From the IMG/VR virus record IMGVR_UViG_3300021963_000023, positions 62,001 through 126,000 of that record: a stretch of DNA of 64,000 bases. One strand, given 5' to 3'. A model generated the notes under the pieces. The model did no database searches. It saw only the letters and a list, made by a program, of their open reading frames with translations, and had not been told where the DNA came from. Each line of letters opens with the position of its first letter. Within the stretch, counting starts at the first letter, position 1. Shown piece after piece: positions 1-64,000 of this stretch. The position numbers and the translations under genes were made by a program.

Positions 1-196
1 CTTTACTCAATAATAAGCTAGCATTAACAACAAATTTAATTTCTTTTTTTCTTGTTGTTATTAAATGTTTAAACGAATCAACAACACCACCATAAATTAA
101 TGGTTTGTTTTTATCTAAAAAATCTTCAAAAGAGTTATATTTTCCAGTTACGTGAACATCAAGTGTTTCTGGTTCGTTGGTGTTAGTTGTTCTCAT
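1..196 (-). CDS. hypothetical protein, partial (runs off window start)
   Basis: ATG at 196, read by hand as MRTTNTNEPETLDVHVTGKY..., open to position 1; overlaps the ligase stop. Confidence 0.65.
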   Translation of the reverse strand, partial: MRTTNTNEPETLDVHVTGKYNSFEDFLDKNKPLIYGGVVDSFKHLITTRKKEIKFVVNASLLLSK

Positions 197-1376
197 TTTT
201 AAATGGTTTTGAGTATGTTGGGTATAATAATTTCCAAATAGTTTGTTTAGGGTTTATCGAATCTAACATGTTAAATAAAATATTAGAGTGCCTATATTGT
301 TTTGCTCTTAAAGCAAAGTCTTTTCTACTTAAATTTCGACCATTTAAATTTTCAAATATTTCTCTATAATCTTTTTCTATGTTTTCAAATCTTACTGTTA
401 AATCACGGGCGGTTTCTTTTACCCAATTATTAAATTCATCCGGCACCTTTTCAAGTAATTCATCGAATGGTTTATTGTCTTTTAGGTATTCCCAAATATC
501 TCTATTCGAGATGTTTGTTAGGATTCTGTGTAGGCGAATGTATTCGTCACCTTTTATTTTCATTCGAAAGCCATTCTTAAATCTGATTACATACCCTTCT
601 TTATCGTTACTAATCTCTTCTTTAAGTAAATCATATCCTTCTCCCCATGTTTTATATAGGGTAACAACATTAATGTTTAAATTTTTTATTAGATTTTTTA
701 ATCTAATATCTTCATTATTATCGTTGTGTATATTAACCTCATCACCAGTTTTGGTGTGGATCATACCAAGTAAAATTAAATCTTCAAAATCATAGTTACA
801 AACTATTCTGTTTTCTGGGTAAATAATTTCAAACAAATATGTGTAATCTTTTGCCAATCGATTGTAGTCATATTTCTCTAATAATTCTCGACCTTTAATT
901 GCTTGTGGCGAAGTAAATGAACCACGTGTTGCTAATATCCATTCACCCTTTGTTTTTGGTGTTGGGTCATAATAAGTGTTATCAAAATCAGGTAAATTGT
1001 TTGGATCAAAGAATCTTTCCATACCCGTTTCATAATTGTTATTAAACCATATGTTATATCTTCTTTCATCAGTTAATTCTTCTTCATAATAAAAAAGAAT
1101 ACCTAATGAACCATCCATTTTTTCATATACCTCAAAATTTTCATTTGGTAAATCCTCAGGTTTATGTTCCTCATAATTGAAGAATTTCTTGAATGGTCTT
1201 GCAACAATTTCACCTTTAGTGTTTGTAACTAGCCCACGACATTGTATGGTAATATCATCCCATAGTCTCTCATATTGAACTCTTGGAGAATAATTCCAAA
1301 TAGTTAAATCAAGAGTCGGGTGAGTTTGTTTATGCAACAAACCATCTTTGTAATATTTTTCTAATGTTGCTAACAC
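183..1376 (-). CDS. RNA ligase, T4 Rnl1/RnlA-like
   Basis: Motif I EKMDGS, CRGL and RPFKKFFN N-terminal motifs, ATRGSF, FEII, EGYVI, KIK. In-frame GTG at 1376 preferred over the track start at 1430. Confidence 0.88.
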   Translation of the reverse strand: MLATLEKYYKDGLLHKQTHPTLDLTIWNYSPRVQYERLWDDITIQCRGLVTNTKGEIVARPFKKFFNYEEHKPEDLPNENFEVYEKMDGSLGILFYYEEELTDERRYNIWFNNNYETGMERFFDPNNLPDFDNTYYDPTPKTKGEWILATRGSFTSPQAIKGRELLEKYDYNRLAKDYTYLFEIIYPENRIVCNYDFEDLILLGMIHTKTGDEVNIHNDNNEDIRLKNLIKNLNINVVTLYKTWGEGYDLLKEEISNDKEGYVIRFKNGFRMKIKGDEYIRLHRILTNISNRDIWEYLKDNKPFDELLEKVPDEFNNWVKETARDLTVRFENIEKDYREIFENLNGRNLSRKDFALRAKQYRHSNILFNMLDSINPKQTIWKLLYPTYSKPFKNENN

Positions 1377-1443
1377 AGTTCTTGAAAGGATTTTTTGATG
1401 GAGGATAAAGAGTCTTGGTAAACGATTCAATAAACTTACTCAT

Positions 1444-1866
1444 TTACAATTTGATTTGAAACCTATTTTTCATTTGTTTGAGTTTGTCTTCCGGAACGTT
1501 GTGTATGTTTTTACTATCGTGCCTGTTTTCAACAATTAAAGTGTGAATTCGATATTTGTATCTTTCTGCCATTTCAAAATACGGTTCCATTTCCCACTCT
1601 TCAGTAAAAGTATTGGCAATAACAATTTTTGAAAATTCTAATTTCATTCTATCTGCACATATTTGTTGACAATTAATATGTGCCTCTTTAATTTTACTAG
1701 CATCAAAGTGGTAAACACCCTTATCATCAGTAAAATAATTGTCTGCAGAAATAATATCTGGTTTAGTCCCCTGATTTGAATGAAGTATTACTTCTGCCAA
1801 TGTCGTTTTACCGGCGCCTGGCAGTCCTCTTAGTAATATTACATCACCGACCCATTCTTTTTCCAT
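1444..1866 (-). CDS. P-loop polynucleotide kinase-like protein (AAA_33), kinase domain only
   Basis: Walker A RGLPGAGKTT, SADNYF, H..C, NT motif, HNVP; adjacent to RNA ligase. Confidence 0.8.
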   Translation of the reverse strand: MEKEWVGDVILLRGLPGAGKTTLAEVILHSNQGTKPDIISADNYFTDDKGVYHFDASKIKEAHINCQQICADRMKLEFSKIVIANTFTEEWEMEPYFEMAERYKYRIHTLIVENRHDSKNIHNVPEDKLKQMKNRFQIKL

Positions 1867-1867
1867 G

Positions 1868-2020
1868 CTACTTATCTTTATTAATAATTACTTCCAATTT
1901 CTTAATTCTAACGTCTAAAGACTTCATTTCGTCTCTATAATGGTTTACAATTGAGAGGACCATTAATAACATTAAAATGGTAACCACAAATAAAATAAAG
2001 GTATTAATTGTCTTGTTCAT
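1868..2020 (-). CDS. small membrane protein (50 aa), not in ORF track
   Basis: MNKTINTFILFVVTILMLLMVLSIVNHYRDEMKSLDVRIKKLEVIINKDK; one hydrophobic helix followed by a short coiled coil; fills the gap between neighbours. Confidence 0.65.
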   Translation of the reverse strand: MNKTINTFILFVVTILMLLMVLSIVNHYRDEMKSLDVRIKKLEVIINKDK

Positions 2021-2068
2021 ATCAATTATTATTAACTAAAGATAGATAAAAAAAACGGAAAAAAAAAA

Positions 2069-2407
2069 TTACTTAGTTTCCCAATAACTTTTTCTAATTT
2101 TTCCACCAAGTTCTGAGTCATTTGGTGTGTTTAAAATTGTAGAAACGGGCACCAGTATTTGTTCCCTATTTGTACCAAGATTATAACATTTTTCACATAA
2201 TTGGCCACATCCTTCAATATATCCATATCTCATGTCAATATGCTCATAAAATTTATAAGGGGTTTCTTCGCCACATAAAACGCACGTTTCAATTTTATCG
2301 GCTTTTTCTGTTTGTAAAACACAAGATAAATGATCGGTACCAACTAGATAATCATAATCAATATTAGAGGTGTCTTTATTACAAATGCTGCATACATATT
2401 TTTCCAT
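2069..2407 (-). CDS. hypothetical protein with two zinc-finger-like motifs
   Basis: CSIC...HLSC and CVLC...CEKC. Confidence 0.65.
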   Translation of the reverse strand: MEKYVCSICNKDTSNIDYDYLVGTDHLSCVLQTEKADKIETCVLCGEETPYKFYEHIDMRYGYIEGCGQLCEKCYNLGTNREQILVPVSTILNTPNDSELGGKIRKSYWETK

Positions 2408-2472
2408 ATTAGTAGTTTATAAACTAAAAATAAGTAAAAAATATAAATTAAGGAATATTTTATTGTACTTTT

Positions 2473-2503
2473 AAAAGAAAAGGGCCGAATTAACGGCCCC
2501 TTT
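2473..2503 (-). terminator. intrinsic terminator after lipoprotein gene
   Basis: GGGCCG/CGGCCC stem followed by a T-run on the minus strand. Confidence 0.75.
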
Positions 2504-2504
2504 G

Positions 2505-2687
2505 CTATTTTACCTCTGTAGAACTTGTAGTGTCTACCGCTGCTTTCGTAGAATCAACTGCAATTACAGCAGATGTGTCAGCTTGAGTACCGGTTGAATC
2601 TGTTGCTTCATTTGTGGTAGATCTTGAACCACATGCTGTTAGTGTAAGTACTACACCAATCGCAAAAATAATTGTATATTTCTTCAT
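2505..2687 (-). CDS. small lipoprotein
   Basis: MKK + hydrophobic stretch + lipobox LTAC; mature part is S/T/D/A-rich. Confidence 0.8.
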   Translation of the reverse strand: MKKYTIIFAIGVVLTLTACGSRSTTNEATDSTGTQADTSAVIAVDSTKAAVDTTSSTEVK

Positions 2688-2716
2688 ATAGGTTAAATAT
2701 AAGGAAAAAAAATGAT

Positions 2717-2746
2717 AAAAAAAACCCCAACGAGAAGTTGGGGTTT
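2717..2746 (-). terminator. intrinsic terminator
   Basis: AAACCCCAAC/GTTGGGGTTT stem with an 8-T tail on the minus strand. Confidence 0.8.
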
Positions 2747-2820
2747 AAGGTCTTTCGGCGGGTTCAACTCCGCTTACTTTTTGGAAAAAAACGAAAGGTA
2801 ATCGACAAAGAGAACCTATA
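2717..2820 (-). ncRNA. candidate structured small RNA
   Basis: GC-richer intergenic island between a TATTTATA motif (2832-2825) and a terminator, with several complementary segments. Confidence 0.35.
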
Positions 2821-2871
2821 GACATATAAATATATGTGATTTTGGTAAAAAGCCACATATTTAGTTAAAAA

Positions 2872-4890
2872 TTATATAATCTTCGTTTTTATCAATAATT
2901 TTTCTTTAAATGTAATTTTTAGGGGTGTGTTTTCTTTAATATTACCCTTTAAAATTTCATCACTAAGAAAATCTTCACAAAGAGATTGAATAATTCTTTT
3001 GATTGGTCTGGCTCCATACTGCTCATCTTTGTTTCTTTTAGCAATTTCACTCATAACACTAGCATCGAAGGTAATAAAATATTTTTTCTCATTTAAACGA
3101 TCTGTTAAACGATCCATTTCAAGTTTTATAATCTTCTTAATTGCTTCTTCACCTAATGGATTAAATAAAACTATATCATCGATTCTATTCAAGAACTCAG
3201 GATTGAATTGTTGCTTAAGCGATTTCTGAATAATTGTTTTTTTAACTTCATATTGTTGATTCTCACTACTACTAGTATTAAACCCAACACCACCACCAAA
3301 TTCTGATACTTTTTTAGCACCAATATTTGATGTCATAATAATCAATGTATTTGTGAAGTTTACTTTCCTACCAAATGCGTCGGTTAAATGACCTTCGTCT
3401 AGTATTTGTAACAATAAATTAAACACATCCTTGTGCGCCTTTTCTATCTCATCAAATAAAATCACAGAAAACGGATTATTCTTAATTTTTTCTGTTAATT
3501 GACCACCCTCTTCATAACCAACATAACCTGGAGGTGACCCAATCAATCTAGATACCGTATGCTTTTCCATGTACTCACTCATATCAACACGAATAACATT
3601 ATCTTCTGATCCAAAAATCAATTTAGATAATGTTTTTGCTAGATATGTTTTACCAACACCGGTAGAACCAAGAAATATAAAAGAACCAATTGGTTTTTTG
3701 CTATCTTTAATTCCAACCCTATTTCTTCTAATTGATTTAGATATTGTAGTAATCGCTTCGTCTTGGCCAATAACCCTTTCTGATAATTTAACTTCTAAAT
3801 TTATTAAATTAGAAACCTCATTACTATCCATTTTAGAAATTGGGATACCAACCATACTCGATACCATATCATAAACATCATCAACACTAACTGGTATTAA
3901 CGAATCGTTTTGTTTAGCTAACCATTTAGCCTTTTCATCATCTAATTTTTTGATGACCTTTTTTTCTTCGTCTCTTAGTTTTGCGGCTTCTTCATAAACT
4001 TGTTTTTTAACAACTTCATGTTTCTTTTCTTTAATTGTTTCAATTTCTTTTTTTAATTTCTCAATTATTTCAGGGACCTTTGTTACAACACGCTTTTCTG
4101 AACCTAATTCATCTAAAACATCAATAGCTTTATCTGGAAATTGTTTATCTGTCATAAATCTTCCTGATAATCTTACTATTGTTTCAACAACCTCATCACC
4201 ATATGATACTTTATGAAATCCCTCATATGATTTTTTTAAATTTTTTAAAATCTCAACCGTTTCGTCTTCAGTTGGTTCTTTTAAAATAATTTTTTGAAAT
4301 CTTCTTACTAGGGCACCGTCTTTTTCAATATGTTTTTTGAATTCATCAAATGTTGTTGCACCAATACATTGCATTTCACCTCTTGCTAATGCAGGTTTTA
4401 AAATATTAGCCGCATCCATTGAACCAGAAGCATTTCCAGCGCCAACCATCGTATGTATTTCATCAATAAAAACAATAACATCGGGATTTTCCTGTAATTC
4501 ATGTAAAATGGCTTTAATTCTCTCTTCAAATTGACCTCGATATTTTGTACCTGCGACTAACGAAGTTAAGTCAAGTGATACTAATCTTTTATCAATTAGA
4601 TTAGATGGGCAATCTCCCTTAGATATCATTAATGCCAGTTTTTCAACTAATGCAGATTTACCAACACCAGCTTCACCAACAATAATCACATTATTTTTTT
4701 TCTTTCTTGAAAGGATTTGCGCAATTCTTTTAACTTCTTTATCCCTACCAATAACTGGATCAATTTTATCTTCTTCTGCTAACTTAATTAAGTCTCTAGA
4801 AAAATTGTCTAATATTGGTGTGTTTGAATTAACTCTTTTGTTTTTAGGGTTAGTTCTGGGGTTTTCTTCATAACCAAATTCTACTGCCAT
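2872..4890 (-). CDS. clpC: ClpC-like AAA+ chaperone/protease ATPase lacking the N-terminal domain
   Basis: Two AAA modules (GEAGVGKS, GSTGVGKT), GTKYRGQFE and PPGYVGY pore loops, UVR-like M domain, VGF ClpP-docking loop. Confidence 0.9.
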   Translation of the reverse strand: MAVEFGYEENPRTNPKNKRVNSNTPILDNFSRDLIKLAEEDKIDPVIGRDKEVKRIAQILSRKKKNNVIIVGEAGVGKSALVEKLALMISKGDCPSNLIDKRLVSLDLTSLVAGTKYRGQFEERIKAILHELQENPDVIVFIDEIHTMVGAGNASGSMDAANILKPALARGEMQCIGATTFDEFKKHIEKDGALVRRFQKIILKEPTEDETVEILKNLKKSYEGFHKVSYGDEVVETIVRLSGRFMTDKQFPDKAIDVLDELGSEKRVVTKVPEIIEKLKKEIETIKEKKHEVVKKQVYEEAAKLRDEEKKVIKKLDDEKAKWLAKQNDSLIPVSVDDVYDMVSSMVGIPISKMDSNEVSNLINLEVKLSERVIGQDEAITTISKSIRRNRVGIKDSKKPIGSFIFLGSTGVGKTYLAKTLSKLIFGSEDNVIRVDMSEYMEKHTVSRLIGSPPGYVGYEEGGQLTEKIKNNPFSVILFDEIEKAHKDVFNLLLQILDEGHLTDAFGRKVNFTNTLIIMTSNIGAKKVSEFGGGVGFNTSSSENQQYEVKKTIIQKSLKQQFNPEFLNRIDDIVLFNPLGEEAIKKIIKLEMDRLTDRLNEKKYFITFDASVMSEIAKRNKDEQYGARPIKRIIQSLCEDFLSDEILKGNIKENTPLKITFKEKLLIKTKII

Positions 4891-4912
4891 ATACTATCTT
4901 TTAAGTTTAACA

Positions 4913-4920
4913 CAAACATA
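4913..4920 (-). promoter_or_regulatory. Bacteroidetes-type -7 promoter element for clpC
   Basis: TATGTTTG matches TAnnTTTG, 22 nt before the start codon. Confidence 0.55.
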
Positions 4921-4953
4921 CGTAAAAAAAGTTAAAAAACAAAGATATGCTTC

Positions 4954-5024
4954 AGACAAGATGGCATTGTGTTTAAAGCATTCTTGACATTATGTCATAA
5001 AAAATTAAATGGAATAAAAATTGT
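4954..5024 (+). promoter_or_regulatory. tandem TGACA-N3-TGTCA-type sites plus sigma54-like element before hsp20
   Basis: AGACAagaTGGCA at 4954, TGACAttaTGTCA at 4985, TGGaataaaaaTTGt at 5010. Confidence 0.45.
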
Positions 5025-5053
5025 TTAATACTCAACAAATAAAATAAAACTAT

Positions 5054-5422
5054 ATGATTACATTATTTAAAGATCCATTCTTCGATGCGTTTGATAAAGT
5101 ATTAGATGCATCTCGCTACAATGTTAGCCCACAAACTAATATTCACAAAACAGAAAGTGAATATAAAATCTCAATGTCAATACCTGGTTTAACCAAGGAT
5201 GACTTAAAGATTACCATAAAAGATGGTGTTTTAAGAATCTCTTTTGAAAAGGATGAGAAAAACGAAAGAACACATTTCATTGGTAATTTTATAAAATCTT
5301 ATACAATACCTGATGATGTTAAAGAAAAAGATGTTATGGGTAATGTTGAGAATGGTGTATTGACATTGACACTACCAATCGATAAAAAGAAATCGATTGA
5401 GAGGCTCATTTCTCTTAATTAA
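5054..5422 (+). CDS. small heat-shock protein Hsp20 (alpha-crystallin domain)
   Basis: PGLTKDDLKI, F.KSY.IPDDV, ENGVLTLTLP. Confidence 0.92.
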   Translation: MITLFKDPFFDAFDKVLDASRYNVSPQTNIHKTESEYKISMSIPGLTKDDLKITIKDGVLRISFEKDEKNERTHFIGNFIKSYTIPDDVKEKDVMGNVENGVLTLTLPIDKKKSIERLISLN

Positions 5423-5427
5423 ACGTG

Positions 5428-5453
5428 ACCCCGATAATATCGGGGTTTTCTTT
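5428..5453 (+). terminator. intrinsic terminator after hsp20
   Basis: ACCCCGAT/ATCGGGGT stem followed by Ts. Confidence 0.8.
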
Positions 5454-5476
5454 ACTATTTATAATAAATAGAAATC

Positions 5477-5662
5477 ATGAATAAATTAGAAATGAAACGT
5501 AAGCACATTGAAGAAGCTAACATTTTACTGGACAAAAGGTCTAAAGAAGTTAACAATAAGGTGACTGCAGTTAGAGACACAACAAAAAAAGACCAGTTAA
5601 AAGACAAATTAATGAGTCAATTGAAAACCGGTAGTGGAAATTCCTTTGGTTTGGTGAAATAA
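5477..5662 (+). CDS. hypothetical small protein (monocistronic, probably late)
   Basis: 61 aa ORF with its own TATTTATA motif and terminator. Confidence 0.65.
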   Translation: MNKLEMKRKHIEEANILLDKRSKEVNNKVTAVRDTTKKDQLKDKLMSQLKTGSGNSFGLVK

Positions 5663-5665
5663 ATT

Positions 5666-5691
5666 AAAACCCTCAATATTGAGGGTTTTTT
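5666..5691 (+). terminator. intrinsic terminator
   Basis: AAAACCCTCA/TGAGGGTTTT stem followed by Ts. Confidence 0.78.
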
Positions 5692-5733
5692 ATTTGGTAT
5701 TTATTAGTTATATTATATTATAACAATAACACT

Positions 5734-5979
5734 ATGGCTATACTATCAGAAAGGATCGAAGGTAAAAATATATTCGTCGATATTAAATCAACTAATATTA
5801 AATCAGCATCATATAATACAGAAAGTAAAATATTGACAGTTGTATTCAATAATGGGACTATTTATGAATATTCAGATGTGTCTTGGGAATTGTTCACCAA
5901 ATTTAGAATGGGTGATTCACAGGGAGCATTTTTAAACGCTAAAATAAAGAATACACACGCGTACAAAAAGGTAAGTTAA
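5734..5979 (+). CDS. KTSC domain protein
   Basis: STNIKSASYN...LTVVFNNGTIYEY.DV...F....SQGAFLN..IK..Y matches the KTSC pattern. Confidence 0.85.
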   Translation: MAILSERIEGKNIFVDIKSTNIKSASYNTESKILTVVFNNGTIYEYSDVSWELFTKFRMGDSQGAFLNAKIKNTHAYKKVS

Positions 5980-6767
5980 TGAAAAATCTAGTAGACGAAC
6001 TTTTAGAATTATCAGATCCAGAAACAGACAGTAAGATTATTAAGTCATTTCAACTTAAAGATACTTTATGTCCAACCATTTTTGATAAGTCAGAAACTGG
6101 TGAATATGTGATAAGTAAAGAGGTTTCGGATAAGTTACTTGAAATAACAGATTCTTTTATTGACTTTTTGGGTGTTAGCTTTTTTATACATGATGTTATC
6201 TTAACGGGCTCATTAGCTAACTATAATTGGTCAGAATACTCAGATGTTGATTTACATATACTAATAGATATGGATGAGATTAATGATGGTAATACGAATT
6301 CGGTTGCTATGCATGACATCGTTAAAGAGTTTTTTGATGCTAAGAAGAACGTGTGGAATGAAAAACATGACATTAAGATAAAAGGATTTGATGTTGAGAT
6401 ATATGTTCAAGACGTTGACGAGGAGCATGTTTCATCTGGTGTTTATTCGGTTTTAAACAACGAATGGGTTGTTGAACCATCACTAAAAAAGGAGAGCATA
6501 GACGCTAATAAGATATTAGAAAAGGGTGAGTTTTTTGCAAAAAGAATTGATCAACTGATTGATTATCACCAGGATGGAAAAGATGTCGATAAGATGGCTA
6601 TAGACCTTAGAGACAAGTTTAAAAAATTTAGAAAAAGTGGATTAGAGACTGGTGGGGAATACTCATATGAGAACTTAACTTTCAAACTATTAAGAAGAAA
6701 TGGGTATATCGAGAAGTTAATGGATCTTAGAAATAGTATTTCAAACAAAAAATTATCCCTATCATAA
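5979..6767 (+). CDS. DNA polymerase beta-superfamily nucleotidyltransferase
   Basis: LTGSLANYNWSEYSDVDLHI (GS...DxD) with a third acidic residue in DVEIYVQD; coupled to KTSC by TAATG. Confidence 0.8.
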   Translation: MKNLVDELLELSDPETDSKIIKSFQLKDTLCPTIFDKSETGEYVISKEVSDKLLEITDSFIDFLGVSFFIHDVILTGSLANYNWSEYSDVDLHILIDMDEINDGNTNSVAMHDIVKEFFDAKKNVWNEKHDIKIKGFDVEIYVQDVDEEHVSSGVYSVLNNEWVVEPSLKKESIDANKILEKGEFFAKRIDQLIDYHQDGKDVDKMAIDLRDKFKKFRKSGLETGGEYSYENLTFKLLRRNGYIEKLMDLRNSISNKKLSLS

Positions 6768-6840
6768 TTGTTATCAGTATTTTTTTCCTTTTCCTCTGTA
6801 TTTATAGGATAAGAATAAGCTTATTTTTAATTTAAAAACA

Positions 6841-7869
6841 ATGGGAGATATTAAACCTATCGGTAGTGAGAAATTACAAGGGGATGAGAAATTCAAAAGA
6901 ATCCTCGAATTAACATACTACAATCAAAAATCGTCAAACCAAAAAACATCCAAAGCTGAATTAGTTAAGGAGGGTAAAAATGGTGTTTATGGAATCGTAA
7001 GAGAGAAAGACGGTTACTATGTAAAAAAAGGATTGAACGAATCATCACTAGATTATATTGGTGGTATGTTCATGAAAAATAAAAACAAATTTAGTTCATA
7101 TAGTGAAGCCCTTAAGAGATTAGAACTCATTAAAGGTCAAGAATCTATGAATGAAGATATTACCAAGTATGTCCTAAAGACAAACAAACCAACACAAGAA
7201 ATGCCAAGCCCAGAGCCTGCTGTTGATAGTGCACCAGCACCGTCAATGCCACCATCTGATAGCGAAGCACCTGTTGATTCAATGGACGCGCCTATGCCGG
7301 ATTCTGAAGTTGAACCAGAGGCTATGAGCCCAGAAGAAAGTAAGCGTTCTGATTATATGGCTGAGATTCAAAAGTTTTCAGGTAAATTAGGTCAAGAACT
7401 TAGAGATCAACAACCTAAAATGGAAAGTGATGATATCAAATATGTTTTAAATATGATCATTTCAGCTGTTGATTTAGATAAGCTAGAAGAAGATGATATT
7501 GAGGAGATTTCTAAAAAGTTTGAAAGAGATGAAGAAGAGGGAATGGATTCCGAGGAAATGCCGGCTGATGATGAAGGTCCAGAAGCGGAACCAGAATCTG
7601 ATGAGGTAGTACCTGCACCTGAAGATGATTTAGCTGAAAGAATGTCTAAATTAGAGGAACTTATCAATACCAAGTTTGGTGAAGATGAGAGTCAAGAAGT
7701 TGCTTTAGATGAAATATATTTTGATTTTGAAGATGGCGAAGATGAGGAAACTTATGATAGTCATTTAACAAAAGATGATGAAGAAGAAAATGCAAAATTA
7801 GATATTACACACGAATTATCAGATATCAATGAAGCAATTAATACTACACTAAGTAAATATTTTGAGTAA
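6841..7869 (+). CDS. hypothetical acidic protein, probably head-associated
   Basis: 342 aa ORF, D/E/P-rich linkers, upstream TATTTATA, operon leading to terminase. Confidence 0.6.
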   Translation: MGDIKPIGSEKLQGDEKFKRILELTYYNQKSSNQKTSKAELVKEGKNGVYGIVREKDGYYVKKGLNESSLDYIGGMFMKNKNKFSSYSEALKRLELIKGQESMNEDITKYVLKTNKPTQEMPSPEPAVDSAPAPSMPPSDSEAPVDSMDAPMPDSEVEPEAMSPEESKRSDYMAEIQKFSGKLGQELRDQQPKMESDDIKYVLNMIISAVDLDKLEEDDIEEISKKFERDEEEGMDSEEMPADDEGPEAEPESDEVVPAPEDDLAERMSKLEELINTKFGEDESQEVALDEIYFDFEDGEDEETYDSHLTKDDEEENAKLDITHELSDINEAINTTLSKYFE

Positions 7870-8271
7870 ATGTACCTTCTATATATTAACGAGTTAGGTC
7901 AAGACTATAAAGGCCAAAGACAATATGAATTTATCTTTGGTAATGATCCAGATACGTTAGTTGAAGAATGGTTTATAATTCCATCTGCCGGTAGGGCGAT
8001 ACCACCAGAAGTAGAATCAATTGATTTAGTTGGTTTACTTAAGAATTCTGATTTAAAACTTGAATTAGTACAGAATTCTGATTATTTTGGTGTTATCGAT
8101 GCGGTTGATGGAATTGTTGCATTAGGGTGGGAAGCTTTCGATATTGAAGCAGAAGAAAGACCAATAAGGATTTCATTTCATTTTGCTGAAGAATTAGAAA
8201 GTATAACACAGAAATTAGCAACTAAGGGTCTTAGATTAATTAATGAAGAAATTAAATATAAATTAAAATGA
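7870..8271 (+). CDS. hypothetical protein
   Basis: 133 aa ORF abutting both neighbours. Confidence 0.7.
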   Translation: MYLLYINELGQDYKGQRQYEFIFGNDPDTLVEEWFIIPSAGRAIPPEVESIDLVGLLKNSDLKLELVQNSDYFGVIDAVDGIVALGWEAFDIEAEERPIRISFHFAEELESITQKLATKGLRLINEEIKYKLK

Positions 8272-9071
8272 AAAGAGCGGAAACAATAGAGAAACTTATT
8301 AAAGAAGGGTTCTCAGAAAAAACATTAGTTAAATTTAATGATAATCAGTTAAAGAAATTTGCTGATAAAATATTAAAGGAGGCTCAAAATGTTACAACAA
8401 CTAAAACCGTATATAACAGTAAAGACCCAAAAGATATTGCAGCACTAAATGCCGCGTTAAAAAATCCGGATGCATTGAAAAATCAACCAGCGGAAGTTAA
8501 AGAAGGTGAGGATGAAAGGTTTGTTGGTTGCTCATCAATTGGAGTAAAGTCTCCAGGTATGTGTGAAAAAGCCACAAAAAAACCTGTTGTTTCATGTGCT
8601 AAAATGGGTATTAAAACCCCTGGTTATTGTTATGTTGATAATAAAAAACCTGTTAGCAAAATGCAACCTACAGCAGATACTAAACCTTCTATAAATTTAA
8701 AAAGTATTAACGAGTTTGTTAATAATGTTGTTGCTAAGAAATATCACACACTTACAACTAAATCTGAGATTATCGAAATGGTTAAGTTGAAAATGAATAA
8801 GGTGGTATCTGAAGATTTAACTGAAAAAAAATTATCAAAATTACCTGAGTTCTTATCATTCGATTCTATCGTGTCTGCGGGTAAGCCAGAAGAGGCGCCA
8901 GTACAACCGGAAGTAATTCCTGATACACCAACAAGAGAAAAACCAACAAGAGAAGATGATCCTAGAAAAAGACCATTTAGAAATCCAAATGAAGAACCAG
9001 CTGCAGATCCAGATCCAAAAGCAAAAATAAGAAAATTAAATAGACCTAAAATGTCTATGGCCGCAGAATAA
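8268..9071 (+). CDS. hypothetical protein, possible internal head protein
   Basis: 267 aa ORF, several (I/L/V)xE sites, duplicated Cys motif. Confidence 0.6.
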   Translation: MKRAETIEKLIKEGFSEKTLVKFNDNQLKKFADKILKEAQNVTTTKTVYNSKDPKDIAALNAALKNPDALKNQPAEVKEGEDERFVGCSSIGVKSPGMCEKATKKPVVSCAKMGIKTPGYCYVDNKKPVSKMQPTADTKPSINLKSINEFVNNVVAKKYHTLTTKSEIIEMVKLKMNKVVSEDLTEKKLSKLPEFLSFDSIVSAGKPEEAPVQPEVIPDTPTREKPTREDDPRKRPFRNPNEEPAADPDPKAKIRKLNRPKMSMAAE

Positions 9072-9079
9072 TTTTAACT

Positions 9080-10387
9080 ATGAAATTAACAAAAAAAGCG
9101 TTATTATTGAGATTAAGTGAAAACCTTAACGAAATGCCAATGACATTTGATACACCAGATAGTAGACCTAATCCTGATATTGAAAGGGATTTAGCAAACA
9201 GGGATCATACATTTAAAAAAGTTAACTTCCCTAAGGATGTTGAACAACCAAATTCAAATTTTGAAGAATTATTAGCATCTAAACGTTACAAACAAATTGT
9301 TGACAATGTTAGACAAAATTTAGGTATGTCATTGGGTGTGGGTGATGAAACAACTTCCACATTAAAAAACACAATGGGGCAAGCTCAGTATGAGGTATCA
9401 CGTATTGAATCAAGACATTTAAGAGAGTTAGAAGCATTGGCTATTGAGCTAGTGATGAAAGAATTGGGTGTTGAGGAAGGTGATATTGTTTATGAAGCGA
9501 GGATTGAACTACCATCTAATTCGGGGTTTAAGAACTCACCTACAGGTGAAATGGAACCAGAGGAAGTCGAGTTGGAAAAAGAACTCGCCGATGAATTAGA
9601 TGATTTCACACTAGAACGAGCAAAAAGAAGAATGATAAACGCCATGATGCAAGGTGCGTCAACTAAGGGTCACTTTATGTTTCATTATGCATCAGAAAAA
9701 TTACAACAAATAACCGGACAAGCAAATAGATTAATACCATTGTATGGTGCTTTAATGTCAGCAGCAGATGCTATGTTATGGCAAGAAAGTAACAGAGGTT
9801 TAGGTGTTGGTGGAGGTGGCGGAACACCACAAGTTGGAGGTAAAGAAAAAGCCTATCCAAATGAAAACCCACCAAGAGTTGTTGCAACAGCAATTAACTT
9901 TCCAATATTGGTTCATGAATTAATTAAAGGAACATATGAAGTTATTTCAGCTCTACATGGTCAACCAAAAGATAAGGATTTGGCTAGAAGAGTGATGGAT
10001 AAGGAAGATAGTAAAAACAAAGAAATTTGGGATTTTAGATTGGGCCCCGCAATATGGGATATGATTAAAGATTCATTTCCAGAAGAAACGGTCACAGATG
10101 AAGATAAATCTGGTATTCAGTTACTTATGTTTCAAACAATAATATCTAAACCAGCTAAAGAATTTTTAGTTTTCATGCGAGAAGTTCTTTCTAATACCGA
10201 AACAGGTAAAAGATTAATGAATTCATTATATGATATGATTAACGGTGAAATAAATGACTATGATTATAAAGTAGCCATGAATGCTTTTAATGAAGAATTA
10301 GAAACAACGTCAGAGAATACAGATGATGACGATCTCCTAGATTTAGATTTCCTTAGTGATCTGGGGATAGATAAACCAAGAGATTAA
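9080..10387 (+). CDS. hypothetical protein, possible internal head protein
   Basis: 435 aa ORF, N-terminal LSENLNE, acidic tail. Confidence 0.6.
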   Translation: MKLTKKALLLRLSENLNEMPMTFDTPDSRPNPDIERDLANRDHTFKKVNFPKDVEQPNSNFEELLASKRYKQIVDNVRQNLGMSLGVGDETTSTLKNTMGQAQYEVSRIESRHLRELEALAIELVMKELGVEEGDIVYEARIELPSNSGFKNSPTGEMEPEEVELEKELADELDDFTLERAKRRMINAMMQGASTKGHFMFHYASEKLQQITGQANRLIPLYGALMSAADAMLWQESNRGLGVGGGGGTPQVGGKEKAYPNENPPRVVATAINFPILVHELIKGTYEVISALHGQPKDKDLARRVMDKEDSKNKEIWDFRLGPAIWDMIKDSFPEETVTDEDKSGIQLLMFQTIISKPAKEFLVFMREVLSNTETGKRLMNSLYDMINGEINDYDYKVAMNAFNEELETTSENTDDDDLLDLDFLSDLGIDKPRD

Positions 10388-10390
10388 CTT

Positions 10391-10416
10391 AAAGTGGTCA
10401 ATTTGACCACTTTTTT
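10391..10416 (+). terminator. intrinsic terminator
   Basis: AAAGTGGTCA/TGACCACTTT stem followed by Ts. Confidence 0.75.
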
Positions 10417-10429
10417 CATATTTATATAT

Positions 10430-12217
10430 ATGAGTCAAAAAATAGAACAATTAAAAGAGTATGCTCGCATAATAAAAGATACTCCATACGCACTTAAAAC
10501 ATATCTTCAAACCTTTGATAATACACAGAGAAAGTTTGTACCATTAGAGTTGTTTCCGGATCAAATACAATTATTAAAAGATTACGAAACATATAACGAG
10601 AATATCACAAGAAAATATCGTCAAGCTGGTGTTACAACAGTAACGGCCGCATGGTTATCAAAAAAATTACAATTAGCAAAACCAGAAAACCCAGAAAGGG
10701 TTTTGATTATCGCAAACAAGCGTGATACCGCAATTGAGATGGCGAATAAAGTTCGTCACTTTTTAGATCAATGGCCAGAATGGATTAATGTGGGGTTTTC
10801 ACCAGATAAAAATTCAGAAAGTAGATTTAGGTTAAATAACGGATCAGAGGTAAAAGCTGTGGCCACATCTGCGGATGCTCTTCGTGGTTTTACACCAACG
10901 ATATTAGTATTTGATGAGGCCGCGTATATTGAGGCTGGAGATGACTTCTGGGCGGCTTCTATGGCCTCGTTATCAACCGGTGGTAAGATTATATTAATCT
11001 CAACGCCAAATGGCTACGATCCAATTTATTACGGTGTTTATGAACAAGCAATAAGAGGTATTAATGATTTTCATATAACCGATTTAAGATGGTTTAAAGA
11101 TCCTAGATATACTAAAGATTTAGTTTGGATTAAAGTTCCCGATATTGTGCATTACATGTTGAACAGAGAACAATATAATGATGATGAGATTATTTTAAAG
11201 GAATTTGATATAACAAAATACCAAGAATTAATGGATGAGGGTTATCAACCATATTCAAATTGGTTTGAGTCCATGTCCAAAAAATTCAAATATGACAAAA
11301 GAAAAATAGCACAAGAACTTGAATGTGATTTCTTGGGTTCCGGTGATAGCGTTATACCAAATGAAACAATGGAAAAAATCGCTAAAACAATGGTTAAAGT
11401 ACCAAAAGAAAAATATATGCAAGGTTTGCTTTGGCAATGGAATGAACCAGTTCAGGGTCATAGATATATTATGGGAGTTGATGTTAGTAGAGGAGATAGC
11501 GAGGATTTTTCATCAATTAATATTATTGATTTTGATGAAAGGGAGCAAGTTGTTGAATATGTTGGTAAAATGCCACCAGATGATTTAGCATCTGTCGCTT
11601 ATAAATGGGGTGTATTATATGATGCGTTTATTGTAATTGATATAACAGGTGGTATGGGTGTTGCAACATCAAGAAAATTGCAAGAAATGAATTATAAAAA
11701 CTTATTCATTGATGGTATTAATACCAAGAATGTTTGGGAATATAATGCAAAAGCAATGGAAAAAATACCTGGTATTAATTTTAACAATAAAAGAACACAA
11801 ATAGTTTCAGCATTTGAGGAACAATTGAGACATGATTTTATTGTTAGATCACATAGGCTTTTAAATGAACTCAATACCTTTGTTTATATAAATGGTAGAC
11901 CGGATCACATGAAAGGACAACATGACGATTCTATTATGAGTTTAGCAATTGCGTTATATGCTGGAGAGATATCGTTTACACAATTAGTTAGAAATGAACA
12001 GCAAAACAAAGCAATGTTAGATTCTTGGGTTATGTCTGAAAGAACATATCAATCGCCACAAACAGAAACATACTCATATGGTACTAGCTTTGATCAGGTT
12101 GGTATGATGCAGATTGATAGTTCACCATATGCTAAGAGTAATACTAACGGAACGCCAGCAAAAGAACAGTACAATCAATATTCTTGGTTGTTTGGAACAA
12201 ATAAAAAGGCTTTATAA
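10430..12217 (+). CDS. terminase large subunit (T4 gp17-like)
   Basis: RQAGVTT Walker A variant, LVFDEAA Walker B, ISTPNG, QELECDF, nuclease GVDVSRG and HDDSIMSLA; ATG 10430 chosen because it lies after the terminator and promoter motif. Confidence 0.93.
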   Translation: MSQKIEQLKEYARIIKDTPYALKTYLQTFDNTQRKFVPLELFPDQIQLLKDYETYNENITRKYRQAGVTTVTAAWLSKKLQLAKPENPERVLIIANKRDTAIEMANKVRHFLDQWPEWINVGFSPDKNSESRFRLNNGSEVKAVATSADALRGFTPTILVFDEAAYIEAGDDFWAASMASLSTGGKIILISTPNGYDPIYYGVYEQAIRGINDFHITDLRWFKDPRYTKDLVWIKVPDIVHYMLNREQYNDDEIILKEFDITKYQELMDEGYQPYSNWFESMSKKFKYDKRKIAQELECDFLGSGDSVIPNETMEKIAKTMVKVPKEKYMQGLLWQWNEPVQGHRYIMGVDVSRGDSEDFSSINIIDFDEREQVVEYVGKMPPDDLASVAYKWGVLYDAFIVIDITGGMGVATSRKLQEMNYKNLFIDGINTKNVWEYNAKAMEKIPGINFNNKRTQIVSAFEEQLRHDFIVRSHRLLNELNTFVYINGRPDHMKGQHDDSIMSLAIALYAGEISFTQLVRNEQQNKAMLDSWVMSERTYQSPQTETYSYGTSFDQVGMMQIDSSPYAKSNTNGTPAKEQYNQYSWLFGTNKKAL

Positions 12218-12262
12218 TTCAATAAAAATTGATTAGATTAATTACAATAGTATTTATATAGT

Positions 12263-14065
12263 ATGGCGAATCAAGATTTGACAGTTTTTCAGAAATTAAC
12301 TAAAATATTCGGCTTTCAGAATAAAGGAGAGCAGAGCCCATCTTTTAACTTTTCGAGAGAAGAGTTACTTAAGACCGATGACCCAGTTGAATTTGAAAAA
12401 GCAAGATTACAAGCACAACAATCCCAGTATCTTTTTGATAAGTGGGCTAAATTGGATAATTCATTATATAACCAATCGGTATATTATGAACCAAACAGAT
12501 TAGCAGCTTATTATGATTATGAGTCTATGGAGTTTACTCCAGAGGTATCTGCCGCGTTAGACATTTACGCAGAAGAATCAACAACAGTTTCAGAAAAGGG
12601 ATATATTTTAAATGTGTACTCTGAATCAAAAAGAGTAAAAAATGTTTTAATAGATTTATTTGAAAATAGATTAGATATTAACACTAACCTACAAATGTGG
12701 GCTAGAAACGTATGTAAGTATGGTGACAACTTTGTTTATCTAAAGAGTGATCCAGAAAGAGGTATTGTTGGTTGCCAACAATTACCAAACATTGAAATTG
12801 AAAGAATTGAGGGTGCACAATCAAAAAATCCAACTGCTGGCGATATAAAATCTCCGATTCGCGAATTGCGATTTCAGTGGAAAAACAAGGATATGGAGTT
12901 TCAATCTTGGGAGCTTGCTCACTTTAGATTATTAGGTGATGATAGAAAGTTACCCTACGGTACTTCTATGTTAGATAAGATTAGAAGAATTTGGAAACAA
13001 CTTTTACTTGCTGAAGATGCTATGTTAATTTATAGAACATCAAGGGCACCTGAAAGACGCGTATTTAAAATATTTGTTGGAAACATGGATGATAAAGATA
13101 TCGAACCATATGTACAACGTGTTGCAAATAAATTTAAAAGAGATCAGGTAGTAGATAGTAGAAACGGTCAGGTGGATATGAGATATAACCAAATGGCTGT
13201 TGATCAGGATTATTTTATTCCTGTTCGTGATCCTGCAGCTCCTAGTCCAATTGAAACATTAGCTGGCGCACAAAACTTAGGTGAAATTGCGGATATCGAA
13301 TATATTCAAAAGAAGCTATTGGCAGCACTTCGTATTCCTAAGGCATTCTTAGGTTTTGAAGAGGTTGTTGGTGATGGTAAGAATCTTGCATTAATGGATA
13401 TTCGTTTTGCAAGAACCATTAATAGAATACAAAAGTCTTTAATACAAGAGTTAAATAAAATAGCATTAATTCATTTATATCTTTTAGGTTTAGAAGATGA
13501 ATTAGAGAATTTCACATTAGGTTTAACAAACCCATCTTCACAAGCAGATTTATTAAAGGTCGAGCAATGGAAAGAAAAAGTTACCTTATACAAAGACGCC
13601 ACTTCAGATCAATCTCAAATTGGTATATTACCAGTATCACATACTTGGGCTAAGAAAAACATTCTTGGTATGAGTGATAATGAAGTATTGTTAGATTTAC
13701 AACAACAACGTCTTGAAAGAGCTATGGGTACCGAATTACAAAACACAGCACAAATTATCAGAAGATCTGGTGTATTTGACGAAGTGGATAATAAATATGG
13801 TATACCTGAAGAGGAAAGAGCTAAGATAGAAGCACAGGCACCAGAAGGTGGTGAAGAGGGTGCATTAGGTGGTATGTCATCACCTACCCCAGCGGCCGCG
13901 CCATCTGGAGAACCATCAGAACCATTAAGTGAAAGAAAGAAATTTAGTAAGATTAGAAGTGTTTTAGGAGAATCTCAAGAAAATGATGATTTGTTTAATC
14001 TTGAAAAGGCACAGAAGAATATTTATGAAATAGAGAATAAATTGAACGACATTTTAAACGATTAA
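12263..14065 (+). CDS. portal protein (T4 gp20-like)
   Basis: EDAMLIYRTSRAPERRVF, DYFIPVR, IETLAGAQNLGEIADIEY. Confidence 0.95.
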   Translation: MANQDLTVFQKLTKIFGFQNKGEQSPSFNFSREELLKTDDPVEFEKARLQAQQSQYLFDKWAKLDNSLYNQSVYYEPNRLAAYYDYESMEFTPEVSAALDIYAEESTTVSEKGYILNVYSESKRVKNVLIDLFENRLDINTNLQMWARNVCKYGDNFVYLKSDPERGIVGCQQLPNIEIERIEGAQSKNPTAGDIKSPIRELRFQWKNKDMEFQSWELAHFRLLGDDRKLPYGTSMLDKIRRIWKQLLLAEDAMLIYRTSRAPERRVFKIFVGNMDDKDIEPYVQRVANKFKRDQVVDSRNGQVDMRYNQMAVDQDYFIPVRDPAAPSPIETLAGAQNLGEIADIEYIQKKLLAALRIPKAFLGFEEVVGDGKNLALMDIRFARTINRIQKSLIQELNKIALIHLYLLGLEDELENFTLGLTNPSSQADLLKVEQWKEKVTLYKDATSDQSQIGILPVSHTWAKKNILGMSDNEVLLDLQQQRLERAMGTELQNTAQIIRRSGVFDEVDNKYGIPEEERAKIEAQAPEGGEEGALGGMSSPTPAAAPSGEPSEPLSERKKFSKIRSVLGESQENDDLFNLEKAQKNIYEIENKLNDILND

Positions 14066-14067
14066 AA

Positions 14068-14817
14068 ATGAACAAATTCGGAACGATTAAAACCAAAATG
14101 TTAACTAAAATAACTGAATCTTATTCTAAACAAAATAAGAATGAAGTAAAAGATATGTTAAACACAATTAAAGAAAACAAAGCATTTAAAGAAATGTATT
14201 TGTTTTATGAAGAAATTGAGAATAAATATTTTGACAATAAAGAGATCGCGATACTATATGTTGAGGGATTAAATACATATTTTGGTCAACCAATGGGTAA
14301 TTGGAATGATTTAAATGTCTTTTGCGAATCACTACATAAAAAATTGGGGGATATTAAAATTGAAACTAACGAACTATATGAATCTTTAGATATATTATCT
14401 GAAAAAGATTCATTATCAAATATTGAAAAAAAGGTTATTGCAAAAAAGAAACTAGTTGAACATTTAACAACAAAAAAGTCAGTAAAAACCATTGTTGAGG
14501 ATAGTACATATACAGCAAATGAAAATTTGTTGCATGCGGTATTAGTAAACAATTTTAACACATTATATGAGAATACATTATCTCAAGAAGATAAAGAAGC
14601 TCTTAAAAACATATTAGTATTAAATGGTGAGGAGTTGGTAACAAAAACATCTGAACTAAAAGAAGCTATCCTTACTAAGGTTCAAAATATACTATCAGAA
14701 TCTAAGGATACTGATTTAGGTGTAAAACTTGAATCAGTTAGAACTGAGGTTACCACAATGGAACCATCAAAATATAACTACTACAGATTAACACAATTAA
14801 AAAATGGTCTTGATTAA
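14068..14817 (+). CDS. hypothetical protein in head module
   Basis: 249 aa helical ORF directly after portal. Confidence 0.65.
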   Translation: MNKFGTIKTKMLTKITESYSKQNKNEVKDMLNTIKENKAFKEMYLFYEEIENKYFDNKEIAILYVEGLNTYFGQPMGNWNDLNVFCESLHKKLGDIKIETNELYESLDILSEKDSLSNIEKKVIAKKKLVEHLTTKKSVKTIVEDSTYTANENLLHAVLVNNFNTLYENTLSQEDKEALKNILVLNGEELVTKTSELKEAILTKVQNILSESKDTDLGVKLESVRTEVTTMEPSKYNYYRLTQLKNGLD

Positions 14818-15005
14818 TTCAGACCATTTTTTAACTTTTCCACATAAACGGCTTTTAATACTTCGGCTCTTCTTTTAACTGAAGGCTTAACAAACTTTTC
14901 TCTTTCCCTTAGTTTTTGGATTTGTTTAGTTTTTTGTACTTTACTTTTGTAACTTTTAAGAGCAGATTCAATGCTCTTTTCTTTTTTCATGTCAATTATA
15001 ATCAT
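14814..15005 (-). CDS. rpsU: ribosomal protein bS21 (phage-encoded)
   Basis: SIESALKSYKSK...LRERE.FVKPSVKRR...KAVY is the bS21 signature with a Bacteroidetes-type C-terminus. Confidence 0.92.
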   Translation of the reverse strand: MIIIDMKKEKSIESALKSYKSKVQKTKQIQKLREREKFVKPSVKRRAEVLKAVYVEKLKNGLN

Positions 15006-15104
15006 AATTTATAAATATTTTTATTTAAATTTTTGGAATATTAAGAAATTTTTCTTATTTTTTACTATATCACCATAATATAAGTAAAATTATGAAAAAA
15101 ATTA

Positions 15105-15533
15105 ATGAAAATTGGAAAATTTATTCCATTAGAAGACCACAAGGATGTAAAAGTTGGTTATGGAACAGTAGATTTTAAAAATCTAAAGACCATTTATGTA
15201 AAAATGAATGCCTGGGTAGAACCAGATAATGAAAACGAAAATTTTGATAAAACAATCTCTAAAGCAAGAAAGAAGATAAAAGACTTCATTCGAGACTATA
15301 ATTTAGGTGAAAACTTTAAAAAAGAAAGTATTGTAGATTTAGACATTAGAACAAAGGGAATTAAATTAAATAAAAGGTCATTTATGAATCTAGAGATCAC
15401 TTTATTTGTTGATAAATTTTTTGATGTTAAGAGTATTTTAATTAAGAATTTACTAAAAAAATTCACTAGTGAGTCAATAGATCTGTGTTTAGGGGATAAA
15501 ACATTATTCAATTTTAATAAAACTAAGATTTGA
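15105..15533 (+). CDS. hypothetical protein
   Basis: 142 aa ORF divergent from rpsU. Confidence 0.7.
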   Translation: MKIGKFIPLEDHKDVKVGYGTVDFKNLKTIYVKMNAWVEPDNENENFDKTISKARKKIKDFIRDYNLGENFKKESIVDLDIRTKGIKLNKRSFMNLEITLFVDKFFDVKSILIKNLLKKFTSESIDLCLGDKTLFNFNKTKI

Positions 15534-15575
15534 TTTAATTATCCTTGTATTTATATGGTATATTAATATATCATA

Positions 15576-16265
15576 ATGAAAGTATTAGGGCCTAATGAAT
15601 CTGGAAGAGGACTATTGATTGAGTATGACGCAGGTCACATATCTCCAGAAGAGTTAAAAAACAAAAACATAATAACAGAAATACAGAATAAGGATACTGA
15701 TCAAGATCTTATTCTGTATGCTGTTTTACAAAAATATGATACCCCCAATAAGAACGGAAGGATTTATCCTGAATCGTTACTTAAAAGGGAAAATGACAAG
15801 TATCAACAAATAATCAGTAAAGGTTCGGCACTTAACGAACTTAATCATCCATCATCATCACTTATTGATTTAGATAGAGTTTCCCACACAATTACAGAAA
15901 CGTGGTGGGATGGTAGAACCCTAATGGGTAAAATTAAAATATTAACATCTCCAGGTTGGAAAAAAATGGGGATTGTTAGTTGTAAAGGTGATCAAGCAGC
16001 CATGCTACTTATAAATGGCGTTACATTAGGTATTTCTTCAAGAGGCGTTGGTTCATTAAAACAAATAAAAGGACAGAACATTGTACAAGATGATTTTGAA
16101 TTGGTTTGTTTTGATTTGGTATCATCACCATCAACACCAGGAGCTTACGTCTTTCAAGACATGGCTGATAAAGATAAATTCAACGAAACTATTGAAGAAA
16201 AGCCAACAATGGATAACAGATTAAAAAAATTAATGGGTAACCTAGACACTTTTCTTAAGAGATAA
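15576..16265 (+). CDS. prohead core protease (T4 gp21-like)
   Basis: NKNGRIYP, ELNHP, LGISSRGVGSL, FDLVSSPSTPGAY. Confidence 0.93.
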   Translation: MKVLGPNESGRGLLIEYDAGHISPEELKNKNIITEIQNKDTDQDLILYAVLQKYDTPNKNGRIYPESLLKRENDKYQQIISKGSALNELNHPSSSLIDLDRVSHTITETWWDGRTLMGKIKILTSPGWKKMGIVSCKGDQAAMLLINGVTLGISSRGVGSLKQIKGQNIVQDDFELVCFDLVSSPSTPGAYVFQDMADKDKFNETIEEKPTMDNRLKKLMGNLDTFLKR

Positions 16266-16357
16266 ACAATAAAACATTAAAAAATCATCTATTTTGATAT
16301 TAAAAAAGAGATTTTTTTAATTACGTACATATTTATATAGTAAATCAAACAAAAATA

Positions 16358-17554
16358 ATGAGCGAAAAATCGATTTTAGAACAAGCACTACTTCAAGTTA
16401 ATACACTTGAAGAAGCAGTAAAGCAAAATGCAAAAGGTATACTTTCTTCAGTAATGAAGCAAGAACTAAACGAATTGCTTAAAGAATCAGAAGAAGAGGA
16501 AGAAGCAGCAGATGCTGTTGATCCTGAAACAGAGGAAAACGACATGTCAGAGCAGCCAGCAGATGATGAAGATGCAGCTGATGATGAAGATGAAATCCCC
16601 TCGATAAATGATGAACCATCAAAAGATATCGATGGTGAAGACGAAGAAGAAGAAGACGATGAGTTTTCTACTGACGACGAATCACCTGAAATGGAAGACG
16701 ATGAGTTTCCATCTATGGATGATATGGCATCAGATGATGACGATACATTAGACATGACAGGAGCCGCAGATGATGAGGTTCTAAAGGTGTTTAAAGCAAT
16801 GTCAGATGAAGATGGTATTATCGTTAAAAAAGATGGTAACAACATTGAACTTACAGATGCTGATGATGAGTACATTATTAAGTTAGCAGAATCAGAAGAA
16901 GAGGAAGAAGAAGAAATGTCTGAAGACTCTTATCAAGAAGGCGCTAAAGATGATGTTGCAGACGAAGAAACTATCTATGAGATTGAGTTAGACGACGAAG
17001 ACGAAGAAGAAATGTCTGAAGAAGATGTTCCTGCTGAAGAGGAAGTTGGCGAAGCTGCTCATACTAAGTGGAACGTACATGGTGGTAAAAGAGCTGGATT
17101 AACAAGCAAAAAAGTTTTTGCGGCCGGTGCTAAAAATGAAACAAAAAAAGCATCAAAAGCAATTAACGAAGAAGTTGAAAATCTTAGAAAACAAAATGGC
17201 GAATATAAAAAAGCGTTAATTCTGTTTAAAGATAAATTAAACGAAGTTGCTGTATTCAACGCTAACCTTGCTTATGCAACTAGACTATTTACTGAACATT
17301 CAACAACAAAACAGGAGAAATTGAATATTTTGAAGAAATTTGATTCAATCTCTACTATAAACGAATCTAAAAATCTTTACAATTCTATCAAAGCAGAATT
17401 AGACACTAAAAAACCAGTGACTGAGACTGTAGCAGGTAAAATTGCTAATACAGCATCAACATCTTCTTCTCAAGAAGTTTTATCTGAGTCAAAAGCTTAC
17501 GAAGCCCCTCAGTTTAAGAGAATGAGAGATTTGATGAGTAAATTAAATAAATAA
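16358..17554 (+). CDS. prohead core scaffold protein (gp22-like)
   Basis: Very acidic centre, coiled-coil C-terminus, located between protease and capsid. Confidence 0.75.
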   Translation: MSEKSILEQALLQVNTLEEAVKQNAKGILSSVMKQELNELLKESEEEEEAADAVDPETEENDMSEQPADDEDAADDEDEIPSINDEPSKDIDGEDEEEEDDEFSTDDESPEMEDDEFPSMDDMASDDDDTLDMTGAADDEVLKVFKAMSDEDGIIVKKDGNNIELTDADDEYIIKLAESEEEEEEEMSEDSYQEGAKDDVADEETIYEIELDDEDEEEMSEEDVPAEEEVGEAAHTKWNVHGGKRAGLTSKKVFAAGAKNETKKASKAINEEVENLRKQNGEYKKALILFKDKLNEVAVFNANLAYATRLFTEHSTTKQEKLNILKKFDSISTINESKNLYNSIKAELDTKKPVTETVAGKIANTASTSSSQEVLSESKAYEAPQFKRMRDLMSKLNK

Positions 17555-17580
17555 AAAAAAACTAAAACCAAATATTAAAA

Positions 17581-19314
17581 ATGGGAGCATTATTAGAATC
17601 AGGTATGGTAGGTAACATCGGTTTAAAACACCTTAGAGTTATCAAAGAAGATACCATCAAAAAATGGGATGACTTAGGATTCCTAGAAGGCCTAGACGGT
17701 CATCAAAAAGATAACATCGCGCAATTGTATGAAAACCAAGCGTCTTACTTAATCAACGAAGCAGCAGTTTCTGACGCTTCTGGTTCTTTCGAGACAGTGG
17801 TATTCCCAATTATCCGCCGTGTATTCTCTAAATTATTAGCAAACGATATCGTTTCTGTACAAGCAATGAACTTACCAATTGGTAAATTGTTCTACTTCGT
17901 ACCTAAAATTCAAGAAAGACAATCAGGCGCACACACTGCACCTTATGGTATGCCAGGTAATTCTGACGCATCTACCTTAGGTTATAGCACTGGTACCAAC
18001 GATCCAAGAAGTTTATATGATCGTTTTTACGAAGCAAATGATGCTGCTGATACTGGTATCTATGATTATTCTAAAGGAGCTTACTCTGCAGTAACTTTAA
18101 CAGGTGCTACAGTTGTAACTTTCGCTAACGGAGCAACTACAGATGTAGCTAACGCTAACGTAACAGGTACTTCAGTTTCTGACTTAATCATTAAATTCAC
18201 AGGATTTGCAAAAGATGGTCAAGGTAAATTAATCGGGCCAAATGGTTCTGTAATGGATACTGAAGATTTCTTAGCTTCTGCTGTAGTTAACTACGCAGGT
18301 GTAGCAAGAAACTTTAACATTGTTACACAAAAATATGGTAAAGGTATTGTTGAATATGGTCAAAAATCAACTTCAGCATCATATCCTTCAGGAAGATACC
18401 AAGATATTTGTGATGAAGAAGGTACAATTTACATAAAAGTAGATTTACAATCTTACAGCGCAACTTCAGGTTTCTCTAACCTTACTGTTCCTTCAGGTTT
18501 CACTTCAGCTGGTGTAACATTAGTTTTCAGAGTTTACGATTCATTAGAATTTGAAGATCAAATTGGTGAAGTATCTTTTGATTTAGCTTCTGTAACAGTT
18601 TCTGTAACTGAAAGAAAATTAAGAGCTAGCTGGTCTCCAGAATTAGCACAAGACGTTTCTGCGTTTCATAACATCGATGCTGAAGCTGAATTAACAGCTT
18701 TATTATCTGAGCAAATCGCTGCTGAGGTTGACCGTGAAATTTTACGTGACCTTAGAAAAGGTGCTGCTTGGACTGCTAAGTGGGATTATAACGAGTGGAA
18801 ATATGGTGCAACTGGAAGCACTCCGTTCATGGGTTATACTCAGAAGGATTGGAACCAAACATTGGTTACTAAAATTAACCAATTATCAGCTCAAATTCAC
18901 AAGACTACATTAAGAGGTGGTGCAAACTGGATCGTTGTTTCTTCAGAAGTTTCTGCAGTATTCGATGATTTAGAGTATTTCCACGTATCTAATGCAGGTC
19001 CAGAGCAAGATCAGTACAACATGGGTATCGAGAAAGTTGGTACACTTGCTGGACGTTATCAAGTATACCGTGATCCATACTTACCAGCAGGTAAGATCCT
19101 TGTAGGTCACAAAGGTAAGTCACTATTAGACGCAGGTTATATCTACGCTCCATATGTGCCGTTACAGTTAACTCCAACAATGTACAATCCATTTAACATG
19201 ACTCCGATCAAAGGTATCATGACACGTTACGCAAAGAAAATGGTGAACAACCGTTACTTCGGTGTAATCAACGTAAGTGGTTTACAAACGTTCGATATGA
19301 ATACTTTAAGATAA
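17581..19314 (+). CDS. major capsid protein (T4 gp23-like)
   Basis: VSVQAMNLPIG, RKLRASWSPELAQD, EVDREI, YAPYVPL, GIMTRY. Confidence 0.97.
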   Translation: MGALLESGMVGNIGLKHLRVIKEDTIKKWDDLGFLEGLDGHQKDNIAQLYENQASYLINEAAVSDASGSFETVVFPIIRRVFSKLLANDIVSVQAMNLPIGKLFYFVPKIQERQSGAHTAPYGMPGNSDASTLGYSTGTNDPRSLYDRFYEANDAADTGIYDYSKGAYSAVTLTGATVVTFANGATTDVANANVTGTSVSDLIIKFTGFAKDGQGKLIGPNGSVMDTEDFLASAVVNYAGVARNFNIVTQKYGKGIVEYGQKSTSASYPSGRYQDICDEEGTIYIKVDLQSYSATSGFSNLTVPSGFTSAGVTLVFRVYDSLEFEDQIGEVSFDLASVTVSVTERKLRASWSPELAQDVSAFHNIDAEAELTALLSEQIAAEVDREILRDLRKGAAWTAKWDYNEWKYGATGSTPFMGYTQKDWNQTLVTKINQLSAQIHKTTLRGGANWIVVSSEVSAVFDDLEYFHVSNAGPEQDQYNMGIEKVGTLAGRYQVYRDPYLPAGKILVGHKGKSLLDAGYIYAPYVPLQLTPTMYNPFNMTPIKGIMTRYAKKMVNNRYFGVINVSGLQTFDMNTLR

Positions 19315-19335
19315 TCTTAAAATTATCATAATAAG

Positions 19336-19362
19336 AACCCTCACAGAAATGTGGGGGTTTTT
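19336..19362 (+). terminator. intrinsic terminator after capsid gene
   Basis: AACCCTCAC/GTGGGGGTT stem followed by Ts. Confidence 0.8.
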
Positions 19363-19380
19363 TATTTTTATAAAATTCCT

Positions 19381-19388
19381 TATATTTG
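19381..19388 (+). promoter_or_regulatory. Bacteroidetes-type -7 promoter element
   Basis: TATATTTG matches TAnnTTTG, 5 nt before ATG 19394. Confidence 0.55.
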
Positions 19389-19393
19389 TGTTT

Positions 19394-19711
19394 ATGGGTG
19401 AAATTGTAGATTATAGTAAACTTAGATTAGATGTCCTTGAAAAAATGATATACCAACGAGGTATTGACTGTAAATTGAAGAAGGATGAAATGATAAGAAT
19501 GCTTAAACTATATGACGAGGGTAAGTATGTGGAGCCAATGTTGGAAACCACCTATGACAAATATGAAAGTGGGTTTACTATAGGCATTGATTTAAAAAAT
19601 CATATACAATTGGTACAAATGGGTAAATTGGTTGAAAAAAAAGAAGCTAAGAGATTAAATCGTTATGCTTCTGGTAGGGTCTATTACTGGGGCCCAAATA
19701 AGCTCATTTAA
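19394..19711 (+). CDS. protein with N-terminal SAP/HeH-like nucleic-acid-binding motif
   Basis: YSKLRLDVLEKMIYQRGIDCKLKKDEMIRML; start moved to ATG 19394 because 19349 lies in the terminator. Confidence 0.55.
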   Translation: MGEIVDYSKLRLDVLEKMIYQRGIDCKLKKDEMIRMLKLYDEGKYVEPMLETTYDKYESGFTIGIDLKNHIQLVQMGKLVEKKEAKRLNRYASGRVYYWGPNKLI

Positions 19712-20238
19712 GAGACTTTCTTTTGATTCTTGACCTCTTCATGGCTTGGCTCAAGATAAGCCTCAATTAGGTCATGAAACTCCCTATAAACATCTGCTTT
19801 GTTTTCTGGTGTAATCTTTAAAACATATTTATTGGTTCTGGTTATATCTAACATCTCATTTACGTCTGTAGTAACCACATCAGCATCCTTTATTGAATCT
19901 TCAGCATAAAAAGAGACACCATCTTCAAATAATTGGGTATCATCATCAAATTCTCTGTATGATTCTTCCCAAGAATCTTCATCTTCAAAATCCGGATCAT
20001 CATCATTTACCCAATGGTAATCCCCTTGATAATACTCATGTGGAACATCCTCAATATCAATAATATACGTTTCTTTAGTTTCTTTTTTTCTTACTAATGC
20101 TAATCCCATACCATAATCACTATATGTGATTAAAACATCATATATTGGCGTTCTATCATCATATGCATCATCAACAAATCCGAAACCATCACTATATGAC
20201 TCAAGTAAATTTTTTGCTATATTAACTAAACTAATCAT
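19708..20238 (-). CDS. acidic hypothetical protein, possible internal head protein
   Basis: ATG 20238 overlaps upstream stop (TAATG); leader MISLVNIAKNLLE. Confidence 0.65.
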   Translation of the reverse strand: MISLVNIAKNLLESYSDGFGFVDDAYDDRTPIYDVLITYSDYGMGLALVRKKETKETYIIDIEDVPHEYYQGDYHWVNDDDPDFEDEDSWEESYREFDDDTQLFEDGVSFYAEDSIKDADVVTTDVNEMLDITRTNKYVLKITPENKADVYREFHDLIEAYLEPSHEEVKNQKKVS

Positions 20239-20987
20239 TACCAAGTTTTACATGCCCAATAACGAGGCTTCCAACGTGGGCCAGGATTAGCGCAATTGTG
20301 TCTCGCTCTAAAAGACTTACGTCTTGCAGGGTTATTTTTTTTAATTACCATTCTTTTACCTTTAGCAGATTTACCACCAAAACCAAAGTTTACTTTTACA
20401 ACCTTACCCTTATCATTTTTAACATAAACCTTAAACTTTTTAACATCACCTTGCATGATTTTACCTAACTGAACTTTACGTCCTTGGTATTCTGCTTCAT
20501 TTAATATATTATTAAAGACAAAATTGGTATTCTGTACAGAACCATCTTGATCTTCATATATTAATACGGGGGTTTCTTCATTGTATTCAAACAACCTATT
20601 AAATTGATCTTCAGATATTTGAATAATTTTTCTTCTTTTAATGCTTTCATCAAATTTTACCATGGTTGGTTTGTTTCCTTTCCCAACTTTGGGATCTTTC
20701 TTTTCTGCTCTTCTTTTTTGTGATGTCATTGCTTTCTTTTCTTTTTTATCATAAGATGAAGCAACTTTTGGGGTTTCTTTAGATACTTTTTTAGAAGGTC
20801 TACATTTTGGATAAGATTTTCCGTCAGCATCTTTTCTACCACAAGGTGGGTGTTTACCATCTACCTTTTTACTAACGTCTACCCATTTTTCTTTAAACCA
20901 TCTCCTAAGGTCTTCTTGTAAGACTTCTCCAGATCTTAATGACTCTTCGATATATTTTTTATCTTCCTTTGAAACGATGATTTTCAT
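20238..20987 (-). CDS. basic two-module protein, possible internal head polyprotein
   Basis: Start at ATG 20987; modules LRRWFKEKWVDV..CGR..YPKCRP and KKFKVYV..VNFG..RRKSFRARHNC..YWAC..W. Confidence 0.65.
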   Translation of the reverse strand: MKIIVSKEDKKYIEESLRSGEVLQEDLRRWFKEKWVDVSKKVDGKHPPCGRKDADGKSYPKCRPSKKVSKETPKVASSYDKKEKKAMTSQKRRAEKKDPKVGKGNKPTMVKFDESIKRRKIIQISEDQFNRLFEYNEETPVLIYEDQDGSVQNTNFVFNNILNEAEYQGRKVQLGKIMQGDVKKFKVYVKNDKGKVVKVNFGFGGKSAKGKRMVIKKNNPARRKSFRARHNCANPGPRWKPRYWACKTW

Positions 20988-20988
20988 G

Positions 20989-21519
20989 TTATTTACATTT
21001 TTTCCATCCACCACCCTTAGCTTTATAATTCTTAGCTGCCCAACCATTTGCGTAGGCACTAGGATACACATCAAACTTAGCTTTAGCTGCCGCTTTAGAT
21101 GCCGACCATTTTGCTGGGTCAGTAGGGCAATTTTTACTTTCGTCAATTTCTTCTTCCGATTCTTTCTTTGGTTTAATACCTTTTTTCTTCATATTAACAG
21201 CAATTGCGGCCTGTTTAGCTGAGCTAGAAGCCTCATTAACATTACTTTGATTTTCACCTTCTATTTGAAGTTTAACAAAATTAGCAACCTCTTCAATATC
21301 ATCTTTAGATGTTGTGATATGGTCACCAGCCCATGCGTGTTCACCAGTAACTAATTTGGGGAACATACTATGATGCTTGTATTTTAAGATGATTTGTATA
21401 TCATCCATTATTTGTTGAAGGTTCTGTAAAACCATATAAGTACCTTTTTCGGTAATATGTTCTTCTCCTTCTTGTATGATTTGTGTAAGGTGTTTTCTCA
21501 CAATTTTATTGATTTCCAT
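20989..21519 (-). CDS. modular protein with basic C-terminal module
   Basis: Start at ATG 21519 after TATTTATA; C-terminal KAKFDVYPSAYANGW...YKAKGGGW. Confidence 0.65.
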   Translation of the reverse strand: MEINKIVRKHLTQIIQEGEEHITEKGTYMVLQNLQQIMDDIQIILKYKHHSMFPKLVTGEHAWAGDHITTSKDDIEEVANFVKLQIEGENQSNVNEASSSAKQAAIAVNMKKKGIKPKKESEEEIDESKNCPTDPAKWSASKAAAKAKFDVYPSAYANGWAAKNYKAKGGGWKKCK

Positions 21520-21532
21520 GTTTATAAATATT

Positions 21533-22906
21533 TTACTTTTCTGAGACAATCTCAAATTTTATTACATCATTATAATATATGTATTCGTTATGCTTCTTAC
21601 CCTTAATTTCCAGATAGTATTCTCTTGGTATTAAATAAGATGTGTCTAACATAAATGAATTTTCATTTGTTTTATCAAGTACTGTCCAATCGAAGACATT
21701 TACATTTGTTTTACCCTCTCTAATGTATATTCTATAGAAAACCTCATCAAATAGAACATTTTGAGGTGTATCAATTGACCTGAATGTGGTAACAATTTTT
21801 CTTATTTCACCACTTTTAATCTTTTCATTTAGTTTTATTCCAAAAAATTGAACAGAATACCTTTCTAGTTCTTTAATGTTTTCACCAACACTAAAATTAA
21901 AAGTATATGGTTTAGGTACAAATTTTTGTACAACGGGATTGATACCAACACCGTCTAGAATTAACCCCTTCCATTTATCATAGTAAAACCTCTTACCATC
22001 ACATAAAACACCCGTTAAACCAAATGTAACCTTGTATACCCCTTTTCTTATTTTAGTTGTTGTTAGGTTTCCTAACCCAGAAAGAACAGCGCCATTGCTG
22101 TCAGTTATATCTACAGTTGGTAATGTTGCTAGGTTATAAAAATTATTACCTTTTGTAACATATAAGTATAAATTTTGATTTACCTTTTCTATAAAGTTTT
22201 GTCTATTATCGTCTATTGAGTCTTTAAAATCAGTTTCAACAAATGGTTCAAAAAATGTTTGTGTATATTTTGTGAAAAAAGCAACAGATTGGTCAACTTC
22301 AGATTCAATGTCTTGATATAAAACGGAGAATGCCAACCCTAATCCGTGATCAGTATTACCTGAAACAATTATTCCATTTACATAATTAGTGATATCTGCT
22401 GAGATATCCTCATTACCATTATCAAAATGAATTGTTTTAATTATAACTGGGGCGTTAATATACACCCCTTGGCTGGTCCATGAATCAAGGGTTGTTCTGT
22501 TAAACCAGTTTGAGGGCCTTTCGTCAAAAGTGTTGTTACCATCGGCGAAGTCATAAACTTGAGCTTCATAATCAAAACCGATACCCTCATCCCAATATTC
22601 TGGGACTTTAAATATGATTAAATCAAATGAGGCCGTTCTATCCCTACCTCTACCATTTTTTTGTCTAAGTAATGTCTCATCCCCAAAAATAGTGTTTGTT
22701 AAATGTAATTTATGTGTTGTGCCACTAGTAATGACAAATTCACCAGAACTTACTTTATTTTTCAATTCTGTAAAATCAACTTTAAAAATAAATTTAGAAA
22801 AAGTTGAACCATATATAAGTTCAGTATTAGGGTTCTTTGAGGTATTAACCTGAGAATCCTTTAAAATGGTGTTGTTTTTCTCGAAGTAAGAGCGAAAATA
22901 TGACAT
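21533..22906 (-). CDS. probable virion structural protein
   Basis: 457 aa, beta-rich, late motif upstream, next to baseplate spike gene. Confidence 0.55.
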   Translation of the reverse strand: MSYFRSYFEKNNTILKDSQVNTSKNPNTELIYGSTFSKFIFKVDFTELKNKVSSGEFVITSGTTHKLHLTNTIFGDETLLRQKNGRGRDRTASFDLIIFKVPEYWDEGIGFDYEAQVYDFADGNNTFDERPSNWFNRTTLDSWTSQGVYINAPVIIKTIHFDNGNEDISADITNYVNGIIVSGNTDHGLGLAFSVLYQDIESEVDQSVAFFTKYTQTFFEPFVETDFKDSIDDNRQNFIEKVNQNLYLYVTKGNNFYNLATLPTVDITDSNGAVLSGLGNLTTTKIRKGVYKVTFGLTGVLCDGKRFYYDKWKGLILDGVGINPVVQKFVPKPYTFNFSVGENIKELERYSVQFFGIKLNEKIKSGEIRKIVTTFRSIDTPQNVLFDEVFYRIYIREGKTNVNVFDWTVLDKTNENSFMLDTSYLIPREYYLEIKGKKHNEYIYYNDVIKFEIVSEK

Positions 22907-22929
22907 CTTTTTATTTAATAAATATCAAA

Positions 22930-24414
22930 TTAATTTATTCTTATCGAAGAATTAATCATATCTATCTTGGAACGCTCTATTAAGCGCTTTAAGCTGTCTG
23001 TGGTGGCTTTAAAATACTTTGGTGGTGTTATGATACCATGCGTGTGATTGAGTAAAATAAGGGTAATTAATTCAAGGATTTCAATTAATTTCTCACCCCT
23101 AACGGTTGAAAAGGTATTTGGTAGTATTCTCATTAAATAATCTTCCTGAGTATACTCATATTTGTCTAATGACCCAAAATCTATGCTTTTACCATCAACC
23201 CCACTATTGACCGTTGACATATGGATAATTTGATCTGCAGTTATTGCTGCAAATGTTTGATCAACATCACTTACTCTCTTAAGGTATGGGACTTCCTTTT
23301 TTTGACTAATAATCGGTACTTCGATTGATGTTCTACTATAAATTAAGCCATATCCACCGGTTTTGCTAAGATAAAATACATTCGATAGAAATTCAGCAGA
23401 TCCAAGTTGTCCTCTTAAATCGTTTTTTGGTCTAAAGTAAAATGGATGTGCTGGGATGTCTTGAAGTGTTGGTTCAATAATTTTTAAATTTTCCCTGTCA
23501 ACTCTAGATATAAAATCTCTAATAAGAATATATGCTTCTTGTTGTTTGCTTGTTGACTCTAATGTTTGAGTATCCTCGTATATTAACTCCGCAGTATTTA
23601 CTAAGTCAATTTCCGTGTTTAACCCAAAAACGTCTGTTTTATATTTTTCTCCAAAAGTTTTATTTATTCTGTAAATATAAAATGTTAATTCAGTAGGTGA
23701 TAAAACATTATCCATTTTGTATTCTATAACATGTTTAATATCTGTTCTACTTACAACACTATCAACAATTATTTGTTTATCTAGTTGTAATGTTTGCGGG
23801 AATTTCTTTATACTTAATTTAGCTTGTTTTTTAGAATATATTGGATATTTTGAAAGCTCATTTTTGAACTTTGGGTTAGTTGCAAATTTATCAACTAATT
23901 TACCAGCCCTAAGTTGTACACCGTGTTCTGTTAATATAACATCCGACCCATAGTTACCAACAAGACCAATATCATTTAACTTTGGTAATGTTCCAACAGA
24001 TTCAGCTCTAATGAAACCATCATCAAATGATTTTTTTTCACCAGTAAATGATTTAATAGCTGGTGATTTCTCTGACCTTTTAGAATATGTTGTTTCCGTT
24101 AACTGTGATAATTCATTTTGGTATGTATAGTCAAATGTTGTTGTAAATGGACCTGGGATATATTCCTGATTTTGTAAAGATTTCTCATTATCATATCTGA
24201 TAATTTTTACGGCTTGTTCCTTTTGTGGTATAATGTTGATATGTGTTGGTAGAAATGGAGAATAAACAAATGGATCGTCTTTACTCCATTGCTCCCAAAC
24301 TGGTATAGATTTAGATCTATCACTCTCTGTTTCAGAAATATCTCTTATTCTAATTCTACCAATACCTCTTGGATCTTTGTTGTCAACACAAATACCAATA
24401 TCAATTATTTTCAT
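22930..24414 (-). CDS. baseplate central spike (gp5/gpV-like)
   Basis: N-terminal OB-fold motif GICVDNKDPRGIGRIRIR and C-terminal HTH (HxH) tip motif. Confidence 0.7.
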   Translation of the reverse strand: MKIIDIGICVDNKDPRGIGRIRIRDISETESDRSKSIPVWEQWSKDDPFVYSPFLPTHINIIPQKEQAVKIIRYDNEKSLQNQEYIPGPFTTTFDYTYQNELSQLTETTYSKRSEKSPAIKSFTGEKKSFDDGFIRAESVGTLPKLNDIGLVGNYGSDVILTEHGVQLRAGKLVDKFATNPKFKNELSKYPIYSKKQAKLSIKKFPQTLQLDKQIIVDSVVSRTDIKHVIEYKMDNVLSPTELTFYIYRINKTFGEKYKTDVFGLNTEIDLVNTAELIYEDTQTLESTSKQQEAYILIRDFISRVDRENLKIIEPTLQDIPAHPFYFRPKNDLRGQLGSAEFLSNVFYLSKTGGYGLIYSRTSIEVPIISQKKEVPYLKRVSDVDQTFAAITADQIIHMSTVNSGVDGKSIDFGSLDKYEYTQEDYLMRILPNTFSTVRGEKLIEILELITLILLNHTHGIITPPKYFKATTDSLKRLIERSKIDMINSSIRIN

Positions 24415-24608
24415 TTATATCTTTTATTTAATTCACCATTAATGTTATTATATAATACCTCGATTGATTCTAATTGTCTTGTTAATTCAATAATTATTTC
24501 TTTTGTTTTATCAAATTCAGAAATTAAAAAATCTCTGGCATCAACAAGATCTTTGTTACCTATGTTTATAACATCATTCCCAATTTCTATAACCTTATTT
24601 AATTCCAT
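24411..24608 (-). CDS. small coiled-coil hypothetical protein
   Basis: 65 aa ORF coupled to both neighbours. Confidence 0.65.
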   Translation of the reverse strand: MELNKVIEIGNDVINIGNKDLVDARDFLISEFDKTKEIIIELTRQLESIEVLYNNINGELNKRYK

Positions 24609-24609
24609 A

Positions 24610-26493
24610 TTATGTTAATTTACCGTGTGCTTTTAATAAACCTGGAGGTATGATCGCAACCCCACCTAATGGTGCCACAGGTATTTGTGCGTAATCTAAA
24701 CTTACCTGAACAAAAGAGTTTTGATCCATTTCTTTTTGGTGACCTTTAATTATAGATGAAAAAAACGCCACAACATTGTTGTCTTGGCCATATAAGTCAC
24801 CTGTAGGTATTCCATTAGCTTCCAACAATTCCCCAACATTCATAATTGCTCTATCTTCACTATATCCTGGAAGCATTTTTGATACCTGTAACAATAATCC
24901 AGGTATTTTTTGCGTTATCCCAACTTTTAATAAATTTAATAATTGTAAAATAGCATTATAAAAATCCTCACATGAGGCAATACCAATAAAAGGAACTAGG
25001 GCAGATAAAATATCAATTAACGCGGTTAATATTACAAGGTATCTTTTTTTAGAATTTTTTAATATTTTTTTAGCTAAATCTTTTAAAATTAATGCTAATT
25101 GAGGTTTAACTTTTGTCCAAAAAACGGTTAAAAATTTATTAAAAATATCTTTAATAATATTATAAACCATTTTAGTTAAATTCTTAATAATTGTTTGTAT
25201 TGATGAAATAGCATTGATTGCACCAGATTTTATTATTTTCCAAAGAACAACAATGGGAAAAAACATTTTTGCTGAAAATATAGACGATATTAACGCCTTG
25301 GGTAAATTCTTTAAAGCATTAAAATCTAGGTTAGCAGCAAATTGTGGATACGGTATTGATAAATTTTTACTTGCAGCGTCCTTTGCTACCTTTGATAATG
25401 CACTATTGTATAAATCGGTAATATCGGTTTTAGTTGTGGAAAAAAACGCAAACTCTTCAACAATACCCTGGTTAACTGGAATTGTAAAATTATTACAATC
25501 GGTGAATCTTAATACTTTTTGATACCTTAAGTTTTCATCATCAATGTCAATACCTTCAACATCATCAAAGTTAAAAAATGCACCAAAATCTATATCACCC
25601 TCATTAAACTGATTAACAGCATTCTGTTTTAATCCACTATTTTCTGATTTAGCACAAACAGCGCATATTTTATCAATAACTCTGGTTAACTTATTCATGT
25701 TAACATCATAGCTACTATTTGTCACATTAATACCGCCGACGGGAATTAACATTGAAAAACTATTCTTCAACACATCCGAAATTTTTGGAAACTCAATAGA
25801 TTCATAATATTTTGTAATAAACTGATCGATAGTCGTTCCAGCTCCTTGAAGCCCATCTATTTTATATTTTTGAATTGCACTGTCCCACTCTAAAGAAAAT
25901 AACTGAGTTTCATCTATTGATTTAAATATATGAACACCGCCACTAAACTTTTCATAAAATATTTTATTCATTTTTACTTTATCACCATTGGCTTGTGTAC
26001 CTTCATATATTATTTTACCTAACCCTGTTTGAGGATCTGTTTGTAACATATCTAAAAGATCAAACTCTTTTGGTGAAATTGTTAATCCACTAACCGGCAT
26101 CGCGGTTGTTGTTCCACAGTTCATATCACTGTCACTGGCAAAAAATAGTTTTCTAACATTATCTAAAAAAATAGGCTTAACAGCTTCGGTTGTTTCTTTA
26201 ACAGATTCTCTGGTAATTCTTCTTAACATACTTTCCCCGTCTTTTTGTTTTACGGGGAGGATCTTCTGTAGATCAGATGTGATTTTTTCAAATATATTTT
26301 CAACATTTGGTAATTTCTGTTTTGCCTTATCTGCATAACTTTCTAATGTACCACCAATCTGTCCTTGTAAATTTTCTAAGGTATCGTCATATTTCTTCAA
26401 TAGATCATCAACACCCTTTTTTGTATCATTGGCTTGTTGAATAATTTTAAACTTGGATTTAATCTCCCTTTGTTTACTTTTTAAATCTATCAT
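24610..26493 (-). CDS. hypothetical protein, probably structural
   Basis: 627 aa ORF in the spike operon, hydrophobic amphipathic helices in C-terminal half. Confidence 0.55.
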   Translation of the reverse strand: MIDLKSKQREIKSKFKIIQQANDTKKGVDDLLKKYDDTLENLQGQIGGTLESYADKAKQKLPNVENIFEKITSDLQKILPVKQKDGESMLRRITRESVKETTEAVKPIFLDNVRKLFFASDSDMNCGTTTAMPVSGLTISPKEFDLLDMLQTDPQTGLGKIIYEGTQANGDKVKMNKIFYEKFSGGVHIFKSIDETQLFSLEWDSAIQKYKIDGLQGAGTTIDQFITKYYESIEFPKISDVLKNSFSMLIPVGGINVTNSSYDVNMNKLTRVIDKICAVCAKSENSGLKQNAVNQFNEGDIDFGAFFNFDDVEGIDIDDENLRYQKVLRFTDCNNFTIPVNQGIVEEFAFFSTTKTDITDLYNSALSKVAKDAASKNLSIPYPQFAANLDFNALKNLPKALISSIFSAKMFFPIVVLWKIIKSGAINAISSIQTIIKNLTKMVYNIIKDIFNKFLTVFWTKVKPQLALILKDLAKKILKNSKKRYLVILTALIDILSALVPFIGIASCEDFYNAILQLLNLLKVGITQKIPGLLLQVSKMLPGYSEDRAIMNVGELLEANGIPTGDLYGQDNNVVAFFSSIIKGHQKEMDQNSFVQVSLDYAQIPVAPLGGVAIIPPGLLKAHGKLT

Positions 26494-26867
26494 TATAACT
26501 CATATTTTTGACCTTTGTCGTTATCGTTGTCCCCAACTAACTTCTCAAGTAATTCTCGATCTTCATCGGTAAGTGTCATTTTACCTGGTGAGAATTTCTC
26601 TGACGATCCGCCACCCTTTTGTATAAGCGCGTTTTGAATTTTAACTAAAGAGATTTTCTTTTCAGTGCACTCATTTAGTATTTTTTGTTGTTCTTTAATT
26701 ACTGGCCCAATAACAGACATATCTTCAGATTCTTTCATAAAAGAAAGCATCTTTTTCATTATCAGTGTGGCCGTGTTTTTTTGCTCTACAATGTCATGGT
26801 AGATCTCTTGCATCAATGATAGCGCAGATTCTGTATCTATCGCTAAGTTTTTCTTAGGTGGTCTCAT
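26493..26867 (-). CDS. hypothetical helical protein
   Basis: 124 aa ORF with late motif 3 nt upstream. Confidence 0.65.
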   Translation of the reverse strand: MRPPKKNLAIDTESALSLMQEIYHDIVEQKNTATLIMKKMLSFMKESEDMSVIGPVIKEQQKILNECTEKKISLVKIQNALIQKGGGSSEKFSPGKMTLTDEDRELLEKLVGDNDNDKGQKYEL

Positions 26868-26881
26868 ATCAATAAATAGGT

Positions 26882-27580
26882 TTATTCTAAAAATCCACCT
26901 AAAACACCGTCATATAAAAGTTTATATCTTTTAAGGGATATTCTAATTTCTTTTGTTGATAATGATGTCATCTCTCTTAGAGACAGGAGGATTAAATTCT
27001 TATTGAACTTATTGCCATCACCTATTTGAAATATTTGGTCAAAATTGCTAAATATTTCTAAGAGGGCATAGCCTAGTTTTTTCTCATTATCCGTTAGATC
27101 TTCTTTTTCAATAAAATCTTCCAATTTGTTGGTTAGATTGATTATAACATTGGTATAATCTATATGATACTCATCAATTGTATATGAAAACTCAACCCTG
27201 CTTTCAATATCTTCAGATATGTCCTCATATGAAATACTCCTATTTTGCTCCTTGGTATCTTTTTGGATTGCCCCCATTAAGTAGTTCTTACAAATGGTTC
27301 CAAAATAGGAATAGGCTTTGTGGTTTTTTGTGTGATCAAACTTGTTGATCTTAGTTATTAAAAAAGACATGGTATCAGTATGAATCTCTTCAAATTCCAT
27401 GTCTTTTCTGTATAGTTTATAACGTCGAATAATTGATTCGACCATTATAATTAGGGGTTCACGTAAATATTCGTTGAATATCTTATTCCTTTCCGCATCG
27501 TCAGTACTTTCTAAGTATTTAACTACTGCCTTTTCTTGATCCTCCCCAAAATAAACTTTTTGGGTTCTTTTTCTTGGCAT
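26882..27580 (-). CDS. phage sigma factor, T4 gp55-like (late transcription)
   Basis: Region-2-like KINKFDHTKNHKAYSYFGTICKNYL resembles gp55 FD....N.F.YFT. Confidence 0.65.
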   Translation of the reverse strand: MPRKRTQKVYFGEDQEKAVVKYLESTDDAERNKIFNEYLREPLIIMVESIIRRYKLYRKDMEFEEIHTDTMSFLITKINKFDHTKNHKAYSYFGTICKNYLMGAIQKDTKEQNRSISYEDISEDIESRVEFSYTIDEYHIDYTNVIINLTNKLEDFIEKEDLTDNEKKLGYALLEIFSNFDQIFQIGDGNKFNKNLILLSLREMTSLSTKEIRISLKRYKLLYDGVLGGFLE

Positions 27581-28365
27581 TAAATTGCATTATAATTGAC
27601 TTCTCGTTTATTGGTAAAGAAAAATTCTTTTTTAGCTGTTTCTACCCAAAATTTAGCTTCGTTTTCTACAAGTTTAGTTTTCTCATCATTTTTATATGAC
27701 CAGAATAAAGAATCTTCTCTTAGATTAACGTGTCTGTATCCTATTCTAGGTACAACCATAACCTTGGCACCATTATGTGTAAGTCTTAATAAAAATTCAT
27801 AACCAAAGGTTAATTTGATATTTTCTTTAAGACCACCATTTTCTTTAACTACTTTTGTTTTGTATAACCCGCCACTAATTTGATAGCTTTGATATTCAAT
27901 TAAAACTTCATTATCAATAAATCCTTGTTTTTCTGAAAAACCATATGCCCAAACAGATTCATTTGTGAAGTTTGTAAAATTACCCTCTTCGTCGATATCC
28001 TTAACAATTGGTAAAAAAACATCAACACCTGGATTTTCGTTAACATATTGATTAACTGACTTTAACCATATTTTTTGATATTCATCATCAATCTCTAAAA
28101 TTGAGAACCACTCAGTATCGCAACTATTAATACCTTCATTTACTTGCGTGCAGAAGTCAGTATTATTATTGTGAAGTTTATATTCAATTTCTAATTTTTT
28201 ACCTAAATCAACAGCATCTAATTTGGTTTTCAAACTTGCTGGTGCAACAATCATTAGTTTAACATCGTTGTAAAATTCTTTAGCAGATTCTACAGCTTTT
28301 TGTAACATTAAATTATAATCGTCGTTTAATTTATGTACCGGTAATATTATTGTTATATTTTTCAT
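27580..28365 (-). CDS. glycosyltransferase, GT-A fold (GT2-like)
   Basis: ITIILPVH, NEGI, ILEIDDEY (DxD-like), EFLLRL, GYRH. Confidence 0.78.
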   Translation of the reverse strand: MKNITIILPVHKLNDDYNLMLQKAVESAKEFYNDVKLMIVAPASLKTKLDAVDLGKKLEIEYKLHNNNTDFCTQVNEGINSCDTEWFSILEIDDEYQKIWLKSVNQYVNENPGVDVFLPIVKDIDEEGNFTNFTNESVWAYGFSEKQGFIDNEVLIEYQSYQISGGLYKTKVVKENGGLKENIKLTFGYEFLLRLTHNGAKVMVVPRIGYRHVNLREDSLFWSYKNDEKTKLVENEAKFWVETAKKEFFFTNKREVNYNAI

Positions 28366-29432
28366 ATAGCTTCTTCTTCTTTTTTTAATTTTTCTAATCC
28401 TTTTAAAATCGTATCTTTTCTTTTAGAATTGAATGATTCAAAAATGTTAATGGTGTTATTTTTAGTGATATCTTTATTATATGGTAATAATGTATCTTGC
28501 ATTTTTTGTTTTACCTCTTCATTAATTTCAACACCCTCTAACCAAGCTAAAGAGTATGTTCCTAATAATTCAATAAGTTTACTTTCATCATATGTCCACA
28601 TACCATTCTCAGATAACCAATCAGGTTCACTCATTGGTATTTTACCAATAATTGGTACACCAGACTTCATTGACTCTAACGGGAAGGTTCCAAATGTACT
28701 ATCGTCATCTAACCATAATGAAACAAAACATTCTTTTAATCCTTCAGCAAATTCCACATTTGACATTTGAACCATGTCTCTAAATGTGATCCATCTTAAT
28801 TGTGGATACTTTAAATAAAATTCAGAAATTAACTTTCTATGTTTAACCCTATCTCTACAGCTAATGGCAATAAATGGTTTTGCTGGCGATGTTGGAACAT
28901 TAAAGTGATCTTCAATAACCGGTGGAATGATAAAAACTAAAGATTCTGGAAAATATTCTAGAATGTATTTTTTAGCCGATTCAGTTGTTGTAATGACTTT
29001 ATCAAAACCAAAATCGCTAAATCTGCTACCAATTGATAATGTATCGAACATGTATTCTTTTTGTTGAATTAACATAATTTTAGTACATCTAACATTTGCT
29101 AATTGTTGTAACACATTCGCGTAGCTCTCTGGAACAACAAGAATATCGTCAATACTCATTTCTACTTTATCTTCTTTAATTGATACCACTGGTATTTCAT
29201 TATAAGAATCTCCTAGCCATGCTGAAACCCCACTATACTTAGAATCCTCAACAAGTATCTTTGAATTCATACCCGCTTGTTTTAAGTATAATGCCATATC
29301 ATAGATATGTTTAACTGATGCTCTTGGATTACCTTTAGTGTCATAACACAAAAAATAAATCGCATTTTCTTTAGATTCAATTCTGGTTAGAGCGTCTTCT
29401 AATTTTTCGATGTTTTTTAATTTTTCACTCAT
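28362..29432 (-). CDS. glycosyltransferase, GT-B fold (GT4-like)
   Basis: STFGTFPLESMKSGVPIIG motif; DILVVPE. Confidence 0.75.
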   Translation of the reverse strand: MSEKLKNIEKLEDALTRIESKENAIYFLCYDTKGNPRASVKHIYDMALYLKQAGMNSKILVEDSKYSGVSAWLGDSYNEIPVVSIKEDKVEMSIDDILVVPESYANVLQQLANVRCTKIMLIQQKEYMFDTLSIGSRFSDFGFDKVITTTESAKKYILEYFPESLVFIIPPVIEDHFNVPTSPAKPFIAISCRDRVKHRKLISEFYLKYPQLRWITFRDMVQMSNVEFAEGLKECFVSLWLDDDSTFGTFPLESMKSGVPIIGKIPMSEPDWLSENGMWTYDESKLIELLGTYSLAWLEGVEINEEVKQKMQDTLLPYNKDITKNNTINIFESFNSKRKDTILKGLEKLKKEEEAI

Positions 29433-29436
29433 TTTT

Positions 29437-29721
29437 TTATATTTCTTCGTTTATTATTCCGTTATGTATTAGGGTGTTAAAAGCCAAATTAAATGATAAC
29501 GAACCAGCACTATCTTTTAAAGAAGATAACATATCATCTTCTCCCTCGTCATCAAATTCATTTAGAACTCTATCTAACATCATCTTTATTAATTCATACT
29601 TAAAAACGTTTATTTCAATAACGTCTTTACCATCTTCGTCACTTATTGTGCCACCAGTTCTACATTTTTCGACAATACCGTCGATATCAATGTAATAATC
29701 TTTTCCGTAAAATTTATGCAT
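29437..29721 (-). CDS. hypothetical protein
   Basis: 94 aa ORF coupled within the operon. Confidence 0.65.
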   Translation of the reverse strand: MHKFYGKDYYIDIDGIVEKCRTGGTISDEDGKDVIEINVFKYELIKMMLDRVLNEFDDEGEDDMLSSLKDSAGSLSFNLAFNTLIHNGIINEEI

Positions 29722-30346
29722 TTAATAATTTTTGTTCATCGTTATTGAATATTATATTATTTTGATTATCAATAATAATATCACTTAATTTATTGATTTT
29801 TTTCTCATAAGTAAAGAAATTGTTATAAGTTGTTTCAAATAAAATAAACTCTTTATTTTCTGGTTTTAAATCCAAAATTCTTTTAGAGTCTGAAATCCAC
29901 ACATCCGCTTTATTCCATGCTTCGCTAATTTCTTCACTTAAAATAAATTTAATATTATTGGGCATGAAACCACTTCTAGCTAAAAAGAAAAATGTTGCTG
30001 GTTTTGCTTTAGCGAACTCATCTAAACCAATTAAATAAACGTCATGATCTTTGTAGTCAAAAACAAATTTATTAAACTCGTTATAAACATTAACATAGCT
30101 AACTGGTGAATGCCCATATAATTCCATTGGGTATTCTATATACTGGAAGTGATTGCTCTGATCTTTTGATTGAAATGCAAAATGATCTGTAAGATTTAAA
30201 TTCGTTATTGGTTCGGTAACTTTATACTCAAAAGTATCTGTTGACGCTTCTTCTTCATCAACATTTATGTAAGCATTTTCATAGTGATAATGAAACCTGT
30301 TTACAAAATTACGTAAAACCCCATCGATTGAAATATAGATATTCAT
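29714..30346 (-). CDS. HAD-superfamily 5'(3')-deoxyribonucleotidase-like protein, degenerate
   Basis: ISIDGVLRNF motif I lacking first Asp, DVWISD, TTYN. Confidence 0.55.
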   Translation of the reverse strand: MNIYISIDGVLRNFVNRFHYHYENAYINVDEEEASTDTFEYKVTEPITNLNLTDHFAFQSKDQSNHFQYIEYPMELYGHSPVSYVNVYNEFNKFVFDYKDHDVYLIGLDEFAKAKPATFFFLARSGFMPNNIKFILSEEISEAWNKADVWISDSKRILDLKPENKEFILFETTYNNFFTYEKKINKLSDIIIDNQNNIIFNNDEQKLLNA

Positions 30347-30389
30347 ATTTCAAAAGATAGGGCTTAATTTAGATAAAGTAAATGAGTTA

Positions 30390-31118
30390 TTACTCGTATC
30401 TGTTTAATATTTCACCAATGATTGGATTTCTAACAATATCCTGATGTCCAAATTCAAAAATTCCTATTCCTTTAACGCCATCTAATCTTTTCTTGGCATC
30501 ATATAATCCGGATTTGGTTTTATCTTTATATTTGTCAGATTGTTCTAAATCACCAGATAGGAAAAACTTGGAGTTGAATCCAATTCTGGTTAATAATAAT
30601 TTAATTTGAGATGGTGTTGCATTTTGTGCTTCTTCAAAAACTAATATTGTATTATCAACATTCCATCCTCTCATGTATGCTAATGCTGCAACCTCAATAT
30701 ACCCCTCATCTTTTAATTGTTCTCTAGCTTCTTTACCTATAATTTTATTTAATAAGTAATATGAAGGATAAATGTACGGATCTAATTTTTCTTCTAATCC
30801 ACCAGGTAAAGAACCAAGTTTTTCTTCAGCCTCAACAGCTGGCCTAACTATGATTATTTTTTCAAATTTATTATCATCATCATGCAATAAATCTACCGCT
30901 CTTTTCATAGCTATGTATGATTTACCAACCCCTGCGGGGCCAAAACATAGTGTTATTTGGTTTTCACCTAATATATCCCAGTATATTTCTTGATTTTTTG
31001 TTAGAAATTTTTCCTTTGGTTTTTTGATAATCTCTCTAATTCTCTGCTTATGTGGTATTTTCTTTTCCTCTACCGCAACTAGTGGGTAGTTTCTTCCTGT
31101 TTTAGGTTTTAATGCCAA
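30390..31118 (-). CDS. phoH: PhoH-family ATPase
   Basis: GPAGVGKS, RPAVEAEEKLGSLPG, YMRG, EEAQN, GDLEQSD, DIVRNP. Confidence 0.93.
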   Translation of the reverse strand: MALKPKTGRNYPLVAVEEKKIPHKQRIREIIKKPKEKFLTKNQEIYWDILGENQITLCFGPAGVGKSYIAMKRAVDLLHDDDNKFEKIIIVRPAVEAEEKLGSLPGGLEEKLDPYIYPSYYLLNKIIGKEAREQLKDEGYIEVAALAYMRGWNVDNTILVFEEAQNATPSQIKLLLTRIGFNSKFFLSGDLEQSDKYKDKTKSGLYDAKKRLDGVKGIGIFEFGHQDIVRNPIIGEILNRYE

Positions 31119-31157
31119 AGTATGTAGTTTTTAATAATTCTTTATTACCTATAAATA

Positions 31158-31775
31158 TCACTTAATTCCACTAGAATTAAAACCACCTTCCCCTCTTAAA
31201 GTTTCATTAATCTCTTCTGTTTTTGCTAAAATAACCTTACCCTCACCAAATACAGGCATAATTACCGCTTGAGCGATCCTATCTCCCTTTTGTATGGTAA
31301 ATGGTTCTTCCCCAAGATTAATTAACGGAACCTTAATTTCACCCCTATAATGGCTATCGACAGTTCCTGGGCTATTTAAAACAGTAATACCATTTTTAAT
31401 GGCTAAACCACTTCTTGGTCTAACCTGTATTTCGGTACCTTTTTCTAATTGAAAATAGAGACCAGTTGGGATTAAAACTCGTTTTAATGGATTTAATGTG
31501 ATTGTTTCAGAAATGTCCGCTCTAAGATCAAATCCACTATCCCCTTCGTATGCGAACTTTGGATCATCATTAGTTGATTTGTTTATATACTTAACTGAAA
31601 GTTTTGAATATTCTTCTTTTTGTGCATTATAAACCTCATTATTCAACTCATCTAATGTTAAATTAATTTGTTGTGCTAATGTTTCATCAATTGTATCATC
31701 ATCTTCATCTGTAGATAACAATTTTTCATACTCCTTTAATTTTTCTAGGATTTCCTGAAAATTACCTTGTTCCAT
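31158..31775 (-). CDS. dut: dUTPase (trimeric) with acidic N-terminal extension
   Basis: SGFDL, RPRSGLA, GTVDSHYRGEI, GDRIAQ, RGEGGFNSSG. Confidence 0.95.
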   Translation of the reverse strand: MEQGNFQEILEKLKEYEKLLSTDEDDDTIDETLAQQINLTLDELNNEVYNAQKEEYSKLSVKYINKSTNDDPKFAYEGDSGFDLRADISETITLNPLKRVLIPTGLYFQLEKGTEIQVRPRSGLAIKNGITVLNSPGTVDSHYRGEIKVPLINLGEEPFTIQKGDRIAQAVIMPVFGEGKVILAKTEEINETLRGEGGFNSSGIK

Positions 31776-31789
31776 AGAGATAATATTTT

Positions 31790-32020
31790 TTACTTGTAAT
31801 ATTCTGGAGTGTTATTTTCGTCTATAACACACTCAATTTGCATCTTAGAGACACTTAGGCTTTCGCTACCTCGGATATCACCTGAGCGATATTTTGCGGC
31901 AACAATTGTTGCTTCTTCGACCGAGTTGGCTTGCAACACATACTTAACTTTTTTAATTCTTGGGTTACCTTCTCTGTCCATTTGTTCAGTTTCGTAACCA
32001 ATTGTAATTAGATAATACAT
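31790..32020 (-). CDS. DUF4494-like small protein
   Basis: Y......G..KKVKYVLQANSVEEA pattern resembles this Bacteroidetes family. Confidence 0.5.
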   Translation of the reverse strand: MYYLITIGYETEQMDREGNPRIKKVKYVLQANSVEEATIVAAKYRSGDIRGSESLSVSKMQIECVIDENNTPEYYK

Positions 32021-32092
32021 AATTTTTTATATTTTAATGTTCACTACTAATATATGTGATTTTATTTTATAAAACAAAAAAAAGGGAATAAA

Positions 32093-33322
32093 TTATTTAT
32101 TAACAATAGACTTGAAAAACTCAACCCTATCTTCACACACCTTTTTTAAAGAATATTTAACCTTAACCGTTTCATACAACCTATTTCCTAGGTCTTCAAC
32201 TAAAGCGGGGTTATCTACTAATCTTTTCATATGTTTAGCCCAATCTTTATGGTTTTTTCTTGGCGAAACTAATAGGGCATTGCCTTTGTCATTAAACACG
32301 CCACTATCAACAGCCGATACTAAATCTATGGTATATGGATTAGTTTCACTAGCAATAATGGCCTTTTTATGGAACCCAGCTTCAATGACTTTTAATTGAG
32401 ATTTACATGAGTTGAAAAATGATTCAACAAGAGGTGCTAATGACACATCAAAATAATTATAGTTCATAGCATATTTGCTAACCTCTTGTGTCCATCTTCT
32501 AACATATGGTACGTCCATTGATGAATAATCGGTTTCTTTAAATGACGTTAAATGATTTTTATACTCATCATTTAAAACTTTATAAGATTTTGTAAAAATG
32601 CTTTCGTATTTACACCACACAGTTTCATGTGGCATAATTGGCCTTTGTCTTTGCTGACCAGTAGATTTATCGATTTCTGTAACAGTACCTCTTAGATCAA
32701 AACCACACAAAACAAATTGTGTTTTATCTAAATATAAATTTTGTATACTTTCAATTCCTGATTGTAATAATTCAATATCATGTAAATGAGATGATCCACC
32801 CAACCAACCAAATCTTAATCTATCTGATTTAATTGGGTTTGATTTAAACTGTGGTTCATTTTCATCAACCGCATTAGGAAAAATAAATACGTTCTTTGTT
32901 AGCCCTAATCTTTTTTTAATTTCATCAGCAAAAAATGGCGTTGTGCATGTTACATAGTCCACTAGTTTTAATAGTTCTATCTTTTTTTCACCTACTTTTG
33001 CAACTCTAATTTGTTCATATAGTGGGTGTCTTTGATCTACAGTCCAGAAATCATCAATATCCATTATTGTTTTTATTCCTTTGGCTTTCAACCACTTAAC
33101 TCTTTCTACATTTCTTTCGTGATTAACTTGGTGAATGAAGCTATGAAAAACAACAATATCATAGTTGTTAAAAACCTCATCACGATCCTCTAAATTCATG
33201 GTGATATCCACATGAATTTCATCATTGAAATTATTACCAATATACTTAAATGGATCTAATACTCTGTATTTACCAACCCCATGAGCATCTGAAGGAATAG
33301 CTAAAATTCTTAATTTTGACAT
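32093..33322 (-). CDS. glycosyltransferase, GT-B fold
   Basis: GVGKYRV, MDIDDFW, GWLGGSSHLHD, LAPL...FNSCKSQLKVIEAG. Confidence 0.85.
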   Translation of the reverse strand: MSKLRILAIPSDAHGVGKYRVLDPFKYIGNNFNDEIHVDITMNLEDRDEVFNNYDIVVFHSFIHQVNHERNVERVKWLKAKGIKTIMDIDDFWTVDQRHPLYEQIRVAKVGEKKIELLKLVDYVTCTTPFFADEIKKRLGLTKNVFIFPNAVDENEPQFKSNPIKSDRLRFGWLGGSSHLHDIELLQSGIESIQNLYLDKTQFVLCGFDLRGTVTEIDKSTGQQRQRPIMPHETVWCKYESIFTKSYKVLNDEYKNHLTSFKETDYSSMDVPYVRRWTQEVSKYAMNYNYFDVSLAPLVESFFNSCKSQLKVIEAGFHKKAIIASETNPYTIDLVSAVDSGVFNDKGNALLVSPRKNHKDWAKHMKRLVDNPALVEDLGNRLYETVKVKYSLKKVCEDRVEFFKSIVNK

Positions 33323-33370
33323 ATCTTAATATTATATGTCTAGTATAAGGGAATAAAAAATAAAAGTAAA

Positions 33371-33958
33371 TTATTTAGATTTATTAACCCCAGTAATTTT
33401 ACCTTTAAAAATTGAATCTCCAACCTTTAGTACAAGGTTTTCATTAATTGATTGTGTTTGTTGCGCGGATAACAGTTGATTTAATTTTTCATCCATAACT
33501 TTACGAACAGTATTTTCAATAATAGTTGCAATTGAATTCATGTCAATATTTGAAGGTTGAGACGTTGGTTTTGATACCGTTTGTTTACTTTTCGATGTGC
33601 CCTCTTGTTCCATTAATCTTTTAGCCCCTTTTATAAAATTCATATCCAAAGTTTCATTTAATGAAATTTGTGACACTTGTTCAATAGGATTTTCAATCAT
33701 TGCTTTTTTAATATTATCAGGTAGTCTAGAATTTTGAATTTTACTGATACTGGCTGGTGCAGATACGTTTCTTGTTTCAGATAATGGCGGCATATTATTT
33801 GTATGAATATATTCTTCTGGATCACTTCTTAATACTTCCTCATTAACGTGGCCTCTTTCGAAATTACCCGTGTCTACTTTATTCATTATCTTTTTTGCTT
33901 GTGCCAATTTTTGCATCAAATCATTTGAACTAATTGGGCCGGTATTTAATTGTGTCAT
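33371..33958 (-). CDS. hypothetical protein
   Basis: 195 aa ORF. Confidence 0.65.
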   Translation of the reverse strand: MTQLNTGPISSNDLMQKLAQAKKIMNKVDTGNFERGHVNEEVLRSDPEEYIHTNNMPPLSETRNVSAPASISKIQNSRLPDNIKKAMIENPIEQVSQISLNETLDMNFIKGAKRLMEQEGTSKSKQTVSKPTSQPSNIDMNSIATIIENTVRKVMDEKLNQLLSAQQTQSINENLVLKVGDSIFKGKITGVNKSK

Positions 33959-33995
33959 ATTAATAAGTATATTCTAATTATATCCAAAAATAAAG

Positions 33996-35003
33996 TTAAA
34001 AATACGAAATAAGTTTTTTAACTCTATGAACAAACGATTCACTTAAATCATATCGATTTTCATCTTCTGGACTTTTATCTGGTTTTTCTGTCTTTTTAGG
34101 TTCAGGTAGTTTATTTTTTTCTATAGCCGTATTTGGCTCATTTGGTTTTTTAGTGGGTTTTTTGCTTGGTTCTGGTATATTAATTTCTGGTTCTGTTTTA
34201 ATGGCTCTATTAGCACTTAAAAATTTCTGAACATTAACATTCTTCATGTCGACACCAGACTGTGCAATTTGATTAACTAAATCATCGATCTTAATTACCA
34301 GTTCTTTTTTCTTTGCTGTTAAATCTTTTAATGTGTTTAGAAGAGGTTCAGCTTCTGGTGTATCTTTAACTTGTTTGTATTTTTCGTTTGTTGATTTTAA
34401 ATCTGAAACAACTTTTGCCAAATCATTTTGTACGGTTGTCATTTCCTTATCAAAATTTCTGGTTGTTTTAGTTACCCCAGGTTTTTTTGTTGGTTTAGTT
34501 GGTTCAGCTTTTGGTGCTGTGGATTTTGGTTCTTCTTTTGTTTTTGGCTCTTTTTGTTTAGGTGAGAAATCAGTACTAACATATGTAACACTCATTGATT
34601 TATCATCGCCACCACCATTAAACTTTTCTCTTGGAACATCAAATGTTTCATTTTTTAATACATCAATGGCACTCATTCTGGATACTAAAAATGTTCTCCA
34701 TCCATAATTTGCTTTTTCATTACCAACATTAGAAGGTGTTCCTCTTTTTGATTTTGATGGATTATCTATCCACGCTCTAATAACTAAATTACCTTTTTTG
34801 TTTGACCCCAATGCAACCGCTTCAGCTTTAACTCTATAGCCAGCCTTAACATTAGTTTTTTTGGGTTTTCTTGGGCCAGTATAATAGAAAGTAATTGGAT
34901 GTCTATTTGTAATAGCATCCGCTAATGGCTTGTTTTTAGTTGTTTTTAAAACAAGATCATTTTGTTCTTCTAATATATCTGTAAAAAATTCGTTTAGTGT
35001 CAT
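33996..35003 (-). CDS. WYL-like domain protein with coiled-coil and K/P-rich C-terminus
   Basis: ITFYY...R..E.VALG.....LVIRAW...GWRTFLVSRM; ATG 35003 avoids overlap with the upstream gene. Confidence 0.6.
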   Translation of the reverse strand: MTLNEFFTDILEEQNDLVLKTTKNKPLADAITNRHPITFYYTGPRKPKKTNVKAGYRVKAEAVALGSNKKGNLVIRAWIDNPSKSKRGTPSNVGNEKANYGWRTFLVSRMSAIDVLKNETFDVPREKFNGGGDDKSMSVTYVSTDFSPKQKEPKTKEEPKSTAPKAEPTKPTKKPGVTKTTRNFDKEMTTVQNDLAKVVSDLKSTNEKYKQVKDTPEAEPLLNTLKDLTAKKKELVIKIDDLVNQIAQSGVDMKNVNVQKFLSANRAIKTEPEINIPEPSKKPTKKPNEPNTAIEKNKLPEPKKTEKPDKSPEDENRYDLSESFVHRVKKLISYF

Positions 35004-35004
35004 A

Positions 35005-35658
35005 TTAAAAATCTGGGTATTTTTTTGTTTCGCCAAATTTATTTCTAGCGACACTATCTTTTCTTGAATTAACGTCTGTTAATGATCCAACAGATCCGTT
35101 GTTTTCTCCTTTACCCTTTTCATCACCATCAGATAATGCATTGGGATTTTTAGAATTATAAGCGTTTTGATTATTATATGAATTTCTAGATAAACTTTCC
35201 GTCCTAACTTTGATATCTGTTAATGAACCAATTTTACCACTATTTTCACCCTTTCCCTTTTCATCATCATCAGATAATGCATTAGGACTAGTTACACCAT
35301 ATGCTTTGTTTTGTAAATATGTATTTTTAGACATTAACTCATTTCTTGTTAATATGTCTACAGATGAGCCAATAGTTCCATTTTCACCTTTACCTTTTTC
35401 ATCACCATCAGATAATGCGTTAACATTTTTTGAATTATATTGATTATTTGATGAATATGGATTTCTAAGAAGGTTTTCAACTCTGGCTTGAATATCTACA
35501 GATGATCCAATTGTACCAGCTTCTCCTTTACCTTTTTCATCACCATTTGATAGTGCATTTTCATGTGTTACACCGTAGCCATTTTTTTCAACGTATGAAT
35601 TTCTTGTTAAATGTGCCTGTCTTTCTTTTTCAGCAATGATTTCTAATTGTGTTGCCAT
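35005..35658 (-). CDS. tandem-repeat protein (4 x 46-47 aa)
   Basis: Repeated NALSDGDEKGKGE..G.IGS..D. Confidence 0.75.
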   Translation of the reverse strand: MATQLEIIAEKERQAHLTRNSYVEKNGYGVTHENALSNGDEKGKGEAGTIGSSVDIQARVENLLRNPYSSNNQYNSKNVNALSDGDEKGKGENGTIGSSVDILTRNELMSKNTYLQNKAYGVTSPNALSDDDEKGKGENSGKIGSLTDIKVRTESLSRNSYNNQNAYNSKNPNALSDGDEKGKGENNGSVGSLTDVNSRKDSVARNKFGETKKYPDF

Positions 35659-35661
35659 ATC

Positions 35662-36153
35662 TTACATTAATTTTTTAATTCTTTTGATTTGTTCAAATAA
35701 ACCATTTTGTTTTATTGAGGAAACAGAGTTTTCTTCTGAATTTGATTTCAATAGATCAACAGACATTTTATTGCTGTGTTTTCTTTCACCCTCTTTTCTG
35801 AATGGGTTTTTTCTTAAACCATTCATTCCGGTATTATTATTTATTTTGTGTGATGACGTTTTTTTATCTTTAACCAGCTGTCTTTCACCATCTAAAAAAG
35901 TGTTGGCCCATTTTTCCATCAATTCGCCCCCATATAAATTGTATCTAGCCTGTTCGGTATTTTTATCAAGAGTTTTAATATCGTGGATAATTCTCTTTAA
36001 CTGACCGTATGTTACTTTTTTTTCTGAACAAAGTGTTTTTGCTCGTTTAATACCATGAAGATCATTACCGGCCGCGCTAGCTAATGTTTGATTAATTTTT
36101 TCTATTACATCATTTGGTATGTCATATACCCTATCTTTTAAATCACTATTCAC
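35662..36153 (-). CDS. hypothetical basic protein
   Basis: 163 aa ORF ending LFEQIKRIKKLM. Confidence 0.65.
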   Translation of the reverse strand: MNSDLKDRVYDIPNDVIEKINQTLASAAGNDLHGIKRAKTLCSEKKVTYGQLKRIIHDIKTLDKNTEQARYNLYGGELMEKWANTFLDGERQLVKDKKTSSHKINNNTGMNGLRKNPFRKEGERKHSNKMSVDLLKSNSEENSVSSIKQNGLFEQIKRIKKLM

Positions 36154-36904
36154 CTTTTAAATGTTTTATAATTTTTTCTACTGGTATGTTATTTTTATTT
36201 AGTGATTTTTTAAGGGACTCAATTTGCTTTAATATTAGTGGATTTACAGTTTCATTACTTTCTTTTTCCAAAACATCAGAATCTTGAGATTTCTTAACTA
36301 AAACGCTTTCAATATAATCTTGCATAAATCTTTTAGGATTTTCAACCAATCTAACTAATTCTTTTTCTCCCTCAATATACCCCATTGCTGCTAATCTCTC
36401 CTTAGCCTCATCTTCTGGAAGACCTAAGTCTTTAATAAAATAATTATAAGCTTCGTCATATGTTTTATCGTTACCCATAGTATTTTCATACCCTAATATG
36501 TCATCCATTGCAATTTCTCTCACCTCTTGACCTTCACCCCAAGCTCTTGATCTGATGTTAGTACTATTAATTCCGTAATTTCCCATTGCTCCAGTACCAG
36601 TTTTTACAACTTTATCCGTTCTTCTTTTGGCCCCAATTAAAGATTTTTTAATTTGAGTGGGGATATCACCTCTCATAATGTTACCTTTTTCATCAACAAT
36701 TTCTTCAATATCCTCCTCATTATCTTCAACTTTATCTGGTATTTTTTTGAAATTAGTATCGCTAGAGAACTCGCTAGCCCACTTTTTCCACTTTTTCTTT
36801 TCTTTTTTAGGTGCACCCTTTTCATTGGCTTTAGCATAGAAATACCTTTGCTGTGACTTCGATGCAAACTTCTCTTCTATTACTTGTTTTATAAAATCGT
36901 TCAT
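36146..36904 (-). CDS. modular hypothetical protein
   Basis: 252 aa; basic N-terminal module FASKSQQRYFYA; late motif upstream. Confidence 0.65.
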   Translation of the reverse strand: MNDFIKQVIEEKFASKSQQRYFYAKANEKGAPKKEKKKWKKWASEFSSDTNFKKIPDKVEDNEEDIEEIVDEKGNIMRGDIPTQIKKSLIGAKRRTDKVVKTGTGAMGNYGINSTNIRSRAWGEGQEVREIAMDDILGYENTMGNDKTYDEAYNYFIKDLGLPEDEAKERLAAMGYIEGEKELVRLVENPKRFMQDYIESVLVKKSQDSDVLEKESNETVNPLILKQIESLKKSLNKNNIPVEKIIKHLKGE

Positions 36905-36955
36905 GGAATCTTTTTTATATAAATATCAAACGCTATGAAAGATATTTATCTAAAT

Positions 36956-38407
36956 ATGAATAGCCAGAATATTTTAAAGTTTTATGGTACAAGATTGGAT
37001 GCCAAACTAGATTCGTCAGAATTTTATGATTATGAAATCACAAAAGTCGATACTGACTATAATACTGACGTTTTAGACTTATATACACCAATTGTATATC
37101 AAAGTTTAAAAATTGATCAAAGTTTAACAAACTTACAATGTGTAAAATCATTGATTAACCTATCTGAGGACAACATTTCAGACTTGGTTAATGGATATAC
37201 CTATTCTGGCTTACAGATGACTCTTAACTATGATGATTTTACTAATTACATTGGATCAAACTATAAAAACGTATTATTAGACTCAAATAGATTTAAATTT
37301 ACATTAATTAGTGGTAGAACACATTATTTTAAAATAAATTCATATAATTTAGCTACTCCAGATTCTAACGCTTTAACTGGTTATACTAAATCTCAATTAA
37401 TATCTGGATTTACAACAGATGTATATAAATCAAGAAAAAATATTATTACCCCTAATGCGTGTTCACCTTTGGCACCAATTCAAGTTGTTAAGCCATGGGC
37501 ATATGATTTTAGACAAGGTCAAGGAACAGACAATTGTACACCAACATTAGCAAGAAGAACCGAAAAGGGTTGGACATTAGATTTTATTTTTAATAGAAAT
37601 AACTTAAGCTGGGCTTCTGGAGGGATATTTTACTATTGGGGTGTTAGAGGCACTAATGTTGTTTCTGAATATGCAGATAATAATCTTTCGTTTGGGTTTA
37701 CCTCCGATGGAAGAATAAAATGGTCTGCATATCGTTATTCTGGCGCATGTGTTAATGGCGCATATTCTGAATCATATTATCTATCTAGTGGTCAAACACC
37801 AACATTGTGTACAATAAACCCAATAAAAGATTTTAATGTAACAATAACGTTTGACAGATACAAGCATTATGATAATTGTGATATTGAAAACGATGGTGGT
37901 TTTAATGATATGATTGGGTTTAAAACTTCCCCATATCAAAACACAGTAGTTACCGCAGTTACATCAACACAACTAACGGTTTGGAATGCTTCTGAATCAT
38001 TGAGAGAAGAGTGGTCAGAGGAAAGACAAAGAAGATTGGGTACACTTAAAATATATCTAAACGGAAGACCCATCTATAAGTTAGAAAATTGGGAGGAAGT
38101 TATTCCATCAACAAGAGGAACTCAACCATTTATACAATCTTGGGGAGCCGGAACTGGTTTAATGAACAATATCCACAGTGGTGCTTGTTGTTTTAAAATG
38201 AAAAAAATAAAATATTATGAGGAGCCATTAGATTTTGTTCATGTTAGACATGATTTTTTAAATATTTTAAACAACTATGATTTTGAGATATGTGGTATTG
38301 GTTGTATTGATGATTTAAGTGGGTTACCTTTGCCTACCGCAACTCCATCCCCAACACCTACACCAAGTGCCACACCATCACCAACACCAACAGTTACACC
38401 ACAATAA
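36956..38407 (+). CDS. probable virion protein, beta-sandwich/lectin-like with Pro/Thr-rich tail
   Basis: LKIYLNG, IKYYEEPL, C-terminal PTATPSPTPTPSATPSPTPT; ATG 36956 follows the late motif. Confidence 0.55.
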   Translation: MNSQNILKFYGTRLDAKLDSSEFYDYEITKVDTDYNTDVLDLYTPIVYQSLKIDQSLTNLQCVKSLINLSEDNISDLVNGYTYSGLQMTLNYDDFTNYIGSNYKNVLLDSNRFKFTLISGRTHYFKINSYNLATPDSNALTGYTKSQLISGFTTDVYKSRKNIITPNACSPLAPIQVVKPWAYDFRQGQGTDNCTPTLARRTEKGWTLDFIFNRNNLSWASGGIFYYWGVRGTNVVSEYADNNLSFGFTSDGRIKWSAYRYSGACVNGAYSESYYLSSGQTPTLCTINPIKDFNVTITFDRYKHYDNCDIENDGGFNDMIGFKTSPYQNTVVTAVTSTQLTVWNASESLREEWSEERQRRLGTLKIYLNGRPIYKLENWEEVIPSTRGTQPFIQSWGAGTGLMNNIHSGACCFKMKKIKYYEEPLDFVHVRHDFLNILNNYDFEICGIGCIDDLSGLPLPTATPSPTPTPSATPSPTPTVTPQ

Positions 38408-38430
38408 AATAAACAAACTATTTATAACAT

Positions 38431-38799
38431 ATGGAATTTTTTATAAGACAGGGCGCAAGTGACCCAATATTAAAAATGAGACTAATTGATGATGGTAAAA
38501 ACGATAAATCTTCATTTAACGATTTATTGGAAAATACAGACATTACATTTGAAATGTATGACCATAAAACTGGCGAGCCATCTGTTTTAAATGCCCAGTG
38601 TTTTTTAACAACCAGAAACAAAAAATACAATCAGACAACATTGGAATATTATATAACATACAGATTTACAGAGCTTCAGACCGCAAAACCAGGTAAGTTT
38701 GAAGGTAAAATTAATATTCAATTTCTAGACACAAACTCAACAAAAACAACAAAACTTATCCTACCAGTACGAGAAAAATTATATATTAATATCATATAG
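38431..38799 (+). CDS. BppU-N-like structural protein
   Basis: FFIRQG..P.L...Y.F...T..PGKFEG...I.F....LILP pattern. Confidence 0.5.
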   Translation: MEFFIRQGASDPILKMRLIDDGKNDKSSFNDLLENTDITFEMYDHKTGEPSVLNAQCFLTTRNKKYNQTTLEYYITYRFTELQTAKPGKFEGKINIQFLDTNSTKTTKLILPVREKLYINII

Positions 38800-38896
38800 T
38801 TTTTGTTTTTTTCGGAAATTTTACTTATTTTTATGGTTAATTAAGGCTAACTACGGGAATCCCGTAAGCTAATGTGTCATCCATAAATTATAAATC

Positions 38897-41803
38897 ATGC
38901 AAGAGATTATTTCTCAAGAGGTTATCGAAACCTTCTTGAACGGGTCTGACCCCGAAAGATTCATTGTCGGTATCGAATATGACTACCGAAAGAATAAAAT
39001 TTACAAAATCATACAACACCCAGAAAGAGGTAAAATTGTTCTTGAGGACACGTTTACTCCGTTTCTTTGGGCCGGTGACTTATCTGGATTTAACTTCTAT
39101 AATGGAAGTAAAGAAAAGCAGAAAAAGAAAATGGCGGAATATGGTATATTAAGCACCAAACTTGAAACCATGGGTAACGATAGGCTAGAAGATGGGTTAA
39201 AATACCTAGTTAAGAGCACTAATGGTTATCAATCTCTATTGGCTTTTTTTAAGGACGGTGGAATCGATCCTTGGGGTGAAGACTTTAAATCTCAATTTCA
39301 GATATTATCACCAGCCGAACAGTATTTGGTTCAGAAGAAAAAAAGATTGTTTAAGGGTATTGAAGACTATTCCGAAGTTCACCGACTTGTATTTGATATT
39401 GAGACAACTGGTTTAGACCCAGAGACAAGCAATATCATTCTAATTGGAGTTAAAGATAATAGAGGGTATAGTAAATTATTAAACGCATATGGAGATGATG
39501 GTGAAAAAAGATGTATTGAAGAATTTTTTAAAATCATAAAAGAATTAAAGCCATCAATTATTGGTGGGTATAATTCAGCCGCGTTTGACTTACCATTCAT
39601 ATTTAAAAGAGCACAAATTTGTGGGCTGAATATTAGTAAGTTAACTAAGATTTTAAATGATAACCCGCTTAGAATAAAAGAGGGTAAATTAAAATTAGCA
39701 AATGAAGTGGAACCATATACACAGTATGTGTTATGGGGATTTAATATTGTAGATATTGCCCATGCGGTTAGAAGGGCACAAGCAATTAATTCTGAAATTA
39801 AAAGCTGGGGATTGAAATATATTACCACATATCTAGAAAAAGAAAAAGCAAATCGTGTGTATGTTGATGGTGCCTTTATTTCTAAAATATATCTTGAAAA
39901 TCAGAGTTATTATGTTAATCCTAAAACAGGAAAATATAAGAAAATTGGTGATCCAGGTACTGATGACTTGTTAGAAAAATATCCAGGTAAATTTGAAATA
40001 TGGCCTGGCCAAAGAATTGTTGAACAGTATCTTGATGATGACTTATATGAAACTATGGTTGTTGATGAATCATTTAGTCAATCAACATTTTTATTATCTA
40101 AGGTTATCCCAACAACATATGAAAGAATATCGACAATGGGTACAGCAACTCTTTGGAAAATATTAATGCTTGCCTGGTCATATGATAATAATTTAGCAAT
40201 ACCAGCAAAAGATGAAAAACGTCCATTTACTGGAGGGTTATCTCGTTTATTAAATGTGGGTTATGCAAAGAACATTGTTAAGTTTGACTATGCGTCACTT
40301 TATCCATCTATTCAATTGGTCTATGATATATTTCCAGCGTGTGATGTAATGGGAGTTCAAAAATCAATGTTAAAATATTTCCGAGATATTCGTATTAAAT
40401 ATAAACATCTTGCCAGTTCATTAGCAAAAACAAGCCCTGTTGAAGCTGAAATGTATGATAGAAAACAATTACCAATCAAGATTTTTATCAACGCATATTT
40501 TGGTAGTTTATCCGCACCACACGTATTCCCTTGGGGAGAAATGGATTCAGGTGAAACTATTACCTGTATTGGTCGTCAGTGTTTAAGAATGATGATTATG
40601 TTCTATATGAATAAAGGATATAAACCACTTGTAATGGATACTGATGGTGTGAATTTTGAAACACCAGAAGGAATTGCAGAAACAAGATATATTGGTAAAG
40701 GATTAAATGAATTATCTATTGAAGGTAAGGAGTATCATGGAATTGAAGCAGACACCGCAGAATTTAATGATATATTCATGAGGGGTGAAATGGGGTTAGA
40801 TATTGATTATGTTGCTCCGGCATGTATTAATGTGTCTCGTAAGAACTACATTATTAAAATAATTAAAAAGGGAAAGGAGAAGATAAAATTAACCGGTAAT
40901 ACCATTAAATCTAAACGACTTCAGCAATTCGTTGTTGAATTTTTAGATGAGGGGTTTACACATTTACTTAATGGTGACGGTCAATCTTTTTTAAATTTGT
41001 ATTATTCAACAATAAGAAAAATATATAATAAAGAAATACCGTTAGCTAAGATCGCTAGTAAAGCTCGTGTTAAACAAAGTGCTAATGACTATAAAAACCA
41101 TTGTAAGAAAACAACCAAGTCTGGTTCAACAATGTCTCGTCAAGCTCATATGGAATTAATATTAGAAAACGATTATCATGCAACATTGGGTGAAACAATT
41201 TATTATATAAACAACGGTGCAAAAAAAGGAGATGGTGATGTTAAGAAAATAACAAAGCCAACAAAAAAAGAGAAAGAAGATTATTTGCTTAAGCATGGTT
41301 GTGAAATACCAAAAGACTTTATTCAAGTTAATTGCTATATGATTCCTGAAAAAGAATTAGCTAACAATCCTAATATGACTGGTGAATATAATGTTGCTAG
41401 AAATGTTACAACTTTTAATAAAAGAATTGAACCTCTTTTAGTTGTGTTTAAACCAGAGATTAGGGATAACATTTTAATTGAAGACCCAAATGATGAACAA
41501 CAGTTTACGAAAAAACAATCTGAGTTGATTTCAGGGTACCCTCTTAAAGAAGGTGGTCAGGATAGTTTAGATGAAGTTATGACATTATCAGATGGTGAGG
41601 TTTTATTCTGGAACAAAGTGAATAAAGATCCATTCTTTATGTATGTTGAAGATAGTTTAAACAGCGTAGATCAAAAATGGGTTGATTACAATAGAAAGGT
41701 TGTTTCATTCCAAGCAGAAAGTGTTAAAGATATTCAAGATAATGAAATCATTGAGAATAACGGACACGACTATGCATATCACGCGTCAGTATATGTTGAT
41801 TAA
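38897..41803 (+). CDS. family B DNA polymerase
   Basis: Exo I FDIET, Exo II YNSAAFD, DYASLYPS, KIFINAYFG, MDTDG, RKNY. Confidence 0.95.
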   Translation: MQEIISQEVIETFLNGSDPERFIVGIEYDYRKNKIYKIIQHPERGKIVLEDTFTPFLWAGDLSGFNFYNGSKEKQKKKMAEYGILSTKLETMGNDRLEDGLKYLVKSTNGYQSLLAFFKDGGIDPWGEDFKSQFQILSPAEQYLVQKKKRLFKGIEDYSEVHRLVFDIETTGLDPETSNIILIGVKDNRGYSKLLNAYGDDGEKRCIEEFFKIIKELKPSIIGGYNSAAFDLPFIFKRAQICGLNISKLTKILNDNPLRIKEGKLKLANEVEPYTQYVLWGFNIVDIAHAVRRAQAINSEIKSWGLKYITTYLEKEKANRVYVDGAFISKIYLENQSYYVNPKTGKYKKIGDPGTDDLLEKYPGKFEIWPGQRIVEQYLDDDLYETMVVDESFSQSTFLLSKVIPTTYERISTMGTATLWKILMLAWSYDNNLAIPAKDEKRPFTGGLSRLLNVGYAKNIVKFDYASLYPSIQLVYDIFPACDVMGVQKSMLKYFRDIRIKYKHLASSLAKTSPVEAEMYDRKQLPIKIFINAYFGSLSAPHVFPWGEMDSGETITCIGRQCLRMMIMFYMNKGYKPLVMDTDGVNFETPEGIAETRYIGKGLNELSIEGKEYHGIEADTAEFNDIFMRGEMGLDIDYVAPACINVSRKNYIIKIIKKGKEKIKLTGNTIKSKRLQQFVVEFLDEGFTHLLNGDGQSFLNLYYSTIRKIYNKEIPLAKIASKARVKQSANDYKNHCKKTTKSGSTMSRQAHMELILENDYHATLGETIYYINNGAKKGDGDVKKITKPTKKEKEDYLLKHGCEIPKDFIQVNCYMIPEKELANNPNMTGEYNVARNVTTFNKRIEPLLVVFKPEIRDNILIEDPNDEQQFTKKQSELISGYPLKEGGQDSLDEVMTLSDGEVLFWNKVNKDPFFMYVEDSLNSVDQKWVDYNRKVVSFQAESVKDIQDNEIIENNGHDYAYHASVYVD

Positions 41804-42915
41804 ATAATATTAAATGGACTTGGCATGGCTCTGAATTTCAGGGCCTTGTTTAAGTTCTCTGCTTCATTACCTTTTCTTTCAAGCATTTTATCAGGACGAA
41901 GTCTTTCTAATCTTAATGATAATTCTTCATTAAGCTTCATTCTTTCATCTTTTGCTTCTGTAAGTAATGTTGAGTAATCTAATTTTACATCACTATCTGG
42001 AACTTTAAGATCTCCAGAAAATTTACCATAGATTCTACCAAGTGATTCTTTGCAATATGTTGTAAGATACTTTCTAACCCAGTTTTGGGCTGGTCTGTTT
42101 AATTCGTCCCAAGCTAGTTGTTGTGTCATAACATCTGATGGTAATTTAATAACATCTTTGTTTTCAGCTAAACAGTTATCTCTATCCATGGTATCATAAT
42201 ACCAATACCATACTTTACTATTATATTTCGTTGTGTTATTAAAATCAAATCTTCCGCCAGGAACGTTCGATAAGTGAATGTATTTTATACCGTTTGGACC
42301 GGCTGTAATTCTATATGTCAAATCTCCACCAATTAATCTATTTTTAATGTTTCTATCTTGCATTCTAAGTAGTAAGTCAAACGCAGGTAACATGAAATAA
42401 GACCCCGAACCACCTACTTGAGCAAATCCACCCATACCACCGAAACCACCGCCTCCTATGCCACCAAAACCACCAAGAAATGGATCTACAATAGAGTCGG
42501 TTAATTCAGCTCTACTAAACCATAATAATTCGTTTATTTCTCTACCTGCTGGTATCTCATATATTTGTTGACCACTAACTAAATCAACATAATCCTTTTT
42601 TAATATCCATGGCCCATCGGCTTGTAAACCAACAATTTTAGAATAAGAATATGTGTATTGATTTTCAAAATTCATATCCCTGGTTGTAAACGCTCTAGTT
42701 AATGATTGATTATCAACGTCTAATCCAACTAGTGAAGACCATTGTGATTCTATTAACCAATCACTTACATATTGTTCATATTCATTTACAGACATTTCTA
42801 AAAAAGAGTCCATTTGCTCTTCAGTTAGTTCTACGCCTCTAACAGGCATACCTAATAAATGTAGAATTTGGCTATAAAGTTTTTCCTTTTCAGAAACGCT
42901 AATTACTGTACTCAT
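41800..42915 (-). CDS. neck protein (T4 gp13-like)
   Basis: LLGMPVRGVELTEEQM N-terminus, WVRKY...KE.LG..YGKF C-terminus. Confidence 0.78.
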   Translation of the reverse strand: MSTVISVSEKEKLYSQILHLLGMPVRGVELTEEQMDSFLEMSVNEYEQYVSDWLIESQWSSLVGLDVDNQSLTRAFTTRDMNFENQYTYSYSKIVGLQADGPWILKKDYVDLVSGQQIYEIPAGREINELLWFSRAELTDSIVDPFLGGFGGIGGGGFGGMGGFAQVGGSGSYFMLPAFDLLLRMQDRNIKNRLIGGDLTYRITAGPNGIKYIHLSNVPGGRFDFNNTTKYNSKVWYWYYDTMDRDNCLAENKDVIKLPSDVMTQQLAWDELNRPAQNWVRKYLTTYCKESLGRIYGKFSGDLKVPDSDVKLDYSTLLTEAKDERMKLNEELSLRLERLRPDKMLERKGNEAENLNKALKFRAMPSPFNII

Positions 42916-42956
42916 TGAGTCGTGCTTTTCTTATAAATACCGGATTTATTATAAAA

Positions 42957-44708
42957 CTATAATAAATTCTTAAGCAATTCACTTGCAAAAGTATCACTAT
43001 ATTCCCCATCACCCATAACTTGGTCAATAATACCCTTTTTCTTTTGTAAAATATTATAAACCTGTATTTCGATTGTATTTTCAAAAACAGGGTAATATAC
43101 CAGTACGGTGTTTTTTTGACCATATCTATATGCTCTATCCTCGGCTTGAGAGTGATCGGCAGGAACAAATGATAAGTCATTCATAATGACAGTTTCGGCC
43201 GCAGTCAATGTTATACCAACACCGCCGGCTTTAATATTTGAAATAAATATTTTAATTTTGTCATTGTTTTGAAACTTATCTACACTCTCCTGTCTTTTTT
43301 CTTTACTCATTCTACCATCTAAAACAACAGAGTTTTTCTTATATTTTTCATGTATCATATCTAATGATGCGGTGAAATTTGTAAAGACAATAACTTTTTT
43401 ATCTTGTTCAATAAATTTATCAATAAATTCACATGTATATGGTACCTTTTCAATTGCAATTAATTGTCTAAGTTTCATTAATCTATTTAAAGTAACTGAA
43501 ACGCTTTCGCTGTTTCTTTTCTCTTTGGTAATCCTAATAAAATCTTCTAGTTCGTGATCATAGAATCTACTTTGAAGCTCTAAATAAACAGGAGTAATGA
43601 TTTTTTCTGGTAAATCCAATATGTCAGTCTTCATTCTTCTTAAAACAAGATTTTTAGTCTTTTCCCTTAATTCATCTAGATTGGATGCTCCTGATGTGTT
43701 CCACACTTTTCTATTACCAACTCTAAATTGATAACCAGCGCAATATCTAAAAACAAAACTTTGCCAATTCAATGCTAACGGTGATTCAACAATCTTAAGT
43801 AAGTTGTAATAATTTATTGGTCTAGACGTCATAGGTGTGCCTGTTAACAACCAAACCTTAGGAATCTTACTAAGAATATCATTTAATAATTTAGTTCTTT
43901 GTGCTGTTGAATTTGAAATATAGTGAGCCTCATCCACAATAGCTAAATCAAACCCAGCCTTTGTAATCAATTGATAAGCTTCACTATCCTCACTTTTATC
44001 TGTTGTGTGAAAGTTTTTTAATATATCATAATTGATAATATAATAATCAAAAGTTGATCCCCATTTCTTACCTTCAATTAATAATATTCGTCTATCTGTA
44101 TAATTTTTAATTTCTCTTTCCCAGTTAATCTTTAAAGAAGCCGGACAAACAATTAAAATTTTCTTAGCACCGCTTTCTAGTGAACCAATAACCGCGGCTG
44201 TTGTTTTACCAAGACCCATATCATCAGCAAGGATAAACTTATCATTAGCTAAAAGTTTTTCAATTGCTGTTTTCTGATGTTCCATTGGTGGTCTTACATC
44301 ATATGGGGTATAATCAATTTCTCTATCTAACTTTTTCTCTTCTTGTATTATACCCGTTTTAGGTACCCAAAAAGAATGCATTTTATCTGACTCTAATATT
44401 TTACCCCAGATATGATATGCTTTATCTGATTCACACAATAACTTCTCAACCCAAATCTCTTCTGGTGGTTTTGGCAATAGTCTATCCAGCATTATTTTAT
44501 CTGCAAAAGATGAAAATAATTTAACTTTTTTTCTGGCTACTTTTGGAATTGTTTTTTCATTCTTGATTATATAATCGGCTTGAGTTCTACTCAAAGAAAA
44601 ATGTTTACTTTCTAAAAGCCTTTTTTTAAGTTCCAATAGGTGGTTGTTCGAACCAGCATATGCTAGTAATATTTCTCTACCTACTATTTCCGGTATTTTA
44701 GTTTCCAT
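42957..44708 (-). CDS. SNF2-family helicase (SMARCAL1/HARP-like)
   Basis: LADDMGLGKT, DEAH, LTGTP, LRRMK, GVGITLT, QAEDRAYRYGQ. Confidence 0.92.
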   Translation of the reverse strand: METKIPEIVGREILLAYAGSNNHLLELKKRLLESKHFSLSRTQADYIIKNEKTIPKVARKKVKLFSSFADKIMLDRLLPKPPEEIWVEKLLCESDKAYHIWGKILESDKMHSFWVPKTGIIQEEKKLDREIDYTPYDVRPPMEHQKTAIEKLLANDKFILADDMGLGKTTAAVIGSLESGAKKILIVCPASLKINWEREIKNYTDRRILLIEGKKWGSTFDYYIINYDILKNFHTTDKSEDSEAYQLITKAGFDLAIVDEAHYISNSTAQRTKLLNDILSKIPKVWLLTGTPMTSRPINYYNLLKIVESPLALNWQSFVFRYCAGYQFRVGNRKVWNTSGASNLDELREKTKNLVLRRMKTDILDLPEKIITPVYLELQSRFYDHELEDFIRITKEKRNSESVSVTLNRLMKLRQLIAIEKVPYTCEFIDKFIEQDKKVIVFTNFTASLDMIHEKYKKNSVVLDGRMSKEKRQESVDKFQNNDKIKIFISNIKAGGVGITLTAAETVIMNDLSFVPADHSQAEDRAYRYGQKNTVLVYYPVFENTIEIQVYNILQKKKGIIDQVMGDGEYSDTFASELLKNLL

Positions 44709-44761
44709 ACATTATGAAATATAAGTAATTACAAACACTTTCTAAACTATTTATAGATATT

Positions 44762-45274
44762 ATGGACAACAAATTACCAATAACAAGAATGAGTAAATTC
44801 TTTTCTGAAGAGGATTTCAGCCTACAAATACAAATAGGTCAAGAGTATTTGCATGGAGATTTAAACATGAAATTGGTGCTTTATAGGGTTGATAGACAAA
44901 AAACAGAAAAAGACGATGTTTATGGTGAAGTTGGTAAAGATGAAATAAAGTACTTCCCTCCGATTGAATTTAATGCACTAGTTAAAGTAGAAGAGGCTAA
45001 AAATAGCTCATATAAGGGTGGAATGCTTCGTTATTTAGAACCAGGTAATTTAACGTTATCTGTTTATATAAAGCATTTAGAAGAACTTGGTGTTGATATA
45101 AAATACGGGGATTATATTGGGTACCCAGAGTCTGAGGAAAAAGTTAGATTTTATACTGTCACAAATGACGGTAGGGTAACCTCAGATAATAAACATCATC
45201 TATTTGGTTTTAAACCATACTATAGAACGATTACTTGTGCAATAGCGCAGGAACAAGAATTTAGAGGAGTATAA
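44762..45274 (+). CDS. head closure/neck protein (gp14-like)
   Basis: DDVYGE motif, GDYI, position between neck and tail terminator genes. Confidence 0.55.
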   Translation: MDNKLPITRMSKFFSEEDFSLQIQIGQEYLHGDLNMKLVLYRVDRQKTEKDDVYGEVGKDEIKYFPPIEFNALVKVEEAKNSSYKGGMLRYLEPGNLTLSVYIKHLEELGVDIKYGDYIGYPESEEKVRFYTVTNDGRVTSDNKHHLFGFKPYYRTITCAIAQEQEFRGV

Positions 45275-45275
45275 A

Positions 45276-46511
45276 ATGGCCATACCTAAAAGAAAAACAG
45301 ATATTCAAATATACAAGGGTAAACAACTTACCGAAAGAAGACAAGAACTATTGGAAAAAATAACCAAGTCAGATTCGTATCTTCCTGATTCTGTTTTACA
45401 TGACGATTTAGATTCTGGAATGTTAGAGTTTATTAAGAAAAACTTTGTTGTTGTTTCTGATGGTAGTCAAATACCGGTAATCCCAAAAATATTAACAATT
45501 CAAAGATGGGCCCAAATTATGAATACTTGGGAGTTTTCTGATGATGACGGTAATCTAAAGGTTCCATTTGTTGGTGTTATAAGAAGACCAGATGTTCAAC
45601 CAGGAACTAACCCATCAGTTATCAGAACAATACCAGATAGATTACAATTTCATTATGCTTCAGTTGCAACTTGGAATGGAACACAAATGGGCGCTGATGT
45701 ATATAAGATACCTCAACCGGTGGCCGTAGACATAACATTTGAAGTAACCATTGTTTGTACGAAACTTAGAGAATTAAATAGATTTAATAAAATTGTTCTA
45801 CAGAAATTTGCCTCAAGACAAGCTTACACCATTGTAAAAGGTCATTATATTCCAATTATAATGGATAAGGTTGAAGATAATTCTCCTGTTGATCAAATAG
45901 ATGGGCGTAGATTTTATATGCAAACATATCAATTTACCATGTTAGGGTTTCTTATCGACCAAGATGAATTTGAGGTTAAACCAGCGGTTAGTAGATTTTT
46001 CTTAATGAATGAGTTCGCAAAAAATTCTAATTTTCAGAAAAAATATATTAATAAAACAATTGATATAACGGTTGCTACGTTTTTGGCGGATGGCTTACAG
46101 ACCGCATTTAGTGTTGGTGAAAGTATTGGTATTTTATTTAATGTGACAATTAATGGTATAATACAAGAAAGAGACGTTAACTACTTCCATGTTGCTGGAA
46201 CTTCTAAAATTACCTTCCCAGAAGCACCTTATGAAGGAAGTAATGTTACAGTAACTTATTATAAAGGTAGAAATAGTGTTTTTATTGATAATTACGGAAA
46301 ACCAATTCAGGTAGAAACAGAACATTTTATATATAATGGGTCAACTTTGGTGTTTACGGTTATGAACGCAATTAATAGTGTTGTTGGTGTAGATATTAAC
46401 GGTCTTGCTGATGAAGAGGGTGTTGGTTTCAATATCACTAGTGAAACTCAAATTACCTTAACTTCAGCGCCTGTACTTGGATCAAGAATTGGTGTTAATT
46501 ATTTATATTAA
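45276..46511 (+). CDS. tail terminator/completion protein (gp15-like) with C-terminal repeat extension
   Basis: PQPVAVDITFEV, position before sheath; two beta-rich repeats at C-terminus. Confidence 0.55.
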   Translation: MAIPKRKTDIQIYKGKQLTERRQELLEKITKSDSYLPDSVLHDDLDSGMLEFIKKNFVVVSDGSQIPVIPKILTIQRWAQIMNTWEFSDDDGNLKVPFVGVIRRPDVQPGTNPSVIRTIPDRLQFHYASVATWNGTQMGADVYKIPQPVAVDITFEVTIVCTKLRELNRFNKIVLQKFASRQAYTIVKGHYIPIIMDKVEDNSPVDQIDGRRFYMQTYQFTMLGFLIDQDEFEVKPAVSRFFLMNEFAKNSNFQKKYINKTIDITVATFLADGLQTAFSVGESIGILFNVTINGIIQERDVNYFHVAGTSKITFPEAPYEGSNVTVTYYKGRNSVFIDNYGKPIQVETEHFIYNGSTLVFTVMNAINSVVGVDINGLADEEGVGFNITSETQITLTSAPVLGSRIGVNYLY

Positions 46512-46666
46512 TCCTCATCATATAGGTCAGTTTTTTTAGGCTTACAAGTGTCTTCTATTAATTTTTCTAAAATTTTATAAATTTTAAGCCCTTTCTTATC
46601 ACAGTATGATTTTAGCATCTCGTGGTGTTTTTCACTGATTTTCACATTTTTAGTTTTGTTTTCCAT
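46508..46666 (-). CDS. ribbon-helix-helix-like DNA-binding protein (52 aa), not in ORF track
   Basis: MENKTKNVKISEKHHEMLKSYCDKKGLKIYKILEKLIEDTCKPKKTDLYDED. Confidence 0.65.
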   Translation of the reverse strand: MENKTKNVKISEKHHEMLKSYCDKKGLKIYKILEKLIEDTCKPKKTDLYDED

Positions 46667-46670
46667 ATAT

Positions 46671-46700
46671 AAAGATAAATAATGATAAAAAAGGATAAAT
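46671..46700. repeat. three 10-bp direct repeats (AANGATAAAW)
   Basis: aaagataaat aatgataaaa aaggataaat. Confidence 0.5.
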
Positions 46701-46792
46701 AACTATCTAAATACAGAAAATTTGAGAAATCTTTGCTTAAAACAAAGATATTTATTTGGAAAGAATAAAATTATTTAACCAAACATTTATCA

Positions 46793-49630
46793 ATGGCAAA
46801 TTCAAACAGAGTATTCGTGTCTCCGGGTGTGTACACATCAGAGAAGGATCTAACATTCGTAGCGCAGAGCGTTGGAGTTACAACATTGGGTCTAGTGGGT
46901 GAGACTTTAAAAGGTCCGGCATTTGAACCAATTTTGATTTCTAATTTCGACGAATTTAAAGTATATTTTGGTACTACCAGTCCAGCAAAGTACGGAGATG
47001 GTAACCCAAAATATGAGCTTCCATATGTAGCTAAATCATATTTACAAGAATCAAATCAATTATTTGTAACTAGAGTTTTAGGATTAACTGGCTACAAACC
47101 AGGAAAGACCTATGGAATTAAAACATTAGGAGGTATTACTGTTGATCTAACAAGTACCCCAACAACAAGCGGTAGTACATTAACACCTACATCTTTAACA
47201 ACAATAACAGGTGCAACATTTTATGCTGAACTTTCAGGTAAAACATCAACAGAAGGTACATCAATTACTGATTACTTAATTGCTGGTTCAAATTCTAATG
47301 GGGCATATGCTCTTAACGAATGGTTTACAATTGGTACGGTGCCAGCATCTGCAACAAGTGGATTAACTGGAACACAGTTAGTATCACCTATTGGAAATGC
47401 TAACAAGAACTGGTATAACAATTACTTTGTAAAAAGTGGTTCTACCGATTCAACAATTCATGGTGTATATTCATACCTTTTTGTTTTAACAGGTGCATCA
47501 TCATTTAGTGTTACAAGATACAAGTATTCAGCGTCATTAAATGCTGACTATGCTGGTAGAACTGTATGTTTATTAAGATCTAGGGGTTCATACGTATCAA
47601 ACGCACTTGTACACAGAGTAACTGGTGCAACTGCCGTTCAAATTACGGGGGCAACTATTGATACTAATCCATTGGGTGAATTTAATTTAGCTATTACCGA
47701 TGTTGCTTCGATTGTAAACAACTTTACGTGTTCTTTCGACACATCTTCTTCAAAATATATCACCAAAATACTTGGTACTGATGTTTTTGATAAAGAAAAG
47801 GTTGAATATCCAATTTATGTTCACGAAGTATATCCAAATTTAATAAACAACTTGTTTGAACAAGGTTTAATTAGAGGTTTAAGTACAGATGAACAAGTTT
47901 TAACAGAGGTGGATAATTTTGTTACACAATGGGATATGGCAGGGTCATCAACAGTAGTTTCTGAAGTTAGAGGCGGGAAGGTTTTTGATTTATTCAGTTT
48001 CTTAACTGTATCAGATGGTGATACTTCTAACTATGAAGTTAAAATAACAATTTCAAATATTGACATTGACACAGCAGAATTTGATATTCTTGTTCGTGAT
48101 TTTAATGATACCGATACTAATCAAGTTGTTTTGGAGAAATTCACAAGATGTACAATGAATCCAGATTTACCAGGATATGTTGGTAGAAAGGTTGGTACAT
48201 CAGATGGAGAGTATGAATTAAGATCTAAGTATATTATGCTTGTTTTAGCTGAGGAGCATCCAACAGACGCATTCCCAGCTGGGTTCAAGGGAGTAACAAC
48301 AAGATCTGAAATAGGTGAAATTCTTTATAAAACAAAATACTATGATGCAGGTGATGTATTATACTATGACGCTAGCGGAAATCCAGTTACCACAAATGGT
48401 GATAAAGTTAAAAAAGTAACTTTAGGATTTTCAACAGATGGTAATTTTATATATGATAGAGACATGTTAAAGTTTAAGGGTAAGGTAGCAGCCGGATCAA
48501 CATTTGGTTTCCACTTATCAACAAATGCGTCATCAATCACTGGAACAACTGGTAGTAAATTATTTAAAACAACAGCATATGATTTAGAAGGAATTAACAA
48601 AGGTAAATTAGCAACTACATCATATAGAAAATTCACTCTACCATTATTTGGTGGTTTTGATGGTTGGGACATTTATAGAAATACAAGAACAAATGGTGAC
48701 GGGTATGTATTTGGTAAAACAACGTATATAAGTGGTCACACTGGAAACGGTGGTGTATTCAGCAGTACAGTTGGAAACTCAGATTACTATGCATACTTAC
48801 AAGCTATTGAAACATATGCAAATCCTGAAGCAGTAGATATTAACATATTTGCAACACCAGGTATTGATTGGAATAATCATAGTTCATTAGTTAATCAAGG
48901 AATTGATATTATTGAAAATGATAGAGCGGATTCATTATACATTATCAACTCACCTAACTATACAACTGCTGATGAAACAATTTCATCTTTAGATGATTTA
49001 GGTCTTGATAGTAACTATTCTGCAACATATTGGCCTTGGATTCAAGTAAGAGATACAGATAATGCAACACAGCTTTTTATACCGCCAACAGGTGAAGTAT
49101 TAAAGAACATAGCATTGACTGATAACGTTTCTTATCCTTGGTTTGCTGTGGCGGGTTACTCAAGAGGTCTTGTTAACGCAATAAAAGCACAAAAGAAATT
49201 AACTCTTGATGAAAGAGATAATCTTTATAAAGCCAGAATTAACCCAATCGCAACTTTCTCTGATACAGGTACTATTATCTGGGGTAACAAAACGTTACAA
49301 GTTAGAGAATCAGCATTAGATAGAATCAACGTAAGAAGATTGTTATTGAGAGCTAGAAAGTTAATCTCTGCAGTAGCTGTAAGATTGTTATTTGAACAAA
49401 ATGACGAACAAGTTAGACAAGAGTTCTTAAGATTGGTAAATCCAATTCTTGAGTCAATTAAGAAAGAAAGAGGTTTATATGACTTCCGTGTAAGTGTATC
49501 TAACGATCCAGAGGATATTGATGCAAACACATTAAGAGGTAAAATATACATAAAACCAACAAGAGCATTGGAATTCATTGATGTTGAATTCATTATTACT
49601 CCAACGGGTGCTTCTTTTGAAAATATCTAA
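46793..49630 (+). CDS. tail sheath protein (gp18-like)
   Basis: FVSPGVYTSEKD, YWPW, WFAVAGYSRG, RINPI, WGNKTL, RINVRRL. Confidence 0.96.
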   Translation: MANSNRVFVSPGVYTSEKDLTFVAQSVGVTTLGLVGETLKGPAFEPILISNFDEFKVYFGTTSPAKYGDGNPKYELPYVAKSYLQESNQLFVTRVLGLTGYKPGKTYGIKTLGGITVDLTSTPTTSGSTLTPTSLTTITGATFYAELSGKTSTEGTSITDYLIAGSNSNGAYALNEWFTIGTVPASATSGLTGTQLVSPIGNANKNWYNNYFVKSGSTDSTIHGVYSYLFVLTGASSFSVTRYKYSASLNADYAGRTVCLLRSRGSYVSNALVHRVTGATAVQITGATIDTNPLGEFNLAITDVASIVNNFTCSFDTSSSKYITKILGTDVFDKEKVEYPIYVHEVYPNLINNLFEQGLIRGLSTDEQVLTEVDNFVTQWDMAGSSTVVSEVRGGKVFDLFSFLTVSDGDTSNYEVKITISNIDIDTAEFDILVRDFNDTDTNQVVLEKFTRCTMNPDLPGYVGRKVGTSDGEYELRSKYIMLVLAEEHPTDAFPAGFKGVTTRSEIGEILYKTKYYDAGDVLYYDASGNPVTTNGDKVKKVTLGFSTDGNFIYDRDMLKFKGKVAAGSTFGFHLSTNASSITGTTGSKLFKTTAYDLEGINKGKLATTSYRKFTLPLFGGFDGWDIYRNTRTNGDGYVFGKTTYISGHTGNGGVFSSTVGNSDYYAYLQAIETYANPEAVDINIFATPGIDWNNHSSLVNQGIDIIENDRADSLYIINSPNYTTADETISSLDDLGLDSNYSATYWPWIQVRDTDNATQLFIPPTGEVLKNIALTDNVSYPWFAVAGYSRGLVNAIKAQKKLTLDERDNLYKARINPIATFSDTGTIIWGNKTLQVRESALDRINVRRLLLRARKLISAVAVRLLFEQNDEQVRQEFLRLVNPILESIKKERGLYDFRVSVSNDPEDIDANTLRGKIYIKPTRALEFIDVEFIITPTGASFENI

Positions 49631-49647
49631 TATTACAATAAAATAAG

Positions 49648-49678
49648 AATGGGGATGGCTAAAAACCTCCCCATTTTT
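49648..49678 (+). terminator. intrinsic terminator after sheath
   Basis: AATGGGGA/TCCCCATT stem followed by Ts. Confidence 0.75.
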
Positions 49679-49680
49679 GT

Positions 49681-49808
49681 ATAGTATATTGAATATCAGT
49701 AAATTAGTTAATTAGAATAAAAGAATATAAGTAAATCAGAATATCAGAAATATTAGTATATTAGTACATTAGAATATTAGTATTTTAGAATTTTAGTAAG
49801 TTAGTAGC
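49681..49808. repeat. tandem array of 16 degenerate 8-mers (TTAGWAWA)
   Basis: Parsed by hand: atagtata ttgaata tcagtaaa ttagttaa ttagaata aaagaata taagtaaa tcagaata tcagaaata ttagtata ttagtaca ttagaata ttagtatt ttagaatt ttagtaag ttagtagc. Confidence 0.85.
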
Positions 49809-49921
49809 AAAAAGCTAAGGAAAAAAAACGAGAAAAACAACTATTTTACAAAATAAATTTTATTTCACATATTGATATATTTATAGGAAAGAAATAAACA
49901 CAAAATTATAATACAAAAACA

Positions 49922-50410
49922 ATGGCAGATTTATTAATGAAAATGCCGGTTCCATATGAACCGAAACGCAAAAATAGGTTTATCTTAAGATTTCCATCAT
50001 CTTTAGGTATTAACGAATGGTATGTAACATCTACTGCTCGTCCTAGTGCTAAAATTAACTCAACAGAAATTCCATTTTTAAATACTTCAACATACGTAGC
50101 AGGTAGATTTACATGGGACCCAATCAAAGTTACTTTTAAAGACCCAATTGGTCCTTCAGCATCTCAGGCTCTTATGGAATGGTTTCGCTTACACGCAGAA
50201 TCGGTTACAGGTAGAATGGGCTACGCCGCAGGTTACAAGAAAAACGTAGAATTAGAAATGTTAGACCCAACAGGAGTTGTAGTTGAGAAATGGATAATGG
50301 AAGGTTGTTTCTTAACTAGTTTAAACTTTGGTGATTTGAACTACTCTCAAGATGAATTAGCAACAATTGATGCTGAATTGAGAATGGATAGATGTATCCA
50401 AGTATACTAA
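49922..50410 (+). CDS. tail tube protein (gp19-like)
   Basis: EPKRKNRF, YVAGRFTWDPI.VTF.D, YKKN..L..LDP.G..VEKW; follows sheath. Confidence 0.9.
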   Translation: MADLLMKMPVPYEPKRKNRFILRFPSSLGINEWYVTSTARPSAKINSTEIPFLNTSTYVAGRFTWDPIKVTFKDPIGPSASQALMEWFRLHAESVTGRMGYAAGYKKNVELEMLDPTGVVVEKWIMEGCFLTSLNFGDLNYSQDELATIDAELRMDRCIQVY

Positions 50411-50435
50411 TATTACTTTTAAAATAGATTTATTT

Positions 50436-50468
50436 AAATCCATCATCCTTTTAGGTTGGTGGATTTTT
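50436..50468 (+). terminator. intrinsic terminator after tube gene
   Basis: AAATCCATCA/TGGTGGATTT stem followed by Ts. Confidence 0.7.
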
Positions 50469-50484
50469 CGTTCCATGTGGAACC
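50469..50484. promoter_or_regulatory. parS-like palindrome
   Basis: cGTTCCAtGTGGAACc, 13/16 match to TGTTCCACGTGGAACA, intergenic. Confidence 0.5.
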
Positions 50485-50549
50485 TTTTTCATTACCAATT
50501 GATTTTCTAATAAATTATACTTATATTAAAAGAAACAAATTAATTTAAT

Positions 50550-51290
50550 ATGGATAATATAAACCCAATGGTTGCATATGATGTGGTATCCTTACCATCT
50601 CAAGGTGTACACTATTCCAACGGAAAGAAAACATTAAGAGTAGCTTATCTAACGGCTGCAGATGAAAATATTCTAATGTCCCCCAATTTAATACAATCCG
50701 AAACGGTTGTTGATGAATTATTAAAAAGAAAAATATTGGATAAAGACCTTAGTTATGAGGATCTTGTTGAGGAAGATAAACAAGCTATTTTAATATTTTT
50801 AAGAAATACAGCATTTGGTACAGAATATACATTAACATTAACCGATCCAGCAACTAAGAAATCTTTTGAGGGAATACTAGATTTATCTGTATTAAAGGTT
50901 AAAGATTTTAAATTAGTTGCTGATTCAAATGGCGAATATTCATACATATTACCAATGTCTAAGAAAAATATAACATTTAACTTCTTAACAAACACACAAG
51001 AAAAAGAATTACAGAACATTAAAGAATCAAGTGGATCATCGGTTTCTCCAGTTAATACTAAAAAACTTGAGATGATGATTAAATCTATTGATGGTCAACG
51101 AGATCAAATGGCAATATATCAATTTATTCAAAATCTACCAATCAAAGATTCACAAGATTTTAAAAAATTCGTATCAGAAAATAAACCAGGTTTAGACCTA
51201 ATAGTTGATGTAATCGCCCCGTCAGGAGAAAAAGTCCCAGTTTTGGTTGACTTTGGGGTGGAGTTTTTTCGTCCCTTCTACGGAATATAA
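50550..51290 (+). CDS. tail assembly chaperone / baseplate hub assembly protein (gp26-like)
   Basis: VSLPSQG.HY, LTAADENIL, D..AILIFLR, ends FFRP; between tube and tape measure. Confidence 0.75.
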   Translation: MDNINPMVAYDVVSLPSQGVHYSNGKKTLRVAYLTAADENILMSPNLIQSETVVDELLKRKILDKDLSYEDLVEEDKQAILIFLRNTAFGTEYTLTLTDPATKKSFEGILDLSVLKVKDFKLVADSNGEYSYILPMSKKNITFNFLTNTQEKELQNIKESSGSSVSPVNTKKLEMMIKSIDGQRDQMAIYQFIQNLPIKDSQDFKKFVSENKPGLDLIVDVIAPSGEKVPVLVDFGVEFFRPFYGI

Positions 51291-51414
51291 GAAAAACCAA
51301 ATACAGATTATTTTATTTCTTTTAACAAAGGGATTTACTTATCAAGACATATTAATATTACCAATACACGAAAGAAGTAATATCATTGGCGCTTTATTAG
51401 AAAATAACGGATAA
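51271..51414 (+). CDS. C-terminal extension of tail chaperone, reached by probable frameshift
   Basis: ATG-less +1 frame VPSTEYKKNQIQIILFLLTKGFTYQDILILPIHERSNIIGALLENNG after TTTTTTCGT. Confidence 0.65.
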   Translation, partial: VPSTEYKKNQIQIILFLLTKGFTYQDILILPIHERSNIIGALLENNG

Positions 51415-51429
51415 AACTATTTATATAAT

Positions 51430-53376
51430 ATGGCAGATAATAGAGAAGATTTTTTAAAATTTTTAAAAAGCTTAGGTATTGATGATTCAGATGCAAAAGC
51501 TGGTGCGGATAGGTATCAAAAATCTATCGACGAATTAGCATCAAAAGCATCTAGAGCATCAAGAACATCAACCACTAGTGGTACAGGTAGTGTTATTAAC
51601 GCACTAGGCGCTGGATTTATCGATCAACAGGTAAACACTTTAGGTAGAATTAGTACAAGTACAGGTAAAGCAATACTTGAAGGTATTAATAAAAGTGCCT
51701 CATTTAATCCAGTAACAATTATAAAGGGTGTATTAGATGGTGCATTAAAGGGTGGTGAAGCCATACTTGGGGATTTAGCTGAATTAGACAAAGAATTACT
51801 AGAACGAGTTAGAGGTGCAGGAGGATATGTAGGGGATGCTGCAACAGACATGATGAGATCAGTTAGGGTTGCTATGATTGCAGCGCAAGAAGCTGGTGCA
51901 TCTACAGATGATACATTAGGTGCTGTAAAAAGCCTAATGGAAAACTCTGAAAGAATGTCTATCTATGCAGAAAAAACAATTTCAGATGGAATGCTAGCTT
52001 CCGTTGCTTTTACCAAAAATGCTAGAACAATATTAGAAAATGCTGAAAACTTTAGAAACGTTGGTATAGGTTTAGATGATGCATCTAAATCAATTACCGC
52101 CATAGGTATGGATTCGGTAAAGTTAGGTTTAAATGCTAAAGCAACTTCTGAAACATTAATTAAAAATTTAGGTAGCTTAAATGCATATGGATTCCAAAAC
52201 GGAATTAAAGGTTTAGGTAAAATGGTCCAAGAGGCACAATCACTTAAAATCAATATGGATGATGTGCTAAAGGTTGCTGATAAATTATATGATCCAGAAA
52301 GTGCAATTAACCTTGCTGCAAATCTACAAGTTGTTGGAGGTGCGTTTGGTGATTTAAACGATCCAATTAAATTAATGTATGATGCAACAAATAATGTTGA
52401 ATCATTACAAACAAGTATTATTGGCGCTGCTAGAAGTTTAGCAACATATAATGTTGAACAAGGTAGGTTTGAAGTAACAGGAGTCAATTTAAGACGTGCT
52501 AAAGCTATGTCTGATGCTTTAGGTATATCAATGGGTGAATTAACTAATATGGCTGTTAAAGGGGCTGCTAAGTTCGAAGCGATGAGCCAATTAGACATAT
52601 TCCCATCTTTAAATGATGAACAAAAAGAGTTTGTTTCAAATTTAGCAACAATGAAAGATGGTAAAGTTGGTTTTGATATTCCTAAAAGTATGGTCGAAAG
52701 ACTTGGTTTAGATAATGTTAAAGATGGTTTCGTTGGATTAAGTGATTTATCAGATAAACAAATTGTGCAACTACAAGCGATGCAAAAAAGTGCAGCAGAT
52801 GAAAAACCAATAGACATCGCAAGAAATCAATTTAATGAAACAACAAAAATATTAAATGTTGCAACAGCAATTTACTTAAGGATGATGGATGATGGAAGAA
52901 AGGGACCAATAGGTCAAACAGCATCAAAAGGTATGGAAGCGGCAGCTAATTTTATGCAAAAAACATTTAACCCATCTGAAGATAGTACTGGAGAAACAGT
53001 TAAAAAATTAGCTGGCGCAGCTATAGATGCTGGTGGTGAGGCAATGTCTGCAGTTGCTGATTATATGAAAAATTTAAGTCCAGAGATGATGGAAACACTT
53101 GGTTTACTTAAGAAAAAACTTAGTGAAGCAACAAAAGATATAAATGTTGAAGATATTAAAAATAAAGCAGGAGAAATGCTTGAAAAAGGCGGCGAGAAAG
53201 CAAAAGAAGCATATGATGAAATTAAAAAATTCTTTGGGGAACTTACTGTAAAGGTTGATATTAATAGTAATAGCCCAGAATTAGCCGGTATTGTTGTTAA
53301 TGAAATATCTAGAAATCCACAATTAAGAGCTGATCTCGCATCGAACATAGTTAAGAACACTAAAAACTACACATAA
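51430..53376 (+). CDS. tape measure-like protein
   Basis: Ala/Gly-rich helical 648 aa ORF after tube and chaperone. Confidence 0.7.
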   Translation: MADNREDFLKFLKSLGIDDSDAKAGADRYQKSIDELASKASRASRTSTTSGTGSVINALGAGFIDQQVNTLGRISTSTGKAILEGINKSASFNPVTIIKGVLDGALKGGEAILGDLAELDKELLERVRGAGGYVGDAATDMMRSVRVAMIAAQEAGASTDDTLGAVKSLMENSERMSIYAEKTISDGMLASVAFTKNARTILENAENFRNVGIGLDDASKSITAIGMDSVKLGLNAKATSETLIKNLGSLNAYGFQNGIKGLGKMVQEAQSLKINMDDVLKVADKLYDPESAINLAANLQVVGGAFGDLNDPIKLMYDATNNVESLQTSIIGAARSLATYNVEQGRFEVTGVNLRRAKAMSDALGISMGELTNMAVKGAAKFEAMSQLDIFPSLNDEQKEFVSNLATMKDGKVGFDIPKSMVERLGLDNVKDGFVGLSDLSDKQIVQLQAMQKSAADEKPIDIARNQFNETTKILNVATAIYLRMMDDGRKGPIGQTASKGMEAAANFMQKTFNPSEDSTGETVKKLAGAAIDAGGEAMSAVADYMKNLSPEMMETLGLLKKKLSEATKDINVEDIKNKAGEMLEKGGEKAKEAYDEIKKFFGELTVKVDINSNSPELAGIVVNEISRNPQLRADLASNIVKNTKNYT

Positions 53377-53415
53377 TAAAACAATTAATTATCTATTTAT
53401 TAGATAAAAGAATAG

Positions 53416-56400
53416 ATGCCAAGTTACTTAGATTTTGATGCTACAAAAAGGTTTAGAGATGAGTTATTATCAAAGACCTTAAATGCTCCTAATGGTCCTC
53501 AGACTTTTAGTAGTAGTAACTATCCTATTCAAAAAACAAACAGTTTTCCAAACAAAGATCAGGGTGATGTAATATTAAACCAACAAACATCTAGAGACGC
53601 ACAAATAATATCTACTGGAACAAGTAATAGATTTGCACCAGAAAATGGTGATTATGTTGTTGTTGAGGATGTAAGAAATATTACATCAATAGACAATGTT
53701 GGTATATATCCATATTTTCCAATTAATAGTGGTATTTTAGGTAGAGGGTTAATAGGGGCATTAGATTCTAAAAACTATGAGTTTGAATCTAAATTAGCAA
53801 AGTTTGCTAACTATCATATATCTGAAAGTCCAGATGGGCCTGTTCAAGCAAGAATTAGACAAAATTTACAAACAGCAACACTTGGTAGAGTTAGAGCACT
53901 TGATGCTTTAAATGGTAATTTATCTACAGCTATTAATTTAGTTACAGGTAAAGAAAAGTTAATTGAAAGAAATTATAAAATAACTGTAGCCAAAACACTA
54001 CCCGGAAAACTTATTGATTTTGTTCAAACAGTTGCAGGTGTCGAGTTTCCATTTTCAGAAATTCCTGGTGACTACTTAACCAACCCAGCTAATCCTGTTA
54101 TTAATAGACCAGTTCCACAAAGTGAGTTTGGTAAAATATTTCAAGATGCAACAGGTGTTCTAGGTTCTTTATTAGGAATTCAAAGAAGACCAAAAGCTAG
54201 TAGAAAACCATCAGACTTAATGCTTGAATATTTAAGTGATGGTCAAAAGGGTGTGTTATATGATAATTTATCCTTTTCAACATACGCGCCAAATTATACA
54301 ACAACAGCTAGATCACAAAATTCTAGTAAATTATTTAATTTTGTAGATAAGATTGCTGCTGGTATTAATAAAGTTATAGGTAGAGAAGCGCCAGCAGGTA
54401 AAGCTTATATTGGTGATGATAGAGGTAATGATGTAAAAAATGTTATCGCTGATTTTAACGATAATAAAACAAGAAGTCCATATTATCTATCATTAATGTT
54501 TGACGAGACAGCAACAAAACTGTTTCATAGCGAAAGGAATATTTCAGAGAGAGGCCCAATACCTGGTAAATTAACATGGTATAGCCCAAATAGTAAAAAT
54601 AAATTAGGTGTTCACAATTTAGAATATCAAAGTGAGAGTTCTGTATTTGAAGAAACCTTATCAACAAAATATGCATTTAGAGATGATTCTATTTTAGGTA
54701 AAACACAAGAGTTATTAAATTCATTACCTAAAGATGGTGGTCTATCAAGATCACACGTTGCTAATGTTATTGATCAAACAAGTAGAATATTCAGAGAGGG
54801 TGATACATTATTATCTAGAGGCTCTGCAATTAAATATATTGATAAAGCAACGGGTAAACAAGACGGTACAGAATATTGTAGAGTATGGACAAAAGATAGA
54901 TCATACATGAACTATTCTGATACTATGAAAAGAACTGGGTTGATTAGAAAAGTTGAAGATAGTGTTTTATCAACACCGTGGAACTTGAATATTGCACCAA
55001 TGTCAAATGGTAATGGTTCATTTGATAAAAGTTCAACCAACATTGATGCTGTTGCTGGTAAAGTAAAAAAATATATGTTTTCACTTGAAAATTTATCATG
55101 GAAAACATCAAACAAATTTGGTTACACATATAATGATCTACCATATTGTGAAAGAGGTCCGAATGGTGGACGTGTTATGTGGTTCCCACCATATGACTTA
55201 AAAGTAAATGAAACAAATAGTGCTAGCTGGGATAAGAATAATTTCTTAGGAAGACCAGAACCAATTTATACATATCAAAATACAGAAAGAAGCGGAACCG
55301 TTTCATTTAAAGTTATTGTTGATCACCCAAGTATTTTAAATTTATTAATAAAAGAAATAAGTGACGAACAAGCAGAAGAATATTTAAATTCAGTTTTTGC
55401 TGGTTGTCAAGATATTGATTTTTATACATTAGTTAGAAAATATACAACATTAGATAGATCTGATTTAGAATTAATACAAGCATATCTTGAATATTATAGG
55501 GATGGTAAAACTGTTGATATATCAGATTCACTTGAATTTATAAATATTGCTGGCGAATCAACGGTAACCCCTGAAACAACAACAGGCGGATCTGAAGCAA
55601 GCAGCGTGCTTGGTACAGCAACAAATTATACTGGGTTTCTATTTTTTCCAAACGATTATCCAAAACCACAAAACGATATATATTCCAACCAAGATTATGG
55701 CCAAATTTATTCTGGTTACACAACAGCAGATAAAAAAGCATTATTCAACACAACCCTTAATACTGAACTAACTAAAATATTAACTGTTAACACACCAAAT
55801 AATAAATCGGATGTAAAAACAATATATGGTAGTGAAACACCAACAGAAACAACATCCGCTTTAGTTACAAGAACTCAAGGTCAAATAACATCTGCGTTTC
55901 AAAAGTTAGAAGGTAATTATACTTCTTTAACAGACACATTAAATGCAATAAAAGCCGAGTTAGTAAAAAATAGTTTAAAAAGTATTGAAATTGATTTAGA
56001 ATCATCTACATCATTTGTTGCGGATGAAAAATACAACATTAAATTATCATATAGAAGATCTGATAGTATTGTAAAACACATTATAAAAACATTATCAAAA
56101 AATAATGATATACCATCAACCCTTTCCAAATATTGGAAAAAAACTATAAGTGAATTAGACTCAAATCCGGGAGAAGTTAAAGATAGTAAAACATTAAACC
56201 TAAAAGATTTAGGTTATGGTGATGATGTAAATGGTGATATCATTATTAATTTTACAAACAAAGGAGAAAATGCAACTAGATCTGGTCCAGAAGGATATGA
56301 TTGTCATAAACAAGAAATAAAAAATACTGGCGGTTTAAAAGAATACGCACCGGTAACATTTTATTGTAGATCAGTTGAAGTCAAAATAAATGCTTACCCT

Positions 56401-58191
56401 AAAGAAACACAAATACCAGCTAAACCTGGTACCGTTATTCCAGGTAAAACAGAATATGGTTCAGGAAAAACTGAGATTAAAAAAACCGAAATTAAAACAA
56501 ACAGAAAACCACCATTGGATGTTGTTAAGAAATTAATAATGAAGACATTGTCTGAGTGTTTTTATTTTAAAAAATTAGAAGAAACTGACCCAGTTGTTTT
56601 CAATTCACTTAAACAGAAATTTAGATATTTTCACCCAGCGTTTCACTCAATGACACCAGAAGGATTAAATGCTAGATTAACATTCTTACAGCAATGTATA
56701 AGACCTGGTGATACAATACCAATTAAAGGATTAAGTGTTGATAGTGATTCAAATATTGTTGATGCCAGAAATACAACATTTGGACCTCCACCTGTTTGTG
56801 TTTTAAGAATCGGCGATTTTTATCATTCAAAAATAGTAATTACAAATCTTAATATAACATTTGAAAATTCAACTTGGGATTTAAACCCTGAAGGTATTGG
56901 TGTACAACCAATGATTGCTGATGTTACATTACAAATAAATTTTATTGGTGGTCAAGGTATTAAAGAACCAGTTGCAAAATTACAAAATGCATTAAGTTCT
57001 AACTTCTATGCAAATACAGAAATTTATGACTATAGAGCGGATTCAACCGTAAATAAAGATGATTTAAAAAACTTTAATATTGATTTCTTAGAAAAATTAG
57101 TAGGTAAAGTTAAAACACCAGATATAGCCGGTATTGATACATCACAAAATCCTAAGAAAGAGGGAAAATATATTGGTACCTTAACAACAACACAAATGAG
57201 TTACCAGCAAAATAGAGATGATTTATTAGCTGCAACAAATGAGTATTTTGATAAATTTAAAGACACATATAATAAATTATTAAAAACTTATGGTAATGAA
57301 ATTCTACCGTTATTTATATCACCAACATATAGAACAACAAATCAATTAGATGTTCAGAATACTATTAGTACAACAACTCAGATAACATTATTAGGTAACT
57401 ATAAGAAGACAAGAGATTTTACAAATCTATATGGTAGATTAGAAACAAAACTTTTAGAAAAAGTTTCAGCATCTGACCATAATATTGTATTAGACTTTGA
57501 TATGGATTTGGGTTCAACAAAATACGAGAGATCTAGAGCTATTATTGATCCTTATATTAAAAACACAGTAACCGAATTTTTAAACAGTATCAAGGATGAA
57601 CAAATGATAAAAGAACTTGAGACTAATAGAAATAAATTTATTGAGTTTATTGATGGGTTTAATTTTATCATGGAAACTAATGGTAAAGACGCTAGAATAG
57701 ATAAAGAAACAACAACGGTTGTTAGCTTAACGGATTTTAACGTTCAAAAATTATATGAGCAATATGATGAAGTGGTAAACCTTGTAAAAGACAAGCATTC
57801 AATGTTTACTGCTGAGTTAAATACATCAATTGACTTTGCTGATCCATCATTTACAGACGATCTTTACAAACAACTATTGGCGTTTATAATTAAAAATAAC
57901 GTTGATAAAATTTTAAAAGAATACGAGAATTCACCAGATAATAAATTATTTGATAAAAATGCTATTAACAAAATAGAAAGAAGATTAAATAAGTTTATTA
58001 AAAAAGCATTAGACATTGACGAGAAGAAATTTAAATATAAAAAGGTACAGAATAAAAAAGAATTTAAACCATACGCGGTTACAATTACTGGATCAATAAC
58101 AGGCCCACAACAAGAAAAATTGAACAACGTACATGGTTTAAAAGATAATTCAACAGAATCAAAGTTAAACTTTTCTAAAGTTATTAAATAA
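53416..58191 (+). CDS. large baseplate hub/tube-initiator protein with inserted OmpA-like domain
   Basis: Tube-like motifs LGRPEPIYTYQNTERS and PPVCVLRIGD; YNIKLSYRRSDSIV OmpA-C-like motif. Confidence 0.6.
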   Translation: MPSYLDFDATKRFRDELLSKTLNAPNGPQTFSSSNYPIQKTNSFPNKDQGDVILNQQTSRDAQIISTGTSNRFAPENGDYVVVEDVRNITSIDNVGIYPYFPINSGILGRGLIGALDSKNYEFESKLAKFANYHISESPDGPVQARIRQNLQTATLGRVRALDALNGNLSTAINLVTGKEKLIERNYKITVAKTLPGKLIDFVQTVAGVEFPFSEIPGDYLTNPANPVINRPVPQSEFGKIFQDATGVLGSLLGIQRRPKASRKPSDLMLEYLSDGQKGVLYDNLSFSTYAPNYTTTARSQNSSKLFNFVDKIAAGINKVIGREAPAGKAYIGDDRGNDVKNVIADFNDNKTRSPYYLSLMFDETATKLFHSERNISERGPIPGKLTWYSPNSKNKLGVHNLEYQSESSVFEETLSTKYAFRDDSILGKTQELLNSLPKDGGLSRSHVANVIDQTSRIFREGDTLLSRGSAIKYIDKATGKQDGTEYCRVWTKDRSYMNYSDTMKRTGLIRKVEDSVLSTPWNLNIAPMSNGNGSFDKSSTNIDAVAGKVKKYMFSLENLSWKTSNKFGYTYNDLPYCERGPNGGRVMWFPPYDLKVNETNSASWDKNNFLGRPEPIYTYQNTERSGTVSFKVIVDHPSILNLLIKEISDEQAEEYLNSVFAGCQDIDFYTLVRKYTTLDRSDLELIQAYLEYYRDGKTVDISDSLEFINIAGESTVTPETTTGGSEASSVLGTATNYTGFLFFPNDYPKPQNDIYSNQDYGQIYSGYTTADKKALFNTTLNTELTKILTVNTPNNKSDVKTIYGSETPTETTSALVTRTQGQITSAFQKLEGNYTSLTDTLNAIKAELVKNSLKSIEIDLESSTSFVADEKYNIKLSYRRSDSIVKHIIKTLSKNNDIPSTLSKYWKKTISELDSNPGEVKDSKTLNLKDLGYGDDVNGDIIINFTNKGENATRSGPEGYDCHKQEIKNTGGLKEYAPVTFYCRSVEVKINAYPKETQIPAKPGTVIPGKTEYGSGKTEIKKTEIKTNRKPPLDVVKKLIMKTLSECFYFKKLEETDPVVFNSLKQKFRYFHPAFHSMTPEGLNARLTFLQQCIRPGDTIPIKGLSVDSDSNIVDARNTTFGPPPVCVLRIGDFYHSKIVITNLNITFENSTWDLNPEGIGVQPMIADVTLQINFIGGQGIKEPVAKLQNALSSNFYANTEIYDYRADSTVNKDDLKNFNIDFLEKLVGKVKTPDIAGIDTSQNPKKEGKYIGTLTTTQMSYQQNRDDLLAATNEYFDKFKDTYNKLLKTYGNEILPLFISPTYRTTNQLDVQNTISTTTQITLLGNYKKTRDFTNLYGRLETKLLEKVSASDHNIVLDFDMDLGSTKYERSRAIIDPYIKNTVTEFLNSIKDEQMIKELETNRNKFIEFIDGFNFIMETNGKDARIDKETTTVVSLTDFNVQKLYEQYDEVVNLVKDKHSMFTAELNTSIDFADPSFTDDLYKQLLAFIIKNNVDKILKEYENSPDNKLFDKNAINKIERRLNKFIKKALDIDEKKFKYKKVQNKKEFKPYAVTITGSITGPQQEKLNNVHGLKDNSTESKLNFSKVIK

Positions 58192-58511
58192 TGAATCAAT
58201 ATTTTAACAGATATGAGTATTTCCTAGAGGATGGTGAATTTAAAATTGTACCAGGAATTGAAATACCACCTAAATCAACTGACAAGTACGTAAAGTATAT
58301 AAAGGGTAAAGATAGGTTGGATAAGATGTCTCAAGAGTATTATAGCACCCCACTTTTTGGTTGGTTAATTCTACTATCCAACCCTAAGGTAGGTTCAATT
58401 GAGTTTGAAATACCTGATAATTCAATTATTAGAATACCATTTCCACTTATTAATTCTTTACAAGAATACAAAAAGAACGTAGAATTGTATAAACTATATT
58501 ATGGGGAATAA
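58191..58511 (+). CDS. LysM-like baseplate wedge protein (gp53/gpX-like)
   Basis: DRLDKMSQEYY..P..GWLIL..NP...IRIP. Confidence 0.7.
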   Translation: MNQYFNRYEYFLEDGEFKIVPGIEIPPKSTDKYVKYIKGKDRLDKMSQEYYSTPLFGWLILLSNPKVGSIEFEIPDNSIIRIPFPLINSLQEYKKNVELYKLYYGE

Positions 58512-61500
58512 CAAATTAAATCAAAATGAAAACATACTAGTAGTAGTCGATCAGCAAAACATTGTACATATCGATCCTAATACTGTTATAGATCAAGATG
58601 GTCAACTACAAAGTAGATTGGTTGATCATGAGAATCTAGTAATGTATGTTAACCTAGAAGCTGATTTGGTACCCAGAAGTGTTTTTTACTCGGATTCAGA
58701 AAAAAGCACATTAACATCATTAGCATCAGGTAGATTTAACATGATGCGAAATCAAGGAGATAAGAATGAGTTTGAAAATAACTTTGATACCAATTGGACA
58801 GAGACATTTGTACCAGAAGCAATACTAAGTACTAATGTTAATGAACCAAAAACTTATGACCCTACAGCACAAACATTTGGTATAGAAAGTATTAATATAG
58901 TTGTTAAAGGAGCAAATAGCATACCACAAGTATCAATTAATTTTATTGATGTTAGAGGTAAAACATTATTTGATTCACCTAAAAACTCACCATATAAAGC
59001 GTTTTTTCATCAACCCTGGCCAATATTTTATCTAACTGTTAAAGGGTATTATGGTAAAGCCATTAGATATAGAATCCAACTCGTAGATTTTAAAACCAAA
59101 TTTAATGGTAATACTGGTAACTTTGAGATATCAACAAAATTTGTTGGGTCAACGTATGCTTTTTTAAATGATATTTTACTTCAAAATATTGTTAATGCAC
59201 CATACATGTATATGGTAGAATCTAGCGAACCATATAAAACTAATCCAAAGACTGGATTCATCGAAAAGAAAATATCAAAAACAACAAAGGGATTTTCAAT
59301 TTTAAAATCAGTTTATTCTGATTATAAAGCTAAGGGATATATTCCTAAAGACTTTCCGGTAAAAACGCTTAGAGAACTTTTAATGACCGCAACGGGATTA
59401 GAAAGTATTATTGAAAACGCACTTTTTAGTGAAACTGTTAGTCCTAATGTTTTAAGTGATGTTTCAGAATTTGATAAGATTCTAGGGAATCTAGAGAAAA
59501 CAGTTATTTCATGGAGCAATAGATTTTTAAATTCTACCGATATTGTTAAAGAAGATGGGGACGTAATTTATTACGCTTTAAATAAAGCCACAAATGATAG
59601 AACACAAACATCAAGTGGACCTATTAGCGGCGATATAATAAGTGGTACAACCAACAACTTATCACTTAAAAGTAGAATAGACAAATATATTATTGATTTA
59701 GAAAACAATTCTGCGTTTGGTAAAAAAATAGAAAACAAACAGAAAATTAAAACTAAAACAATATCATTAGATTCAATAAGAAATATTGGTGATTTTTTTG
59801 TTTTTAATAATGGTAAGTACGGCGTTGCAAACGAAAAACTAGTTGAAAGAATTAAAAAAATTCAAAACGAATTTATTACCAGTAGAGATTCAGTTGAAAC
59901 AGATGTTGAAAAAGCAATAAATGAAGTTGTTAAAGATAATAAAAAAGGTGGTTTTGGATTTGAACCAACCATTAGGAATATATTTGCTGTTATTTTAGCA
60001 AATGCTGACACATATGTTCGTTTAATGAAAGATGTTCATAGAAAAGCGATACAAAGATCTGATTTTAGAAAAAAAGAAATTGTGGGGATTAGTGATAATA
60101 AAGATGAAGTGATATATCCTTGGCCCGAAGTTAGAAAGAAAGGGAATAAAGAGCAATATGCATTTTATTATCCAGCAGATAGTCAAGTTGTTGAATCAAC
60201 AAAAGGTAAAAACTTTTCACTATGGCCTGAGGTTGAATTTGTAGAAACATATAATAGTGTTGCAACAAAAAGAGTGGATAGTGAAAGTGGTAAAGAAATT
60301 TTTCCATCTGACCTTATGTTTGTTTTTGATGGTAAAGATGAGTTAAGAGAAATTAAAAATGTAAGTACATTCTTTAAAACAGAAGATAAATACCCATATA
60401 CAGACAAATCAATAGCTTCAATTTTATATGAAATTTCTGAAAGGGCACAATATATAACATCATATAATAATTTTTCAGCAGAAAATGGATTAAATGAAAT
60501 TTGTGCAAATGAATTTGAAACGCTAAGTAGCGCGATAGATGGTGATATTGATATTAGGGAGGTTTTAAATCAACTAATTACAAGTCAACAGACACTAATC
60601 GACTATATGTCAAAATATTCAAAAAACGAAAGGTATCCATATTTTCAAGATAGACTACCAACAGTTGATTACATAAAAGAACTTGTAGATAGGGATTTTA
60701 ATATTATTGAATATAATGATGTTAAAACAACGGATGTTACAGATAAAGAATTACCAAGATTGCAGGCTTATATCGACAACTATGTTATTGATCCATACCG
60801 ATTAAAAGAATTTCCATTTAATTCTGATCTATATCAATCATATATTGGCAATAAGGTATTAGCAGAAAACGATTATAAATATTATAACATTTTTAAGGTA
60901 AATCAGGATGATAATTTTATCAGTTCACCAATTAATTCAAAATCTTGGGTTCTAAGTGCATACACTGAAAATATTTTTAATCAAAAAATAACACTTAGTG
61001 GACAAACAAGAAATTTACTTAACACACCATATTTTCATAAACAACTTTATAACGATTTTTTCAAAGGCGGCGTTTCAGAAAGATATGTTGGTTCGGCTTA
61101 TCTATTATTAAATTCATTACCATATAAAGATTTAGATGATATTATTGAATTTAATGAAAGTAAAATATTAATGTCATCTTTATTTAAAGAGGTTGCGGCC
61201 GCTCACTACGTTCCATATTATTTAATGTTAAAATGGGGATCAATTTATCATAGATATAAAAAGTATCTTAAAGAAAACGTTGACATATTAAGTGGTGTTA
61301 CTGTTTCTATAAATGGTTCTACCTTTTTTGATAACGGAACAAACGTATCTTTCAATCTTAGTGGGTTAACACCATCAATGAGTGCTGTAACGTATTCATC
61401 CAATTCATATGTTGGAGTTTACCCATACTATCATGGTATATTTCATCAAGTAGTTAATGGCTATAGTTTTTATAATCCATCTGGGTTTACAAAAACAAGT

Positions 61501-64000
61501 GCAACCGCCGTTAATGCTAGTGCGTTATACAATAATGCGATTACAAGTGGAATCACAAAATATATTTTAGAAAAACCAACCACAAAAAGTGGGTTCACAT
61601 TAACATCACTAGTTGATAACTCTAAATTTGAGACGACAGATGTTAGATATACAATTTTACCGTCTAATGGGGCATCTAAAATTGATAATATTGTTGATGA
61701 TTTCTCAAATTTATTACAAGATTCATTTAGAATAATATTAGATGATAGTGACCTAACTAAACATCCATTTTATAACGTTTTAAGTTTTCCGGCTTACAAT
61801 CAAATTATTAAAACAACTAATAATGAATTTTCATTAACTGGAGATAAGAAAAAAGTTATGGATCTTATTGCCACGTTTAGCCCTAAGATGTTAGATGAGT
61901 TTGAATCTATGTTTTTAGAATTTTCATCATTAGATTTAGATATTGATGCACCAAGGAAAAGTTCACACGACTATACTTCTTTCCAAGAAATATTGAAAGA
62001 AATATGTAGCATTGACAAAACAGGTATTGATTTCACAGTAGATGGAAATAGAGAAAAAATAATTAAAGCTCAAAATACTAAATTGGAGGCTTTAACTAAA
62101 AATATGTTAGATAATAAAAATCTAAGAAAATTAGTTATTGGTAACCCAAAACAAATTGATGATTATATCATAAATGGATTTGTTGGTAAATCTAAATCAT
62201 ATTTACCAAATCCATATAACGCGGGACAATTAACAACAGGTGTAACAGGAACAAATAAATTTATTGATTTATACATTGGACAACCTATTGAATTTTCAAC
62301 ATATACCGGTGTAACAGCAAACAGATACAATAACATATATGCTGACTTTTTTAGAGTTAATAATATTGAAATAACGGAAGAGAATATCTACTCACATAGA
62401 GAGCTTGCTAGAATATATGCTGGTTGGGTTAAAGATAATAAAGCAACCAATAATACTTTTATACCTACCAACGCATTATTTAAAACATATATAAAAACTG
62501 AAATATTTGATCCACAGGATTCTAGAATTTCATTTTTTTTACAAAACCTTATAAAAAAGTTTAAAGATTTAGGTAAGGAAAAAAATAAAGAGAAAATAAC
62601 ATTATACCATGGATATAACGAAGCTAAAACAACGAAATTAGATTTATATCAATATTTTAAATCGTTTAACGATAAGTGGATTGCTGGTAATGCGATTGGA
62701 CAAAGACATTTAATGGATGAGTTTTTATTCTTAGATAGGGCTAATAGAGATATTGGTGATAAAGCATATGTAAGTTTAGAAAGAATTATTTCTCTAGGTA
62801 GTGAGAAAAATGCAAAAATAGATTTATACAGTGCAATATCAACTTTGATACAGGGCACAAATTTTGATATGAGACCATTACCGGCTTACATTAATTTTTA
62901 TGGTACCAATACTAGTAATAAAAAAAGAATTATACCATCTAAAAACTTAGCTAGAAATTTATTCGGAACATTTTTAGATGTTGACTATCAGGACTCATCA
63001 CCTAAAATCATATTACAATATATTAATAAGACATCTCAATACTTGGATATGTCTATAGTTAATAAGGACTATAAATTTAAGAGTGACAGTTTTGATATTA
63101 AGGATACAAATAATAATCCATTAATTGTTGAACCAAGAATATTCATGGAAACAGATACTGCTAATTCAAATAGGGTTGTATCTTTTGAAGTTAATTTTGG
63201 TGATCAAGCTCAGGGTGTTTTTAAAAGTATATCATTAGATCAAAGCACATATAAAAACACAACAGAAAGTGCCCTTGCTCAAGAAAGATTGGCAAGATCA
63301 CAAGGTGGTGGTGGATCACATTCCGTGGACATAGGATTATTTGACATTTATAAAACAGCATCATATCAATGTAGTGTTACTTGTATGGGTAATGTAATGT
63401 TACAACCAACAATGTATTTCTATTTAGCAAATGTTCCAATGTTTAATGGGACCTATTTAATATTTGATGTTAGTCACTCAATAAAAGCTGGACAATTTGA
63501 AACATCATTTACTGGTGTTAGAATTTCAAACAGCACGTTACCATCTCTTGATAGTACGTTTATGTCTAGTTATAGACCATTATTTAGTAGACTACTATCA
63601 TCTGCGGTTAAGAAGAAACAACAAAGTATTCAAAATCCCACAACAGAAAAAACAATTACAACCAAGGATAAACAAACTATTAGTATTGATCCAGGTTTCC
63701 CAGTTGGTGGCGAAGATCTAAATAAAATAATTATAAACCAATCTGGGTTGTTATATGATATTATACCATATAATGGTGCAAAAGTCGGTGGTGCAAATGA
63801 AAAGTATATTCAATACATTGAGCCTAAAAAGGGTGAATTCTGGCTTAGAACAAGGGTGGCATTATTTGGTGGTTCAAAATATGACCCAACAGGTGAATTA
63901 CAATTAATTAGTGGATGGAATGCTTATCCAAATGTTCTTAAAACATATAATGATATTAAAGACACCCTTTTTGATTATTATTCAGTAAGATTACAAATCA
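58501..64000 (+). CDS. very large baseplate/tail protein, partial (over 1830 aa, no stop in window)
   Basis: ATG 58501 MGNNKLNQNENIL...; frame open at every point checked; late segment C.VTCMGNVMLQPTMYFYL...GTYLIFDVSHSI resembles hub (gp27/gpD-like) C-termini. Confidence 0.75.
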   Translation, partial: MGNNKLNQNENILVVVDQQNIVHIDPNTVIDQDGQLQSRLVDHENLVMYVNLEADLVPRSVFYSDSEKSTLTSLASGRFNMMRNQGDKNEFENNFDTNWTETFVPEAILSTNVNEPKTYDPTAQTFGIESINIVVKGANSIPQVSINFIDVRGKTLFDSPKNSPYKAFFHQPWPIFYLTVKGYYGKAIRYRIQLVDFKTKFNGNTGNFEISTKFVGSTYAFLNDILLQNIVNAPYMYMVESSEPYKTNPKTGFIEKKISKTTKGFSILKSVYSDYKAKGYIPKDFPVKTLRELLMTATGLESIIENALFSETVSPNVLSDVSEFDKILGNLEKTVISWSNRFLNSTDIVKEDGDVIYYALNKATNDRTQTSSGPISGDIISGTTNNLSLKSRIDKYIIDLENNSAFGKKIENKQKIKTKTISLDSIRNIGDFFVFNNGKYGVANEKLVERIKKIQNEFITSRDSVETDVEKAINEVVKDNKKGGFGFEPTIRNIFAVILANADTYVRLMKDVHRKAIQRSDFRKKEIVGISDNKDEVIYPWPEVRKKGNKEQYAFYYPADSQVVESTKGKNFSLWPEVEFVETYNSVATKRVDSESGKEIFPSDLMFVFDGKDELREIKNVSTFFKTEDKYPYTDKSIASILYEISERAQYITSYNNFSAENGLNEICANEFETLSSAIDGDIDIREVLNQLITSQQTLIDYMSKYSKNERYPYFQDRLPTVDYIKELVDRDFNIIEYNDVKTTDVTDKELPRLQAYIDNYVIDPYRLKEFPFNSDLYQSYIGNKVLAENDYKYYNIFKVNQDDNFISSPINSKSWVLSAYTENIFNQKITLSGQTRNLLNTPYFHKQLYNDFFKGGVSERYVGSAYLLLNSLPYKDLDDIIEFNESKILMSSLFKEVAAAHYVPYYLMLKWGSIYHRYKKYLKENVDILSGVTVSINGSTFFDNGTNVSFNLSGLTPSMSAVTYSSNSYVGVYPYYHGIFHQVVNGYSFYNPSGFTKTSATAVNASALYNNAITSGITKYILEKPTTKSGFTLTSLVDNSKFETTDVRYTILPSNGASKIDNIVDDFSNLLQDSFRIILDDSDLTKHPFYNVLSFPAYNQIIKTTNNEFSLTGDKKKVMDLIATFSPKMLDEFESMFLEFSSLDLDIDAPRKSSHDYTSFQEILKEICSIDKTGIDFTVDGNREKIIKAQNTKLEALTKNMLDNKNLRKLVIGNPKQIDDYIINGFVGKSKSYLPNPYNAGQLTTGVTGTNKFIDLYIGQPIEFSTYTGVTANRYNNIYADFFRVNNIEITEENIYSHRELARIYAGWVKDNKATNNTFIPTNALFKTYIKTEIFDPQDSRISFFLQNLIKKFKDLGKEKNKEKITLYHGYNEAKTTKLDLYQYFKSFNDKWIAGNAIGQRHLMDEFLFLDRANRDIGDKAYVSLERIISLGSEKNAKIDLYSAISTLIQGTNFDMRPLPAYINFYGTNTSNKKRIIPSKNLARNLFGTFLDVDYQDSSPKIILQYINKTSQYLDMSIVNKDYKFKSDSFDIKDTNNNPLIVEPRIFMETDTANSNRVVSFEVNFGDQAQGVFKSISLDQSTYKNTTESALAQERLARSQGGGGSHSVDIGLFDIYKTASYQCSVTCMGNVMLQPTMYFYLANVPMFNGTYLIFDVSHSIKAGQFETSFTGVRISNSTLPSLDSTFMSSYRPLFSRLLSSAVKKKQQSIQNPTTEKTITTKDKQTISIDPGFPVGGEDLNKIIINQSGLLYDIIPYNGAKVGGANEKYIQYIEPKKGEFWLRTRVALFGGSKYDPTGELQLISGWNAYPNVLKTYNDIKDTLFDYYSVRLQI

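What the first reader, a model, noticed from the sequence alone, without database searches (positions are those of the whole stretch)
49681..49808. Sixteen-copy 8-bp array between sheath terminator and tube promoter
Seen: a non-coding, strand-asymmetric (almost C-free) array with consensus TTAGWAWA and 8-nt period, followed by an A-rich tract, in an otherwise tightly packed tail operon. Inference: iteron-like replication origin, centromere-like site or packaging-related protein-binding array.
Basis: partly seen in the sequence, partly recalled or inferred. Interest (0 to 1): 0.65.

Follow-up and report, generated by a model that had tools for sequence, protein, structure and literature searches.

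The report
TTAG-box array upstream of tail-tube promoter
A real, selectively maintained run of about 16 short TTAG boxes sits in the untranscribed gap before the tail-tube gene of an uncultured freshwater jumbo phage; it most likely serves as a docking strip for a small DNA-binding protein, and it shows no sign of being a replication origin, centromere or packaging site.

Summary
The array is real. There are 14 in-register 8-nt units plus 2 degenerate ones at 49681-49808, with consensus TTAG(T/A)A(T/A)A. It is the only period-8 element in the 251-kb phage genome.

It lies between the sheath terminator (49651-49678) and a conserved A-rich block (49807-49828). That block precedes the tube promoter core TATTTATA (49878-49885).

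All 22 contigs of the window's clade carry an array at this position. They have 12-21 units with a period of 8 or 7 and the same TTAGWA core. Aligned array positions are more conserved than fourfold-degenerate sites in the flanking genes.

More distant relatives have 5-14 irregularly spaced CTAG/CCAG/CTGG boxes at the same place instead. This holds even in genomes that avoid CTAG elsewhere. The array is therefore the regularised, C-to-T version of a family-wide box cluster.

No support was found for the other readings:
- Origin: no GC-skew inflection.
- Centromere: no ParA-type gene.
- Packaging site: the large terminase gene is 37 kb away.
- Structured RNA: no fold beyond shuffled controls and no Rfam match.

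Best guess (about 0.35): a multi-site docking platform on double-stranded DNA for a small regulator, organised like ParG on parH/OF. A ParG-like 52-aa ribbon-helix-helix gene, conserved in every relative examined, lies 3 kb upstream. Binding was not tested.

The parts
46508..46666 (-). 52-aa ribbon-helix-helix (ParG/CopG-like) gene, divergent from the sheath gene. It is a candidate binder only.
   Evidence: Pfam gives RepB-RCR_reg E 6e-4 and ParG E 4e-3, both just under cut-off. The best PDB sequence hit is ParG 1p94. The AlphaFold model has an extended N-terminus and two helices, and the Foldseek list is uniformly RHH, with ParG at probability 0.94. The gene is present at the same place in all 78 relatives' loci that cover it, and KNVKIS is invariant in nearly all of them (KNIKIS or KNLKIS in three clades).
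46793..49630 (+). Tail sheath gene (945 aa)
   Evidence: phrog_23 E 1.6e-62; Pfam Phage_sheath_1 and Phage_sheath_1C.
49651..49678 (+). Intrinsic terminator of the sheath transcript: GC stem with one bulge, 7-nt loop and a T5 run
   Evidence: Read from the sequence. It forms the strongest stem in the RNA fold of the intergenic region. Every relative has a GC hairpin plus T-run at this place, with a different sequence in each clade.
49681..49808 (+). The array: 14 clean and 2 degenerate 8-nt units, TTAG(T/A)A(T/A)A, all in one orientation
   Evidence: It is conserved in all 22 clade contigs with 12-21 units. Substitutions between relatives fall mainly in unit columns 2, 5 and 7.
49807..49828 (+). 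Conserved A-rich block (GCAAAAAGCTAAGG followed by A8), directly abutting the last box
   Evidence: It is identical in all 22 contigs retrieved with it and recognisable across the whole family.
49829..49841 (+). Degenerate counterpart of the TGACAAAGTCAA-type inverted repeat that relatives carry here
   Evidence: Alignment of the intergenic regions. The palindrome is intact in L013, L016, L018 and most distant relatives, and decayed in the window.
49878..49885 (+). Tube promoter core TATTTATA, 36 nt before the ATG
   Evidence: The motif was found de novo upstream of about 75 of 255 genes. This site scores 11.9 bits and is the only site above 4 bits in the intergenic region.
49922..50410 (+). 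Tail tube gene (162 aa, gp19-like)
   Evidence: phrog_4542 E 2.8e-29; Pfam Phage_T4_gp19, just below cut-off.
50470..50492 (+). Terminator-like hairpin (GTTCC...GGAAC) plus T-run after the tube gene. The same hairpin type sits as a second terminator in front of the box cluster in many relatives.

Best explanation
The array is the window clade's regularised version of a family-wide cluster of short (C/T)TAG boxes. The cluster occupies the gap between the sheath terminator and the conserved upstream block of the tail-tube late promoter. I think it acts on double-stranded DNA as a multi-site, high-avidity docking strip for a small sequence-specific DNA-binding protein. One dimer would bind each 4-bp box plus its 3-4-bp A/T spacer, so that 12-21 dimers coat about 130 bp. 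This is how ParG coats parH/OF, omega coats its heptads and MetJ coats tandem met boxes. The coated strip would tune or insulate the tube promoter about 70-200 bp downstream. Shown: the array itself; its uniqueness in the genome; its position between a terminator and a promoter; its presence in every clade member; sequence constraint above synonymous sites; homology of position with CTAG-box clusters in hundreds of relatives; and the existence of conserved RHH genes in the genome. Inferred: that a protein binds the array, which protein that is, and the effect on transcription.
For: (1) Uniqueness and regularity: lag-8 identity is 0.658, 7.7 sd above the genome mean, and no second cluster of boxes lies in any intergenic region. 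Double boxes in two relatives' genomes also occur only at this locus. (2) Position: the array follows a strong terminator, and no promoter motif lies upstream of it. Three of four metatranscriptomes that cover both the sheath and tube genes have no contig over 49632-49885; the fourth has only low-depth contigs there. This favours a role in DNA over RNA. (3) Conservation: all 22 contigs sharing the A-block have an array of 12-21 units with period 8 or 7 and the same TTAGWA core. Meanwhile the terminator sequence has turned over completely between subclades. (4) Constraint: array identity to L003, L004 and L007 is 0.88-0.94, against 0.67-0.86 at fourfold-degenerate sites of the sheath and tube genes. 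Fifty-seven consecutive array bases are identical to L004. Substitutions per unit column are [2,6,0,1,9,1,9,3], which spares T.AG.A. (5) Family-wide homologue: relatives carry 5-14 CTAG/CCAG/CTGG boxes at the same place, always ending at the A-block. The density is 12 CTAG per kb here against 0.58 per kb outside, in genomes that otherwise avoid CTAG with O/E 0.33. (6) Architecture: a 4-bp box plus a 4-bp AT spacer, in direct or inverted orientation and 8-20 copies, is exactly the organisation of the ParG sites parH and OF, where affinity rises with box number (PMC3130281). (7) A ParG-like RHH gene is conserved 3 kb upstream in every relative, and a second RHH-like gene lies elsewhere in the genome.
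Against: No binding has been tested, and no tool here can model protein-DNA binding. The nearby RHH has a near-invariant DNA-reading strand across clades whose boxes differ (CTAG versus TTAG). Its own promoter region carries different conserved boxes, AGATA at a 10-bp period, and no CYRG boxes, so it may not be the binder. Box spacing is irregular (6-25 nt) in other clades and switches between 7 and 8 within the window's clade. That is awkward for a rigid cooperative filament. A few lineages (L056, L057, L074) have lost most boxes, so the element is not indispensable. Exclusive use of TTAG, never CTAA, fits a founder unit amplified by slippage as well as it fits selection.
Confidence: 0.35

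Rival explanations
1. Nearly neutral slippage product. A single TTAG-bearing unit, derived from an ancestral CTAG box next to a lost distal promoter, was amplified by replication slippage in a tolerant AT-rich spacer. The array persists by concerted evolution and has no function beyond keeping terminator and promoter apart.
For: Copy number ranges from 12 to 21. Whole-unit indels separate near-identical phages: L007 and L011 differ by one 8-nt unit. The period switches between 8 and 7 among subclades. All boxes have one orientation, as expected from one founder unit. Distant relatives have a high-scoring distal TATTTAT motif at this place that the window clade lacks, and the L016/L018 units (TATTTAG) look like decayed copies of it. 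Some lineages lost most boxes. C-to-T loss on the sense strand matches the genome-wide strand skew.
Against: Aligned array positions are more conserved than fourfold-degenerate sites of both flanking genes, and 57 consecutive bases are identical to L004. The TTAGWA core is the same in subclades whose terminators share no sequence. Substitutions avoid the T.AG.A columns, though over the 19 unique positions the test is only marginal, p about 0.09. The homologous box cluster is kept in genomes that purge CTAG elsewhere.
Confidence: 0.2
2. Replication origin. The boxes are short iterons for an initiator, the AT-rich array acts as the unwinding element, and the adjacent promoter activates or primes initiation, as at T4 oriF/oriG or the iteron-bearing oriE.
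For: The array is single-copy per genome. The intergenic region is the least stable 250-bp duplex in 251 kb, ranking 1 at 250 bp and 3 at 130 bp. Repeats, an A-tract block and an inverted repeat lie next to a promoter. Many relatives have a promoter motif inside the box cluster.
Against: Cumulative GC and AT skew follow gene orientation with no inflection near genome position 111.7 kb. Units are 7-8 bp rather than the usual 17-22 bp. No replication initiator gene is adjacent; the DNA polymerase and helicase genes are 5-10 kb away on other transcription units. The window clade lacks the internal promoter. The low duplex stability follows simply from this being the longest non-coding AT-rich gap.
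Confidence: 0.12
3. RNA-level element. In read-through or leader RNA, the NAG triplets every 7-8 nt bind a multimeric RNA-binding protein, in the manner of TRAP on (G/U)AG repeats or HutP on UAG-N4 repeats. This would control tube expression or RNA stability.
For: The element is strictly one-stranded: G is kept and C is nearly absent on the sense strand. Tolerance of 7-, 8- or 9-nt spacing suits a flexible single strand. The sense RNA has no fold beyond shuffled controls, so the triplets would be accessible. One metatranscriptome has low-depth contigs across the terminator and the array. In about half of the distant relatives a promoter motif lies upstream of part of the boxes.
Against: The array lies after a strong terminator, or two in many relatives, and no promoter motif scores above 4 bits upstream of it in the window. 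Three of four RNA data sets do not cover it although both flanking genes are covered. In relatives the boxes are palindromic and occur in both orientations. The TRAP and HutP comparisons rest on my own knowledge, and no homologue was sought.
Confidence: 0.12
4. Centromere-like partition site, or a packaging (pac) recognition array.
For: The array is built like the type Ib centromeres parH and omega-parS. A ParG-like RHH is encoded nearby. The element is single-copy.
Against: No ParA/CbiA-type ATPase is detectable in the 251 kb held; the same searches score in all 14 control genomes. The phage is a T4-like myovirus with no sign of a plasmid state. The large terminase gene is at window 10394-12217, 37 kb away, whereas pac sites normally lie in or next to the terminase genes (my own knowledge). 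Relatives' contig ends do not coincide with the locus. The genome record is only about 75% complete, so absence of a gene is not proof.
Confidence: 0.05

Closest known systems
parH centromere and OF operator of plasmid TP228, bound by the RHH protein ParG
   Same: Both have 4-bp boxes separated regularly by 4-bp AT-rich spacers (8-bp period). The TP228 boxes are degenerate, direct or inverted, with 8 (OF) and 12 (parH) copies upstream of a promoter, one dimer per box, and affinity that rises with box number (PMC3130281). The window has 14-16 direct boxes, and relatives have about 8 of mixed orientation. The best structural and sequence match of the neighbouring 52-aa protein is ParG.
   Different: The box sequence is TTAG/CTAG rather than ACTC. 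No ParF/ParA partner was found. The host replicon is a lytic-type T4-like jumbo phage. The array sits inside a late structural operon rather than upstream of the RHH gene, and the RHH's own promoter carries different boxes. Binding is untested.
Omega repressor heptad arrays (pSM19035 parS/operators) and MetJ tandem met boxes
   Same: RHH dimers bind 7-bp (omega) or 8-bp (MetJ) units head to tail and wrap the DNA. The 7- and 8-bp periods both occur in the window's clade. Papers on omega were listed but not read, so the details are from my own knowledge.
   Different: Those arrays have 2-10 units and overlap the regulated promoters. Here 12-21 units lie 70-200 bp upstream of the promoter core.
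E. coli TrpR tandem binding at CTAG-centred sites spaced 8 bp (from my own knowledge; no paper retrieved)
   Same: Relatives carry ACTAGT/TTCTAGAA-type sites, and CCAG-N4-CTGG palindromes with 8-bp spacing.
   Different: No TrpR-family gene is present in the genome. The window's boxes are TTAG, not CTAG.
TRAP and HutP RNA targets ((G/U)AG triplet repeats)
   Same: Both have NAG triplets repeated many times on one strand with short variable spacers.
   Different: The spacers are 4-5 nt, against 2-3 nt for TRAP. The array is not downstream of a detectable promoter, and relatives' boxes are palindromic.

Membership tests
Iteron-type replication origin | GC-skew or strand-bias switch at the site | tested here: not met
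   Cumulative skew rises steadily through genome positions 105-125 kb and follows gene strand.
Iteron-type replication origin | AT-rich unwinding element next to the repeats | tested here: met
   The intergenic region is the least stable 250-bp window of the genome by nearest-neighbour energy.
Iteron-type replication origin | Iterons of about 17-22 bp with an adjacent initiator gene | tested here: not met
   Units are 7-8 bp, and the flanking genes are the sheath and tube genes.
Type Ib partition centromere (parH, omega-parS) | Tandem 7-8-bp boxes, direct or inverted | tested here: met
Type Ib partition centromere (parH, omega-parS) | Walker-type ParA ATPase encoded by the replicon | tested here: not met
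   PF13614 and PF01656 give no match in 251 kb, while the controls are positive. The record is about 75% complete.
Type Ib partition centromere (parH, omega-parS) | RHH centromere-binding protein that binds the boxes | tested here: inconclusive
   A ParG-like RHH gene lies 3 kb upstream. Its specificity is unknown, and its own promoter has AGATA boxes rather than TTAG boxes.
pac site | Lies in or next to the terminase genes, with genome ends generated nearby | tested here: not met
   TerL is at window 10394-12217, and contig ends of relatives are not at the locus. Read-end pile-ups could not be examined.
RHH operator array (MetJ, ParG OF, omega, CopG) | Repeated short boxes at a 7-11-bp period next to a promoter | tested here: met
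   The array ends 70 bp upstream of the promoter core.
RHH operator array (MetJ, ParG OF, omega, CopG) | Demonstrated binding by a cognate RHH dimer | not testable with these tools
   No protein-DNA docking or experiment is available here.
TRAP/HutP-type triplet-repeat RNA site | Located in a transcribed leader downstream of a promoter | tested here: not met
   No promoter motif above 4 bits lies upstream of the array, and it follows a terminator. RNA contigs are absent in 3 of 4 runs.
Structured non-coding RNA | Fold more stable than shuffled sequence, or an Rfam match | tested here: not met
   The z-score is -0.5 on the sense strand and +1.6 on the antisense strand. No Rfam match approaches a gathering score.

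The most novel reading that the evidence does not exclude
The (C/T)TAG-box cluster is the single cis site of an undescribed control module shared by a very large family of freshwater T4-like jumbo phages (at least 594 contigs). In this reading a ParG-like RHH, or another small protein, polymerises on 8-20 boxes upstream of the tube gene. It would act as a fixed enhancer or insulator for T4-type late transcription, or double as an origin or segregation-like anchor. The window clade would have re-tuned the module from a few strong CTAG sites to many weaker TTAG sites.
Probability: 0.12. Interest if true: 0.75.

Novelty: new variant of a known kind. Interest (0 to 1): 0.45.

Why it matters
Nothing is known about gene regulation in this abundant, uncultured family of freshwater jumbo phages. 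The family is T4-like, shows no Shine-Dalgarno use, and probably infects Bacteroidota. This work defines its promoter motif. It also defines a conserved, single-copy cis element in front of one of the most highly demanded structural genes, and a short list of candidate binders that can be synthesised and tested in vitro without a cultured host. If the boxes do recruit an RHH filament, that would extend the parH/omega style of DNA coating from plasmid maintenance to late-gene control in a lytic phage. If they do not, the locus is still a useful, fast-evolving strain marker (12-21 units).

Tried and rejected
- Nucleotide search of the sheath-tube region against INPHARED phages found nothing. By protein, the nearest cultured phage has only 34% identity.
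- Long RNA hairpin in relatives: single-sequence folds give z-scores from -0.9 to -4.9. RNAalifold on 16 sequences supports only local CCAG-N4-CTGG pairs. The window's array has no such fold.
- Array units as promoters: the promoter weight matrix never tolerates G in the core, and the units score below 4 bits.
- A regulon of boxes elsewhere: none was found in any intergenic region of the genome. The one other cluster lies in a coding Pro/Thr-rich stretch.
- GTGGAAC enrichment turned out to be Gly-Gly-Thr codons in fibre-like genes, not a signal.
- CTAG-to-TTAG change as restriction avoidance: the pattern is the reverse of what that idea predicts. The clades that avoid CTAG keep CTAG boxes.
- TAG recoding: there is no suppressor tRNA among the 22 tRNAs, and TAA and TGA close every frame of the array.
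- TrpR homologue: none found. ParA: none found.
- Literature searches for a described equivalent found nothing relevant.
- RNA evidence comes from assembled contigs only. It therefore cannot show transcript ends or strand, and a gap in coverage is weak evidence.

Full report
**Context**

The window is positions 62001-126000 of a 251,149-bp IMG/VR virus record, which is linear and about 75% complete. The DNA is 31% G+C. The genes identify a T4-like myovirus:
- sheath, 46793-49630
- gp19-like tube, 49922-50410
- T4-type baseplate protein, 50550-51290
- family B DNA polymerase, helicase and major head protein
- large terminase at 10394-12217

There is no nucleotide match among cultured phages. 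The nearest sheath protein, from Microcystis phage Mel-JY01, is 34% identical. Genes lack Shine-Dalgarno sequences (15 of 255) and have A-rich leaders. From my own knowledge this is typical of Bacteroidota hosts. Runs holding near-identical DNA are mostly freshwater and lake metagenomes, although the two best holders are labelled marine.

**The observation**

The array is there as described. An AG occurs every 8 nt, with one 9-nt step. There are 14 in-register units from 49696 to 49808 and two degenerate units before them. The consensus is TTAG(T/A)A(T/A)A, and there are only 5 C in 129 nt. Tandem Repeats Finder reports period 8 (13.5 copies) and also periods 16 and 24. In 120-nt windows the lag-8 self-identity is 0.658, against a genome mean of 0.279 (sd 0.049). 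The second-best place in the whole genome reaches 0.483. So this is the only element of its kind in 251 kb.

**Surroundings**

The sheath stop codon (49628-49630) is followed by a bulged GC hairpin and a T5 run at 49651-49678. I read this from the sequence; it is also the dominant stem in the RNA fold. The simple scanner missed it because of the bulge.

I defined the phage's promoter independently. The octamer TATTTATA lies in gene orientation a few to a few dozen nt before the ATG of long ORFs: 43 of 52 forward copies are followed by an ORF. An unbiased EM search gave a motif (not T)TATTTAT(A/t) upstream of about 75 of 255 genes, with G never tolerated in the core. In the sheath-tube spacer the only site above 4 bits is at 49878-49885 (11.9 bits), 36 nt before the tube ATG.

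The array therefore lies between a terminator and a promoter. It abuts a 22-nt A-rich block (49807-49828). The 291-nt spacer is the only long gap between co-directional genes in this genome that contains neither a small ORF nor tRNAs.

**Relatives in the window's clade**

A search with the sheath protein found more than 594 related stretches in IMG/VR. All 72 loci that cover both genes have a long spacer, 237-345 nt (938 nt in two loci with an inserted gene). Scanning IMG/VR for the exact A-block returned 22 contigs with 13 distinct arrays (14 counting the window), and every one has an array. The arrays have 12-21 units. The period is 8 in the window's subclade and in the L013/L096 subclade, and 7 in L016/L018/L089. 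The core TTAG(T/A)A is the same throughout. Whole-unit insertions separate otherwise near-identical phages; L007 and L011 differ by one unit. The terminator hairpins of these subclades share no sequence, so neutral DNA has fully diverged while the array kept its core.

**Is it constrained?**

I compared the window with L003, L004 and L007. Identity at fourfold-degenerate sites is 0.67-0.79 in the sheath gene and 0.80-0.86 in the tube gene. Aligned array positions are 0.88-0.94 identical, and the other spacer segments are 0.89-0.99 identical. The first 57 array bases are identical to L004.

Alignment of repeats inflates identity, so this is indicative rather than exact. The 57-base run is not an alignment artefact, however. 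Substitutions between orthologous units fall per column as [2,6,0,1,9,1,9,3], sparing T.AG.A. That distribution gives p of about 0.001 when counted per comparison, but only about 0.09 over the 19 unique positions. I read all this as moderate evidence of purifying selection.

**The wider family**

Distant relatives (sheath 71% identity or less) have no regular array. At the same place, always ending at the A-block, they carry 5-14 CTAG, CCAG or CTGG boxes where about 1 is expected. The arrangements vary:
- 12-bp palindromes such as CCAG-TATA-CTGG
- runs of CTAGTT at a 6-nt period
- 13 one-directional CTAGAA boxes (L178)
- spacings of up to 25 nt

About half of the clades also have a second, high-scoring promoter motif in the middle of the cluster, and half do not. 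So the boxes, not that promoter, are the shared feature. Three lineages (L056, L057, L074) have lost most boxes.

Single-sequence folds suggest a long hairpin in some clades, with z-scores down to -4.9. The alignment-based fold supports only local box-to-box pairs.

The distant clades strongly avoid short palindromes elsewhere. O/E values are GCGC 0.17, GATC 0.23, CATG 0.29, CTAG 0.33 and CCAG/CTGG 0.55. Yet they hold 12 CTAG per kb in this spacer, against 0.58 per kb outside it. The window's clade shows almost no such avoidance and has TTAG boxes instead.

The window's array is thus best seen as one TTAG-bearing box, a C-to-T derivative of CTAG, amplified into a regular array. Exclusive use of TTAG rather than CTAA fits a founder unit. 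The loss of C on the sense strand matches the genome-wide strand skew.

**What it is not**

- *Origin.* Cumulative GC skew follows gene orientation and has no inflection here. The spacer is, however, the least stable 250-bp duplex in the genome, so an origin cannot be excluded.
- *Centromere.* No ParA-type gene is detectable.
- *Packaging site.* The terminase gene is 37 kb away.
- *Structured RNA.* The sense and antisense RNAs of the array fold no better than shuffles, and Rfam finds nothing.
- *Second copy or regulon.* None exists.
- *Coding under a recoded TAG.* TAG is not recoded: none of the 22 tRNAs has a CUA anticodon.
- *Abundant transcript.* Metatranscriptome contigs cover the sheath and tube genes in four runs. 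They cover the spacer in only one run, at low depth. This is weak evidence, because contigs cannot prove absence.

**Candidate binders**

A 52-aa ORF at 46508-46666 on the minus strand, divergent from the sheath gene, is a ribbon-helix-helix protein. The evidence is:
- Pfam RepB-RCR_reg (E 6e-4) and ParG (E 4e-3), both just under cut-off.
- ParG is the best PDB sequence hit.
- The model has an extended N-terminus and two helices.
- The fold-search list is uniformly RHH, headed by ParG.

The ORF is present at the same place in all 78 relatives' loci that cover it. Its predicted DNA-reading strand is KNVKIS in nearly all of them (KNIKIS or KNLKIS in three clades). Its own promoter region carries conserved AGATA boxes at a 10-bp period and no CTAG-type boxes. 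It is therefore a natural candidate, but there is no sequence evidence that it reads the array. A second RHH-like ORF (83 aa) lies at genome 24834-25085 and has a homologue in a distant relative.

**Interpretation**

The architecture is a 4-bp box plus a 3-4-bp A/T spacer, in direct or inverted orientation, in 8-20 copies next to a promoter. This is the organisation of the ParG sites OF and parH of plasmid TP228. There, one RHH dimer binds each box and affinity rises with box number (PMC3130281). It also resembles omega heptad arrays and MetJ met boxes (my own knowledge).

I therefore favour a DNA-level docking strip for a small regulator that tunes or insulates the tube late promoter, with confidence about 0.35. 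The main rivals are:
- a nearly neutral slippage array that replaced an older operator/promoter (0.20)
- an origin (0.12)
- an RNA-level NAG-repeat site (0.12)
- a centromere or pac site (0.05)

None of these can be settled without binding assays, stranded RNA ends or read-depth profiles.

**Verdict**

Its three specific functions are not supported. The element is a new variant of a known kind of cis element, with an untested mechanism, and is of moderate interest.

Noticed in passing
whole genome; e.g. window 49878-49885, 51418-51425, 44748-44755, 38419-38426: The phage promoter motif is (not T)TATTTAT(A/t), found upstream of about 75 of 255 genes. The commonest spacing to the ATG is only 4 nt (11 genes), which suggests leaderless or nearly leaderless mRNAs. 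The motif is the reverse complement of the T4 late-promoter octamer TATAAATA.
   Followed up: partly
window 46667-46755: The divergent region between the RHH gene and the sheath gene has three AGATA-type boxes at a 10-bp period plus an inverted TATCT, conserved across the family. It also has a perfect inverted repeat, ATCTTTG-N7-CAAAGAT (46729-46749), overlapping the sheath promoter core (46749-46755). This is probably the RHH's own operator and a sheath-promoter operator.
   Followed up: partly
window 14814-15005 (-): A phage-encoded ribosomal protein bS21 (Pfam Ribosomal_S21, E 2e-11).
   Followed up: no
genome 39720-50489 (outside the window, upstream of it): A cluster of 21 tRNA genes and a tmRNA gene on the minus strand, plus one more tRNA near genome position 246.8 kb. 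None is a suppressor tRNA.
   Followed up: partly
relatives' loci L019-L081 versus L003-L018 and the window's genome: Sister clades strongly avoid the 4-bp palindromes GCGC, GATC, CATG, CTAG and CCGG (O/E 0.17-0.54). The window's clade barely does (mostly 0.75-1.1; CATG about 0.5). This suggests a different host restriction load or a protective DNA modification.
   Followed up: partly
L071:5926-6579 (-), also L070: A 217-aa GDSL/SGNH-hydrolase-like gene is inserted on the opposite strand in the sheath-tube spacer of two relatives, between the first terminator and the box cluster.
   Followed up: partly
relatives, e.g. L036:5958-6037: In about half of the distant clades a second full-strength promoter motif sits in the middle of the CTAG-box cluster, 130-190 nt upstream of the proximal tube promoter.
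   Followed up: partly
genome 24834-25085 (+), outside the window: A second small RHH-like ORF (83 aa; weak hits to RHH_1 and NikA-like) has its own TATTTATA promoter. A 56%-identical homologue is present in a distant relative.
   Followed up: partly
window 35242-35559: A 138-bp tandem repeat (2.3 copies, 74% matches) lies inside minus-strand ORFs.
   Followed up: no
It has no Pfam match.
   Followed up: partly
window 49627-49646 versus 49761-49780: The end of the sheath gene and the start of the spacer are 75% complementary over 20 nt to part of the array. This is probably a chance effect of AT-rich sequence.
   Followed up: no

Follow-up and report, generated by a model that had tools for sequence, protein, structure and literature searches.

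Why would a jumbo phage that encodes no detectable ParB carry, in the gap between two tail genes, a short palindrome resembling the bacterial chromosome centromere, parS? We examined this question for the sequence CGTTCCATGTGGAACC, which lies at positions 50469-50484 of a 64,000-nucleotide stretch (hereafter the window) of the virus record IMGVR_UViG_3300021963_000023. The record is a 251,149-bp IMG/VR contig (G000) with 32% GC, estimated to be 75% complete, from an uncultured freshwater myovirus-like jumbo phage with T4-like tail genes. A first-pass annotation, made from the sequence alone, described the palindrome as a chromosomal-type parS in a phage spacer lacking parA and parB, and suggested that the phage may recruit host ParB and SMC to position or segregate its DNA, or titrate ParB away from the host chromosome. 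The observation itself was confirmed, although the site is not a perfect palindrome. Its interpretation found partial support: a parS-type site conserved among relatives withstood each computational test that had been proposed for it, while ParB binding was not assayed and the suggested roles are untested.

Results

The parS-like site lies between a terminator and a baseplate-hub gene

The site is in a 139-bp spacer between a tail tube gene (49922-50410, plus strand, 162 aa; phrog_4542, E 2.8e-29, with Pfam Phage_T4_gp19 just below its cut-off) and a T4 baseplate-hub-like gene (50550-51290, plus strand, 246 aa; phrog_150, E 9e-10, Pfam T4_baseplate, 26.5 bits). Upstream is a tail sheath gene (46793-49630, plus strand, 945 aa; phrog_23, E 1.6e-62, Pfam Phage_sheath_1 and Phage_sheath_1C), followed by a terminator hairpin with a T-run (49648-49678, plus strand). 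The spacer begins with the intrinsic terminator of the tube gene (50436-50468, plus strand), a 13-pair hairpin followed by a U-run; RNA folding of 50405-50520 gave -23 kcal/mol with a z score of -3.05. The parS-like site follows directly, and 14 bp downstream of it begins a sigma-70-like promoter match, TTGATT-17-TATATT (50499-50527, plus strand, 9 of 12), which is conserved as a block in the close clade but is a consensus match only.

The site comprises two 6-bp arms, GTTCCA and TGGAAC, around a non-palindromic TG. It has 3 mismatches to TGTTNCACGTGNAACA, at positions 1, 8 and 16, of which position 8 is a C-to-T change in the central CpG of the CACGTG core in the left half-site, while the right half-site, GTTCCAC, is intact. 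Taken alone this is close to chance. The window has 7 sites with 3 mismatches or fewer against 2.9 +/- 1.6 expected, and the whole record has 26, two of them with only 2 mismatches. With 11 of 14 specified positions (13/16) matching the chromosomal consensus tGTTNCACGTGNAACa and 26 equally good matches in the genome, the window's copy does not by itself decide whether it is a chromosomal-type parS. Nor are half-sites enriched in the record, where GTTCCAC/GTGGAAC occurs 47 times against about 38 expected.

Relatives conserve the core as a DNA sequence

Chance was rejected only by comparison with relatives, whose conservation of the site had been put forward as a condition for the parS reading. 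A scan of viral contigs with the tube protein returned 80 loci with 84-99% identical tube proteins, and the two spacers flanking the tube gene were extracted from each (loci are numbered with the prefix L). The spacers have diverged strongly, yet a 14-bp core, GTTCCACGTGGAAC (50470-50483 in the window), is present within 2 mismatches in about 60 loci. Across 42 unique contexts the consensus is tGTTCCACGTGGAACc, with a mean top-base frequency of 0.88 in the 16-mer against 0.47-0.57 in the 40-bp flanks. Loci L041 and L045 read TGTTCCACGTGGAACA, matching parS 16/16, and L007-L010 and L057 read TGTTCCACGTGAAAC followed by C or G, which is 15/16 to the B. subtilis-type site. L001 and L004, with tube proteins 99% identical to the window's, have the intact core, CGTTCCACGTGGAACC. 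Among 25 unique 16-mers, positions 2-7 and 11-15 are at least 88% conserved, and variation concentrates at positions 1 and 16, at position 12 (G or A), and at the central CpG (ACGT to ATGT or ACAT, 10 of the 25) and position 10. Positions 1, 16 and 12 are free or weakly constrained in known parS sites (PMC7022226, PMC4368675).

The site has moved between two spacers. On a tube and hub tree, the clade containing the window (25 rows, support 100/100) has the core in the tube-hub spacer, directly after the terminator or about 35 bp further on, and in one subclade inside the terminator loop. On the other side of the tree it lies about 230-280 bp upstream of the tube start codon, directly behind the sheath terminator. 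Two clades and one single lineage have no copy near the tube gene. In three large related records (G001-G003) the good copy is single. In L064, L065, L066 and L069 an extra half-site, TGTTCCAC, lies directly 5' of the full site in the sheath-tube spacer (TGTTCCACA followed by TGTTCCACG...), a tandem arrangement that fits a binder reading GTTCCAC.

The possibility that the palindrome acts only as a second RNA hairpin had been named in advance as grounds for rejecting a parS, and the comparison spoke against it. Seven of the 25 variants break a stem pair, and the only compensatory change produces another legal parS variant. The small hairpin, at -5.8 kcal/mol in the window, does not form in the orthologues of L007 and L048 (-1.2 and -0.8 kcal/mol, no better than shuffles), and the T-run after the site is not conserved. 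The element thus lacks the conserved structure of an intrinsic terminator.

No phage partition genes were detected

Profile searches found no ParB_N domain in G000 or in five related records (G001-G005) totalling about 0.8 Mb, and no HTH_ParB domain or AAA_31-type ParA in G000, in agreement with the first-pass annotation's statement that the window lacks parA and parB. The same searches scored in 10-14 of the 14 control genomes. All phage records are incomplete (29-75% by CheckV), so a ParB in the missing parts is not excluded. The neighbours of the site are sheath, tube and hub genes, and there is no parA-parB operon beside it as in a plasmid or phage ParABS cassette. Because the question concerns a DNA site, the large protein searches and structure and complex prediction were not used.

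The candidate host family carries the same site

The only bacterial assembly among 185,579 species representatives that encodes a relative of the tube protein is a Flavobacteriaceae MAG (G006), which carries a 248-kb phage-like contig. This MAG has a canonical parA-parB operon, whose ParB has the ParB_N, HTH_ParB and ParB_C domains, and two exact TGTTCCACGTGGAACA sites flanking mnmG/gidA. Of 61 Flavobacteriaceae genomes sampled, 53 have 1-3 exact TGTTNCACGTGNAACA sites, mostly the C/G variant with the C/A variant second, usually as a pair about 1.9 kb apart, while the reversed control pattern never occurs. All 61 have ParB. Because the motif occurs only 1-3 times per genome, at the centromere, ParB is the only plausible host protein to bind the phage copy. 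The sequence and its cognate ParB are present in this family, but whether the family is the host is inferred rather than observed, which leaves undecided whether the phage site equals the parS of its actual host.

The Bacteroidetes host proposed by the first-pass annotation is supported only indirectly, by co-binning in this one MAG, low GC content and the near absence of Shine-Dalgarno-like motifs, found upstream of 4% of 188 ORFs against a 7.6% background, with A-rich leaders. Bacteroidota largely lack Shine-Dalgarno-led initiation. A CRISPR-spacer-style search of 20 kb of the window against 401 Flavobacteriaceae genomes gave only short marginal hits, consistent with chance, and none of the six places examined had repeats around it; one further assembly (G138) holds a small sheath-like fragment. 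The window has no tRNA genes to inform on the host. Against cultured phages, blastn found nothing, and tblastn with the sheath gave only distant hits, to Microcystis phage Mel-JY01 at 34% and to Flavobacterium phages at 37% over the C-terminus; the nearest isolates share only 29-37% sheath identity. Near-identical DNA is present in freshwater and lake metagenomes, and in two runs labelled marine, from 17 studies. Contigs from RNA libraries lie on the sheath and tube ORFs and not on 50342-50609, which fits termination before the site, but contigs do not show RNA ends and no conclusion was drawn from them.

The exact parS 16-mer recurs in viral contigs

The exact 16-mer TGTTCCACGTGGAACA occurs in at least 120 IMG/VR contigs, whereas its reversed, composition-matched palindrome occurs in 3, an enrichment of at least 40-fold. 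Of the 80 contigs listed (L084-L163), only 2 belong to this phage family; the rest span 23-70% GC, and several again place the site right behind a terminator or in a hairpin loop. Of 30 such records, 27 lack ParB_N, including 4 of 5 complete genomes with terminal repeats. A second, recurrent phage group (L096, L113, L151, L155-L157 and L163; for example L151 534-549) of 64-105 kb and 34-39% GC, some with terminal repeats and none with ParB_N, keeps a perfect parS in a conserved context. Its only hit to a cultured phage is a weak one, to a short stretch of Bacteroides phage Versailles.

Discussion

We favor, with moderate confidence, the view that this site is the phage's copy of a host-type chromosomal parS, at which host ParB loads onto phage DNA. 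The sequence, its conservation, its identity in relatives with the parS of the candidate host family and the lack of a detectable phage ParB or ParA rest on the analysis itself, whereas ParB binding, clamp loading and any downstream role are our inference, there being no binding or functional data of any kind. In this model, host ParB dimers recognize the GTTCCAC half-sites, bind CTP, close into clamps and slide onto the flanking phage DNA, forming a partition-type complex. The site is consistently placed behind strong terminators of late structural genes, either sheath or tube, where read-through transcription would not sweep ParB off, and it would be undisturbed early in infection or in a stalled infection, when late genes are silent. 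The most likely consequence would be that the phage genome rides the host ParABS machinery, and possibly SMC, for positioning or inheritance during carrier-state or starvation-stalled infection; host ParB-dependent positioning was not examined here, as no cultured phage-host pair exists. A chromosomal par operon plus a single parS site stabilizes otherwise unstable plasmids (PMC7022226, PMC4368675). Less likely within the same binding model are local control of the adjacent tube and hub genes, or titration of host ParB by many replicating phage copies.

Some observations sit less comfortably with a free centromere. The site has stayed within about 800 bp of the tube gene in every lineage, which hints at a locus-bound, regulatory role, although its varying distance to promoters fits a position-independent cis site better than an operator. 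It is also dispensable, as one nearly whole 248-kb relative (contig C1 of G006) has no good site anywhere. Chromosomal parS sites usually lie near an origin, often in a cluster; here there is one good copy near the tube gene plus one candidate inside a gene 71 kb away, and GC skew follows gene strand and shows no origin signal. Origin proximity is thus lacking, but it is usual for parS rather than defining.

The window's own copy is probably a lower-affinity version. In P. aeruginosa, ParB binds natural variants such as ...GGAACC, ...ACAT... and ...CGAG... with graded affinity, and an intact CACGTG core is important for high affinity (PMC4368675). C at position 16, as in the window, is found in the fully functional sites parS1 and parS4, whereas C at position 1 occurs in the weak site parS6. 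The best analogue for the window's degenerate copy is found in the low-affinity parS5-10 and half-parS sites of P. aeruginosa, imperfect sites with one intact GTTCCAC arm that ParB binds with lower affinity and that are not used for segregation (PMC7022226, PMC4368675), although those lie on the host chromosome and act in nucleoid organization or gene regulation.

Other explanations deserve weighing. The site could be the operator of a phage-encoded DNA-binding protein, not a detectable ParB, that regulates the tube or hub genes, its likeness to parS being coincidental or arising because that protein also targets the host centromere. The site does flank the tube gene on one side or the other and lies just upstream of promoter-like elements, and the same spacers are dense in protein-binding candidates, among them the conserved palindromes TTGATAATCAA and TTGACAAAGTCAA and lineage-specific 8-mer arrays. 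We nonetheless consider this unlikely. A chance match of a conserved 14-16 bp palindrome to the exact parS of the candidate host family is very improbable, and the site's relation to the nearest promoter-like element differs between lineages: overlapping it, about 14 bp upstream, inside a terminator loop, or more than 200 bp from the tube promoter. Promoter-like hexamers are at chance density here (14 found, 11.8 expected). The 8-mer arrays change unit between lineages while this site does not, as expected if its binder is not co-evolving with each phage lineage.

It is likewise doubtful, though possible, that in this genome the site is a decaying relic of a parS that works in relatives. The three mismatches, one in the core, would allow it, since in P. 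aeruginosa core mismatches give the lowest ParB affinity and two-mismatch sites cannot support segregation (PMC4368675); CpG is depleted in the genome (observed/expected 0.67), which fits CpG decay, and whole clades have lost the site. However, the ATGT or ACAT center recurs in 10 of 25 unique 16-mers, in lineages whose flanks have diverged, while the other 13 core positions stay intact, which argues for continued selection on the variant, and one full half-site is retained, which some ParBs bind (PMC7022226). Restriction avoidance as the cause of the central changes is unsupported, as ACGT is not depleted (0.94) and CACGTG is too rare to judge. That the palindrome serves only as a backup terminator, with a 5-bp stem, 4-nt loop and U5, is very unlikely: a terminator scan does pick it up and it is followed by CUUUUUC, but it is the sequence and not the pairing that is conserved, and in some lineages it lies inside the loop of the main terminator or in a different spacer.

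As a sequence, the family's site is a chromosomal-type parS that shares the 14-bp core but lies on a phage genome, apparently as a single copy, next to tail genes and behind terminators. As a system it is closest to phi29, which has no ParB of its own, carries five parS sites and uses host Spo0J to get its genome into the spore (Meijer et al. 2005, as cited in PMC2731898). The present family shares with phi29 a host-type parS on a genome without a detectable ParB. However, phi29 is a 19-kb podovirus of a spore former, whereas here the phage exceeds 250 kb, the host is probably a non-sporulating Flavobacteriaceae, there are one or perhaps two sites per genome, and no outcome has been observed. 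The partition cassettes of P1 (parABS) and N15 (sopABC) also place a centromere-like site on an extrachromosomal phage genome, and the N15 sites are dispersed and lie near late promoters, but those elements encode their own ParA and ParB and use element-specific centromeres. The concept is therefore known from phi29, the only documented case we found, and what is new is the phage group, the host group, the single terminator-shielded site next to tail genes and the apparent breadth; our literature search found no report of host-type parS in jumbo phages or in phages of Bacteroidota, though an empty search is not proof of absence.

If host ParB does load here, a large and globally distributed group of freshwater jumbo phages uses the host's chromosome-segregation machinery through a 14-16 bp site. 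Together with the excess of the exact 16-mer in viral contigs that mostly lack ParB, this suggests a general mechanism, which would bear on pseudolysogeny and carrier states, phage genome organization and interference with host chromosome segregation. A parS motif could also become a cheap marker for host prediction, since its presence implies a host that has ParB. It is tempting to speculate, though only tentatively, that mimicry of the host centromere is a widespread and overlooked strategy, in which many phages without a ParB, across hosts from 23% to 70% GC, carry a canonical parS, often tucked behind a terminator, on which host ParB-CTP clamps load. In this family it would amount to a plasmid-like persistence in nutrient-poor waters, during stalled or carrier-state infection, that needs no partition genes.

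Additional features of the locus and related genomes

A possible second copy, CGTTCCACATGGAACC, lies at record position 41402-41417 (locus L204, 1402-1417), about 71 kb upstream of the first site and about 21 kb before the start of the window, inside a calcineurin-like phosphoesterase gene. The peptide it encodes, RFHVER, is found only in the few homologues that carry the DNA motif: L205 encodes the same peptide, L206 and L207 have a flipped center and a Val-to-Met change, and L235 is only 65% identical overall but has the same DNA at this spot. About 70 other homologues have unrelated residues there. This pattern suggests selection on the DNA rather than on the protein, and the sequence may be a second, in-gene parS. 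Two-mismatch hits in G002 and G003 resembled copies of this site but lie in unrelated coding regions and were dropped.

The 8-mer array noted by the first-pass annotation as about 660 bp away is a tandem array of 8-nt period (ATTAGTAY-like, 13.5 copies) at 49682-49806 (plus strand), between the sheath terminator and the tube promoter, about 660-790 bp from the parS-like site and not shown to belong to it. Relatives keep an array at the same place, but the unit is ATTAGTA in the window's clade, ACTGGAAC or ACTAGTAT in the clade with the site behind the sheath terminator, and CTGGACC or TTGGTCC in a clade without the site, which suggests a lineage-specific DNA-binding protein. The ACTGGAAC unit shares TGGAAC with the parS half-site. 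Of the further conserved palindromes, TTGATAATCAA lies upstream of the parS-like site in part of the window's clade (for example L007, about 3545-3560), and TTGACAAAGTCAA and a block GCAAAAAGCTA..GGAAAAAAAA lie upstream of the tube promoter-like TTGATATATTTATA across most lineages (window about 49810-49900).

Some relatives (L078 3032-4618, and L033) carry a 528-aa ORF inserted between the tube and hub genes, with DUF7487 and a weak Mom-like match, and L061 and L070 keep only a 281-bp remnant of its start. It looks like a mobile or optional gene at the place where the parS-like site sits in the window. Across the whole record, CATG is strongly under-represented (observed/expected 0.53) and GATC is at 0.76, which, with the CpG depletion, may reflect restriction avoidance. 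Lastly, a terminator-like palindrome on the minus strand at 49946-49964, inside the start of the tube gene (CCGGTTCCATATGAACCGA), resembles the site, but it encodes the conserved peptide PVPYEP and is most likely a coding coincidence.
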